Below, piece by piece: positions 1 to 64,000 of a stretch of DNA of 64,000 nucleotides. This DNA is from Heptranchias perlo. Its lineage: Eukaryota. The notes under the pieces are model-generated. The model had not been told where the DNA came from and made no database searches. It worked only from the letters and a program-made list of their open reading frames with translations. The stretch covers positions 41,168,001 through 41,232,000 of the forward strand of contig NC_090335.1 in assembly GCF_035084215.1 (NCBI RefSeq), read 5' to 3'. The position numbers were made by a program, and so were the translations under genes. How positions within the stretch are numbered: position 1 is the stretch's first letter; every line of letters starts with the position of its first letter.

Positions 1-567
1 CAAGCCACTTTGATGCTCTGACACTGTACACAGGACATGGAAGTACAGCCAGAAAAGAAACATAATGGTTTAAAAAAAATTTAAAGATAAAGAGCCTGGA
101 TTCCTTTCTGAACTAGCACGCAATTTGGGACGGATTTGGAGTGATAAACAGAGGAAATTACCGCCTCAAATCCGCCACAAAAAACCTAAACCTGAATTCT
201 CTTCGCAAAAACGCAGCAGTTCCCAAAAGGCTGTGGATGCTGATCCTCATTCTCAATAGTCCTCAGTGTCTCAGCCAATAACACCACTCTGACTGTCCAA
301 CTAATTCCTTGTGAATGGGTGTCTCTGTGCTGGTGCTTGCGCAAGTAAGATGCCGGTATGGATTTGATGACAATGTGGCACTTGATCTTGAAGTGCCCAG
401 GTGGTCATCGGAGTGGCTGGTCTCTTCCTCCAAGACACACCCTAATGTATGAAAGACAGAAGAGCTTGGTTGACCTTGAAGAAATAACAGGTCAGTATAC
501 TGCACTGCAATACTTTAAGAAAGCACAAGAAGCTGAAACTACATATAATAAGCCTTGCCCAGCATTT

Positions 568-845
568 ACATAGGCACAGGAATAGGTAATTCAGCCCCTC
601 GAGTCTGTTAGAATCATAGAAAATTTACAGCACAGAAGGAGACCATTTGGCCCATCGTGTGCATGCCGGCCGTTCTGCTATTGAATTAGATCATGGCTGA
701 TCTGTACCTCAACTCCATTTACTCGCCTTTGATCCATATCCCTTGATATTCTTACCTAATAAAAATTTGTCGATCTCAGTCTTGAAAATTTCAATTGACC
801 CAACATCCACAGCCTTTTGGGAGAGAGAATTCCGGATTTCCACTA
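568..845 (-). mobile_element. CR1 LINE 3' end fragments (two nested 3' tails)
   Basis: Reverse-complement CR1 3' UTR motifs (cagcccctcgag, atcatggctgatct, gagagaattcc) interrupted by a second tail (agaatcatagaaaatttacagcacagaagg). Similar to the tails at 55251 and 41937. Confidence 0.7.
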
Positions 846-1329
846 CCTTATAACGTATTTTTAATTTCCCTTATACCACCATTCCAACATTCTCTTGACT
901 CCAACCTTGCCTCTCCTACAGGCTCTTCTGTTCATCTGCCTATTATGTCTAATGCCTCCTCTCCCTGCAGACCCAGGGTTTTCTGTGATGGTGATCCTCC
1001 CCCAATTTTTTTTTCCTTTGGAAGGAGAGAAGACAATGTCACAGGTCTGTAAGTGTAATGGAGGCTTGCCTCATCTAAGGTCCTGCAAGCAATGATAATG
1101 AGAGATGAAGGTCCCTTGCCCCTTTAAAAGAAGTATCCTTGAAGACTAGCAGAAGCCCCTGTGGAAAGCACAGCGAGTTGAGAGTGATTTTAAGTAAAGT
1201 GTTTGGCGAAGTTGCCCTGAACAAAAATGAGTTTCCCTGCCACCCAGGTGCTGAAAGATAAAGAAAGATTATCTCTACAACAACAACCACCTAATAAACA
1301 TCAGTCAACATGGATTCAGAAGAAGTAGA

Positions 1330-1960
1330 TCTTGCCTGACTGACTACCCCAACCTCTGTGAGGGAATAACACCTCAAGTAGATTATGGAAAGCCCTATGA
1401 TGTGTACTTTGATTTCCAAATGGCTTTTTGACAAAGTTCCACATGAAGGGCGATTAGTTAAAATTAAAGCTGTGGGCATTCAGAGTAAACCTTGGGAATG
1501 GATAAGAAATTGGTGGAAGCATAGGAAACATTGAGATATGTCAGAGTCAGGGAAAATACTCACTGGAGTGCCTCAGGGCTCACTGTTGAGACCACTACTG
1601 TTTCTAAGTAACATAAATGGCCTCGATTAAGGAAATAATTGCAAAATGGTCAAATTTAGAGACAATATCCACCTGGAGAGGCAGTGAAATCACAAGAGAC
1701 AGCCAGAAATTACAGAATGAATTGGACAAAATATGTAAGTGGGCAGAGCAATGGCAGTTGAAATTTAATGCAGACAAGTGTAAAGTGCTACACATAGTAA
1801 GGAAAGATAGGTAACATGTATATTCAATGAATGGTGTTGAAATAACTAAAGATAGGTAACATGTATATTCAATGAATGGTGTTGAAATAACTAAAGATGA
1901 AGCTGGAAGAGAGCTAGGAGTCTTAGTAGACTCACCGCTAAATATGTCTAATATCACTGC
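1330..1960 (+). mobile_element. Old degenerate CR1 RT fragment
   Basis: Remnants of DF..AFDKVPH, GVPQGS and LQNELDKICKWAEQWQLKFNADKCKVLH, broken by frameshifts. Confidence 0.8.
1803..1898 (+). repeat. Perfect 45-bp tandem duplication
   Basis: aaagataggtaacatgtatattcaatgaatggtgttgaaataact at 1803-1847 and 1848-1892, followed by aaagat. Confidence 0.95.
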
Positions 1961-2693
1961 GTGTTACCTGTAATCAAATGTAATGTTCAGCCTGCAGCTA
2001 TTATGGAACAGCCAGAATATTTATCTTTTAATTTAAAAACACTACCCAGTATTCAGCACATTAAAATGATTAAACCCCACCATGATTGCTGCTGTTATAG
2101 TGTCCAACAATATAGGCTGTTTCCCAGCTCCTGCCTAAATCAGCTGCTGAGGAGAATAAAAGGCTGCAAATGCCTGACACGGCCATGTGTGACCAGAAGA
2201 GCTTTGCTGAGGTGCATTATTGGCTTTGCCTCAGCACAGAGCAGGAAGTTTAAATCCCATGGTGATATTTGTCAGCTGAGAATGACAGGGAACAGTGGGC
2301 TCAAAACACTTCAAGTTGAGGATTGGCAAGTATGTAACAGTGCTCTCCAGGTAATATCCCTGCTACCCACCATGTTTCAGCCACTATATCCAGTTGCTAC
2401 GTGAGGCATTCTGGCACACTTGACCTTCAGGTACTGTTGGAGGAATTTAAAAAAGCAAGTTTTCATCAGCAAACGCTGATGTGCAAACAGCACCTCCGAA
2501 CCACTGATTGTTCGCTTAATGGTTGACGTCTATGGTCCAGCAATGTAGGGTGTGTTGATGTCCCAAAATAACATATTCATCAGAACTAGCCATGGTCTAA
2601 GCTAGTGAAATGCTGAGGCATGCCGGTATGGTGTGGGCACAGTGTGACCCAGTTTGGGAGAATATCGTGCTTGAGTGAAACACAGAAGATATT

Positions 2694-4752
2694 GGGCATC
2701 ATTTTAGCACCCGCTATCGGGTGCGTTCCTGGCGGGGGGGGGCTCTGAAAATCAGAGAATCCCAGAGTGGGTCGGGAGCCCGACTCCAACCCACCCACTT
2801 CCGGGTTCCCCACTGACGCGCCGGCGTGTGCACGCAGCCCCCGCTGGTGGGAATCCCGCAGGCAATTAAAGCCAGCGGGATGCCACTTGACGCTATTTAC
2901 TTTGCTTGTTCAGGTCATTAACTGACCTGATTAAGGGATTATGTGAGGAGGGGTGGGATTTTAAAGCAAACTGGGACTGTTTCCCACACTGGGGGAAACA
3001 CTCCCAGTTCAAATGGACCTGTTGCAGCTGTCAGCCTGTGGCAGCTGCAGAGGTCCATTTGACAGGTGTGGGGGGGACCCTCACTCATTGCAGGAGGCCA
3101 CTCTGTTACTTGGGACAAAGTTTGGCCTCCACCACCCTCCTCCTGACAATCAAAGTCACCAACTTGCACACTTACCCCGGGGTCCAGAGACATGTACCTA
3201 CCTTGCGGACCCCCTCAGATGTACATCTTCCAGATGGGGGCCGCCGTAGCTGCAGTCATGACCTCCTCGGAGGGCGAACAGCATCACCAGCCTTACCAGC
3301 CTCGCCATCCATGCCGTCCATCTCTGACACGTGGAGCTCCACAACAGAGTGCTGTGACACATCCACCCATACAGCAGGAGGGAGGGCTACCGCAGAGAGA
3401 GACGCGTCGCAGAGGGCACTACCCTCGCCACAGGGTCCACAGACCGAGGCTCAGCTTCCTGGACCTCTCTGAGCAGCAGTGCACACGGAGGCTCAGAGTC
3501 ACTCGACATGTAGTCGTGGACATCTGCAGCCTCCTTCATGCCAAGCTGCTCCTGGCTGGCCCGAGCACTATCTTCTTACCTGTCGCTGTCAAAGTCACCA
3601 CTGCCCTCCACAACTTCTCCTCCGCATCCTTCCAGGGTGCCACCGGGGCATCACCGACGTCTCTCAGCCGTCTGCACAAAAGAGCCCTGCAAATACACCT
3701 ACACCCACTCTGCAGTGACACAATGGGTGGTATCAGTTGTGGGTCTTCATTGTGATCCTCAGGAAAGGGCATTATTGCACAGACCAGACAAGATTCGCAA
3801 AGACATGGCAGTAGTGGTGCCAATATAATATGTAATGTGAGTTGGTCAGAGATTCAATATAAGTACCAACCATGACAAACCCTCAAACACCCTTGTGCAC
3901 CCCCTTCATGCTCACGACACGTTTGCCTTACGCTGCCTACTGCACATATGTGATGCATGCCCTGTGGCTGCAGCACAGGTAGTGGCAGGTTGAGTGAGGC
4001 TGACCGTGAAAGAGACGCACGAGAGGGTGAGTATGAGATAGAGCCATGAGATTGTATGAGGATTGGGTTGAGTGGTAGTGGTGGGATGAGTACTGGCGAG
4101 GTGAGTAAGTGCAGGTAAGATGAGGATGAGGTTTGAGTGGGTGTGAGGGGTGATGTGACAGAGTAGTGTTGGCAGTGCAGAAGGAGATGTGGGGTGGGGG
4201 CGATGATGTGGCAGACGGAGTGTAGGGGAAAGAGTTAGTGTACTCACTTCGGCTGACCTACTCAGGTCATTGGAGTGCCTCCTGCATTGTATGCAGGTGG
4301 GCGATATGTTGGTGGTGCAGGTGACCTCCTCTGCCACCTCGAGCCAGGCCTTCTTGGTGGCAGAGGCAGGCCGCTTCCTCCCGCCCGCCAGGGGGGAAGA
4401 TCTCTGTCCTCCCCCTTCTCCTCACCCCGTGTATTGATACCTGGAGTGAGGCATCATTAAACTGGGAGCAGCCTTCCCCCTGGGCTGCTCCATGCTGTAA
4501 TTTTTTCTATTTGTTGCAGCATCTGTCAGTGGAGGACTGCCCCTTTAAATAGAGCTCCTCCAGCTGACAGATCTTACTGCGCATGCGCAGCCCGCCCGAC
4601 ACGCAGATCAGCAGTGGGGAACCCGGAGGACAGGTAAGTGAATCCAATTGGGCTACAATCGCGCGGGTGGCTGACTGATTTCGCCGGGCGCGTTACCCAC
4701 GCGCCCGATAGCCCCCCCGCCAAGAACCCGCAGCCCTGGTAACATCGAGCCC
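2694..4752. mobile_element. Internally deleted Harbinger/PIF DNA transposon (2059 bp)
   Basis: Imperfect TIRs GGGCATCATTTTA and rc GGGCTCGATGTTA, with an ATT TSD on both sides. + strand 5' part of a HARBI1-like transposase (RPRLSFLDLSEQQC..VAVKVTTALHNFSSASFQGATG). Convergent - strand Myb/SANT 5' part at ~4240-4490. Confidence 0.85.
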
Positions 4753-5916
4753 ATTACTTCAGCCCTGAGTATTAAACTTTATTTTTTAATCCATGTGCAA
4801 TGTCATGGGATACCACTAGCATTAATTAAAAATGACAGAAGGATTTGATTAAAGAAAGTTTAAAGAAAGTAAAATAAAACTGGAATGGCAGTTTACTTTT
4901 AATTCATATGTCAGACATTTTGAACAATTTTCAAAGTTTTTTTGTTCATTTTTTAAAACTGAAGAAGGCCTATTGTATTAAGTCTGTAATTAGTGGGAAA
5001 AGTGAGGTAGGAGAGCAAAAGCCTTTGAACTAAAGATTTACGGTTGGTTTGGAGGATGGCACATGGAATTTTTTTTCCAAATTTGTGTCCATGTGACATT
5101 TTTTGTGACCATGAAGTAACATTTTCTTATTCTATACTGACCACACGTGTGCTGTCAAGTATCATCAATAACATAGGTAGCTCACCTCAGTATAGTGACT
5201 AAAATACATCAGTTGTTCTGATCAGTACTTTTGAAATGCTCCCTTTTGTTAGAGCTGCCTTGAATATCTTGAGTATTCTCCATATAATAGAATGTGAAAC
5301 CATGTAGTAAATGAAATGTATTAGTCTAGCTGGTAATTAATGCTGGAGTGTTGGCTTTCCATTCAGAAGCCTGGGTTTGAATCCTAGCCTTGACTGTCAC
5401 TAGAATTTGATTTCCCTCAATGGGTGAATTTTGCTACCTATCATCTCAACAGCACGAGCATTCTATCTCTGGTGGGGGAGGAAGATTAGAGGGTCATCTA
5501 TCAGAAACAGCCATATTAGACCTCCTCATACCTGTCCATCATGGCTTAGAATTCACAGGTGTCAGTGACTCCAGAGTTCAGCATGTCCTCTCTTCCAGGC
5601 TTATATAAGACATGTGATAGTGTTGGAGATGGGCAGAAAAGTGAGGTGAAATTTTTTTCAAAAAAGTTCTTGTTGTTTGCCACAGAAAATAATGCAAATA
5701 ATTTTGAGAATGGGTGTAAAACAAGACACTAAGTAATACTCCACATACTTGCAACTGGAGGGGAGCCACAGCAGCCTCATAACAACATAAATTTCCCTTC
5801 TTAAAAATGTACTCTGCATCTCTACCATTTTATTTCTTATTGCGCAGATATGATTCTCACATTAGCGCTTTTCAGTCAGGAGCCTGTTAAAGCTTACTGT
5901 GTCCATGTGTTTGAAT

Positions 5917-6338
5917 GGGTACGGTAGTGTAGTGGTCATGTTATTGGACTAGTAATCCAGAGAATGTGAGTTCAAATCCTACCATGACAGTTTGAGAGTT
6001 TGAATTCAGTTTTAAAAACCTGGGAATAAAAAAGCTGGTGCCAGTAAAAGTGACCAGGAAGCTGTTGGATTGTTGTAAAAATTTAATTGGTTCATTAATG
6101 TCTTTTAGGGAAGGAAACCTGCCGTTTTTACCTGGTCTGGCCTATATGTGATTCCAGCCCCACACCAGCATGGTTGACTCTTAACTGTCCTCTGAAGTGA
6201 CTTAGCAAGCCACTTAGTTGTATCAAACCACTACCAGGGATTCGAGAAGAAGACCCACCACCACCAGAAACTAGGGATGGACAATAAAATGTCATCCTTT
6301 CCAGCAATGCCCACATCCCGAAAATGAATTTAAAAAAA
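5917..6338 (+). mobile_element. tRNA-derived SINE with CR1-type 3' tail
   Basis: A box (tagtgtagtgg) and B box (gttcaaatcc). Its 3' tail (caccaccacc..ctagggatgg..aataaa..gcccacatccc..gaatt-A rich) matches the 3' end of the LINE at 39090-39205. Confidence 0.8.
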
Positions 6339-6778
6339 CAGAATAGGTGGCATAAATGTTCAGTTTGGTTTTACTATGGAGGTTTGCTCTGCTTTGGAAA
6401 TAACCGTGGTAGTATCTTTCTGACAGCTCCATGCCAAACTATATTATCAAAATTAAAGTACGGTGGCCGCGTTTCTAAGCACAAACAAGTAAAATAGTGC
6501 CCCAGTGGAACTTTTGCGACCCAGTTGTCAATAAGCCGCTTAGATCCACTGAAGAAACTACAGTCAGAGGGGTTATTGGTCAAGCACAGCAGACTGTGAA
6601 GTTCAACAACAGTGGTACAGAAGAGACTGAGAGTGTCCACCTGTGAAATTGAAATAACCACAATAGCATGTTGCCTTATAGCACTGTGACAACCGCTGCT
6701 AAATTGATCCAAAAGCCAAAGTTTCACTTGAGCTGGTTTTCCCTATGAATATTTTTACAGCACCTTTTGTCCTTTCAG

Positions 6779-6903
6779 CTCCCTCTCTGATTGGGTTTGT
6801 GAGGAAAGACTGGGCATCCCAGAACACTATTGGTCTGTCATGGCAGGAGCCAGAGCATCCAAATGGAATCATTCTGGACTACGAGATAAAGTACTATGAA
6901 AAA
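6779..6903 (+). CDS. EPHA6: EPHA6 internal coding exon (125 nt), N-terminal half of second FN3 repeat
   Basis: Acceptor cctttcag and donor gtaagg. Translates (A)[41 protein letters not shown], which matches the recalled EphA6 sequence [22 protein letters not shown]...[10 protein letters not shown]. Phase 1 start, phase 0 end. Confidence 0.95.
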
Positions 6904-9629
6904 GTAAGGATCCATTGAAAATGTCAGTGTACGGAATACATAGTTCCTGAGACATTTCACAGCTTAGAAAATTGACAACCTCACAATGAAACCTTATAAA
7001 GTTTAAAGAACTGGGTAAAAATTCCGGGCAGTGTTTTTAAATGAATTGAAATATTTCCTTCCCCATTAAAATTCTAAATGATGATTACTAAAGAAACAGA
7101 AACACAAATTAACTGTGCCTGATTTTCTGTTGCTGTGATTGGCTGTTCTAGTACTGGCCATTGCTAGTAATAAAGCACAGCACAAGTGTGGACTGTTCAC
7201 CCTTTGGCTTCCACTGTTAACTTTGACATTGTATCAAAGCATCAACAAGTAAAATCCCACAGACAATTACAATGGTAAATTCACCAATCCTCTGCTTCCA
7301 GTGGGGCACCATGCTGACCGGGAGTGTGGACTGAAGATCAGGCTACAACACAGTAGCATCATCTCCAAACCATCAGTCTCAGTTATCTATTGGCCATACC
7401 AATCCTAGATATGTGTACAGCAGTGGATACCTGGGAATGATTACAAGGCAGTAAAGTAATTGCAGGAACCTGAGGATATGCACAAATGATGTCATCACAG
7501 TGAAGCATGCAGCAGTTTCCATCCATCCATCATTGAACATTGAGATTGCAGCACTGATACCGTTCCCTGGCAGCTGCTATTTTTAACAGTGTTTAAACTG
7601 CATTTGGATTAGATTCAAATCTGCTTTAAGTTGGAAGTAGCTGGTGGCAGCAGATATCGGAGAGCTGCATGTCACTGATGTATGATGGCATCCACTTTAC
7701 AGGATTAGCAACTGGGATGTCAATATATATAAATAAAAAGTTTTGAGTATCCATCAAACACTGTACATGTGCAAATTTATGTGTCACAGTTTAAAACCAT
7801 ATAAAAAGAGAAAGGAAGCCATTCCCAGTTACAAAGAAACTTCTTTGTCAACAGAAAATAGCTTCTAATTGGCTTAAGAAGTCATACTTAAAAATGCTAT
7901 GTAAAAAGAGAGAAAGCTGGTATAGCCATTAATTGACCTGAGTATCTGGCAAAGTACGAGTAGTATCCAATTGACTAAAGGAAGACACAGCAATTATACC
8001 TTGTGGCATTAAAGGGACAAACTAAATTACACACCGCTACACTTCAGCAACAGGACAATGTATTGTGTGTTAAATCGTGTAATGACCCTGTCCTTTAAAA
8101 CAGTGTAGCCTTCTACCTACCATAAGCAGTGCCATGGGAGATCCACTAGTATGTTTTACGTCAATAACATCAGTTGCACTTTACCCATCATACTTTAAAG
8201 TGTCAAAGGTACCAAAAAGAGAAAGAAAGCCATTTATTTGCTGGAATTAGATTTACCAGCACATCCCAATCTGCTCTCTTCCCTCAACAACAATTTACCA
8301 CTAACTTGACCTCTCAACATTTACAGAAATGACCTGAAAGTGACAGGACCAGTTAAACACTTTCTTAGCAACAGAATAATACGTTGTCCATTACATGCTA
8401 TAATGTTCCTGTCATTATTAACAGTATATCTTCTGATTTAGCATGAGCAATGCCATGGGAAGTTCACCAGGTTAAAGTAATCTATCAGAATGCTACAATT
8501 CACCACTATGTCACAGAAGGTTGCAATAGAAATAATGTTCATCATCAGGTTAGTTCTAATTCATTCAAAGTACAGGTTCTTGTTCATAGCTCTTCCCTTC
8601 ACAACCCCACCTCAGTCCATCCCCTCCCTGACCACTAAAACTGGGAAAAAAAATCTTTTATCTCAACCCAAATTTTGGAGAATTGAATGAAAATTGCTTC
8701 CCAAGATTACCAGCAAAATAGATAATGTGCTCACAAAGCCCGCTAGATCACCAACAGCTGGTCATCTCAGGCATGCAGATCACCAGGAAAACAGACACTT
8801 ATAGCATACAACTCCTCCCCAGATGCTATGGAAATAACTGCATCAGGTATTTAGCTAGCAAGCCCCCTCTGAAATAAGGCAGAACAAACTGAAAAATCAG
8901 CAACCTGTCACTCTATTCCAACTGCTGATATACTAGTAACCACAGAAAAAGAATGGAAGTATATCAATATACTAGCACATTGTGGGAAGAACAGACAGAT
9001 GAAGAATATCTATATTCGTATGCATGTCATTTCTCTTAAGTCACAGTGCAGATGGCAGGACACTCTCAGACGGCAGCAGCTTAACTCAGGTTACAATATT
9101 ATTCTCACAGAGTCTATGACAATAGTTATAGAGGAGTGAAGTCAAGGTTGTAATGTAGTCCTAGGTTTCAAATGATGTCTGAGACCTGCAATTGGCTTCC
9201 AGTCTCAACACTCACTCCCGACTGCTTATTATTTTATGATGAGAAGAGTCTGGAATTACTATTAAACATCCACACTGAACACTCAAAACAACCTATCTTT
9301 CATAGATACAAAAAAATTCATCTGATGGACAAAGCAGTTACTTACACCAATTTTCTAATGGTCAATGGCCAATTGTGAAAGGACTTTTCGTAAAACACTT
9401 TACTGCATTCTGTTTCATTAAATTAACTAACGAAGACTGTTTGTTCTTTACGCAAGCCCATTTATTTTATACGTTATGTCCATTTCAGATTTTAAAGACC
9501 ATTAATAGTTTCTTACCAAAATTGATTAAAAATAGTTGTGGATTCCAATGAAATTAATTAATGTTGGAAACTGGATTACATATTGGGTTTGAGCAGCATT
9601 CTTTCACTTCTGACACTTGAATTAGAATG

Positions 9630-10100
9630 TAGCTCAGACTGATGAGATGAATGTCTTCTCTCCCTGATGGATATAAGGGTTCTAAGTAAAATATGTGTTC
9701 ATCATCTGAATCTAGCTACCTGTGAGAATCTATAGTACAAAGCTGCAGGCAATTTAGTACGAAATTCAATTCACTAAATTGGCAGTCTCACTAAGACAGG
9801 CCCCAGGATGACATGCTCTTCTGAGATTGGAGTCAAGGCACATTGGCAAAGATTTCCTCTGCAAACTAAATATAGAAAAAAATTGTGTTTTATAAGGAAA
9901 ATGTTTGCAATTTTGCTGCACCTAGTGTACCGAGAACATTTCTGAGGAAGCACGGAAGGGGCTTTACATCTGTTCTGTGTTATAACTGGAAGTGATGGTT
10001 ACTGACATTGGAAAACAGTTTTAGATCCATTCCCCAGTGCTGACATCCCTGATCATAAGGATCACAAAATTCACCCAAATAAATTTACAAAAAAAAATAC
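9630..10100 (+). mobile_element. Degenerate LF-SINE-like element
   Basis: Motifs ggcagtctca, aggcacattggca and terminal aaattcac..A-rich tail recall the LF-SINE consensus. Resembles 62815-63150. Boundaries approximate. Confidence 0.45.
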
Positions 10101-10213
10101 AAAATGTTTACATTTCTGTTGGGGGGAGGGGAATGGGTTAGACTTGTGCAGCCACTTAATCAGCAGTAGATTTTATTTTGATCTTCATGTAATTTATCCT
10201 TAATTTCATGCAG

Positions 10214-10376
10214 GAACACGAACAACTCAGCTACTCCTCTACAAGGTCCAAATCTTCCAGTGTAATCATTAATGGACTGAAGCATGCTACGAAATATGTA
10301 TTTCAGATCCATGCCCGGACTGCAGCTGGATATGGCAGTTACAGTCAGAAGTTTGAGTTTGAAACCGGAGATGAAT
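10214..10376 (+). CDS. EPHA6: EPHA6 internal coding exon (163 nt), C-terminal half of second FN3 repeat
   Basis: Acceptor tttcatgcag and donor gtaggt. Translates EHEQLSYSSTRSKSSSVIINGLKHATKYVFQIHARTAAGYGSYSQKFEFETGDE (part of ORF 10208..10516). In phase with the previous exon. EHEQL and YSQKFEFETGDE are EphA6-characteristic. Confidence 0.96.
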
Positions 10377-10603
10377 GTAGGTTTATATGGATTGTTGCCC
10401 ATAACTATTTACTTATGTTTGATTTAACATTTGGACACACTGTTACTTGTTTGCATTGTTCTATTTCACAGTGTAACTATAATTTCTTTTTTATAATCTA
10501 TAAACTTGTAAACTAAAAGATTAACAAAACTTTAACAGTTCTTATTGAGGCAGTTCATTATTACCTAACAGTTTTATCCCATGATGTGCTATGAAGGTAT
10601 TTT

Positions 10604-11409
10604 GGGCATGATTTTATCAAGGGAGTGGGGGAGGGTGTGGAACTCCTGAGGGAAAACCCAGAAGTTCGGATTTCCCAAACGTTCTTACGATTTTGACGTA
10701 AGGACATCTTTTATTTTTTTATGACTGTTTCCCGCTTGACAAGCCGGCCTGATTGACAGGTTGGTGAACAGCTAATTATTAGATGGGGGGTGGTCATGGT
10801 GGGGGGGGGGGGGGGGGGGGGGTAGACAGGGTTGGGAGTCATCGGGGGGGTCATTCACCAGGGGTCAAGGGTCAGGAGGGTCAGTCATCGGGGGCTCAAT
10901 CGTCGAGGGGGCGGTCGGTCATCGGGGGGCTCAGTCATTGGAGGTGTCAGTCATTGGGGGGATCAGGGGTCGTGGGGGGATTGGAAATCGTTGGGGCAAT
11001 CGGAGATCATGGGTGGAGAGTCGGAGATCGTGGGGGTGGTTGCTGCAGGTAGGCTTGTTGGGCCTGGGGGAAGCACTCTGGCTCCTCCAGGCCCACAAGC
11101 TGTGCTATAAAGGCACTTACCTGCTGTTTCGGGCCTTCTCGCCTCCTCTCACATGGCGTGAAGTAGAAGGCCCAGGAATCCCGGCCCTCAGGGGTTAAAA
11201 ACAAAAAGCCTGTCAAAATGGAGGCTCGCAGCCTCCTTGAAAGCTTTTACAGATCGACCTGCCTCCTAAGAGCGGGTTGGTCACCCGCACCGTGCTCTGC
11301 CTCCGTGAAAACTGGAAACGGATGGGTTGAGGCGAGTTTTAGATTTGTAAAATTTTTACTGCCCCCCCCGCCCCCAACCCACCCATTTTTCCCATTTACA
11401 ATCATGCCC
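10604..11409. mobile_element. Harbinger-type MITE (806 bp) with G-rich interior
   Basis: TIRs GGGCATGATTTTA and rc GGGCATGATTGTA. TSD TTT/ATT (one mismatch). No coding capacity. Poly-G and (tc)gggg repeats at 10783-11040. Confidence 0.8.
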
Positions 11410-12855
11410 ATTGTGATTGATGCCCATGTCACATGCATAACAGATTGAAAACAAATCTTATTTTTCTGATAATTTCAAAACCTGTACGTCAACAGTAGAT
11501 TACAATCATCAAATCCGAATCCAAATAAAAGCAACCAAAATGTTGCTTCTTTTACATCCCTTGCATTCCAGCTAATATTAGTTAATTCAACTAATGTTTT
11601 TGGATACTAGTTTACATCTGAATTCAGGCTCATTAAAAATTGATTTACCCAAATATACCAAGATATAAGTATAATACTTCAAATTACTTATATTGCACAA
11701 ATAAGGTATAGCTCACAACTGCCATGCACAGAGTCATTTGGCACTTTCCTAGTTCTTGTTATGCTGACTTGCTTCCCTTTTCTTTAAAAGACTGGTTAGT
11801 GCCCGAGGGGAAGCGTTTCTCCATGACTGTTGCACTTGTGTGCCAGTAAAACCATGTCATGGGATAGAAGTTGGCAATAGTACTTTGTTGCCAAATATTT
11901 CTTTTACAAGATAATGGGACAGAGTTTTGCTACTTGGCAGCTCATTTGTCTGGCATTTCTCCTCTAGAATCTCATACAAAATGAAGCAGTCGAAAAGGGA
12001 AGTTTCCCTAATAAGTTACATTTTCTCTTGTTGACCAGTCCATCAAAACCTGAAAATTAAACAAAATGAGTTTGCTGAAAAAGGGAAAAAAGTAGCAAAT
12101 ATTAGCATAATTACTTTATATGCATAAAAATGGCATATATTTTTCCTTTTGATTAAAATTATAATAATTTGTTTTATTTAAATATGTGTATTTTGGTTAC
12201 CAACCAAAATTCTGTGAAAAATTCTAAGGTAATACTACATTGTTAACATTAGTGTTGAATCGTAACCAGCTGACACTGGAGGAAGCTGAAGCCTTACTGC
12301 TGCTCAGGTATAGTGTTAATAGCTTATGTCAAAATACCAAAAGAAATTCTGTATTAACACAAACCTACATGTTACACTATAGCATGGTGCATTACTTAAA
12401 TGAGTGTGGATGAGTTACATTTTGTTTCATCTTAACCTTGCAATTTATTTATCTTACATACGTATCAGATATGTCCATATGCCACCTGAAGGCACCCGAA
12501 CGGTCAAGTTATGACCAATATGCTTCAATATGCTAATATGTAGCTTCTGTTATTGCACCTTTTGTTGTACCTGTGACATGCTGCATGCAACATTAAAACA
12601 TTGCTACACTTCAATGGTGTGAAAAGACACACACTAGGAAATACATGTCTACATAGTGAAGGATATTGTACTGGTAGTGTCGCTTTATTGTGGGCCACTA
12701 CATGTGTAATTATGTAATTTTGCTTGTAATATAAAACCAGTAATGCAACACTACGAAGCAATATTGTACCTGTTATATATTTTAATATATCTTTTATTGT
12801 TTAAATGTAGAAAAATCAGGTAACACTGGTAAACTTTTTTAAACATTAAAGGATT

Positions 12856-15184
12856 CGAAAACACAATATCAGATTCCACATGTACGCTGACGACACCCAG
12901 CTCTACCTCACAACATATTACATATTAATAGGACAAAGTCAGCATGGCTTTATGAAGGGGAAGTCATGTCTGACAAATTTGCTTGAGTTCTTTGAGGACA
13001 TAACGTACAGGGTGGATAAAGGGGAACCAGTGGACGTCGTGTATTTAGACTTCCAGAAGGCATTCGACAAGGTGCCACATAAAAGATTATTGCTCAAGAT
13101 AAAGAATCACCGGATTGGGGGTAATATTCTGGCATGGGTGGAGGATTGGTTATCTAACAGGAAGCAGAGAGTTGGGATAAATGGTTCATTCTCGGACTGG
13201 CAACCAGTAGCCAATGGTGTTCCGCAGGGGTCGGTGCTGGGTCCCCAACTCTTTACAATCTATATTAACGATTTGGAGGAGGGGACCGAGTATAACATAT
13301 CAAAGTTTGCAGATGATACAAAGATGGGAGGGAAAGTAGAGAGTGAGGAGGACATAAAAAACCTACAAGGGGATATAGACAGGCTGGGTGAGTGGGCGGA
13401 GATTTGGCAGATGCAATACAATATTGGAAAATGTGAGGTTATGCACTTTGGCAGGAAAAATCAGAGAGCAAGTTATTATCTTAATGGCGAGAAACTGGAA
13501 AGTACTGCAGTACAAAGGGATCTGGGGGTCCTAGTGCAAGAAAATCAAAAAGTTAGTATGCAGGTGCAGCAGGTGATCAAGAAGGCCAACGGAATGTTGG
13601 CTTTTATTGCTAGGGGGATAGAATATAAAAACAGGGAGGTATTGCTGCAGTTATATAAGGTATTGGTGAGACGGCACCTGGAATACTGCATACAGTTTTG
13701 GTGTCCATACTTAAGAAAAGACATACTTGCTCTCGAGGCAGTACAAAGAAGGTTCACTCAGTTAATCCCGGGGATGAGGGGGTGGACATATGAGGAGAGG
13801 TTGAGTAGATTGGGACTCTACTCATTGGAGTTCAGAAGAATGAGAGGCGATCTTATTGAAACATATAAGATTGTGAAGGGGCTTGATCGGGTGGATGCGG
13901 TAAGGATGTTCCCAAGGATGGGTGAAACTAGAACTAGGGGGCATAATCTTAGAATAAGGGCCTGCTCTTTCAAAACTGAGATGAGGAGAAACTTCTTCAC
14001 TCAGAGGATAGTAGGTCTGTGGAATTTGCTGCCCCAGGAAGCTGTGGAAGCTACATCATTAAATAAATTTAAAACAGAAATAGACAGTTTCCTAGAAGTA
14101 AAGGGAATTAGGGGTTACGGGGAGCGGGCAGGAAATTGGACATGAATTTAGATTTGAGGTTAGGATCAGATCAGCCATGATCTTATTGAATGGCGGAGCA
14201 GGCTCGAGGGGCCGATTGGCCTACTCCTGCTCCTATTTCTTATGTTCTTATGTTCTTACAACCACCTCCCTTGACCCCTCCACTGTCTCTCATTTGTCAC
14301 ATTGCTTAACTGACATCCAATACTGGATGAGCAAAAATTTCATCCAACTAAATATTGGGAAGACCGAAGCCATTGTCTTTGGTCCCCACTGCAAACTCTG
14401 TTCCCTAGCCACCGACTCCATCCCTCTCCCTGACCGCTGTCTGAGGCTGAATCAGACCATTCGCAACCTTGGCATCCTGTTTGACCCTGAGATGAGCTTC
14501 CGACCACATATCCACTCCATCACCAAGACCGCCTACTTCCACCTCCTTAACATCGCTGTCTCCGCCCCTGCCTCAGCTCATTTGCTGCTGAAACCCTCAT
14601 CCATGCCTTTGTTACCTCCAGACTGAACTATTCCAATGGTCTCCTGGCCGGCCTCCCATCTTCCACCCTCCATAATCTTGAGCTCATCTAAAACTCTGCT
14701 GCCCATATCCTAACTCACATCAAGTCCCGTTCTCCCATCACCCCTGTGCTCGCTGACCTACATTGACTCCCTGTCGTGGAACGCCTCGATTTAAAAATTC
14801 TCATCCTTGTTATTAAATCCGTCCATGGCCTCACCCCTCCCTATCTCTGTAACTTCCTCCAGCTTTACAACCCTCCAAATTCTCTGTGCTCCTCAAATTC
14901 TTGCCTCTTGTGCATCCCCGATTTTAATCACTCCACCATCGGCGGCCGTGCTTTCAGCTGCCTAGGCCCTAAGCTCTGGAATTCCCTGTCTGCCTCTCTA
15001 CCTCTCTCTCCTCCTTTAAATCGCTCCTTAAAACCTACCTCTTTGACCAAGCTTTTGGTCACCTGTCCTAATACCTCCTTATGTGGCTCGGTGTCAAATT
15101 TTGTTAGATAACGCTCCCGTTTTATAACGCCTTAGGACATTTTACTACGTTAAAGGTGCTATATGAACGCAAGTTGTTGTTGTT
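12856..15184 (+). mobile_element. 5'-truncated L2 LINE, split by a CR1 insertion
   Basis: MYADDTQLYLT|TTSLDPSTVSHLSHCLTDIQYWMSKNFIQLNIGKTEAIVFG...GGRAFSCLGPKLWNSL is the typical L2 RT C-terminus. Ends in a (gtt)n tail. Confidence 0.9.
12915..14257 (+). mobile_element. Young 5'-truncated CR1 LINE (RT part intact) nested in L2
   Basis: Open RT frame QHGFMKGKSCLTNL..GVPQGSVLGP..FADDTK..GNWT*, near-identical to the copy at 55438-57255. (ttcttatg)n tail. ACAAC TSD at 12910-12914 and 14258-14262. Confidence 0.95.
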
Positions 15185-16279
15185 AGATCTCCTATGGTGT
15201 TTCTCACAGTAAGTTAGATGATATGTTATTTTGTTAAGTCAGGAGTGTTCTACCATGTTTTGCACAATGGTTTATCTTACTGCTAAGGTCGAATTGTGCC
15301 CAGTTAATGTGACAATACAAAAGGCGCAGGCCAGAGTTTAATTGTTGTTTGGTCAGGGGACATTGCAGATCGGAAAGTATTTGTAAGTTCCAGGCTCCAG
15401 GTCAATTCTGGCATTCTTTAAAATTGTTTTGCATTTGTAACAAAGTGTGATTTTTGGTGTGTGATGCCTGGAGTGTGGTGGATTAACCCAAGATATGATG
15501 TTTTATATATTATATAAGAGAAAGTTAGTAAAATAATTAAGTACTTGAGAACATTTGGAAATCAAGTGGTCTGTGAAGGATAGCAAGTGAAGTGCATGGA
15601 GTGTGATGAGGATCCTGTCACATGTATGAAAATTTTTGAAAAAGAACAAAAGAAACCACAGAATGACAAAAGCCCATTCAATCTATCAAGCCTTTTCCAT
15701 GCACTAAGTAAAATCTACCTTGCTTCATTCATTTACTTAATCTACTGGCAGAACGTTTTGCACAAATATTCCCTGATCTCCAAATTACCAAATAAAACTC
15801 CAGACTATCTGTCATGACATTTAACCTCTACAGACCTGAACTTCAGCCGACCCCAGCCACAGGAAACGTTAGTCTAGATTTTTCAATCGGGACTACCCGC
15901 TTTACCAGTCTAAATTGATGGCATAGATTTTAAAATGGGTTGGAATTCCATTCTGACAGAGCTCTGCCCACTTCAGAGCCTCTTCCTGCTCTCATTTCTG
16001 GTGGCCAGCGAACTGCGTGCCCATTTTTGGGTTGGCATTTGCAAATGAGGCAGTAACGATGTGGTGATATCCTATGTCACATTTTCCATAATTTTGTTCT
16101 GCCTCATTTCTGTTTTCACTTGCTTTAAATAGGCATCTAAGATTGTTAGGCACTATAGAAAAGGCAGAGATGGACTTGACAAGTCTGGCAGCTATATTTG
16201 TAAGATTTCCAGAAATTTTATTTCTGACTTGATTTTGATGCTCTTCTTTTGTTTTTTTGCTATTGCCAGTGGCTATCCA

Positions 16280-17790
16280 TCTGCCTGTGTGCCATTTGCT
16301 GTGTGGCTGCCATTCCCATTTACACAGTGGTAGGATTCCACAAAATCCATGGAGTTTTAGATTGCACCCAAATTGCCAAACATGCTCCCTTGTTCAAAGC
16401 CACCTACGTCAACAGGAAATTATTCCACTGTCTCAATATGTAGCTTGTTTGTGACCAGCAGAATCGCATTATGCAAGTAAAGGATCACTTTTCTGGGAGT
16501 TGGCACAATGCTTTCATTTTAAGGCAGGCCAACATGCCTGCAAGCTTTGACCCAGAAATGGCTTCTGAGAAATCTTGGCTATCCTCCACAGCTGTTGCAA
16601 ATTACAGATGTTGTTTCCCAGGACACAAGCTGAGCAATGATATAATAAGATCTTTTAATGCATCAGAGAGTAATAATTGAGAACACCATCAACATGTTGA
16701 ATGTGTGTTTCAGGTACCTTGATCAATCTGAAATTGTCCTGCAATATAGCCTTACTGGGGTCTCAAGGACTATGGTTATATGCTGCATAACTTTGCCTTA
16801 CTAAGAAGCATTATTATGGAGACCCTGGAAGAGAAATGCTTATGGGCAGCAAAAGGAACAGCAGCAGTCTGAAGAGGATGAGAAAGACAACCCATTACCA
16901 GCTGCAAGACACATTTGTGCCAACCTTAATGATTAGAATAGTTTACTGAGAAGTGTAGCTTATGTGCCACTTTTAGGAGAAGGAGTGACATGAGAGTTTC
17001 ATCATATGGTTCAGTGACAGTTAATGCAGGTACAACACAAAGAGAAGGAAAAGAAGCAGAATTTCATCCTGAATTCGTAGCTGTCACATGCCCTTCTACT
17101 GCCCCATCTCTGATACCCTTTATGGCCTCTCTCCCACAATGTGGATTGTCAAACAGGGCCTCTCTCCTGTGCCTGACCTTCAGAAGCAGCACTTCCACAT
17201 CTGTATCTGAGAAAAATGGAGAGGTTCTCTGCTCTACAACTGACCTTAGAGATATTTTTAGCAAAAAGATTGGTATGAATGTAGTAAGAACAAATCAGAG
17301 AATGCCTGCCTCTTTTGTTGCTACAGCCCTTTAAATCCTGCACAGCACAAGTTCATAACTTTCCCATTGGAAAGGAGGCACTGACTGAAGCCTTTATTGG
17401 GAGCTGACTTCACAAGGATCCAGGACGTTATAAATGGCACCCATGTGGGCATGAGGCTGCAACACCTCAATCTGAATTCCTGCATGCACAGGAAGAGATT
17501 TTACTCTATAAACATCCAGCTGATACCTAACTACAGAAATGTGATATTGCACGTTAATGGCCAATATCCATGGAGTTCCTATTATGCTTTATTCTACCCC
17601 AGTTTATGATGCCTGAATTCTTTCAAGGTCCTGAAAGAATGAAAGATGGCTGTTGGGAGTCTAGGAATACCCTTTACATCTATGGCTGATAAATCTGATT
17701 AGAGACCCTCATGAATACAAATATAATGAGCCCATGCCATCACCCAAATTACTATGGAGCACACCATAGATATTGTAAAATATGCTCAAG
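16280..17790. mobile_element. Old Harbinger relics (two transposase fragments and a Myb/SANT fragment)
   Basis: + strand VGFHKIHGVLDCTQIA..NRKLFHCLN and GTHVG..HRKRFYSINIQL..YPWSS transposase motifs. - strand RTSPFFSDTDVEVLLLKVRHRREALF Myb-like motif at 17064-17264. Confidence 0.7.
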
Positions 17791-20044
17791 GTCATTCTGT
17801 GTCAATGTGCTAACCATGTTAAACAGTACCTAGCATCTACTGTAGGAGAAATAGATATGGATTTTAATTTATATCTAGGGGTTTTATATCTGATTCCTAA
17901 TTTGACATTTGAATAGTCACAGCCTTAGTCTACTTAACATATCATAATTCAAGTTCAGAATCACAACCTTAGATTCCATTTTTGTGTAACATTATAACAA
18001 AATAGTGAAGTTCACTTCCCAGGATTACAGTGCATACTTGGCAAAATAAACTTTTGCATTTCCTATTATATGAAGATAATATTCATATGTTTTCTGGATT
18101 AAGTCTATGACTTTATGTGATAGTATAAAGAAATATAATGAGGATGAACTAATATATAAAATCAGTTTAGACTCTGCAATGTACGAATTTGGGCTGTTGG
18201 AGTACATTTTCAATAAGTCATCTGTAGTCTTTTATTCTTTGTCTCTTTCTACCACGTTGACGTTATCATACTTTATCTGTCATGTGAATGCACTTTTGAA
18301 GCATAACACATAAACTAAAGTATCCTTGCTTTTTACAATTAAAGCAATACTCTAGTCTGGATAATTTGACCAATTCATCACTTTTTATTAAGCTTGGGAT
18401 TCCAATTAAAACTACACAAACATATCAGTACATTTTAACCATCCAGCACTCTGCAGGTTTTTCACATCTGTACTTAAGTGAAAGTTAACAAGATGTGTAC
18501 TATTTTTGATGGAGCTATTTCAAGTGACAATACTGTTGACGATGACAGGAGAAGCAAACTTTCTTTCACCTGATGTGTACCAATTTAGTTATCATTTTGG
18601 TTCGATTCAAATTCAGTTCAAGTGGCAACTTGTCTTATGTACCATTATCATGCAGAATGTCATTTATTGCAGCTTTTCCTACAGTCCTCAAGTGTACAAC
18701 AAGCTCAATGTCAGAAACAAATTAACACAAGGTGTTCAAACAATAGAAAGACTTCAAATTTCACCGTGTATTCTGATTGACTCCGAAGGTTATATTGAGA
18801 TTGAAGTTGAAAGCAGATTGCATCTCAGCCATCAGTATGCACCTATCTCTGTGGTTTATTTTGAAATATGTATTGGTATTTTTACTTATTTTTAAAAAAT
18901 CACTTTGAATTTGGCCTTAGACAAAAAATAATCATTTTAGAGGTGAAGGTTACTTTAAGAGTTAGGTCCTTATAATAGTTACCCCAGATGTGTCTCTGCT
19001 ACTTATATTTATATCATGACCATCATTTACATCATCATCAATGGATTAAAACTATCAAAAGGTCAGACAGTTTTTTTTAAATCCTGATTGTTTAAATGTT
19101 ATCTTCTTCCTCATTGGTTAAGTAACTGTATTTTCTCTTTTCTTATTGATTAATTTCTAATTGCACTATTCACCAATCATGCATTTGCAAAACTTTTCTC
19201 CCCGATTTTAATTATTTTCCCCAATCCTGTTCCACCCAAAGAAAAATGTCACCAATCACAATGCAGCAAACAAATTGTAACTTTGTAACATAATAACAAC
19301 ATAAAAATACAACAATTCAGAAAAATAGCAGAAACTTAACTATCGACTAACTCATCTCATCTGCTAAACACTGTTAACTTTCCCCTGAATGGCCCAATGC
19401 ATCTCCCCAGGCTTCAGGTACACCTTCTCCCAATACTTCAGGACTCAGCATCCCCTGCCTAGCTGAGCTCCAGCTTTGCCAACACATGCAACCTCTCTTG
19501 GCTCGCTGCCTTTTTGACCTGCGTAAATAAATAGCATGCAAACAACCCTACTCTGCTCATTCCTCAGTTCATCTGTGTTCTTTGTACCATCAGATTTTAA
19601 AATAAAATTTAATAAGTTTTTTCCTCTGCCCTCCTGCATGCCATCTGTGAGTTATAAGCAGCTGGGTCCATGCATCTATCTTATTTCGCCAATGTTTTAC
19701 AGTGCACATGCCTGTCATCTTTATCTTGGCCCTATAGCATCAGAGAATCTATCTGGAGCCAGTAGTTAACACAGAGAGAGGAACACAGCGAGGCAATCTG
19801 TTACTCACTGACAGGATACTCCTGTCAATTTGCACTTATTTAAATCTTAAAATGTCACTGCCCCAAATACCCCCTTGCCCCACCTGTACCATTTGGAAGT
19901 CCAGGCTGTCCATTCCCTACCTGAGCCTGAGCTGCCTCAAATCAATGCTGTTCACAGCCCCATCCCAGCCCAGGGCCCTGCATTCTGAATGACCCACATG
20001 TGATCTCTGCCACTTCCTTTCAAGCTGATTGATGTTCCAAACTT

Positions 20045-20260
20045 ACATAGAATTTACAGCACAGAAACAGGTCAATCGGCCCAACTGGTCTGTGCCGGTG
20101 TTTAGCTCCACACGAGCCTCTTCGTTACTTCATCTAACCCTATCAGCATATCTTTCTATTCCTTTCTCCCTTATGTACTTATCTAGCTTCCCCTTAAATG
20201 CATCTATGCTAATCGCCTCAACTACTCCATGTGGTAGCAAGTTCCACATTCTAACTTCCT
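20045..20260 (-). mobile_element. CR1 3' end fragment
   Basis: acatagaatttacagcacagaaacagg..tctagcttccccttaaatgcatct..gcaagttccacattct is a reverse-complement CR1 3' terminus. Confidence 0.75.
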
Positions 20261-20559
20261 TGGAACAGTACGGTAAAGGGGCTGATGAACCCTAGAACAG
20301 GATTGGGATGGACTCCAACTCTCCCACAGCCTTTTGTGAACCTATTTCTCAATGTTTCAAGAAAAATGTTTATAAACAGACCAGCCAGGTGATGATGGAG
20401 GTGGGATCAGGAGATAATGCCCAGGATGGTGATAACAGTAACAATCCAGTCTATAGTTTGACTGAAGCATTTCTGTGGTGGTTGTACTTTTCTGGAGAAG
20501 TTTTCGAGTTACCCTGAACCACCCTAAACCTTGAGAAGAGCACTGTGCTTTCTTACCCA

Positions 20560-20980
20560 GAGAGAGACAAAATCATTTCCATCAGTCAATTGAAATGTTG
20601 GATGAAAGGTCTGCGAAGAATGTTTTGATGGGGTAGGGCCCTTCAGCCTCTAAGAGACATCTCTGTGAGGACTTCATAGAGCTATATAAAATAATTAACA
20701 AGTATTTGAGAAATTCCACGTGGTCAGCGTGGAATTTCTCCATTTTAGAAAGCAAATGTCTTGCAGATATGTCAAGGCAGCAGGACAAGAGCGCACTGGT
20801 TGAGGCTTGCGAAAGTCAAATTTAGGACAAATGTCAGGGTGTGTTTCATTACGCAGAAGGTGCGTCAACAGATGAGTAGCCAGGAAGGGCGGATGAAACA
20901 AGGACATTCATTTAAGAAGCAGCTAGATGCCATACTGGGAAGGCAGTGGATTGCTATATTGAAAGGGTGAGACGATTTCT
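20560..20980 (+). mobile_element. Old CR1 ORF2 C-terminal fragment
   Basis: SRTRAH..LAKVKFRTNVRVCFITQK resembles the CR1 TRGH..K..FRT..R..FFTQR motif. Highly degenerate. Confidence 0.6.
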
Positions 20981-21417
20981 AGAATTCACTATTTTTTTGT
21001 ATTTCTTCCATGTAAAGTGATCCTCAAGCAAATATATGTCGTCTCCTTAGATATAATTAGATTTTCTCTGGGGAGTACATCTGAGCTTCTGTATATCACT
21101 TCCACAGAGCATGCCTGCATAGCTGACTAATTTTATTTTCATGTTATTAAACAGAGGGCATAATTTTAACATGGCAGCATGAATTCAGCAGGGGGGGGCG
21201 GGGGGTGAATAGTCCCATGGGAAACCCCCCAAAATTTTCCGGCTATCAGCTCAAGCAATTGCGACTAAATTGAAGGCCCTTAATGTAACTTCCGGGTTTT
21301 GCATCTCCAAGCTGCACAGCGGGTGTACTGTGCAACCGAATGACATGCTGGGAACTGGAGTATTTAAAGGGCCATTGCAAGCATGGATTTTAAGTGAGAA
21401 AGGAGGAATGTGCAGAG

Positions 21418-23230
21418 ATGCAGCATCAAAGGAGTAAGGCAGCACCCCACTTTAACGACTCTTCTCTTGAGTTGCTACTGGCTGGTGTGAGGAGGAGGGA
21501 GATATTGTACTCGGCTGATCGGAGGAAGTGCCCTGCCTCTGCCACCAAGAAGGCCTGGCTCGAGGTGGCAGAGGAGCTGAGCAACAGGAACATGTGGCAA
21601 GGTTGTGGGTGCAGTGCAGGAAGCGTTTTAGTGACCTAACCAGGTCAGGAAAAGTGAGTACAGTTTCTGATTCACCTACATCCTGTGCTGTATAATACCC
21701 CATCCCCCCTCACTCTGTCCTGCCAAGCCGACTCCATCACATCACTCCTCATACCCACTTAACTCTCATTATCAACTTACCTTCACTTTCTGTGCACTTC
21801 CTCACCTTCCCATTTGTGAACCCACCACCCCCACTCACCCCAATCCTGATGCAATGTGATGAATCTGTCTGATACTCACCCTCTGATGCATCTGTTTCAT
21901 TGGCAGCCTCACCCAAAGCAAAGCATTGTCACCTTCACTCACTCACTCACACATCTGTTCTTTCTCCCCTTATAGGGGAAGAGAGCGCAAAATGCACGGG
22001 AGAGGAGTAGGAATGGAGAGTGTCACCACAAACAGGGCCCCTGACAGAGGCGGAGGAGGAGGCCTTGGACCTCAGCCGCACGGTTGAATACCTGGCCATC
22101 GGAAATGACAAGACTGGCACCGCAAAAAAGGCTGGTGACAGAACTTTAACATCCTTCACACACACCATGAATTGATGTTATCAATGATTGACCTGTTGCA
22201 CACTTCAGTATGCTCATTGCAAACTAACTTCTGCGATAATTGTTAATATTGCTTTATGTTCTCTTCCAGGGCCTTCAAGGTTTGATGTGGAGGCACGCGT
22301 CATGGAAGAGGGCATTCCTCAGAGGAGCTCCATTCGCCTGAGGGCGCACTGTCACATCATATCCGGCGCAGATACTGGCACTTCGGTGGGTCCTGTTAGG
22401 CAGATAGTTGGGTTGTCACCTGGTGATTCACCACTCACAAGTGAGCACGAGCAGACACTGGTGGCAGGGGCAACTGCGGAGAGTACGCGTTAGGGGGTGC
22501 ACTCCTCTCCAAGCTTTGCTCAGCTTGGCACAGATGCTGAACCTCAGGGGCCATCATTGAGATTGAGAATGATAGAGCTACAGCTGCAGCTTTGCGAGGT
22601 AATGAAAAAGGTATCACACACTCTCCACAATAGCGGAGAGGATGGAGGAGTCCACCTCCAGCATTAGTGGAATGATGGCACATGTAAATGCGGGAATGTC
22701 TGCAATGGAGGGAACGGCAGCCCCCATTGAGCTTCAAGCATGGCTCACAAATGAGTCCATTCAGGCCATGACAACGGCCAAGTGGACTCAGAATGCCAAC
22801 TTTTCTGCCACCTTAAACAGGCAGACAGATACTTTAGCAGTGGCCTTCCATGGCATCACAGATGTCCTCCAAACTGTTGTCCAGCAGAGTGATAGGAGTG
22901 ATGTGGCCGTGGCCCAGGAGAGGGATGATGGTGAAAGGGGACATGGAAGTGGGGTCTCCACTCAAAGTGCTCCCACGCCTCACCCATTGTCCCTCCTTCA
23001 ACCGGTACCCACAATGCTGCCACCTCTCCCGATGGCCAAGTCTGCCCTGTACAGGTGCAGGTGAAGCAGTCTTTGGCGGGGCCCTCATGGGCTCCAAAAT
23101 CCAGAGGGTGTAGGAGGAGAGCATCTCAGCAGTCAGGACAGGGACCTGAGCACCCTGCCACTACCTCTGCTGAAGCCACAGGGGATGCACTATGTAAAAG
23201 AGCTCAGAAGGGAAAGGCGAAGGTTTTGTA
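21418..23230 (+). pseudogene. Harbinger Myb/SANT-like DNA-binding protein gene (spliced, disrupted)
   Basis: MQHQRSKAAPHFNDSSLELLLAGVRRREILYSADRRK..KKAWLEVAEEL..RKRFSDL. Donor gtgagt at 21654, acceptors before 21976 and 22270. Contains frameshifts. Confidence 0.75.
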
Positions 23231-23549
23231 ATCACCAAGGGTACGCACAAGGGTGTCTGACACAATGTCATGTTTTTCATTTATATTTATTTCTTCTTAC
23301 ATGCACATTTAATATAATTATTGCCACCACCACTGCCACGTCTTGTCCATTCTTGAGTCCCTTTTATGAAAGTGCCCTTTCATGTGCTTCATCATGAACG
23401 CCAAGACTTGATGTCACCCATTGGGCGCGTTTACAATGGGTGAATGCGTGGTTGAAGGACTTTTTTGTGCAAGCGGAGGGAGGGGTGCTGGTGTTGGTGT
23501 TGGTGGTTGTTCCAGGCAGTCTGAGTTCTTCACTATCTTCAGTTTGCAG

Positions 23550-24745
23550 ATCTCCTTATGAGAACCTATCAGATATGAGTGACTCCCTGGCATCACGAGC
23601 AGCCATATGCGCCGCTGCTCTGGTGATGTGTTGCCTATCTTTGTCATTGTTCTCCTCCTCCTCCTACTCCTCCTCATTGTCTTTTTCAATGTTGTCGGCA
23701 GATGAGGATGCTTCAAGAGCGCAGTGGAGCTCCTCCACCTGTTACCCTCTCTGCTGAGCGATGTTGTGCAAGACGCAACACACGACTATTATTCAGCACA
23801 CCCTCGCCAGTGAGTACTGAAGGGCTCCCCCAGATCAATCCAGGCACCTGAAGTGCATCGCCAGCATTCTTATAGCTTGTTCAGAACTGGTGGTGATGTG
23901 ACTGTCGTACCGCTGCTGTGCCTCGTTGGTGGGGTTTCTCACAGGTGTCATGAGCCACGTCTGCAGGGGGTATCCCTTGTCTCCAAGGAGCCAGCCCTTA
24001 AGTCTGTCTTGTGCGTGGAAGAGGGCCGGGATGTTGGACTCGTGCAAAATGAAGGAATCATGGCAGCTGCCAGGGTATTTGGCACACATCTGCAGAAATC
24101 TCTTCTAGTGGTCAATAAATAGCAGCGCATTGATGGAGTGATATCCCTTTCGGTTGATGAACAGTCCTGGCTCATGTGCAGGTCCTCAGATTGCTACGTG
24201 CGTGCAATCAATTGCACCCTGTACCCGTGGGAAGCCAGTCAGAGAGTTGAAATTCACTGCCCTCTCAGTCTGGCTGATGTCATCGATGGGGAAGTAGACG
24301 TAGTCGGATGCCCTGGCAAACAAGCCATACGTGACCTGTCGTACACACTTATGTGCAGACGACTGAGGGACCCTGGAGATGTCACAGATGGCGCCCTGGA
24401 AGCATCCTGATGCGAAAAAATCGAGTGCGACAGGCAATGTGTGGCCACCAGGCCCAGCCAGGAGCAGCTCTGCATGAAGGAGCCTGCAGATGTCTGCGAC
24501 CACCTGGCGACTCAATCTGAGCCTGTGTAGGCTCTGCTCCTCAGAGAGGTCCAAGAATCTCAGCCTCTGCCTGTACGCCCTTTCATGTGGGTAGTGCCTT
24601 CTGCGACGTTGGCCCCTCTGTTGGTCCCCTCTCTGCTCTTCTGCAGGTCTTTGTGATGCACCTCTGTCTTGTGCACCTGCATGCCTGCCTGCCACAGATA
24701 GTGATGTGCCTCCTCCTTAGATGTACTATAGAATAAATCCATTGT
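23550..24745 (-). pseudogene. Harbinger DDE transposase (HARBI1-like), disrupted
   Basis: Motifs GFPRVQGAIDCTHVAI, YPGSCHDSFIL, GWLLGDKGYPLQTWLMTP, EQAIRML..HFRCLD, spread over several frames. Confidence 0.9.
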
Positions 24746-25741
24746 GCCCCCCGTCCTGATGTTGTCAGTTTGAGGGGGGGTCCAAAATGTAGGTAAATAT
24801 ATCTGAACACAAGAATTCTGAGTGTGAACAAAGAAATCTCAGTCAAAACACAAGAACTCCCAGCAAATGGTTTGTCTGAGAGAACTGCTTGTCCAGCTAC
24901 AAAAACTCACCTTTTCTTCACGTGTCAATCACTGGTTTAAAGGTCCAAATGAGGGCCGGCTGCAACTCGTCTCCGTTTCCATGGCATGTTTCAGAGGTCA
25001 CGGGAGACATGTTCAGGAGACGTTAAAATGGTTTGTGTAACTCAATACACAAAATGTTAATCACATTAAGTGGTTTAAATACCTATATTGGCCCTTTAAA
25101 TATCAGACAGCCGGCTTTAAGTGTCAGCGAGACTTCTGGGTGTCTGATGCAGTCCTGCTCCGAAAACGGAGTATTTTCACTGCCCACCTGTCCCCAACCC
25201 ACCCTCGCTTTGGGTTAAAATTTACCCCAGAGTGTCTGTATTTATTCTCTTTTGACTTGATTTTATTTTCTGGCCATTGTACCTTCCCCAATGTTTGGGG
25301 AAGGGCTGTAGAGGCCAGCAAGAGGCCATTGCTGACTCGTGGGGCAAGCAGAATGGCTCAACCCCTTAGTGATCAGAAAAGCATCTGCTCCCTCCATTGG
25401 CATAGTTTGTACTGCTCTCAGGATCACTGCCGTCTCTGAAAACACCAGTGTAACCCATCTTTTTGAGTAGATTTTAGCATCTCCTAAAGCAGTTGAGCCA
25501 CCTAATTTACCTTACAGTGTATCTGCCAAAGTTGGAGCCGCCACCAGTTGCAGCGAATGTAAGATAAATAAATACAAATAAAAAAGTTTATATATAGTAC
25601 ACATGGTGATTTTCTTGGCTTTTCAAGCCACATTAAACTTGGTTAAAAGTACCTTAAAATAACGCCAATTTGTAAAAGTCACATGAAGTTCGAGTTGAAC
25701 TGGGATTAACTAAGCAGTGTAATCCTTCATAACAGATGTGT

Positions 25742-25942
25742 AGAACATAAGAACATAAGAAATAGGAGCAGGAGTAGGCCATACACCCCCTCCAGCCTGC
25801 TCCGCCATTCAGGTCATGGTTGATCTTCGACCTCAACTCTACTTTCCCGCCCTTTCCCCATACCCCTTGATTCCCTTAGTGTCCAAAAATCTATCGATCT
25901 CAGCCTCGAATATACTCAATGACTGAGCATCGACTGCCCTGT
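25742..25942 (-). mobile_element. CR1 3' end fragment
   Basis: (agaacata)n tail followed by aggagcaggagtaggcc..cctgctccgccattc, the reverse complement of a CR1 3' UTR. Confidence 0.85.
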
Positions 25943-26289
25943 GTAATTGGCCACAGCTGTAATATAACAACACAGATTTCTCACTGTAGTGGTCAACGTG
26001 GGATTAGATCATGATCTAACTTTAATTTTTACAGATGCAGCAATTAATTGAATACACAGTATATTGGCTACAGTACACAAGGGAGCATCACAATTATAGT
26101 AAAGTTTACCTGATAGAAGGCACTATTTGAATCTTCAAATCTACAGAGAGATTCTTACATCGTAAATGTTACTGCAGTACTGCGCTGCTAATTATGTACT
26201 AATCTTCATTACTACTGTTACTGGCTCCATTTAGAATGTGCTTTAACGTAACTTTGTTAAACCTGTGTGAAAAATAAAGAAGTCTTAAT

Positions 26290-28250
26290 GGGGAGAATTT
26301 TAACCTCTGAGAAAGGGTGGGTTGGGGGTGGGTGGGAAGTTAAAATAATAGAACTTTGCAGCGCCTCTGCAACCCGGCTCCTACACGCCCACTTCCGGGT
26401 TTAATGGAGGCACGTTTGGCTGCGTGCGAGTAACCTATTCACTGGAAGCGGGTCGATAATTAATGCGGGCGGGTGGGTACTTATCAGAGCGATTTACCTG
26501 ATTATCAGATGTTAATGAAGCGATTTTAAATTGACTTTAACAGACCTTCGAATTTAATGCCTCCAGCACGGGTTTCCCGGGGCTTGGGAAAGTCACCAGT
26601 GAAACGGAGGTGAGATTGAGCCGCAGTTCATGGGGGTCTTTAAAGTTCTGAGTACCCCGGTGTGAATTAAAGCTCAGCGATTACAGCAGATGTCTCAGTT
26701 CCCTCTGGCTAACGTTTGGCAGAAGGTTCTTGGGTTCATACAGTTTTTTCAGAACTTTGGAGGTTTTCAGACAAAATCAGGATGGGGGTGGGGGCGCAAT
26801 GAATGTATTCCATAGGACATCGGATGAGGAGGACAATCACCATCCAAGTCAGTGACGTCGTGCTGTGGCAGGATCTGCAGGTGCACAAATGAAAGGTGCA
26901 TAACACAGATCTGGAGAACAACAGAGTGGAGAACAGCAGAGAGGGGAGCAGAGTAGAGAACAGCAGAGAGGAAAGCATCAAAGGGACCAAGGTCACAGGA
27001 GACACAACCCATGTGCGAGCGTCTATTGACAGAGGCACAGCTTCCTTGACCTATCTGAAGAGCGGTGCCCGCACAGGCTCAGATTGAGCTGGCAGATGGT
27101 CGCAGACATCTGCAGCCTCCTTCAAGAAAAGCTACTTCCTGCTGGATCTGGTGGCTACGTATTGCCCGTTCTGTCAAAGTCACCACTGCCCTCAATTTCT
27201 TTGCCTCTGGCGCCTTCCAGTGTGTCACTGAAGACATCTCCAGGATCTCTCAGCCGGCTGCACATAAATGTGTAAGGCAGATAATGGATGGGTTGTTTGC
27301 CAGAGCATCCACTTGTGTGAACTTCCCCCGCGACGACGACAGCCAGAATGAGCGGGCAGTCTGTTTCACCTCTCTGGCTGCCTTCTCAAGGGTGCAGGGG
27401 GAAATCGATTGCACACTCGTGGCAATCCAAGGACCGCCACATAGTATCCTGGCATCATAGTAGTTATGCTGATAGAGTTAGATGAAGAGGACTGGGAGGA
27501 GACTCGCGTGGAGCATAAACATCGGCATGAACCAGTTGGGCTGAATGGCCTGTTTCTGTGCTGTACATTCTTGTAATTCTATGTAGACATCCAGCATTCA
27601 TGGTATGTCTCCTCCATACCATGATCAATGCTAACATACAGCAAATGAAATTGTGTGGACAGTTTTCTTGTCTAGTGCCATGGGTGAGGGGGCCAAGAGC
27701 AATAGAACTGAAGTGCGATGTGCTTCATGTGCGATGTGCTTCTTCATGTGTGATGTGCTGAGATGTGGCCAATTTTGGTGCCCGACGCCATTAATAGGAC
27801 CCAGGGACACCCTGGTGCAGGCTGTCCCCCTCTCGGCATGGTTTGGTGCTAGAAAACTGGGTAAGAGAAAGGAGCACAGTTGCAGATCTGGGAGATCTGT
27901 AGCTGTGGGCTTAGCAGATGGCCTTGCGAGTTACTGGCTGCAGCCAGGAATGCTCAAGGCCCAAAGATCTGGTGGGTCACTGACATCTTCAGGGTCCTCT
28001 TCTGCTTGCTGCCAGGATACATCCTCAGGCACCCCAGTCTGAGACGTGGGCCCGGCATAATCCCTCCATCGACTTCTTGGGGTTCCCCTACTTCTGGGTG
28101 TATCTACAGAAAAAGAGGCAAGAGGCTAGCAATGCCTCCTTTCACCTCATTAACATGTCAGCGATGAACCTTCACCAATTGCTGGCCCAGCTCCACCAAC
28201 CCGGGGAAGCCCCAGAAACCACAGCGGGTGAGACCTGGCATAATGGGTCT
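26290..28250. mobile_element. Deleted Harbinger element (transposase 5' part, + strand) containing a short CR1-type 3' tail
   Basis: Left TIR GGGGAGAATTTTAAC. VKVTTALNFFASGAFQ..SRVQGEIDCTLVAI at 27065-27460. CR1-like tail at ~27455-27585. Right end not resolved. Confidence 0.7.
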
Positions 28251-29737
28251 CTGCACTTTTTTCCTGATCGTGACACATTCATGACGGGACATTCCTCAGG
28301 TGCAAAGGTCAAGGAAATTGGCTCCTGTGTGTCAAAACTGTATTGGAGCACAATGATGAAAAAATTCGTTCACCTCTGAATTTTTTGCTTGAGAGAAATC
28401 AATGTTCAGCGGTAGGCTCCGGTGAACATTGTCATGGCCGCACCAACAACTGCAACGCAACAGTAGGTCATTGCCCACCTCATTTCTGCTGGGCAGAAAG
28501 GCTGAAAATTACGTGGAAAAGTGGAAACATTTTCATTCTCCAGCACAGTCAACTTTAACGAGCACAAAATTGGAAAGGAAAAACAGGGCCAGGTGAAGTA
28601 TCAATTCAAATATGTGATACTATCTGTAACCCTCTAACTATATTTTATCCTCATAACCATGATACTAAATGAGTACTTTGCACCTGTCTTTACCAAGGAA
28701 GAAGATGCTGCCAGAGTCTCAGTAAAGGAAGATGTAGTTGAGATACTGAATGGGCTAAAAATTGATAAAAAGGAGATACTAGAAAGACTATCCAGTCCGG
28801 ATGGGATGTGTCCTAGGTTGTTGAGGGAAGTAAGGGTGGAAATTGCAGAGGTACTAGCCATAATCTTCCAAACATCCTAAGATATTGGGGGTGGTGCCAG
28901 GGGACTGGAGAATTGCAAATGTTACACCCTTGTTCAAAAAAGGATATAAGGATAAACCCAGCAACTACAGGCCAGTCAGTTTAACCTCGGTGGTGGGGAA
29001 ACTTTTAGAAACGATAATCTGGGACAGAATTAGCAGTCATTTGGACAAGTGTGGATTGATTAGGGAAAGCCAGCACGGATTTGTGAAAGGCAAATTGTGT
29101 TTAACTAACTTGATAGAGTTTTTTGATAAGGTAACAGAGAGGGTAGATAAGGGCAATGCAGCTGATGTGGTGTATATGGACTTTCAAAAGGCGTTTGATA
29201 AAATGACATATAATAGGCTTGTCATCAAGATTGAAGCCCATGGAATAAAAGGGCCAGTGGCAGCATGGATACAGAATTGGCTAAGTAACAGGAAACAGAG
29301 CGTAGTGGTGAATGGTTGTTTTTTGGACTGGAGGGAGGTATACAGTGGTGTTCCCCAGGGGTCAGTGCTGGGACCACTGCTTTTCTTGATATATATTAAT
29401 GACTTGAACTTGGGTGTACAGGGCACAATTTCCAAATTTGCGATGACATAAAACTTGGAAGTGGAGTGAGGAGGATAGTGATAGACTTCAAGAGGATATA
29501 GACAGGCTGGTGGCATAGGCCGACGCATGGCAGATGAAATTTAACGCAGAAAAATGCAAGGTGATACATTTCGGTAGGAAGAATGAGGAGAGGCAATATA
29601 AACTAGAGGGCACAACTCTAAAAGGGGTACAGGAACAGAGAATTCTGGGGGTAGATGTACACAAATCATTGAAGGTGGCAGGGCAGGTTGAGAAAGTGGT
29701 TAAAAAAGCATACGGGTTCCTGGGCTTTATATATAGA

Positions 29738-29935
29738 TGTAAGGAATCTTACAACACCAGGTTATAGTCCAACAAATTTATTTTAAAATCACAAGCTTTC
29801 GGAGATTCACCTGACGAAGGGGATAATCTCTGAAAGCTTATGATTTAAAAATAAATTTGTTGGACTATAACCTGGTGTTGTAAGATTCCTTACATTTGTC
29901 CACCCCAGTCCATCACCGGCATCTCCACATCATGG
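29738..29935 (+). mobile_element. 198-bp Penelope-like fold-back mini-element inserted in CR1
   Basis: 12-bp TSD tttatatataga (29726-29737 and 29936-29947). Long inverted repeat at 29738-29894. Contains gttggactataacctggtgttg..caccccagtcc, recalled from shark Penelope-type terminal repeats. Confidence 0.8.
29806..29843 (+). ncRNA. Minimal type I hammerhead ribozyme motif (possibly inactivated)
   Basis: ttcac CTGACGA a ggggat a atctct GAAA gc tt atga contains the CUGANGA and GAAA core boxes, stem II, and a palindromic AAGCUU stem III. Confidence 0.7.
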
Positions 29936-31579
29936 TTTATATATAGAGGCATAGAGTACAAAAGCAAGGAAGTTATGATGGACCTTTATAAAACACTGGT
30001 TCGGCCACAACTGGAGTATTGTTCCCCATTCTGGGCACTGCACTTTAGGAAGAAAGTGAAGGCCTTAGAAAGGGTGCAGAAGAGATTTACTAGAATGATT
30101 CCAGGGATGAGGGACTTTAGTTACGTGGATAGACTGGAGAAGCTGGGGTTGTTCCCCTTGGAACAGAGAAGGTTGAGAGGAGATTTGATAGAGATATTCA
30201 AAATCATGAAGGGTCTAGACAGAGTAGATAAAGAGAAACTCTTCCCATTGGCGGAAGGGTCAAGAACCAGAGGACATAGATTTAAGGTGATTGACAAAAG
30301 AACTAAAGGTGACATGAGGAAATTTTTTTTTACACAGCAAGTGGTTAGGATCTGGAATGCACTGCCAGAGGGGGTGGTGGAGGCAGATTTAATCATGGCC
30401 TTCAAAAGGGAACTGGATATGTACTTGAAAGGAAAAAAATTGCAGGATACGGTGGGGTTGTGGGACTAGCTGGATTGCTCTTGCATAGAGCCAACATGGA
30501 CACAATGGGCCAAATGGTCTCCTTCTATGCTGTAACCTTTCTATGATTCTATAATTTCTCTACCCATGACAGTTACCAACACTGTTAGAGACTCTCCATT
30601 GTATTCAGGGAGGAGAGTTAACATTAATAATGTTAGGGCTTATTAGCTTCACCAGCCAAACATCCAACTGTTTGATCTCCAGCATTACAGGCTCTCTCCA
30701 CCAATCTCAAGAAAGAATTCAGCAGGTTTCTACTGTTTTTAAGAAAGAGCAGTTGTCATGCAATCAATTATATGCAATGAATACATTCATAGTAAAATCA
30801 GGACATCAGTTATTAGTTTGGGTGCAAGGAATCTGGTTCCATTTGCACATGTGCATTCTCTTTCTTTTCCTTTATCCATAATCAAAAATAATCACTTTTC
30901 TGTCACTTTTAATACCTTTAAATTATCTGGTAATAACTTCTATTATTACCAGCTGTCATCAATTTTTCAGCTCTATTGGTGGATTTGATTGGTGAAGGAC
31001 AGTTGATCAAGTGAGGTAGATGAGACATCTGAGAAGCTTGCGAGTTTAACTGAAGGTTCAAGAAGTTATCTTGAGGCCTGTAATGCCTAACAAATCTCAG
31101 CATCTCTAGGGCAGATTTTGAAACTCTGAACCTTGGTAGTGTGCTTTCTTGTTGGTAGCCCCTTTTTCCAGACAAACATGTCACTGTAATGTTAAGTCAA
31201 CTAATCTGATTGGTTCTTGCTATGTTGACTTGTTTTCCTGTGATTATTTTCTCCCATGGGTTTGGAATAGTAATAGGAGTGGGAACATTACACACTGCAC
31301 ACCACATCCATCTTATATATTAAGCCATCACCTAAATTGTTGCCTTGAGTGTAATTCTACATTCAGTTTACTAATGTAAGGTATTCACTAGTCTATCCAG
31401 TTTACATGTGCTGTCTAGTATATCTACCACATTTTTATTTCTCAGTAGCCAAATATTAGTTAATTTTGATTTTTCACTCAATTCCAAAGTTGTGCATTGA
31501 TTTATTTATACTCGTCATTCTCCTGTGGTGTTGCACTTGGGTAGCCAAAACCACATACTTCAGGTCAAGCAGGGTTAGA

Positions 31580-31910
31580 GGGCGGGGGATAATTGAATTG
31601 GTCAAAAATGGGGAGAGGGAAAGCAGCAGATGGAAGGATGGAGAGAAGTCGGGAGACAAAGGGAGAGGGAAGGAGGGAGATGAGGGGTGGGAGGCAGGGG
31701 AAAGAGGGCGAGGAGGGTAGAAGAGGAAGAGGGGTTGGGGAAAGGAGGCGAAGGAAAAAGAGGACAGGAGAGAGGGAGGGAAGAGTAGGAGGAGGATAAG
31801 GGGGAGAAGGGAGAGTGAGACTGAACGAGAGGGAGTAGGAAAGGTTGGAGAAGGAAAAAGCGAGGGACAGGAGGGTGGGATAGATGAAGAGGAGGATGCG
31901 GAAAGGACCA
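31580..31910 (+). repeat. Polypurine (GA-rich) low-complexity tract
   Basis: About 330 bp of almost exclusively G/A on the + strand. Confidence 0.9.
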
Positions 31911-32864
31911 CAATCAGGTTGGCTCCAAACAGCTAAGTGATGGTCAGAGGAAGGATGGGGAGAGATGTGCTCAGGTGAGGAGGCTAGGTTCTAGTCACCA
32001 AAGCTATGCTCAGGGTGGGGGGTGGGGGTGGCAGATCGTTCAGCTGAGAGCCATGAGAGGGAGTAAGAAGATGTGTTCATCTGAAGTGTGTGGGAGGGGG
32101 TGTTGTTTGACTGAGGGGAGTGGGTTCCAATCACCTTAGTAATGTTCGGGGGAGAGATAGTTAGTTCCAAGAACCTAGGTACTGCTAAGTAGAGGCGGGG
32201 CTCTATTTTCTGCTCAGTATGGGGGGGTGGGGATTACCTTGTGGGTTGGGGTTAAGGGTTCCTTTCACATATCTGTCTCCTTGTGGGGGAGCAATATTTT
32301 TGCACATCAGAAATCTAATGGGGGGGTTTTGAAGCATTCCCATATATCATTTATGAGACATGTTTATGCTTTTGATTTAATTTTAAGTGAGTGGTGACCA
32401 GATTGAGATCGCGCATGCTGATTGACGGTACTATCTGCTCAATTTGACAAGTTACTGGAAAGATACAATTGCTATTTCTTTGAAAGACAAATACATGAGG
32501 CTTATTCAGGGTACCATTGGGGGCTGTCTTGTAACGTTTGGTGCTACCCCTTTGTTTTCAATTTGTCACCTAACAATATGTTGACAGCGTCACCTACTGG
32601 TGCAGTACCTCTGGACTCCTGAAACCACTCATCATCTTTGTTATATATTAGAAAAACACAAAAATTTCAGCGTGTAAATTTTGATCCCAAAATGAACAAT
32701 AATTATGCAAATTACATTGAGACCAAAAGTGATGTTTACAAGATAATTTCACATGTACTGAGATGTTATGATTCTCTCTCATAGGTTTTTGTTCTTCATA
32801 CAATTCTGCAACATTCATGAAAATTAAAAACGCTAAGAAATGGCTAAAAAACGTCTTTTCTCCA

Positions 32865-33230
32865 CTGGCTCGGATTCTTTAGTCAGTGAATAGCTGAGCT
32901 ATACGGACTAGTAAGGTCCCAAGATCAATTCCCAGTCCGTAGAGACTTAGCTGATCTAGGCCAATACAATTGGCCTCAGTGAACCTAGGTTAGGGAAGGG
33001 AATATCAGTTAATGTTTTCCCTCCTAACTAACATTCCCTGCTGAAGTATAAATGTTGAGTGAGAATAGAACCAGGTTTGGCTGAGAGAGCTCCACAATTG
33101 AATACCCTGCTAGCATTACTAAAGCTCGCCCATGAAAAATGGCACTTTGGTGAGGTACTGGTGGGTGACTGATGCCTGTGGAACCATACCCTAGCACAGA
33201 GTCAATGCTATCAAGAAAGAAGAAGAGAAA
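32865..33230 (+). mobile_element. Degenerate tRNA-derived SINE
   Basis: Shares motifs (ttagctgatct, acaattggcctcagt, tagggaaggg, tgaggtac, gatgcctgtggaac) with 41030-41270 and 46180-46505. Confidence 0.65.
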
Positions 33231-35637
33231 ATCGGGGAAAAAAATTGAAGCGAAATACCGTTATGTGAAGTCAATTACTTATCATCCAATTTGTTTTGAA
33301 CATGCTTCATTATTGATTGACTCCATGTATACAAGAACATCTATGTGGTGCCAAATAATCCTCATGCCTCCTTTAACATCTAGTTTTATCTGATGTCGTC
33401 TACTGTCACCTAATTTACACAGACTATCTCGCAGGTGAAAGAATAATCATGCCCTCACTGTCGCATCATGATTTTTCATGATTTAGTTAATGCTTCAGAA
33501 AAATGAAATGACAATGTAATCACTAGCAGATTAGTGACTCTCTGGTATCTCTGTATAAATAGAACAGTTGACTGTTGTATTTTAATGTATCTCTGCTCTA
33601 CTTTTGTTCCATTTTGCCTGAAAGGATTCAAAAGATTTTATTATCTATGCACAAATGTCTCATTTCTGTTATATCTGAAAGAAACCCAAATCCCTTTATT
33701 TTTACCCTAAGATCTTTATGCTAAACAAAACCAAGTGATGTGCACCATGTAATTCACTCTGCAGTAAGGCAATGTATTGTGATGTCTCTCCTGGTCCCAT
33801 AGTAAAAGTACCATTCATTTAAATGTTGTGCATATGTCAAATATTAAAGTGAACAAAACACATCTGTACTGTGCTGCAGAAGTTTGTAGTTGTTGCAGTG
33901 AAGGACTCCCTCAAATGCCTTCTTTTCTTATCCAAGCCACTCTAAAATTCAGCTTATAACCTTCAATATGGTGGTTGCTCATTCTTTTGGGTGCTATTGG
34001 AACTACTTCTAGAATGTTTACTCAGATTCAGTGCTCTTTGCTCCTGGGGTCCTGGAAAAATTACATATTCATGATGAACATTACCTAGTGCCAGTTGTGA
34101 AAACACGTGTATGTCTTCCGTGTAAATATTACACGTGTGTCCATTCAGTATGTTTTCAGATTAATGAGCTACCGTAATATAATGCAGAATGACTTTGTAG
34201 CAGGTTAAGCCGTGTTTGAAAACAAGTTCACCAATCCAGTTGGTGCATGATGCTGCCCCATGCATCAGTACATTGTGGGTTCCTGTTACTTTGATCGAGT
34301 ATGATAATAAAACTCATCACACTAATTAGCATTAAAGGCTTAGCTGAGTGTGACTATAAAACCTTGGTATGTGTGCAATTATGATTCAAGAATTTCTGCT
34401 TGGCTGAAATTAATTGGATTCAGCCCCCAGTAATTGGTTTAGTTGCTGTTGTTCAGCCACTGGTGTTAAAATTTTACTACCCTGTTAAATTCATTTAGAA
34501 AAAATGCAAACTGTTGTTATTACCTCCCTCCGCTGCACTTTGACACCAAGTCAGCGATCGTGCTATTTGATGGGCATAAAGAATACTCCCGGGTTGATTA
34601 TCAACTCCATCATGCTTTATGACGATCAAAATAGAGAACAACAGCTAATAGTTTTTTAGTACAATTTATGGGATCTTGTTAAATCACAGCATTCAGCATT
34701 CTTAAAATCTTTACAATTCTCCATTTTAATAGGTAAAGTTAAACTGTCCAAAGGGCAGGGTGAGGATAATAAATGATTAATTTCTATCCCTTTGAATTTA
34801 ACTTAACACTAATTTTCCACAGTTTGGGTGTGCATATATAAATCAGCAGCACTCATAAATTGATATTCCGTTACAAAACTGGTTCAAATCCATTTTGATT
34901 TGGAGGTACAAGAACTGTGAATTTCAAGTTCTTAAGCTGCAGTCTTTATAAACAAAGACATTCACTATCCCTTTCTATTGTTTCTGTAAGTCAGACTGTC
35001 CATCATAGTTGACAATATACTGCATTATCTGTGACTGACAACCAGCCTTACAGATCCAAAGTAAATGCATGATAACATTTAACAATATTGAAATGGTAAC
35101 ACATTGGAAGTGCAAAATGCAATGGACTAAAATTAGAATTTACATTTATAATTTATATATACAGTACTATTTCCTAATGATCAAATGTGCTTCATCATTT
35201 AACATAATTGAAGTAATTGCATCATAACTGGGGTGGACGTCTTCATGCACCAAGTACACAGAGCATGCTTGTAGTCACTGTCCGCCATGGTACTTGATGC
35301 CACCAAAAAGGGAACACTGGCACAGCACAAACTGTATGGTTATATGCATTACATAAATTAAGGGGCTACATGGAGGTCTATACTTTTATCTCAAGGATCA
35401 GACCACAACAAATACCAGTAAAGTTCTGCTCTCACAATTTGTAACATTAGCCCTGTATTTTTGTTGTATGATAGGCATTATTCTTAGCTCTTCTACCTTA
35501 AGGACTCAATGATTTTTTGTGTAGTGTCCATTTGTACAATAAAAAATGCTTGGAATGCAACTTTACATAAAATGTGACCATTTCTTCCTAACTGCAAACT
35601 ATACTTCATTGTCCCATTTTTCCCATTTCTGTTCCAG

Positions 35638-35746
35638 CATCTGACATTGCCACAGAACAGGGTCAAGTTTTGGTCATAGCAACTGCTGCAGTTGGAGGAT
35701 TCACTCTTCTAGTTATCCTTACCCTGTTCTTCCTAATCACTGGCAG
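35638..35746 (+). CDS. EPHA6: EPHA6 transmembrane exon (109 nt)
   Basis: Long polypyrimidine tract, acceptor ttccag and donor gtaatg. Translates (S)SDIATEQGQVLVIATAAVGGFTLLVILTLFFLITG(R), nearly identical to the recalled EphA6 TM segment. Phase 1 start matches the previous exon. Confidence 0.96.
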
Positions 35747-35827
35747 GTAATGCATGTAATAAGCATCTTTTTTTATTCAATACCTGCAACCATCTTTAAT
35801 GTCACATCTAGACAGTTAAAACACACT

Positions 35828-35969
35828 GGGGTAGATTTTGACTTTGTAGGATAAACGGGTGATAGCACCTCAATGATGACATCAATGAAAATTAAAATCG
35901 GGAGAGATATAAAACAGGCTGCCAATTCGCTATCCCCCGTTTTACACTATCGCAGGCAAAACCTACCCC
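35828..35969. mobile_element. 142-bp Harbinger-type MITE
   Basis: TIRs GGGGTAGATTTTG and rc GGGGTAGGTTTTG, with an ACT TSD on both sides. Confidence 0.85.
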
Positions 35970-36261
35970 ACTGTCGTTAAAATGTACCTTTTTATATTTT
36001 GTTTTTATTTCTGAATATGTATTCATTGTGCTTTGTTAGAAGGTGAAACTGTCACTGCTTAAATTATATTTTAAGAAGTCAGGCAGCTTCAGGATTACTA
36101 ATTAGCAGAACATATTTTTGCAATAATTACTTTTGTTGATGAGGAACAAGACTCTGTGAATGTTCATTCTATTCAGCATCCCTTTGTAATGCATTTATTA
36201 CACCAGGTCAATGCAAACTGCTGTGGAGGACTAAAATACCAGAAATCAATATTATAAACGT

Positions 36262-39200
36262 CTACCACTGAGCATCCACAGCCCACTGGGGTAGAGAATT
36301 CCAAAGATTCACCACCCTCTGAGTGGAGAAATTCCTCCGCATCTCAGTCCTAAATGGCCGACCCTTTATCCTGAGACTACGCCTCCTAGTTCTAGACTCT
36401 CCAGCCAGGGGAAACAGCCTCTCCACATCTACCCTGTCAAACCCACTAAGAATTTTATATGTTTCAATGAGATCACCTCTCATTCTTCTAAACTCTAGAG
36501 AATACAGGCCCCTTCTACTCAATCTCTCCTCATAGGACAACCCTCTCATCTCAGGAATCAATTTAGTGAACCTTTGTTGCACCCCTCTAAAGCAAGTATA
36601 TCCTCCCTTAGGTAAGGAGACCAAAACTGTACATAGTACTCCGGGTGTGGTCTCACCAAAGCCCTGTAAAATTGTAGCAAGACTTCCTTACTCTTGTACT
36701 CCAACCTCCTTACAATAAAGGCCAACATACCATTTGCCTTCCTTATTGCTTGCTGTACCTGCATGTTAACATTTGTATTTCGTGGACAAGGACACCCGAA
36801 TCTCTCTGAACACCGACATTTAATAGTTTCTCATCATTTAAAAAATATTCTGTTTGTCTATTCTTCCTACCAAAGTGAATAACCTCACATTTCCCCACAT
36901 TATACTCCATCTGCCACCTTCTTGCCCACTCACTTAACCTGTCTATATCCCTTTGCAGACTCTTTGCATCCTCCTCACGTCTTACTTTCCCAACTAGCTT
37001 TGTATCGTCAGCAAACTTGGATACATTACACTCAGTCCCTTCATCTAAGTCATTAATATAGATTGTAAATAGCTGAGACCCAAGCGCTGATCCTTGTGGC
37101 ACCCCACTAGTTACAGCCTGCCAACCTGAGAATGACCCCTTTATTCCTACTCGCTTTTTTGTCCGATATCAATCCTCTATCCATGCTAATATATTACCCC
37201 CAATCCCATGAGCTCTTATCTTGTGTAACAACCTTTTGTGTGGCACCTTATCGAGTGCCTTTTGACAATGCAAACATGCCACATTCACTGGCTCCCTATT
37301 ATCTACTCTGCTAGTTATAGCCTCAAAAAACTCTAACAAATTTGTGAAACACGATTTCCCTTACATAAGACCATGTTGACTCTGCCTAATCATACTACGA
37401 TTTTCTAAGTGCCCTGTTACCACTTCCTTAATAATAGATTCCAGTATTTTCCCAATGACTGATGTCGGGCTAACTGGTCTGTAGTTCCCTGTTTTCTCTC
37501 TCCCTCCTTCCTTCAATAGCGGTGTTACATTTGCTACCTTCCAATCCACTGGGACCGTTCTAGAATCTTGGGAATTTTGGACGATCACAACCAATGCATC
37601 CACTATCTCTGCAACCACCTGTTTTAGAACCCTAGGATGTAGGTCCAGGGGATTTGTCAGCTTTTAGTCCCATTAATTTCTCCAGTACTTTTTCTTAACT
37701 GATATTAATTACTTTAAGTTCCTCAATCTCATTAGACATTTGGTTCCCCACTATTTCTGGTACGCTTTTTGTATCTACTACTGTGAAAACAGATACAAAT
37801 ATTTGCTTAACGTTTGTGCCATTTCCTTATTCCCCATTATAATTTCTCCTGTCTCAGCCTCCAAGTGACCCACATTTACTTTCGCTACTCTTCCTTTTTA
37901 CATACTTGTAGAAGCTCTTACAATCTGTTTTTATATGTCTTGCTAGTTTACTCTCATATTCTATTTTCTCCCTCTTTATCAATTTTTTGGTCATCCTCTG
38001 CTGGTTTCTAAAACTCTCCCAATCTTCAGGCTTACTACTCTTCTTACAAACATTATAAGCCTCTTTTAATCTAATACTATCTTTAACTTCTTTAGTTAGC
38101 CATGGATGGATCAATTTTCCCCTGGAGTTTTTATTTCTCAATGGAATGTATGTTCGTTCAGAATTATGGAATATTTCTTTAATTTTTTGCCATTTCTTAT
38201 CTACTGTCATATCCTTTAATCTAATTTCCCAATCAACCTTAACCAAGTCGCCCCTCATGCCTATGCTCCATCAAAAGTTCAGAATTGGGGATGTTCGCCG
38301 ATGATTGCACAGTGTTCAGTTGCATTCGCAACCTCGCAGATAACAAAGCAGTCCGAGCCCGCATGCAGCAAGACCTGGACAACATCCAGGCTTGGGCTGA
38401 TAAGTGGCAAGTAACAGTCACGCCAGACAAATGCCAGGCAATGACCATCTCCAACAAGAGAAAATCTAACCACTTCCCCTTGACATTCAACGTCATTACC
38501 AGCACCAAATCCCCAACCATCAACATCCTGGGAGGTCACCATTGACCAGAAATTTAACTAGACCAGCCACATAAATACTGTGGCTACAAGAGCAGGTCAG
38601 AGGCTGGGTATTCTGCGGCGAGTGACTCACCTCCTGACTCCCCAAAGCCTTTCCTCCATCTACAAGGCACAAATCAGGAGTCTGATGGAATACTCTCCGC
38701 TTGCCTGGATGAGTGCAGCTCCAACAACACTCAAGAAGCCCAACACCATCCAGGACAAAGCAGCCCGCTTGATTGACTCCCCATCCACCACCCTAAACAT
38801 TCACTCCCTCCACCACTGGCGCACAGTGGCTGCAGTGTGTACCATCCACAGGATGCACTGCAGCAACTCGCCAAGGCTTCTTCGACAGCACCTCCCAAAC
38901 CCATGACCACTACCACCTAGAAGGACAAGGGCAGCAGGCACATGGGAACAACACCACCTGCACGTCTCCCTCCAAGTCACACACCATCCCAACTTGGAAA
39001 TATATCGCCGTTCCTTCATCGTCGCTGGGTCAAAATCCTGGAACTCCCTACCTAACAGCACTGTGGGAGAACCATCACCACACGGACTGCAGCGGTTCAA
39101 GAAGGCGGCTCACCACCACCTTCTCAAGGGCAATTAGGGATGGGCAATAAATGCTGGCCTTGCCAACGACGCCCACATCCCATGAACGAATAAATTTTTA

Positions 39201-39612
39201 AAAATTGGCTTTTTTTAAGTTTCTGACTTAAGTACGTCACTCTCAAACTCAATGTCAAATTCTATCATATTATAATCACTCTTCCCCAGATGATCCCTTA
39301 CTATGAGATTACTAATTAACCCTGTCTCATTACACAAGACAAAATCTAAAATAGCCTTTTCCCTGGTCGGCTCCACAATGTATTGTTCTAGGAAACTGTC
39401 TCGAATGCATTCCATGAACTCGTCCTCCAAATTACCTTTGCCAATTTGATTTGTTCAGTCTATATGACGATCAAAATCCCCCACGATTATTGCATTACTT
39501 TTGTTACAAGATCCTATTATTTCTTGATTAATACTCTGTCCAACAATATAGCTACTATTGGAGGGCCGATAAACTACTCCCACCAGTGTTTTCTGCTCCT
39601 TGTTATTTCTTA
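36262..39612 (-). mobile_element. CR1 LINE ORF2 (APE + RT, degenerate), interrupted by a second LINE
   Basis: - strand fragments EDEFMECIRDSFLEQY, NYRPVS, PQGSALG, FADDTK, RPHPEY. The 3' tail is missing. Confidence 0.9.
38266..39205 (+). mobile_element. 5'-truncated CR1-clade LINE of a different family, nested
   Basis: GMFADDCTVF..QQDLDNIQAWADKWQV..YKAQIRSLMEYSPLAW, with its own 3' tail ending gcccacatcccatgaacgaataaa. Confidence 0.9.
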
Positions 39613-39716
39613 TCTGTTACTATTGTTGCAAGGATTATGCTGTGCTTCTTGACTACTTTTGTCTCGGAGGGAAGTTAATGCTGTTTAGCCTGGATTTCTC
39701 ATAAGAAAAATGTAAT

Positions 39717-40469
39717 GGGCCGGATTTTCCTGTGAGTGGCGATTGAACTGCGCCTGCTCTTCTTTAGACTTGCACTTGGCCATAGACTTCGCATGGGCTT
39801 TTGCACGGCACGTACCTCTTATCAGGTGCTCAATCCAACACGGCGCCCGCTACAGGGCATCTGGGTCCTGTGTGAACGGGGCAAGCAACTGTGTATCTCC
39901 TTAGCCAATCAGTTTGAAGCATCGTTAATGAGCAGCGCAGAGTCAGAACCAGGAAGTGTAAGTTAGAATAGTGAATTCAATGTCAAATCAGGTTCAGAAA
40001 GTGAAATAGTGTAAGAAATATTGAAATAAGAGACAGAGATAAAACAGACAGAATGAAAGAGTAAAAAAATGAAAACATATTTAAAAAACAATTAAAATCT
40101 GAAGGAATGAGACTCCACACTTGTAAAAGTTAATTTTCAGTGCCAGAGAGGTTGTTTGGCAGTCATTAAGACTCCCCGGCCCATTAAACGGGTGCTTAGA
40201 CTTGAAATGGCTTGACGTACTTTTTTTTGGCGAGATTAGTTCGCATCCATCAGGTTGGTGCAGGAACTTCATGCTGTTCCATTCATTTGAATGGGGAGTT
40301 AGCCCGCAAGATGTCGTTCTCGCGAAGCTTGTGGGGTAGCGTCGCATCTAGTACAGCAACTTCTGGATTTCCGCATTTAACTGCACATGTGCGGTCACTG
40401 TACCAGTTGCATAGAAATAACAGTGAGCCCTGAAAGCCTCGCTGTTATTTTCACAGGAAAATCGAGCCC
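39717..40469. mobile_element. Harbinger-type MITE (753 bp)
   Basis: 19-bp TIRs GGGCCGGATTTTCCTGTGA and rc GGGCTCGATTTTCCTGTGA. TSD AAT/ATT (one mismatch). Confidence 0.85.
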
Positions 40470-41029
40470 ATTGTAAACTTTTCCAATCTCTCTCTTTGAA
40501 ATCCAGACACTAGGTCTTGCATTCAGAGTAATCAATTCTGAACTACTTAATATTTAATTATCAGAAATTGTATTTCTTGTGGCTGTTTTTTTTTTATTAT
40601 ACAGACACAGGAATGAGAGATTGGTTTGCTAGGAGATTTTCCATTTGAATTATAATTTCTTCATGTGAAAAAATATAGCCAATGTGTAATATTTATAACT
40701 GAATGATTGAATCTGTCACTTGCAACTGATTTCGAAGTATTCAATGTAAATACTTCCACCATTTGAGTGATAGGACATGGGTTTGTGGTCATAATTCCCT
40801 ATGCAGTGAGTTCCAGATCTTCATAATGTTGCAAGGGACACGTGTCAGGTGGGCATTAGTCACTTCCCACTTGGGAGGAAAAATGGGAGCATTGGTCACC
40901 CCAGGGTAATCTCACAGCTGGTTCAAAAGCATCATTGCCTGAGGTATTTCTGGCTGGCAAATGGTGCATGAGTCAGGTGAACCCATGGAAACAGTGAAGA
41001 AATGAAATAAAAAATAATTCAGTGGGAAA

Positions 41030-41270
41030 TTGGACTGCCTGGTGTGGTATTGAAGCATACAAACCAGGAAGGTCTCGGGTATATTCTGTAATCTCTGCTG
41101 AACTCACCAATCTCGGCTGGGGCAGGTATAGTGATGTTACACTTGGCTTCAGTGCCACTAACCTAGGGAAGAAAAAAATATCCCAGGTTTATGCTTCTGA
41201 TCCCTGCTAGAAAGTGCACATATTCAGGCAGATCTGGCTTGGCTGCGATGCCCTCTCCCCCATTTAATAA
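41030..41270 (+). mobile_element. Degenerate SINE, same family as 32865-33230
   Basis: Shared motifs tctcggctgggg, ggcttcagtgcc, ctagggaag, ccctgctagaaagtg, ggctgcgatgccc. Confidence 0.6.
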
Positions 41271-41936
41271 CTTCATACTGTTTAGTTTCATTCATCGGGA
41301 ATGACTTTGTGGATCAGGTACTGGAGGGCTAGAATGATAACAAAGCATGGTTTCAGAAAAGAATGGGAGAAAATTATCAATAACAAGAAAAGGGACAGGG
41401 AAAAACTGAAACCCTTTCCCTGCTGTAAAAACAAATTAACCAAGGTTGTCTGTGAAAGAAGGAAAATGATTAAGGGGCCATGTTTCATGATGCTAAGATT
41501 GGCTTAATGTTAAAAGCCCCATTTTTCACCACAGCAAAAGCTGGTTATTTGCTATTTTGTTTCATTTAGCTGTCGCTTTACATAGTATGATTTAAATTTT
41601 AATTAAAGTGAAAATACAGCTTTGTGCGCTGTTTGCATTTCCTATCTCGATTTTTCTTTGCTCCTTTCGGGACCTGCTATGTCATACTTGAACTTTCTTA
41701 TGAGACAAGCAATTGGTTTCCAGCCATCTGCTGGTTTTTGCAGTAAGCATTAGCAGGTACATCATGAGAGGAATTTGGAGAAAGTTGTCCGTTTTCTCCT
41801 TTGTGTGTGAAACTACGTAGCTTTTATTTGGCAGTCCCTGAGGACTGTAAGTTCAGACACTCAACATAAGTGACGAAAGTGTTAAATGGAGGTACTCAGC
41901 CTCACTCCTTTCCTCATATTTGGCTGGCCTTTGTAA

Positions 41937-44900
41937 AATCATAGAATGGTTACAGCATAGAGGAGGCCATTCGGCCCATCGAGTCTGTGCCAGCTCTATG
42001 CAAGAGAAATCCAGCTAGTCCCACTCCCCCATCCTTTCCCTGTAGCCTTGCAATTTTTTTCCCTTCAAGAGCTTAACCAATTCCCTTTTGAAAGTCATGA
42101 TTGAATCTGCCTCCACCACCCCCTCGGGCAGTGCATTCCAGATCATTACCACTCGCTATGTAAAAAAGTCTTTCCTCATGTCGCCTTTGGTTCTTTTGCC
42201 AGTCACCTTAAATCTGTGTCCTCTGGTTATTTACCTTTTCGCCAATGGGAACAGTTTCTCTCTATCTACTCTGTCTAGAACCCTCATGATTTTGAATACC
42301 TCTATTAAATCTCCTCTCAACCTTCTCCGCTCTATGAAGAACATCCCCAGCTTCTCCAGTCTATCCACGTAACAGAAGTCCTTCATGCCTGGAACCATTC
42401 TAGTAAATCTTTTCTGCACCCTCTCCAAGGTCTTCACACCCTTCCTAAAAAGTAGTGCCCAGAATTGGACACAATACTACAGTTGTGGCCAAACCAGTGT
42501 TTTATAAAAGTTCATTATGACTTCCTTGTTTTTGTACTCTATGCCTCCGTTTATAAAGCCCAGGATCCCATATGATTTTTTAACCGCTATCTCAACCTGC
42601 CCTGCCAACTTCAACGATCATTGCACATACACCCCCAGTTCTCTCTGTTCCTGCACCCGCTTTCGAATTGTAACCTTTAATTGATATTGCCTCTCCTCAT
42701 TCTTCCTACCAAAATGTATCATTTCGCACTTCTCTGTGTTAAATTTCATCTACCACGTGTCCGCCCATTCCACCAGCCTGTCTATGTCCTCTTGAAGTCT
42801 ATCACTATCCTCCTCACTGTTCACTACACTTCCAAGTTTTGTGTCATCTGCAAATTTGGAAATTGTACCCTGTACACCCAAGTCCAAGTCATTAATATAT
42901 ATCAAGAAAAGCAGTGGTCCTAGTACCAACCCCTGGGGAACACCACTGTATACCTTCCTCCAGTCCAAAAATAGCCGTTCACCACTACTCTCTGTTACCT
43001 GTCACATAGCCAATTTTATATCCATGCTGCCACTGCCTCTTTTATTCCATGGGCTTCAATCTTGATGACAAGCCTATTATGTGGCACTTTATCAAATCTC
43101 TTTTGGAAGTCCATATATACCATATCAACTGCATTGCCCTCATCTACCCTCTCTGTTACCTCTTCAAAAAACTTAATCAATTAGTTAAACATGATTTGCC
43201 TTTAACAATCTGTACTGGCTTTCCCTTATTAATCCACACTTGTCCAAGTGACTATTAATTTTGTCCTGGATTATCATTTCTAAAAGTTTCCCCACCACCG
43301 AGGTTAAACTTACTGGCGTGTAGTTGTTGCATTTATCCTTACACCCTTTGTTGAACAAGGGTGTAACATTTGCAATTTTCCAGTTCTCTGGCACCACTCC
43401 CATATCTAAGGATGATTGGAAGATTATGGCCAGTGCCTCCACAATTTCCACCTTTACTTCCCTCAGCAACCTAGGATGCATCCCATATGGACCTGGTGAC
43501 TTATCTACTTTAAGTACAGCCAACCTTTCTAGTACCTTCTCTTTATCAATTTTTAGCCCATCCAGTACCTCAACTACCTCCTCTTTTAATGACTTGTGCA
43601 GCATCTTCTTCCTTGCAAAAGACAAATGCAAAGTACTCATTTAGTGCCTCAGCCATTCCCTCTGCCTCCAAGCGTAGGTCTCCTTTTTGGCCTCTAATCG
43701 CCACCCCCCACCCCTCCTCTTACTACCTGTTTACTATTTATATGCCTATAGAAGACTTTTGGATTCCCTTTTATGTTAGCCGCCAGTCTATTCTCATACT
43801 CTCTTTTTGCCCTTTCTATTTTCAGCCGGGTTCTCACTTGTATCATCAACCTGACATCTGTCATACGCCCCTTTTTTCTGCTTCATCTTACTCTCTATCT
43901 CTTTCATCATCCAGGGAGCTCTGGCTTTGGTTGCCCTACCTTTCCCCCTCGTGGGAATGTATCTAGACCGTATCCGATCTATCTCCTCTTTAAAGGCCAC
44001 CCATTGTTTGATTCCTGTTTTGCCTGCCAATCTTTGATTTCAGTTTACCTGGGCCAGATCCATTCTCAACCCACTGAAATTGGCCCTCCTCCAATTAAGT
44101 ATTTTTACTCCAGAATGCTCCTTGTCCTTTTCCATAGCTAATCTAAACCTCATGATACTATGTTCGCTGTTCCCTAAATGTTCCCACACTGACACTTGCT
44201 CCACTTGACCTATCTCATTCCCCAGAACCAGATCCAGCAATGCTTCCTTCCTCATTGGGCCGGAAACATACGGATCAAGAAAGTTCTCCTGAATACATTT
44301 CAGAAATTCTTCCCCCCTCTGCCCTTTATGCTAATACTATCCCAGTCTATATTATGAAAATTGAAGTCCCCCATTATCACTACTCTATGGTTTTTGCACC
44401 TCTCTGTAATTTCCCTACAAATTTGCTCCTCTATATCCTTCCCATTACTTGGTGGCCTATAGAATACACCCAGTAGTTTAATGGCACTTCAAATGTTTCT
44501 TAATTCTAACTTAATAGATTCTGTTCTTGACCCTTCCAGGACATCCTCTCTCTCCAGAACTGCAATATTCTCCTTAATCGATACTGCCACCCCCCATGCC
44601 CCCCCCCACCCCCCCACTCCTTTCTCTCCTTCCTTATCTTTCCTGAACACCTTGTATCCAGAAATATTTAGTACCCAATCTTGCCCTTTTTGAGCCAGGT
44701 CTCCGTTACCTCCACAACATCATATTCTCATGTTTTGCGCCTGCAGCTCACCAACCTGTTTACTAGTCTTCATGCATTTACACATATGCACTGTAAACCT
44801 ATCTTAGACCCTCTTGTATTCTCTCTTAATCTGATCCCACCTAATACCGTACTAATTCTTACTGTAGTGCTATCTTTCTCTCTGAATCCTTTGTATACCT

Positions 44901-46090
44901 TGTTTCTCCTTTCCAATGCTACATCCTGGTGCCCACCCCCCTGCCAAATGAATTTAAAGCCTTCCCCACAGCACTATGAACCTCCCCGCGAGGACATTGG
45001 TCCCAGCTCTGTTGAGATGCAACCTGTCCGGCCTGTACAGGTCCCACTTACCCCAGAACTGGTCCCAATGCTCCAGGAATCTAAAGCCCTCCCTTCTGCA
45101 CCATCTCTCCAGCCACGCATTCCTCTGCTATATCCTCATATTTCTATACTCACTGGTGCGTGGCACCATGAGTATCCAGAGATTACTCCCTTTGAGGTAC
45201 TGCTCATTAATCTCTTTCCTAACTCCCTAAAATCTTCCTGCAGGACTTCATCCCTCTTTGTACCTATGTCATTGGTACCAATATGGACCACGACCTCTGG
45301 CTGTTCACCCTCCCCCTTCAGAATGTTCTGCAGCCGCTCAGTGACATCCTTGATCCCGGCACCAGAGAGGCAACATACCATCCTGGAATCACGTCTGCGG
45401 TCGCAGAAACGCCTGTGTGTTCCCCTAACTATTGAATTCCCTATCACTATTGCTTTCCCGATCTTCCTCCTCCCCTCCAGTACAGCTGAGCCACCCGTGG
45501 ACTTGGCTCTGGCTGTACTCCCCAGAGGAACCATTGCCATCACCACCAGTTAGAGAGTGAGATGCACTCAGGGGACTCCTGCTCTACCTGCCTGGTCCTC
45601 CTTGTCTATCTTGCGGTCACCCAGTCCCTCTCTGCCTGCACTCTGTTAAGCCGCAGGGTGACCACCTCCTGAAACGTGCTATCCACATAGCTCTCAGCCT
45701 TGCGGATGCACTGCAGTGACGCTAGCCACTCCTCAAGCTCCGAAACCCAGAGCTTGAGTTCCTCCAGCTGACGATACTTCCTGCACCTGTGGCCGTCCAG
45801 GACACAGGAAGCGTCCTGGAGTTCCCACATGGCACAAGATATGCATTCAACGGGACTGAGATGCCTTGCCATGCCTCTATTTAATAGATTACTAACTAAA
45901 CTTACCAGAAATAAACTAACGACTTAGAAAAAAACACTCACCAACCAGCTCCTTCCCTGATGCTGACATCACTTGAGTTTTTTTTTATTTTTTACCTCGC
46001 TCCCTGATGCCTTCACACTTTATCCTCTGCGGCGTTCTGCTCCTCTGCCCCCAAACTCCTTCAGGTCCGCTCTCCTGACCTTCGGGCTCT
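41937..46090 (-). mobile_element. Full-length degenerate CR1 LINE
   Basis: ORF1 remnants (CISCAMWE..CRKY zinc finger; IVIGNSIVRG..HIGTND esterase) at 45136-45872. ORF2 APE/RT fragments at 42000-44800. 3' tail at 41937. Appears related to the 28655-30552 copy. Confidence 0.92.
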
Positions 46091-46179
46091 CCGATCAGTT
46101 TTATTCAAAAAAAGTTAAAATTTATTTTCCCAGAATTCCCCAAATGGTCAGAAAGACAAAGGTAAAGTCTGGTGTTACT

Positions 46180-46505
46180 GTAAACCATAAAGACCAAGAG
46201 GTGCAGGTTCAATTCCTGCTATGTGTAGATTTAGCTGGTCTCAGCTAGAGCACCGGTTGGTCTGCTACAATTGTCCTTAGACAAAATCAGCCAGGGTTTG
46301 TTCCGTGAGCATTTCTGGGAAGTGTGAATGTGTTGGGTGAGAACAGGACCACACTTGCCTGTGATACTGTACAGATTCATGTGCTCTCCAAGCTCATACA
46401 AAGAATGATCCCTTGAGGTGGTTGGGGTTGGGTTGAGTTGAGTGAGGTAGCAGAATACTGCTGATGCCTGTGGAACTGTACACCAGAGAGTTGGTGCCTT
46501 TTCCC
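46180..46505 (+). mobile_element. Degenerate SINE, same family as 32865-33230
   Basis: caggttcaattcctg B-box-like motif, plus ttagctggtctcagc, gctacaatt, aaatcagccaggg, gatgcctgtggaactgtac. Confidence 0.6.
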
Positions 46506-46687
46506 AATTATGTTCTCTATTATTGGAGGAAAAGAATTTTAAAGTTTTTTAAAAATACAATCCTTATTCTTCTTTTAAATTCTTTAATGGCAGTTTGGGG
46601 ACTTCAGCCCTAGCTTTTGATATCCATCGGGTTTCAATCCCTATTGTATTTTCTGTACATATTTTATATAGAGAGGAGTAGGATTAA

Positions 46688-47075
46688 AGAAAGAACTTGC
46701 ATTTATATAGTGCCTATCACGACCTAAGGACTTCCCAGAGCACTTTACTTTTTTGTAGTGTAGTCACTGTTGTAATGTGGGGAGACACAACAACAAATTT
46801 ACACACAGCAAGGTCCCACAGACAGCAATGAAATAAACGACCAGATAATCTGATTTAGTGATGTTGGTTGAGGGATAAATATTGGCCAGGACTCCCCCGC
46901 TCTAACTCAAAATTAGATGTGATCTGTTACATCCACCTGAGAGGCCAGATGGGACTTCCTCAGTACTGCACTGAACTGTCAGCCTAGATTATGTGCTCAA
47001 ATCTCTGGAGTATGACTTGAACCCACAAATTTCTGACCAGAGACAAGAGTGCTACCAACTGAGGCACAGCTGACA
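46688..47075 (-). mobile_element. tRNA-derived SINE with L2-type tail (DeuSINE/SacSINE1-like)
   Basis: - strand head tgtcagctgtgcctcagttggtagcactctt..gggttcaagtc (A and B boxes). Tail ..ggcactatataaatgcaagttctt resembles the L2 tail at 15150-15184. Confidence 0.75.
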
Positions 47076-47532
47076 TTTCAATTTTCTTTTTATTAAATTT
47101 TAAACTTGAGCCCCTGGCCATAGTTCATTTACTATTGCTAGGAAAAAAGCTTTACATTCATTTTTTAAATTCTTTTTATATTTTTAATATTTTCCACTGA
47201 ATTTGTAAACATCCTTGAATTGAAATGTTTATAAATTCAGTGGAAAATATTACAATCCTGGTCTACTGCTCTTCCATATTTATAATTATGAGACTTTGAA
47301 AAATATTTTAATACATTATAAGGAGATCCTGGGTCTAGAGGATATGCAATTATCTCTCGCCAAGTAGAAGCTTGGCAGAGTGGTAGATTGGGGCCTCCAG
47401 TAGGACGCAGCAGATTCTGCATACACATATGGATGATTCTGCACTCCATGCTCCCTGCTAGCACAGCTTCCTCACTGGAAGCATGGGATTGGAGAATCAT
47501 CCCTACAGTCTCTCTGGGATTTGAGAGATCAT

Positions 47533-50500
47533 GGGCTCAATTTTAGCCCCAAAGTCCGGGTGGGTTAGGGCAGGGGGGCAATCAAAATCGGGTTTTTTTT
47601 GAGTGGGAACGAATCCCGGCTTCAACTTGCTGAAAAACGCGTACAACCCAGACGCATCTGGGTGCGTGTGTGCTTCAGGAAGCCGGAAGACCTGACTGCT
47701 TTATTTAAACAAGTAATTAAGGAACCGAAGCTACTTAATATTTTGTGTATTGAGGCAGGGAAACTATTTTAACCCAGTCTCAACGTGTTTCCTGTGCTGT
47801 CTGAAAGGCGCCATGGAAACGGTGGCAGGTTGCAGCTGCTATCCATTTGGCCATTTCAATCATTGTTTGACAGAAAGGGATAAAAGGTGAGTTTTTGGAG
47901 CAGGGCAAGCAGTTCTTTCAGACAAATCTTTGGCTGGGAGTTCTTTGTGTTTAGACTCAGATTTCTTTGTTCACACTCAGAATTCTTGTGTTCACACATA
48001 TTGACCTAATTTTAGACCCCCCTCAAACTGTTAACATCAGGGTGGGGGTGCAATGACTGCATTCGCTAGTACATTTGAGGAGGAGGCACATCACCATCCG
48101 CACCAGGCGTGGCGTGCAGTTCTGGGAGTTGCAGCTCCACAAGATAGAGATGCGTCACAGGGACCTGCAGAAGAGCAGAGAGGAGAACAATGGAAGAGCC
48201 GATGTCACAGGAGGCACTACCCAGTTGAGAGGGTCTACAGACAGAGGCTGAGCTTCCTGGACCTCTCAGAGGAGCAGCACCTACGAAAGCTCAGGGTGAG
48301 TCGCCAGGAGGTCACAGACATCTGCGCACTCCTTCATGCAGAGCTGCTGGCCATACATTGGCCGTGGCAGTTAAAGTGACCACTGCCCTCAACTTCTTCA
48401 CCTCTGGATCCTTCCAGGGCGTCAGCGGTGACATTGCCGGGGTGTCTCAGTCGTCTGCTGACATGTGGTATATGATAGGTAACGGATGGCTTGTTTTGCC
48501 AAATTTCCCATTGACGACATCAGCCAGACTGAGAGGACAGTGAGTTTCCACTCACTGGCTGGCTTCCCACAGGTACCGGGCGCAATTGATTGCACACACA
48601 TAGCAATTCGAGCACCTCCACATGAACCAGGACTGTTCATCAACTGAAAGGGATATCACTCCATTAATGCGCAGCTGTTTAGCGACCACTGGAAGAGATT
48701 TCTGAAGGTGTGTGCCAGCTACCCTGGCAGCTGCCATGATTCCTTCATTTTGCGTGAGTCCAAAATCCCGGCCCTCTTCCACGCACAAGACAGATTTAAG
48801 GGCTGGCTCCTTGGAGACAAGGGATTACCCTCTGCAGACGTGGCTCATGACATCTGAGAAACCCCCTCAGCGAGGCACAGCAGCGGTACAACGACAGTCA
48901 CATCACCACGAGGTCTGTCATTGAACATGCCATAGGACTGCTCAAGGTGCGGTTTCAGTGCCTGGATCAATCCGGGGAAGCCCTTCAATACTCACTGGCG
49001 AAAGTGGGTAGAATTATAGTCGTTCTTTGCATCCTGCACAACATCGCTCAAAAAAGAGGGTTACCGGTGCACGAGGCCCCATGCCCTCTTGAAGCATCTG
49101 CATCTGCCATCAACATTGAGGAGGAGGACAATGGACAACCCATCGGCAGAGCAGCGGCTCACATGGCTGCTCATGAGGCCAAGGAGTCACTCATATTTGA
49201 TAGGTTGTCATAAGGAGATCTGCAAAGTTAAGATAGTCAAGTTCTCACACCACCTGGAATGAGCACCGCCAACACCAGCAACCCCACGCCCCCGCACAAA
49301 ACATTCCTACAACCACACATACACCCACTGTAAACACACCCACTGGATGGCATCAAGGCTAACCGTTCATGATGGAGCACATGAAAGGGCGCTATCACGA
49401 AAGCAACTCAAGAATGGGCAGGACGTGGCAGTGGTGGTAAGAATTATAACATTTAACATGCATGGAACAAAAGACAAAGAGAAATGAAAAACATGTCAAT
49501 CTATCAAACTCCCTTGTCCGTACCTTTTGTGATCACAAAACTTTTGCCTTTCGCTTCCTACTACTTCTACGGGGTGCATCTCCTGTGGTTGCAACAGAGG
49601 TAGTGGATGGTTGCTCATGTTCATGCCCTGACTCCTGAGATGTTTAGGGCTTACGCCCTCTGGGTTTTGAATCCCGTGAGGGCCACGCCAAAGACTGCTC
49701 CACCTGCACCTGTGCAGGGGCAGACTTAGCTATCTGGAGAGGAGGCAGCATTGTGGGTACTGGCTGAGAGGGGGGCAACGGCTGAGACGTGGGAGTGCTT
49801 TGAGTGGCGTTACCCACTTCCATGTCCCCTTTCACCATCATCCCTATCCTGGGCCAGGGCCATCATTCCTAAAACCCTGCTGGACAACAGTTTGGAGGAC
49901 ATGTGTAATGCCTTGTAAGGCCACTTCTAAAATCTCTGTTTACAGCGGCAGAATGTTGTTCACCCTGAGTCCGCACGGCCGTTGTCAAGATCTGAATGGA
50001 CTCATTTGTGAGCCCTGCTTGAATTTCGATGGAGACATTTCCAACTGTTTCCCAGTTCCACTAATGCTGGAGGTGGACTCCTCCATCCTCTCCGCTATTG
50101 TGGAGAGTGCGCGTGGCACGTCTTCCAGTACCTCGCAAATGTGCTGCTGTCCCTCGATCATTGTCCTTTTAAAGAATGGCCCCCAGGGTTCAGCATCTGT
50201 GTCCAGCTGAGCAGAGCCTGGAGAGGAGTGTGCCCACGGACTCGCCATGGCTGCCCCGTCACCAGCGTCTGCTTGTGCTCACGTGTGTGGTGACTCACCA
50301 GATAACAACCCAACTAATTCACTACTAGGACCCACCGAGGTGTGAGTATCTGCGCTGGTGCATGGCTCGCTATGATGTGATGGTGTGCCTTCAGAGGCAG
50401 GGAGCTCCTCTGAGGAATCGCCCTCTTCAGTTACTTCAGTCGTTGGAAGGCCTGGAAGAGAACAGAAGGTGATATTAAGATGCAATGTTGCGATGAGCAT

Positions 50501-51546
50501 ACTGAGGTGTTCAACATGAATATCATTAATAACATCAATTCATGTTGTGTGTGATGAATGTTAAAGTTCTGTCACCAGAAGTTTGTGGGGTGCCAGTCTC
50601 AGCATCCCCGAGGGACAGGCACTCAATCGTGCAGCTGAGTTCCAGGGCCTCCTCCTCCGCCTCTGTGAGGACCAATATTTGTTGTGCCCCCCCTCCAGTC
50701 CCCGCCCTCTCCCTTGCATTCTGCGCTCTTCTCCTACAAGGGGAGAAAGTACAGACGTGTGAGTGAGTGATGGTGAAGTGGTCAGCCAATTAATGCATTT
50801 CTTTGGGAGAGGCTGACCATGAAAGTGATTCATCAGAGGGTGATTATCAGACATATACATCACATTGCACAGGATTGGGGTGAGTGGTAATGGTGGGTTC
50901 ACAAATGGGGAGGTGAGGAAGTGCTCAGAAAATGAAGATAAGTTAAGGATGGGCCTTAAGTGGGCGTGAGGAGTGATGTGATGGAGTAGGCTTCGCAGGG
51001 CAGAATGTGAGTGGGGGGGGAGTGGGGATGTGCCCCACAGAATGCAGGTGAATCAGTGTGTTTTCACTTTTGCTGACCTGGTTGGGTCATTGAAGCACTT
51101 CATACACTGGACCCAACTATGAGAGATGTTGCTACTGCTGGTCACCTCCTCTGCCATCTCGAGCCAGGCCCTCTTGATGGCAGAGACAGGGCGCTTCCTC
51201 CTATCCTCCGGGTAGTATATTTCCCTCCTCCTCCTCACCCCGGCCAGTTGCACCTCGTGCGGAATTATTGAATTTTGGTGCAGGCTTGCAGCTGTATTGC
51301 TCCATTATGTTGAATTGCTCCTTTCCCCAACAAGAGCTATTGCATCAATGGTCCTTTAAATACTCCAGCTGACAGCACCTCATGTGGGTGTGCAGTCCGC
51401 CCGCTGCGCAGCTTTCAGAGAGCAAACCTGGAAGCCACATTGAGGGCCTTCAGTTAGGTCGCGATCGGGTGGGGAAAGGTAAGGATTTTTTTTCGTGTTT
51501 CCCACGTGCCCTTTGACCATCCCGTCGGCATATTAAAATCCTGCCC
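47533..51546. mobile_element. Full-length (degenerate) Harbinger transposon, 4014 bp, opposite orientation to 21156-25228
   Basis: TIRs GGGCTCAATTTTAG and rc GGGCAGGATTTTAA. TSD CAT/TAT. + strand transposase at ~48042-49213 (GFPQVPGAIDCTH, YPGSCHDSF, LGDKG, RFQCLD). - strand spliced Myb/SANT gene at ~49540-51255 (GVRRRREIYYPEDRRK..KRAWLEMAEEV). Confidence 0.9.
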
Positions 51547-53149
51547 TATGTGTTCATTAACACGCCCAAAGACCTTCTAGATTAAGCACTTCAATTAACA
51601 TAATAGCCATTGTCAGCATATTACATTGTTGCAGTATCTACCCCATGTTTTGAAATTGTGCTATGTTGTATAAATAGAAACTGTTAAATGAGCCAGCTGC
51701 TGAGCTCATTTTAATCCTTTCAGTGCTAAATGTCCTTGGCACCTTTTTGGAGTATCGTGTACCATTTTTGTTTTGTATCCTGCTTTCCTCTTGTTCACTT
51801 TTTCCGTGTTGCAGGTGGGAGGTGACTGATCAATGGGACTCAGATAGGAGGCATTGACACATCAACATCAAATTGGTTAGCACCAGAACACCTTTCTGGA
51901 CCATTCTGGTCCACTTCAAACACTGCTTCACATGTGGTCAATGGTGCTTATGAACCTACCTCACTTTGACGCAGCTTGTTGCCATAGCAATTTGCTGCAC
52001 TATAAAAGACCCACATTTCCAGTAACCGAATCTGGTTTGATTAACATTATCACAAAACATGTTTGCCTAAAATGTTATTAGTCTGCCCTCTGCAAAGTGT
52101 TGAATACATTTTTAGTGTCAGTGCTAAAACTTCTTTTCAAATTCCATTTTTACAATGCTGCCACTAAACAGAATTTGCATCGTATATTGAGCTACAACTG
52201 CAGCTTAACACAATGAAAAATCTAAATGTCCGATACTTGCCGCTCCCTTTAGAAGTGACTTGGCCCATTTAAATTCTACCCTTGGATCAGATTTCTAAAT
52301 GGATCATGTTCGCATGTGTCTGGAGTCCATTGTCATTTTTGGTTTATTTTTAACAATCTTTGAATTTTAAACAATAAATCTGATTACCCCTAACCCCTGA
52401 AACGAAGTCAGCCAAAGCATTAGAAATTATCAATTCGTTGCAGTCTATCCCAATGACACAGGATAGGATGAATAGCGACTGCAAATGAGGCAATTCAGAA
52501 TAAGCAGCCAGAGAATGATAAGCAGGCAGTGCTCATATTAACCTTTTGTATACCAAGTGATATTGGTGGCCTTTCAAAAATGGGCGTATTTTACCTGATA
52601 TAATGGGGCCGACAATGCGATGGAAAGCGCCTGAAGTGCTGCAGCCCCTTGGGCACCAGAGGCCCAAATAATCAGATGCAGAATAGGCCTGAGGCCTACT
52701 CTGCATCCAAGATGCATTATACATGTCTATGCACTCGTGAAACGCTTCACGTGCTAGTGCTGTGCAGAGACTGTATACAAGGCTCATTATAGGGCCAAGC
52801 TTTATTTAAATGAGGGGTCCTCCTTATAATGCAATCTGCAGGGCTAAGGAGCACCTGATAGGCATAAAACAGATACTGCAAATGAAACCTGCGCTTCTTT
52901 CAGTTGGGCCTTTGTTGTTAAATGTACATTACTGTTTTTGCTGTATCTCTTAGCAACTCACTGTTCCTGCACTATTTTGGTCCAGTTGGATAAAGAAGCT
53001 AGGGAAACTTTTTGGAGCCTTCCTGATTGCTACATAAAGCTGGACTGCAACTTTTATTTGTGGAGCTGAAGTTGCTACTAAGCTCCCTTGCCTGCAGTTA
53101 TGAGTATTCCTATGGGCAGATCTTTCTATTTGCAGGTTCTAAATGTATG

Positions 53150-53790
53150 AATTGTGTATATATACCCAGGCTTTCACACCTGAACCCTGTCTGAAGACAC
53201 TTGCCCACTCAAGCTAAGATTCCTAAAGGTCACCATAACAGTTATGCACATCCAGTAGCCAGACTATGCATAGTTACCACTGTGTTGAACTTTTATACAG
53301 TGGGTTCCTTACAGACATGTGCAGGAGATCTCTGACACATCTCCCAGCCTACAGTTCACAATTGCATCAAGCAGACCACCAATGCATTGTTTGCCAGGGC
53401 CAGGGACTTCATATATTTTCATATGGAAAGCAGCCAGCACAGCAGCAAGTAAGAGCCTTCCACTTCTACCCTGCAGTAGGATTCCCACAAATTTAGGATA
53501 TAATTGACTGCACTCGTGGCCATTCATGCATCTACCACCAAAGCAACTCCATTCATGAATAGTTAGAGCTACCAGTCCATGAATGTGTGGGTGGTCTGTG
53601 ACCCTATGGTCACATGAGCACAATCATGCACATCAGTGCTCGTTTCCATGGCATCTCCAATGATTCCTTCCTCCTTTGGCAGCCAAAAATAGAAGAAGAT
53701 GAGGCTGATCAAGAGGTAGAGAAATTGGCTATAAAACTGGACACTCAGTCTGCCAGAGTCATCAGAACATCTAATTGACCAAATCTTTAA
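53150..53790 (+). mobile_element. Old Harbinger transposase relic
   Basis: VGFPQI*DIIDCTR and ..RFHGISNDSFLL motifs. Probably part of a larger decayed element (~52580-60665) into which the young CR1 inserted. Confidence 0.6.
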
Positions 53791-55437
53791 ATAAGTGTTT
53801 CATACCACCAATGCACAACAGTAATCTCCATGTGTGCCCAACCTCCTTGACAAATAAAGCTTCTCCTCCACTGGATGCTGCCATACACCAACACTCATGA
53901 ATATTACTTCATTTCTCCCCAATAACCTGGTTCTGCCTCTTACCAAAAGAAATGTCAGAACACATTACAATATCAGTCAAGGCAGCTTTTATTAACCCTT
54001 ACAGTGTATGATGCAGGTCTGTTCAGTGTGCTTTGCTCCAGTGCTTCCCTTCTGTGGCAGTATATGGTGTGTGTCTTCCATTCCCTAACTATGAGCTCCT
54101 TCTAAACGTTTCCACAGCGAGGGGAAGAACTTAGATAGATGGCTGCTGGGTGTCGGTGTCTTTCTCTAAGATTAGAGGTGCCTTGTGTCAGGTCAGAAGA
54201 AGGTCTTACAACTGCAGGCACCACGATGAATGATGAAGTGATTGTTTGGGCCTGTATGTTCACATACTGTAGTCATCTGAATGAAGTAGTAAGGAGGTTT
54301 GGATGTTGCATCACAAGGTGTTTCCAGTACCCCAAGAGCTATATCTATCACGTAGGCCAGTTCCTGCTGTTCCTCTGTTGCTGGGCACTCCCTCAACATG
54401 GCTACAAGAACTGTGTGAAAACACACCACTACACAGAAATGAGTTTGTTTAAGCCATGCATGATTGCTGGCTCAAGCTGATTACCTAATGTGGTGAATCC
54501 AGATAAGTCACACTGCTGTGTATTTGGGTCCAAGGTCCGTGTTGCTCTTATCGTAGCTATACTTGAGATTGTAACTATGTCTTGGCCAATGAGTCCTCGC
54601 TGCAGAGAACCCTGGAATGGGCACATTTTCCGTGATGTATGCAGCTCAGTCAGGCAGTCGTGCAGCACCAAACAAATGCACATTCTGCTGCCTTGCATTG
54701 ACACCCCCCCAACTATACAGATTGCTCGCCGTGCTCTAAAATGATGTTGAGCTGCCAACGTCACTTGTATGCAAACCCTGATAGGTCAAAATCCCTGGGG
54801 TTAGCAGTTGATGGACCCCTTGATGTCTCCCTAGCCAGAAGGTTGCACCTTCTGCAATTCTATCTGCACTTGCTTCTCCTCATTGATGTTGTGTGTTTAA
54901 CCAAGTGCTCACACCTGCAGCTCACTAACAACACCCCCAACCCCCCAAATCGGATCTATCTGTGATAGTGTTTGCCGCTGTAAAAGTGGACGATGTAGGG
55001 TTCTGCGAGGTGCACATCTGAGAACGCATACAGGGCTCTACCACTTCCTCCTCTTGGGCACCTAGAGACCAAAAAGCAGAACACACTTGCCAATGCTTGC
55101 AGTAAAACACCTCTTGAAGCATTGCTGCACATCGCAAGACATTTCATTGTATTACACTGAAATGCTGCAGTGTCTGCTTGTGTGTGAGGGAGCGAATGAA
55201 TGTGCATGAATAAGGAGAGAAGAATAAAAAGCAAAGGATACTAGTCATGAACATAAGAAATTGGAGCAGGAGTAGGCCAATCGGCCCCTCGAGCCTGCTC
55301 CGCCATTCAATAAGATCATGGCTGATCTGATCCCAACCACAAATCTAAAGAACACAAGAAGTCGGAGCAGGACCCGGCCACATAGCCCCTGGGCCCTCTC
55401 CGCCACCCACAGGGCATTGACCGATCCGAACTCAGCT

Positions 55438-58293
55438 TCATGTCCAATTTCCTGCCCGCTCCCCATAACCCCTAATTCCCTTTACTTCTAGGAAACTGTC
55501 TATTTCTGTTTTAAATTTATCTAATGATGTAGCTTCCACAGCTTCCTGGGGCAGCAAATTCCACAGACCTACCACCCTCTGAGTGAAGAAGTTTCTCCTC
55601 ATCTCAGTTTTGAAAGAGCAGCCCCTTATTCTAAGATTATGCCCCCTAGTTCTAGTTTCACCCATCTTTGGGAACATCCTTACTGCATCCACCCGATCAA
55701 GACCCTTCACAATCTTATATGTTTCAATAAGATCGCCTCTCATTCTTCTGAACTCCAATGAGTAGAGTCCCAATCTACTCAACCTCTCCTCATATGTCCA
55801 CCCCCTCATCCCCTGGATTAACCGAGTGAACCTTCTTTGTACTGCCTCGAGAGCAAGTATGTCTTTTCTTAAGTATGGAGACCAAAATTGTATGCAGTAT
55901 TCCAGGTGCGGTCTCACCAATACCTTATATAACTGCAGCAATACCTCCTTGTTTTTATATTCTATCCCCCTAGCAATAAAAGCCAACATTCCGTTGGCTT
56001 TCTTGATCACCTGCTGCACCTGCCTACCAACTTTTTGATTTTCTTGCACTAGGACCCCCAGATCCCTTTGTACTGCAGTACTTTCCAGTCTCTCGCCATT
56101 AAGAAAATAACTTGCTCTCTGATTTTTCCTGCCAAAGTGCATAACCTCACATTTTCCAATATTATATTGCATCTGCCAAATCTCCGCCCACTCACCCAGC
56201 CTGTCTATATCCCCTTGCAGGTTTTTTATGTCCTCCTCACTCTCTACTTTCCCTCCCATCTTTGTATCATCTGCAAATTTTGATATGTTGCACTCGGTCC
56301 CCTCCTCCAAATCGTTAATATAGATTGTAAAGAGTTGGGGACCCAGCACCGACCCCTGTGGAACACCACTGGTTACTGGTTGCCAGTCCGAAAATGAACC
56401 ATTTATCCCAACTCTCTGCTTCCTGTTTGATAACCAATCCTCCACCCATGCCAGAATATTACCCCCAATCCCGTGATTTTTTATCTTAAGTAATAATCGT
56501 TTATGTGGCACCTTGTCGAATGCCTTCTGGAAGTCTAAATACACTACGTCCACTGGTTCCCCTTTATCCACCCTATACGTTATATCCTCGAAGAACTCAA
56601 GCAAATTTGTCAGACATGACTTCCCCTTCATAAAGCCATGCTGACTTTGTCCTATTAAATTATGCTTATCTAAATGTTCCGTTACTGTCTCCTTAATAAT
56701 AGACTCCAAAATTTTACCCACCACAGATGTTAAGCTAACTGGCCTATAATTTCCAGCCTTCTGCCTACTACCCTTTTTAAATAACGGTGTTACATTAGCA
56801 GTTTTCCAATCTGCCGGGACCTCTCCTGAGTCCAGGGAATTTTGGAAAACTATCACCAAAGCATCCACAATCCCTACTGCCACTTCCCTCAAGACCCTAG
56901 GATGGAAGCCATCAGGTCCAGGGGATTTATCCGCCTTGAGTCCCATTATTTTACTGAGTACCATCTCTTGAGTGATTTTAATCGTATTTAGCTCCTCCCC
57001 CCCGAGAGTCCCCTGTTTGTCCAGTGTTGGGATATTCTTAGTGTCCTCTACTGTAAAGACTGAAACAAAATATTTGTTCAGCATTTTTGCCATCTCCATG
57101 TTTCCCACCATTAATTTCCCGGTCTCATCCTCTAAGGGACCTATGTTTGCCTTAGCCACCCTTTTTCTTTTTATATAACTATAGAAACTCTTGCTATCTG
57201 TTTTTATATTTTTTGCTAATTTCTTTTCATAATCTAACTTCCCTTTCTTAATCAATCCTTTAGTTACTTTTTGCTGTCTTTTGAAGAATTCCCAATCTTC
57301 TATCCTCCCACTAAGTTTGGCTACCTTATATGTCCTTGTTTTTAGTCGGATACTATCCTTGATTTCTTTACTTAGCCACGGGTGGCTGTCATTTCTTTTA
57401 CACCCTTTTTTCCTCAGTGGAATATATTTATTTTGAAAGTTGTAAAATAACTCCCTAAATGAACACCACTGCTCATGTACCGTCTTACCCTTTAATCTAT
57501 TTTCCTAGTCCACTTTAATCAATTCCGCTCTCATACCATCATAGTCTCCTTTATTCAAGCTCAGTACGCTTGTTTGAGAATCAACCTTCTCACCCTCTAA
57601 TTGGATATGGAATTCAACCATGTTGTGGTCGCTCGTTCCAAGGGGATCCTTAACTAGGACATTATTAATTAATCCTGACTCATTACACAGGACCAGGTCC
57701 AAGGTTGCCTGCCCCCTTGTAGGATCAGTTACATACTGCTCAAGAAATCCATCCCTGATGCACTCAATGAACTCGTCCTCAAGGCTGCTCTGCCCAATTT
57801 GATTTGTCCAGTTAATATGATAATTAAAATCCCCCATAATTATGGCTGTTCCCTTATTACATGCCCCGACTATCTCCTGATTAATACTTCTTCCAGCAGA
57901 GTTGCAACTATTAGGAGGCCTATATACTACGCCCACTAATGTTTTTTTTCCCTTATTATTCCTTATCTCCACCCAAACTGTTTCATTATCTTGATGCTTT
58001 GTCCCAATATCATTTCTCTGTATTACAGTGATTCCTTCCTTTATTAACATAGCCACCCCACCTCCCCTTCCTTCCTGCCTGTCCTTCCTGATTGTTAAAT
58101 ACCCTGGCATATTTAATTCCCAGTCGTTGTCACCCTGCAGCCATGTTTCTGTAATGGCCACAAGATCATACCCATACGTAGTTATTTGTGCCGTTAACTC
58201 GTCCATTTTATTACGAATGCTACGTGCATTCAGATAAAGAACTTTCAAATCTGTTTTGTGACGCTTAGTTCCTGCTTTTTCCTTTTTTAACAC
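55438..58293 (-). pseudogene. CR1 ORF2 (APE endonuclease + reverse transcriptase) with one in-frame stop
   Basis: ORFs 57505..58293 (YLNARS, ITETW, GDFN, SDHN) and 55438..57255 (RT, FADD) share a frame. I read 57256-57504 as open. The only lesion is TAG at 57505-57507, where related copies have W (KVDW). Confidence 0.92.
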
Positions 58294-58376
58294 TTTACCT
58301 ATTACTCCATACCTTCTGTCCCTTCCTGTTACGCTTTCCTCTCTCTCCCTGCTCAGGTTCCCAACCCCCTGCCACT

Positions 58377-59327
58377 TTAGTTTAAACCCTCCCCAACAGC
58401 ACTAGCAAACACTCCTCCTAGGACAGCGGTCCCGGCCCTGCCCAGGTGCAGACCGTCCGGTTTGTACTGGTCCCACCTCCCCCAGAACCGTTTCCAGTGT
58501 CCCAGGAATTTGAATCCCTCCCCCTTGCACCATTCCTCTAGCCACGTATTCATTTGAAATATCCTCCTATTTCTACTCTGACTAGCACGTGGCACTGGCA
58601 GCAATCCTGAGATTACTACCTTTGAGGTCCTATTTTTTAATTTACCTCCTAACTCCCTATATTCTGCTTTTAGGACCTCATCCCCTTTTTTACCTATATC
58701 GTTGGTGCCTATGTGCACCACGACAGCTGGCTGTTCGCCCTCCCCCTCCAAAATGTTCTGTAGCCGCTCCGAGACATCCTTGATCCTTGCACCAGGGAGG
58801 CAACACACCATCCTGGAGTCTCGGTTGCGGCCGCAGAAACGCCTGTCTATTCCCCTTACAATTGAGTCCCCTATCACTATAGCTCTGCCACTCTTTTTCC
58901 TCCCAGCCTGTGCAGCAGAGCTACCCGTGGTGCCAGGAAGTTGGCTGCTGCTGCCTTCCCCTGATAAGTCATCCCCCCCAACAGCATCCAAAGTGGCATA
59001 TCTGTTTGAGAGGGGGATGGACACAGGGGACCCCTGCACTACCTGCCTGCATCTCTTACTCTTCCTGGTGGTCACCCATTCACTTCCTGCCTGTATACCC
59101 TTTACCTGCGGTGTGACCAACTCGCTAAACGTGCTATCCACGAGTTTCTCTGCATCGCGGATGCTCCACAGTGAGTCCACCCGCAGCTCCAGCTCCGAGA
59201 TACGATCGGTCAGTAGCTGCAGGTGGACACACTTCCCGCACACATGGTCGGCAGGGACACTGGTAGTGTCCATGACTTCCCACATCTTGCAGAAGGAGCA
59301 TATCACGGGTGCGAGGTCTGCTGCCAT
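58377..59327 (-). CDS. CR1 ORF1p: zinc finger/leucine zipper plus SGNH/GDSL esterase domain (316 aa)
   Basis: CSFC..CGKC, leucine heptads, and SGNH blocks IVIGDSIVRG / CLPGARI / HIGTND / DGLH, all intact. Confidence 0.92.
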   Translation of the reverse strand: MAADLAPVICSFCKMWEVMDTTSVPADHVCGKCVHLQLLTDRISELELRVDSLWSIRDAEKLVDSTFSELVTPQVKGIQAGSEWVTTRKSKRCRQVVQGSPVSIPLSNRYATLDAVGGDDLSGEGSSSQLPGTTGSSAAQAGRKKSGRAIVIGDSIVRGIDRRFCGRNRDSRMVCCLPGARIKDVSERLQNILEGEGEQPAVVVHIGTNDIGKKGDEVLKAEYRELGGKLKNRTSKVVISGLLPVPRASQSRNRRIFQMNTWLEEWCKGEGFKFLGHWKRFWGRWDQYKPDGLHLGRAGTAVLGGVFASAVGEGLN

Positions 59328-61764
59328 GACTTGCCTTAGCTGAGTTACCCCTTTTAAATTACGTTGAAATTAGAAAATGTTAACTATACTAGGGACCTAG
59401 GTTCACTAAAAAAAAAACACTATCTGCTATAAAACCTGCAGATCTTCCCTTTCTTATTACTTTACTTACAGTAAAATGGTAGAAATACTCACCTGAACCT
59501 ACTCACCAATCAGCTGCCTCCCCTGTGCCGCGTCACTTTCTGACTGGTGACGTCACCCCGAACTGCCGCTGGTCTCAGAGTCTCGCTCTCAGAGTAAGCT
59601 CTGGTCTCGCTCTCTCCCGCCGCTCACCGCTCTCAGGTCCACTACCGCTCTGCAAGAAAAGCAAGGCAAAGCAGCACCTCCTTCCCCCACTTCACCTAAC
59701 TCCCACACGTACCGAACTCTCAGCACACTGTGTAATATCCGCACACATGAGCTTCATGGAGGCCTACAATTTAACCCACTTTCGCTCCTTGCCACTTGGC
59801 AACCTTGTGTAAGCCAAAAATTATCTCCGAGGTTTCGACCACAAGTAAAACAGCATTTATATACTCTGTCACCTCCTTCCATGCATCTCTGGGAGTTCTC
59901 TTTATTGCTGAGTGAACCTCTCCAAAGAAACCCACCCTTCATTGCAGGGCCTCTTCCAGCAAGACCTCCAAAACCTGATCACTGAATGGGGTCATTCAGC
60001 CCACAATCATTTTTCTGCCAAGAAAGAATCCTTTAAGAGCTGCTGGCACCGGGAATCCTATCCCCATGACCTCAGCACACTCCCAACACACCATGCACCA
60101 CGTGCTGGGGGTACCACCTCACTTTGTAGATGAAGTGACTGTGACAAAAAGGAAGCATTTTTATCTAGTTTTGGCTTGATGTTGATTCGTTACTCTGATC
60201 ACAATACACAGGAGCTCTGAAAATCTGGAGGGGGGAGCACACCCTGGCCTAAGTACAAGGATGTGCCCACCCTCTCCTGCTGACTTCAGCAAAGTTCACA
60301 GGTCGGGGGAGGGGCCACGAGTAGCAGGCCTTTGGCTGGGCGAGGGAATTTCTGGGATGTTCCCCTTCCACTGAAGAGGCCAGAAACGCTGGCTGAAGCT
60401 CACCAGACTGGGGACGAGGTGCCAGGTTTCCCCTTTCTCCGGAAAGAGGAAGAGTCAGAGGACCCATTGTAATTTAGGCTCTTCACCTTCAGGTTCCAGG
60501 TCCTGATCCCCAAGTGGGTCCCACATCTGCTCCTGTTGGCAAGGTGTGCCTGGTTAGACTATCACCATCTCTGCACCAGGTACTGGCTGAGTCAGGGCAT
60601 GAGAAATTCCCAGCTTAGCATGCCTTTATCGATGGCCTTGTAGGGGCAGACTGAGAATCTGCCCCACAAAACCACACAGGAAACATTGGCATTGTTGGGT
60701 CCCAGCTGAGTTTGTGGCCATTCTGGCTGACTCTCACCAAAGTTACAGTGGGAGTCTGCTGGAACAGCTTCAAGATTTTAGCTCAAAGGAGTTTAAAAAC
60801 CAGGAGCAGTCAGATTCCTGTCCTAAATACAAATGTTGCAAAGTTTTATTGATATATGTTCAGGCAAATTTGCTTGAGAGAAGCAAACCACACATTTTAA
60901 ATATAAATGCTGGGTGATTGGCTCACTTAAGTGTGTGACTGGCATCTCCCTTTGAATTGAGTTGAGAGTTATTTAAATTCAACAAGCCTCCTCATTTGTT
61001 TGAGGGTATTTAAGTAGGTTGAATTGTTCAAATCATTAAGTTAGTCTGGAATTTTCAAAGAAGTAGATTAGACTCGTTAGCTCCCGCAATTGGAAAGTAT
61101 AAAAATAAAACTGCATATATAAGATTTGAATACAAAATATTTGTTTAGCATTGTGATTGTATTCATTTATTCCACTGTAAATATGTATGTATGGTATTAT
61201 TGTGATATATTTGCTTGTTCACCAATTGTACAATCATTTGCTTATTAATTAAAGTCTAAATGAGTTCTGAAGTTGTAATGCTCTGTTGCTCTTTGAAGAT
61301 AGAAGAAAGTTTCTGTGTTTTGGACAGGATAGGTAAAACAATTGACAGTAAGGTTTTCTGTTTGTTATCCTGGGCTCGCTATCAGAACCTTGCCTAGATA
61401 TCAGGGCCAGTGATACTCCTGAGAGTATCAATTGGAAAATAAGATTCCCCAATGAAAGTAATGTAAAACACAGGAGCCAAGGTACCCAGAGCAAGAAGGG
61501 CAAAAAGGATCAAAAACATACCACTGACTTACATTATGGGGCAAGGTCAGCTGGTAACCCCCAGTGCGTACACATCACCCACTGCACTGTCACTATATTA
61601 TCAATGCCAATATATTCAACAACAAAAAACTTCACTTGATGACTGATTTAACAAAGGTGAATTCATAAAAATCCATAGAACTACACACAGGTCATTCGAT
61701 AGTGTTCTCTGAATAAACAAAAACAGAACAATTCTGCTGAATTGTTAACTTTGGGGCAGAAATG

Positions 61765-61900
61765 GAACCATAGAAGTTTACAGCACAAAAGGAGGCCATT
61801 TGGCCAATTGCATCAATGCAGGCTCTTTGCTAGCGCAATCCAAAACTAATCCCTCTGCTCTGCGTGCTCTTTCCTTTGCTTCAGATATTATCAAATCCAT
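61765..61900 (-). mobile_element. CR1 3' end fragment
   Basis: catagaagtttacagcacaaaaggaggccattt resembles the other CR1 tails in this window. Confidence 0.6.
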
Positions 61901-62814
61901 TGCTCTGGTTCAAACATGCTAATACAATCCTCCAAGGAATCATTCTCCACAGAGATGTACATTGTTTGGTATTTTCTTGGAATTTACATTAAGTATGAAC
62001 ACAGTTGGTGAAAAGTTATATTTCCCAAAGTTGTCATGTTCCTGTTTACAGGGCAGTGCTTAAAATGAACCATTGCTAATTAATTTACCAGTAGGTATTG
62101 TCACCTATGGATTTGACTAGGAACTAAAGTGTTTTTAATAGTATCCACCCTAGGATTGTCATTTGTCTAATGTTGGGCTGGACAGTCTAATTTTTCAGTG
62201 GGTTGTCCAAACATAAACCAGACACCAAGGAGACGATTTACAAGTTGCGCCCAAAACAAGGGTGAATTCACCGGAGCCGGTGATCCGCCTGCCCGCTCGT
62301 GCCCTCATGAGGTTCGAGCCATTTGAGATCCTGGCCACATTAGCATGTCCCCAGCAGGCTATGGGCGCCAAGCAGGCATTCTTCTGCAGTTGCCATTTCT
62401 GGGAGGATGGGAAATCAGCCAGCTCCCATATAGAGTCAGCCGACAGGTTCAAGCCTGGGGAGGGGGAAATGATGGGGCGAAGAGGAGCCTTATTAAAAAG
62501 CGGTGCTTTATTAGGGGCCCAGGAGAAGCACTCCTGCTCCTCCTGGGCCCACCAAAAAAAAGATTGAAAGCTTCCTGGGCCATTTTGTGCGCGGCCTCCA
62601 TGGGTTACCCATTTTTACCTGCAAATTGCAACCGGGTCCTACAAGCAGTGTAGAACCCCAATTTGCATATTTAAGCAGCAATGCACATGTTTCAGGTGAG
62701 CAGGTTGCCCATTTACAGATCCACCTGAAAATTCATCAGGTGGGCCTTGGGCATCAATGGGACCTGGGTTCACATGCAGCTTAAACTTATGGGATTGTCT
62801 ACTGCCCATAAAGG

Positions 62815-63144
62815 ACTTACATGAAATGAGTTTAAAAGTCTCAATCCAGTTACTAGTGGGCATGGGTCTGCAGCACAAAACTGATCCTAATTCAGCACTA
62901 ATTGGCAATCCTGTTCAGAGAGGCCACAGGATGGCTGATGTGGGAAATGGAAAATTGTCATTCTGATGCAGTCCAGCATGTTCTTCTAGGGTTTGAGCTG
63001 AGGAACTTTGTTGCGGCAGAATAGAGTGAGCTTTACTCTGCATCTGGCTGTGCGATGCCTAACCTGAGAGTGCTTAATGCTGACACGGGGTGCTTGAAAT
63101 GGGAAGTGTTGCATTTCCCAGCACTAACATCCCTCACCTTGCTG

Positions 63145-63150
<6 letters not shown>
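62815..63150 (+). mobile_element. LF-SINE-like element
   Basis: tgaaatgagtt..gtctcaatccagttactagtgggca..cacaaaac..gcactaattggca..cagagaggcca matches the recalled LF-SINE core in the same order. Confidence 0.65.
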
Positions 63151-63178
<28 letters not shown>

Positions 63179-63183
63179 AAAAA
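63146..63183 (+). repeat. (AC)n microsatellite plus A run
   Basis: About 14 AC units followed by poly-A, directly at the SINE tail. Confidence 0.9.
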
Positions 63184-64000
63184 TCAATTTGTCACTTCCT
63201 TCACTGTCTCATATTAGTTATTTTAAGTTCAGCTATTTTCCCTCAATAGCAAAGGAAATATCAAAACTTGAGTCATGACCCCATCCTAATCCTACCACCA
63301 TCTGGTTTTGAACCTATGAAAAGATCACAACCCTAACAATACAGATATTTGATTATATAAAAGAGATACTTTGGGTTTCAATTTAAAATCTGAATTTATT
63401 TGAAAGCGTTCAAATAATTAATCATCTCTGACAGCTTAAACAAAAATTTGCATTTTGAATCCACAGCTCCTTCTGTTAGTTTTAATATATTACTGTAGTC
63501 ATTCAATAGAAAATAATAACAGCTTATAAATACAATTCTTGACCAAAGGATTATAATCTATGTTGTTTGGTAGATAATAAGCAGCACAGATGAGAACATG
63601 TCAATAATTATCCATGGCTACGAGTGTGATATGATTCCAGGTCTGTTCCAGAATTTGTAGAAATATCACACTGGTAGTCATGGGGCCCATTTTTGTATTT
63701 CCATAATTAAATGACAGCAGTGTCTCCACATCTATTTCATTACAATGTCAAGAGTTCTGGTATGATACATGCTATATTTCTGCAACTTACCTTTTGATAC
63801 AAAATAGCCATTGCACTGCAAATGTAATTGATTATATGAAACACTTTGAGACATCGTGACATGATAAGATGTTGTATAAAGACCAAGTACTATCATTTAT
63901 TAGTAGTTATTTTGGCTATCTCTCTCCTCAAAACAATGGTGTTGCGATGGTCACAGATCTATATTTATAGTACAAGTAGTTTATAATTAAACAACAGAAA

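Follow-up and report, generated by a model that had tools for sequence, protein, structure and literature searches.

The 198-bp insert at positions 29738-29935 of the window (the whole stretch of 64,000 nucleotides that was analysed) is very probably a doubly 5'-truncated, head-to-head insertion of a Penelope-like element (PLE), likely assembled in place out of two short cDNAs, and is likely both immobile and non-cleaving. A very common PLE has left an ordinary trace here, likely a dead end, with an architecture that has already been published. The window copy itself matters little, being one among thousands of decaying insertions, and the family to which it belongs provides a natural data set on the formation of the inverted pLTR and tail of PLEs and on the role of the hammerhead.

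The insert is bracketed by two identical 12-bp TSDs, AT-rich and on the forward strand (TTTATATATAGA; left copy 29726-29737, right copy 29936-29947). The inverted arms, 29737-29807 and 29825-29895, are 71 nt long and 96% complementary with three mismatches, and the predicted fold of the insert region has an energy of -115 kcal/mol, with z = -17 relative to 200 shuffled sequences. The right-hand arm (29805-29894, forward strand) is a 5'-truncated pLTR in sense orientation, which starts 3-6 nt upstream of position C3 of the hammerhead motif (HHR), inside the truncation hot zone of the family described below. It contains an AATAAA (29850-29855, forward strand), the candidate polyadenylation signal of the pLTR, and nearly all aligned long copies have it as well. 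A PLE tail of about 40 nt (41 nt in the window; 29895-29935, forward strand) follows this arm only and ends at an ATG (29932-29934) that corresponds to the ORF-opening ATG of full-length copies. The left arm (29738-29807, reverse strand) is an inverted, 5'-truncated and tail-less pLTR that spans +14 to +84 from HHR C3 and does not include CUGACGA. At the head-to-head junction the two arm alignments overlap in a 3-bp ATT microhomology (29805-29807). The left arm is identical to a sister copy (L061), from which the sense arm differs at three of 129 sites (29831 C>T, 29840 G>A and 29847 T>A); judged by these three changes, the insert is a young copy. An Rfam scan of the locus returned miRNA hairpin matches only, all below the gathering threshold, and fold-back stumps of this type could be mistaken in annotation for microRNA hairpins or for MITEs.

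The element is abundant. In the 3.25-Gb genome, a 32-nt piece of the arm has 20,624 exact matches, the arm-tail join 8,837 and the HHR pattern 5,619. In long copies the HHR is preceded by a UTR of about 270 nt and, further upstream, by an ORF. [quoted passage not shown] The C-terminal 171 aa of the parent are nearest to GIY-YIG clusters (0.96), in which 23-44% of the members carry that family, and the translation has the YLI...YIG spacing; Pfam made no GIY-YIG call in the parent ORF, and a PDB search with this ORF gave no match. In eight ORF-start copies, picked from 30 loci for running on into the ORF, the tail is directly continued by an ORF starting at the ATG that ends the window insert. 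Four of the eight have open frames of 813-902 aa and belong to sister subfamilies, not to the window's own. Copies with the order pLTR-ORF-pLTR also occur in the genome.

By this domain layout the insert is the pLTR end plus tail of an EN+ PLE of the Neptune/Nematis type, for which RT, a CX2-5CxxC linker and GIY-YIG at the C terminus have been described (PMC8557442). The left arm, by its alignment, is a second, inverted, shorter and tail-less copy of the same end. An earlier reading made from the sequence alone had described a discrete insert with a 12-bp TSD and near-perfect inverted arms, had related it to Penelope and had asked for a partner carrying RT and GIY-YIG. These points hold, and parent ORFs with RT and a GIY-YIG-like domain share the end of the insert. 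As a separate observation, one sister-subfamily copy (L274, G000:C1:22730500-22737500) has a 902-aa PLE ORF reaching from RT through the endonuclease, indicating recent activity of that subfamily. The long pLTR variants include at least two types of 3' UTR that have diverged strongly from each other although the ORF end and the HHR/tail next to them are near-identical. Most copies of both types have, upstream of a TATA-like box, the motif ATTGG/ATTGC (reverse CCAAT-like).

The same sequence-only reading assigned the insert to a non-autonomous, retrozyme-like family. We weigh here a clonal mini-element of this kind, whose fold-back RNA would be transcribed, processed by the hammerhead and mobilised in trans. 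Short fold-backs with fixed outer ends are indeed common, the best BLAST matches are alike over about 195 bp, and the HHR stems are kept throughout the family. These features can be set against the junctions themselves, taken from the first 100 places of each of two match lists on contig C1 (184 distinct ends, not chosen by junction; size and junction figures beyond this contig are extrapolations). Among the 184 anchored ends there were 72 head-to-head pairs; 34 ends lacked an inverted partner over a distance of 3.7 kb, and another 34 were not judgeable. The inversion points were variable, as that reading itself had expected of ordinary truncated insertions: the 72 pairs span 121-3,559 bp, 39 of them less than 300 bp. 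Exactly one arm carries the tail in 67 of the pairs (right in 35, left in 32). A TSD was detectable in 63 of 72, and 54 of 72 scored 12-15 bp with one mismatch allowed. These counts include pairs that resemble nested insertions, namely one of the short ones (C1:7567561) and, among the long discordant ones, at least C1:10761443.

Genome-wide, the junction of the window copy is found at only seven places, and it is absent from all 39 short inserts sampled on contig C1. At the seven places the tail is on the HHR-complete arm in two and on the short arm in five, and there are two sequence variants, with both arms switching together. Since these places have the tail on either arm and fall into two variants, the junction arose at least three times. 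The 30 best BLAST matches have common outer ends but already diverge at the centre. The insert resembles non-LTR retrozymes (bioRxiv 10.64898/2026.07.22.740005) in being non-coding, pLTR-derived and equipped with a type I HHR. That preprint defines retrozymes by direct repeats in tandem that carry two or more HHRs on the same strand, whereas the insert consists of just one inverted unit, whose only complete HHR is damaged; no tandem array was found at the locus, and only one HHR pattern lies in the window. The insert moreover stops at the ORF start, whereas an anole PLE required ORF sequence beyond the RT start sites (PMC11167929). The comparison of junctions indicates that the window junction recurs rather than being inherited, its recurrence being favoured by the ATT microhomology, and that the insert is a truncated PLE insertion and not a member of a clonal non-autonomous family. 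We consider the latter very improbable.

The arm ends carry further information. Of 100 arms of the window's subfamily, 27 have their 5' end between -12 and +9 of HHR C3, where the rate further upstream would predict 2.3. Between -13 and -30 there are no ends (1.6 expected). The nominal p of 1e-19 is overstated, because the interval was picked after seeing the data and the arms within one insertion are not independent. A mixed sample gave 34 of 100 ends between -15 and +4, after three longer arms among 37, misassigned for want of a matching UTR reference, had been dropped; 16 ends are common to both samples. The edge of the pile-up is sharp and lies about 30 nt below the TATA-like box. Among 28 long pLTR variants, strongly diverged UTRs included, 26 have the first base of the TATA-like hexamer at -35 to -42, and in the other two it is at -52 or absent; from the position -35 to -42, an RNA start is expected at about -5 to -14. 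One pLTR-ORF-pLTR copy located beside a long inverted arm (L271, G000:C1:151528000-151533500; 859-aa frame before a stop) has a 5' pLTR that starts about 10 nt upstream of HHR C3 and about 30 nt below its own TATAAA, and the other seven ORF-start copies begin elsewhere. In the window, the sense arm starts within the hot zone (-6 to -3) and the left arm stopped at +14. The place at which the sister hairpins fold back is likely where the RNA of the element begins, as far as genomic copies can tell. For comparison, a TATA box plus TCACT has been reported in a rotifer pLTR (PMC3846280), and a TATA-less internal promoter in Penelope of D. virilis (PMC2377424). The literature searched, largely open-access main text, contained no description of this PLE family and none of a PLE start site as a hot zone of truncation; the family may be catalogued already.

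The HHR cleavage site was also considered as the truncation point. Cleavage is predicted after 29839, equivalent to +29, and no peak of arm ends was seen there in either sample. The nearest ends are +23, +24, +24 and +27 in the window's subfamily, one of them compatible with +29, and +18 to +25 and +34 in the mixed sample. This candidate was rejected at the population level.

A different origin of the same PLE insertion would be a single cDNA that snaps back at the stems of the hammerhead and primes itself, in which case the hot zone would reflect the structure of the RNA or cDNA and not the 5' end of the RNA. Because of stem I, cDNA ends at -4 and -12 are self-complementary. Some junctions (e.g. 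C1:4023038) show short tracts of snap-back, and self-priming has been proposed in PMC3846280. The observed ends, on the other hand, are spread from -12 to +9 instead of being placed at the stems, with none at -13 to -30, and either arm can be the longer one, just as either can carry the tail. The subfamily signatures of the arms bear on both possibilities. Both arms are identical at all 10 diagnostic sites in 17 of 28 pairs (9.6% expected at random), and this match of the arms in most pairs is also predicted by one-template or snap-back models. Arms of different subfamily (at least two sites) were found in 8 of the 52 scorable pairs, including 3 of 22 short ones, 20 of the 72 pairs being not scorable; arms of different subfamilies inside one TSD are impossible from a single folded strand. 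Snap-back, or a stop set by structure, appears unlikely to us as the origin of the inverted arm and of the hot zone, but is a serious rival. The pile-up and the mixed arms together suggest two cDNAs that run off the 5' end of the RNA, sometimes from two RNAs. Two short fold-backs (L098 and L038; G000:C1:4023038-4023300 and C1:7746222-7746450) have HHR loop II signatures that differ between the arms, the first of them inside a clear TSD, and such mixed signatures suggest two RNA templates in one insertion.

Under the explanation that we favour, of a PLE insertion from two truncated cDNAs, the GIY-YIG nuclease would cut the two strands about 12 bp apart, and from each cut 3' end a cDNA would be primed at one or the other of the internal RT start sites between which the tail lies. 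The arms do have fixed outer end points, one each, about 40 nt apart. The cDNAs, often copied from same-source RNA and sometimes from different RNAs, would stop early, most often by running off the 5' end of a pLTR-initiated RNA after about 95 or about 135 nt, just upstream of the HHR. They would then lose a few bases and be joined via microhomology, ATT in the case of the window. All of these putative steps are read from genomic copies. Priming from both ends would not be obligatory, given that 34 of the 184 ends have no inverted partner and 34 more were unjudged. In an anole PLE, two internal RT start sites, with which the two outer end points agree, define the tail, both strands are cut and extended, and HHR cleavage is dispensable (PMC11167929). 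The architecture and the two internal RT start sites are published (PMC8557442, PMC3846280, PMC11167929).

Inverted 5'-truncated copies, a one-sided tail of 30-40 bp and hammerheads in the pLTR are standard features of PLEs (PMC8557442, PMC3846280). The insert shares with canonical EN+ PLE insertions (PMC8557442; Pen2a_Av, PMC3846280; D. virilis Penelope, PMC2377424) its head-to-head arms, one-sided tail, TSD and a pLTR reaching up to the ORF start, as well as, in the parent pLTR, a TATA-like box with a TCACT initiator-like motif. It differs from them in that its arms are too short to keep any ORF, and its TSD has 12 bp compared with 8-10 bp in the rotifer examples (PMC8557442, PMC3846280). 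Among the paired insertions in the samples, roughly every second one is such an ORF-less stump. The Anolis element Poseidon PAc (PMC11167929) likewise has AT-rich targets and two preferred 3' ends, which agree with the tail and are separated by about 40 nt, and is reported with no sign of HHR-cleaved RNA as a template. [quoted passage not shown]

We give about even chances to a more specific proposal, according to which the short fold-backs would be to PLEs what strong-stop DNA is to retroviruses: promoter-initiated transcripts would yield a pair of run-off cDNAs, one primed on either side of the cut, at least sometimes on two RNAs (a dimeric RNP). They would be strong-stop-like because RT starts internally, only about 95 and about 135 nt from the 5' end of the RNA, and long copies would need read-through tandem transcripts. 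If this holds, the junctions of thousands of stumps would map the start of transcription, uncleaved RNA would be the template in vivo, and the PLE architecture of an inverted pLTR plus tail would be explained. The sharp edge of the arm ends, the missing peak at the cut site and the mixed arms are in vivo footprints that can be compared with the in vitro system of PMC11167929.

The HHR of the window copy is a minimal type I motif in a decayed state (29807-29843, forward strand). It consists of UCAC (29807-29810), CUGACGA (29811-29817), an extra A, stem II (GGGG/CUCU), GAAA (29832-29835), GCUU and AUGA (29840-29843), the last serving as the 3' strand of stem I. The window has one such pattern, against 0.04 expected by chance, and Rfam hammerhead models gave no match either at the locus or in the better-preserved copy L061. 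The change 29831 C>T converts the conserved G10.1-C11.1 pair to G.U, and 29840 G>A destroys the 1.1-2.1 pair, so that both pairs closing the core are mutated. The second of these changes had been picked out from the sequence alone as the G>A (AUGA) in stem I of the sense copy, and 29831 C>T adds a further hit. The predicted probability of the HHR stems is about 0.99 for the motif of L061, about 0.13 for the isolated window motif and 0.0 within the whole insert, in agreement with the earlier suggestion that the fold-back would sequester the hammerhead. According to these folding predictions, the copy in the window is very probably inactive.

At the family level, conserved features are the core, an extra nucleotide after position 9, G10.1-C11.1, a palindromic 15.2-16.2 and the presence of stems I and II. 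In 210 copies from contig C1, changes in the stems are mainly wobble-compatible (GGAG or GGGG versus CUCC; UCAC or UCAU versus GUGA), and position 7 and loop II are free to vary. The comparison of these 210 copies is a weak test of conservation, since the core is partly fixed by the search pattern and many of the copies were fetched by HHR patterns. From the pattern of substitutions the hammerhead looks to be under selection in the family. The family shares with the metazoan PLE min-HHR of PMC4209133 the extra nucleotide after position 9, G10.1-C11.1, the palindromic 15.2-16.2, a short stem I and opposed motifs close together, which fits the earlier assignment to the minimal, dimer-type PLE hammerheads. 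Opposed min-HHRs 100-700 bp apart that derive from truncated PLEs have been described there, and single min-HHR motifs (monomers) were reported to give no cleavage. Stem II has 4-5 bp here versus 7-8 bp in the metazoan motif, and the window copy, unlike that motif, has lost the G10.1-C11.1 and 1.1-2.1 pairs.

The insert interrupts a decayed, 5'-truncated LINE (28657-30565, forward strand), consisting of ORF2 and the 3' end and recognised from repeat cover, translations and RVT_1 (Pfam, E 8e-23). The LINE reading frame picks up again after the TSD, and we take this LINE to be CR1-like. Two exons of an Eph receptor, encoding the first and the second half of an FN3 domain, lie upstream on the forward strand (6779-6903 and 10214-10364, approximate bounds), and a juxtamembrane Eph receptor exon lies on the same strand about 4.6 kb beyond the end of the window; the best PDB match is EphA8, and the sequence-only reading had named the gene EPHA6. 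With the FN3 exons upstream and the juxtamembrane exon downstream, all on the forward strand, the insert is intronic and its HHR is in the sense of the gene, as had been stated from the sequence alone. Contigs of presumed RNA runs, compared with the locus, gave short repeat fragments that are uninformative about expression, editing or start sites specific to the locus.

The intronic sense position and the very stable predicted hairpin could be taken to favour co-option, in which the Eph receptor pre-mRNA would use the insert for regulation, either as a hairpin or as a switch that cleaves itself conditionally. Such a role is extremely improbable in our view. The copy is young, all three changes are in the sense arm and two of them harm the HHR, the nearest upstream exon identified is about 19 kb away, there are thousands of like insertions, and no cleavage was reported for minimal HHRs as monomers (PMC4209133). 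The off switch suggested by the sequence-only reading gains no supporting evidence from the locus, at which no sign of a host function was found.

In several other copies (e.g. L012, L013, L158, L182) the PLE has repeatedly hit the same or a nearby AT-rich site in LINE ORF2, which is possibly a target hot spot. Elsewhere in the window, a 45-bp unit occurs in perfect tandem duplication at 1803-1898. High-copy short repeat fragments were seen at 604-850, 20040-20255, 25741-25945 and 27463-27585; these four begin or end in short tandem units and resemble LINE 3' ends or SINEs.
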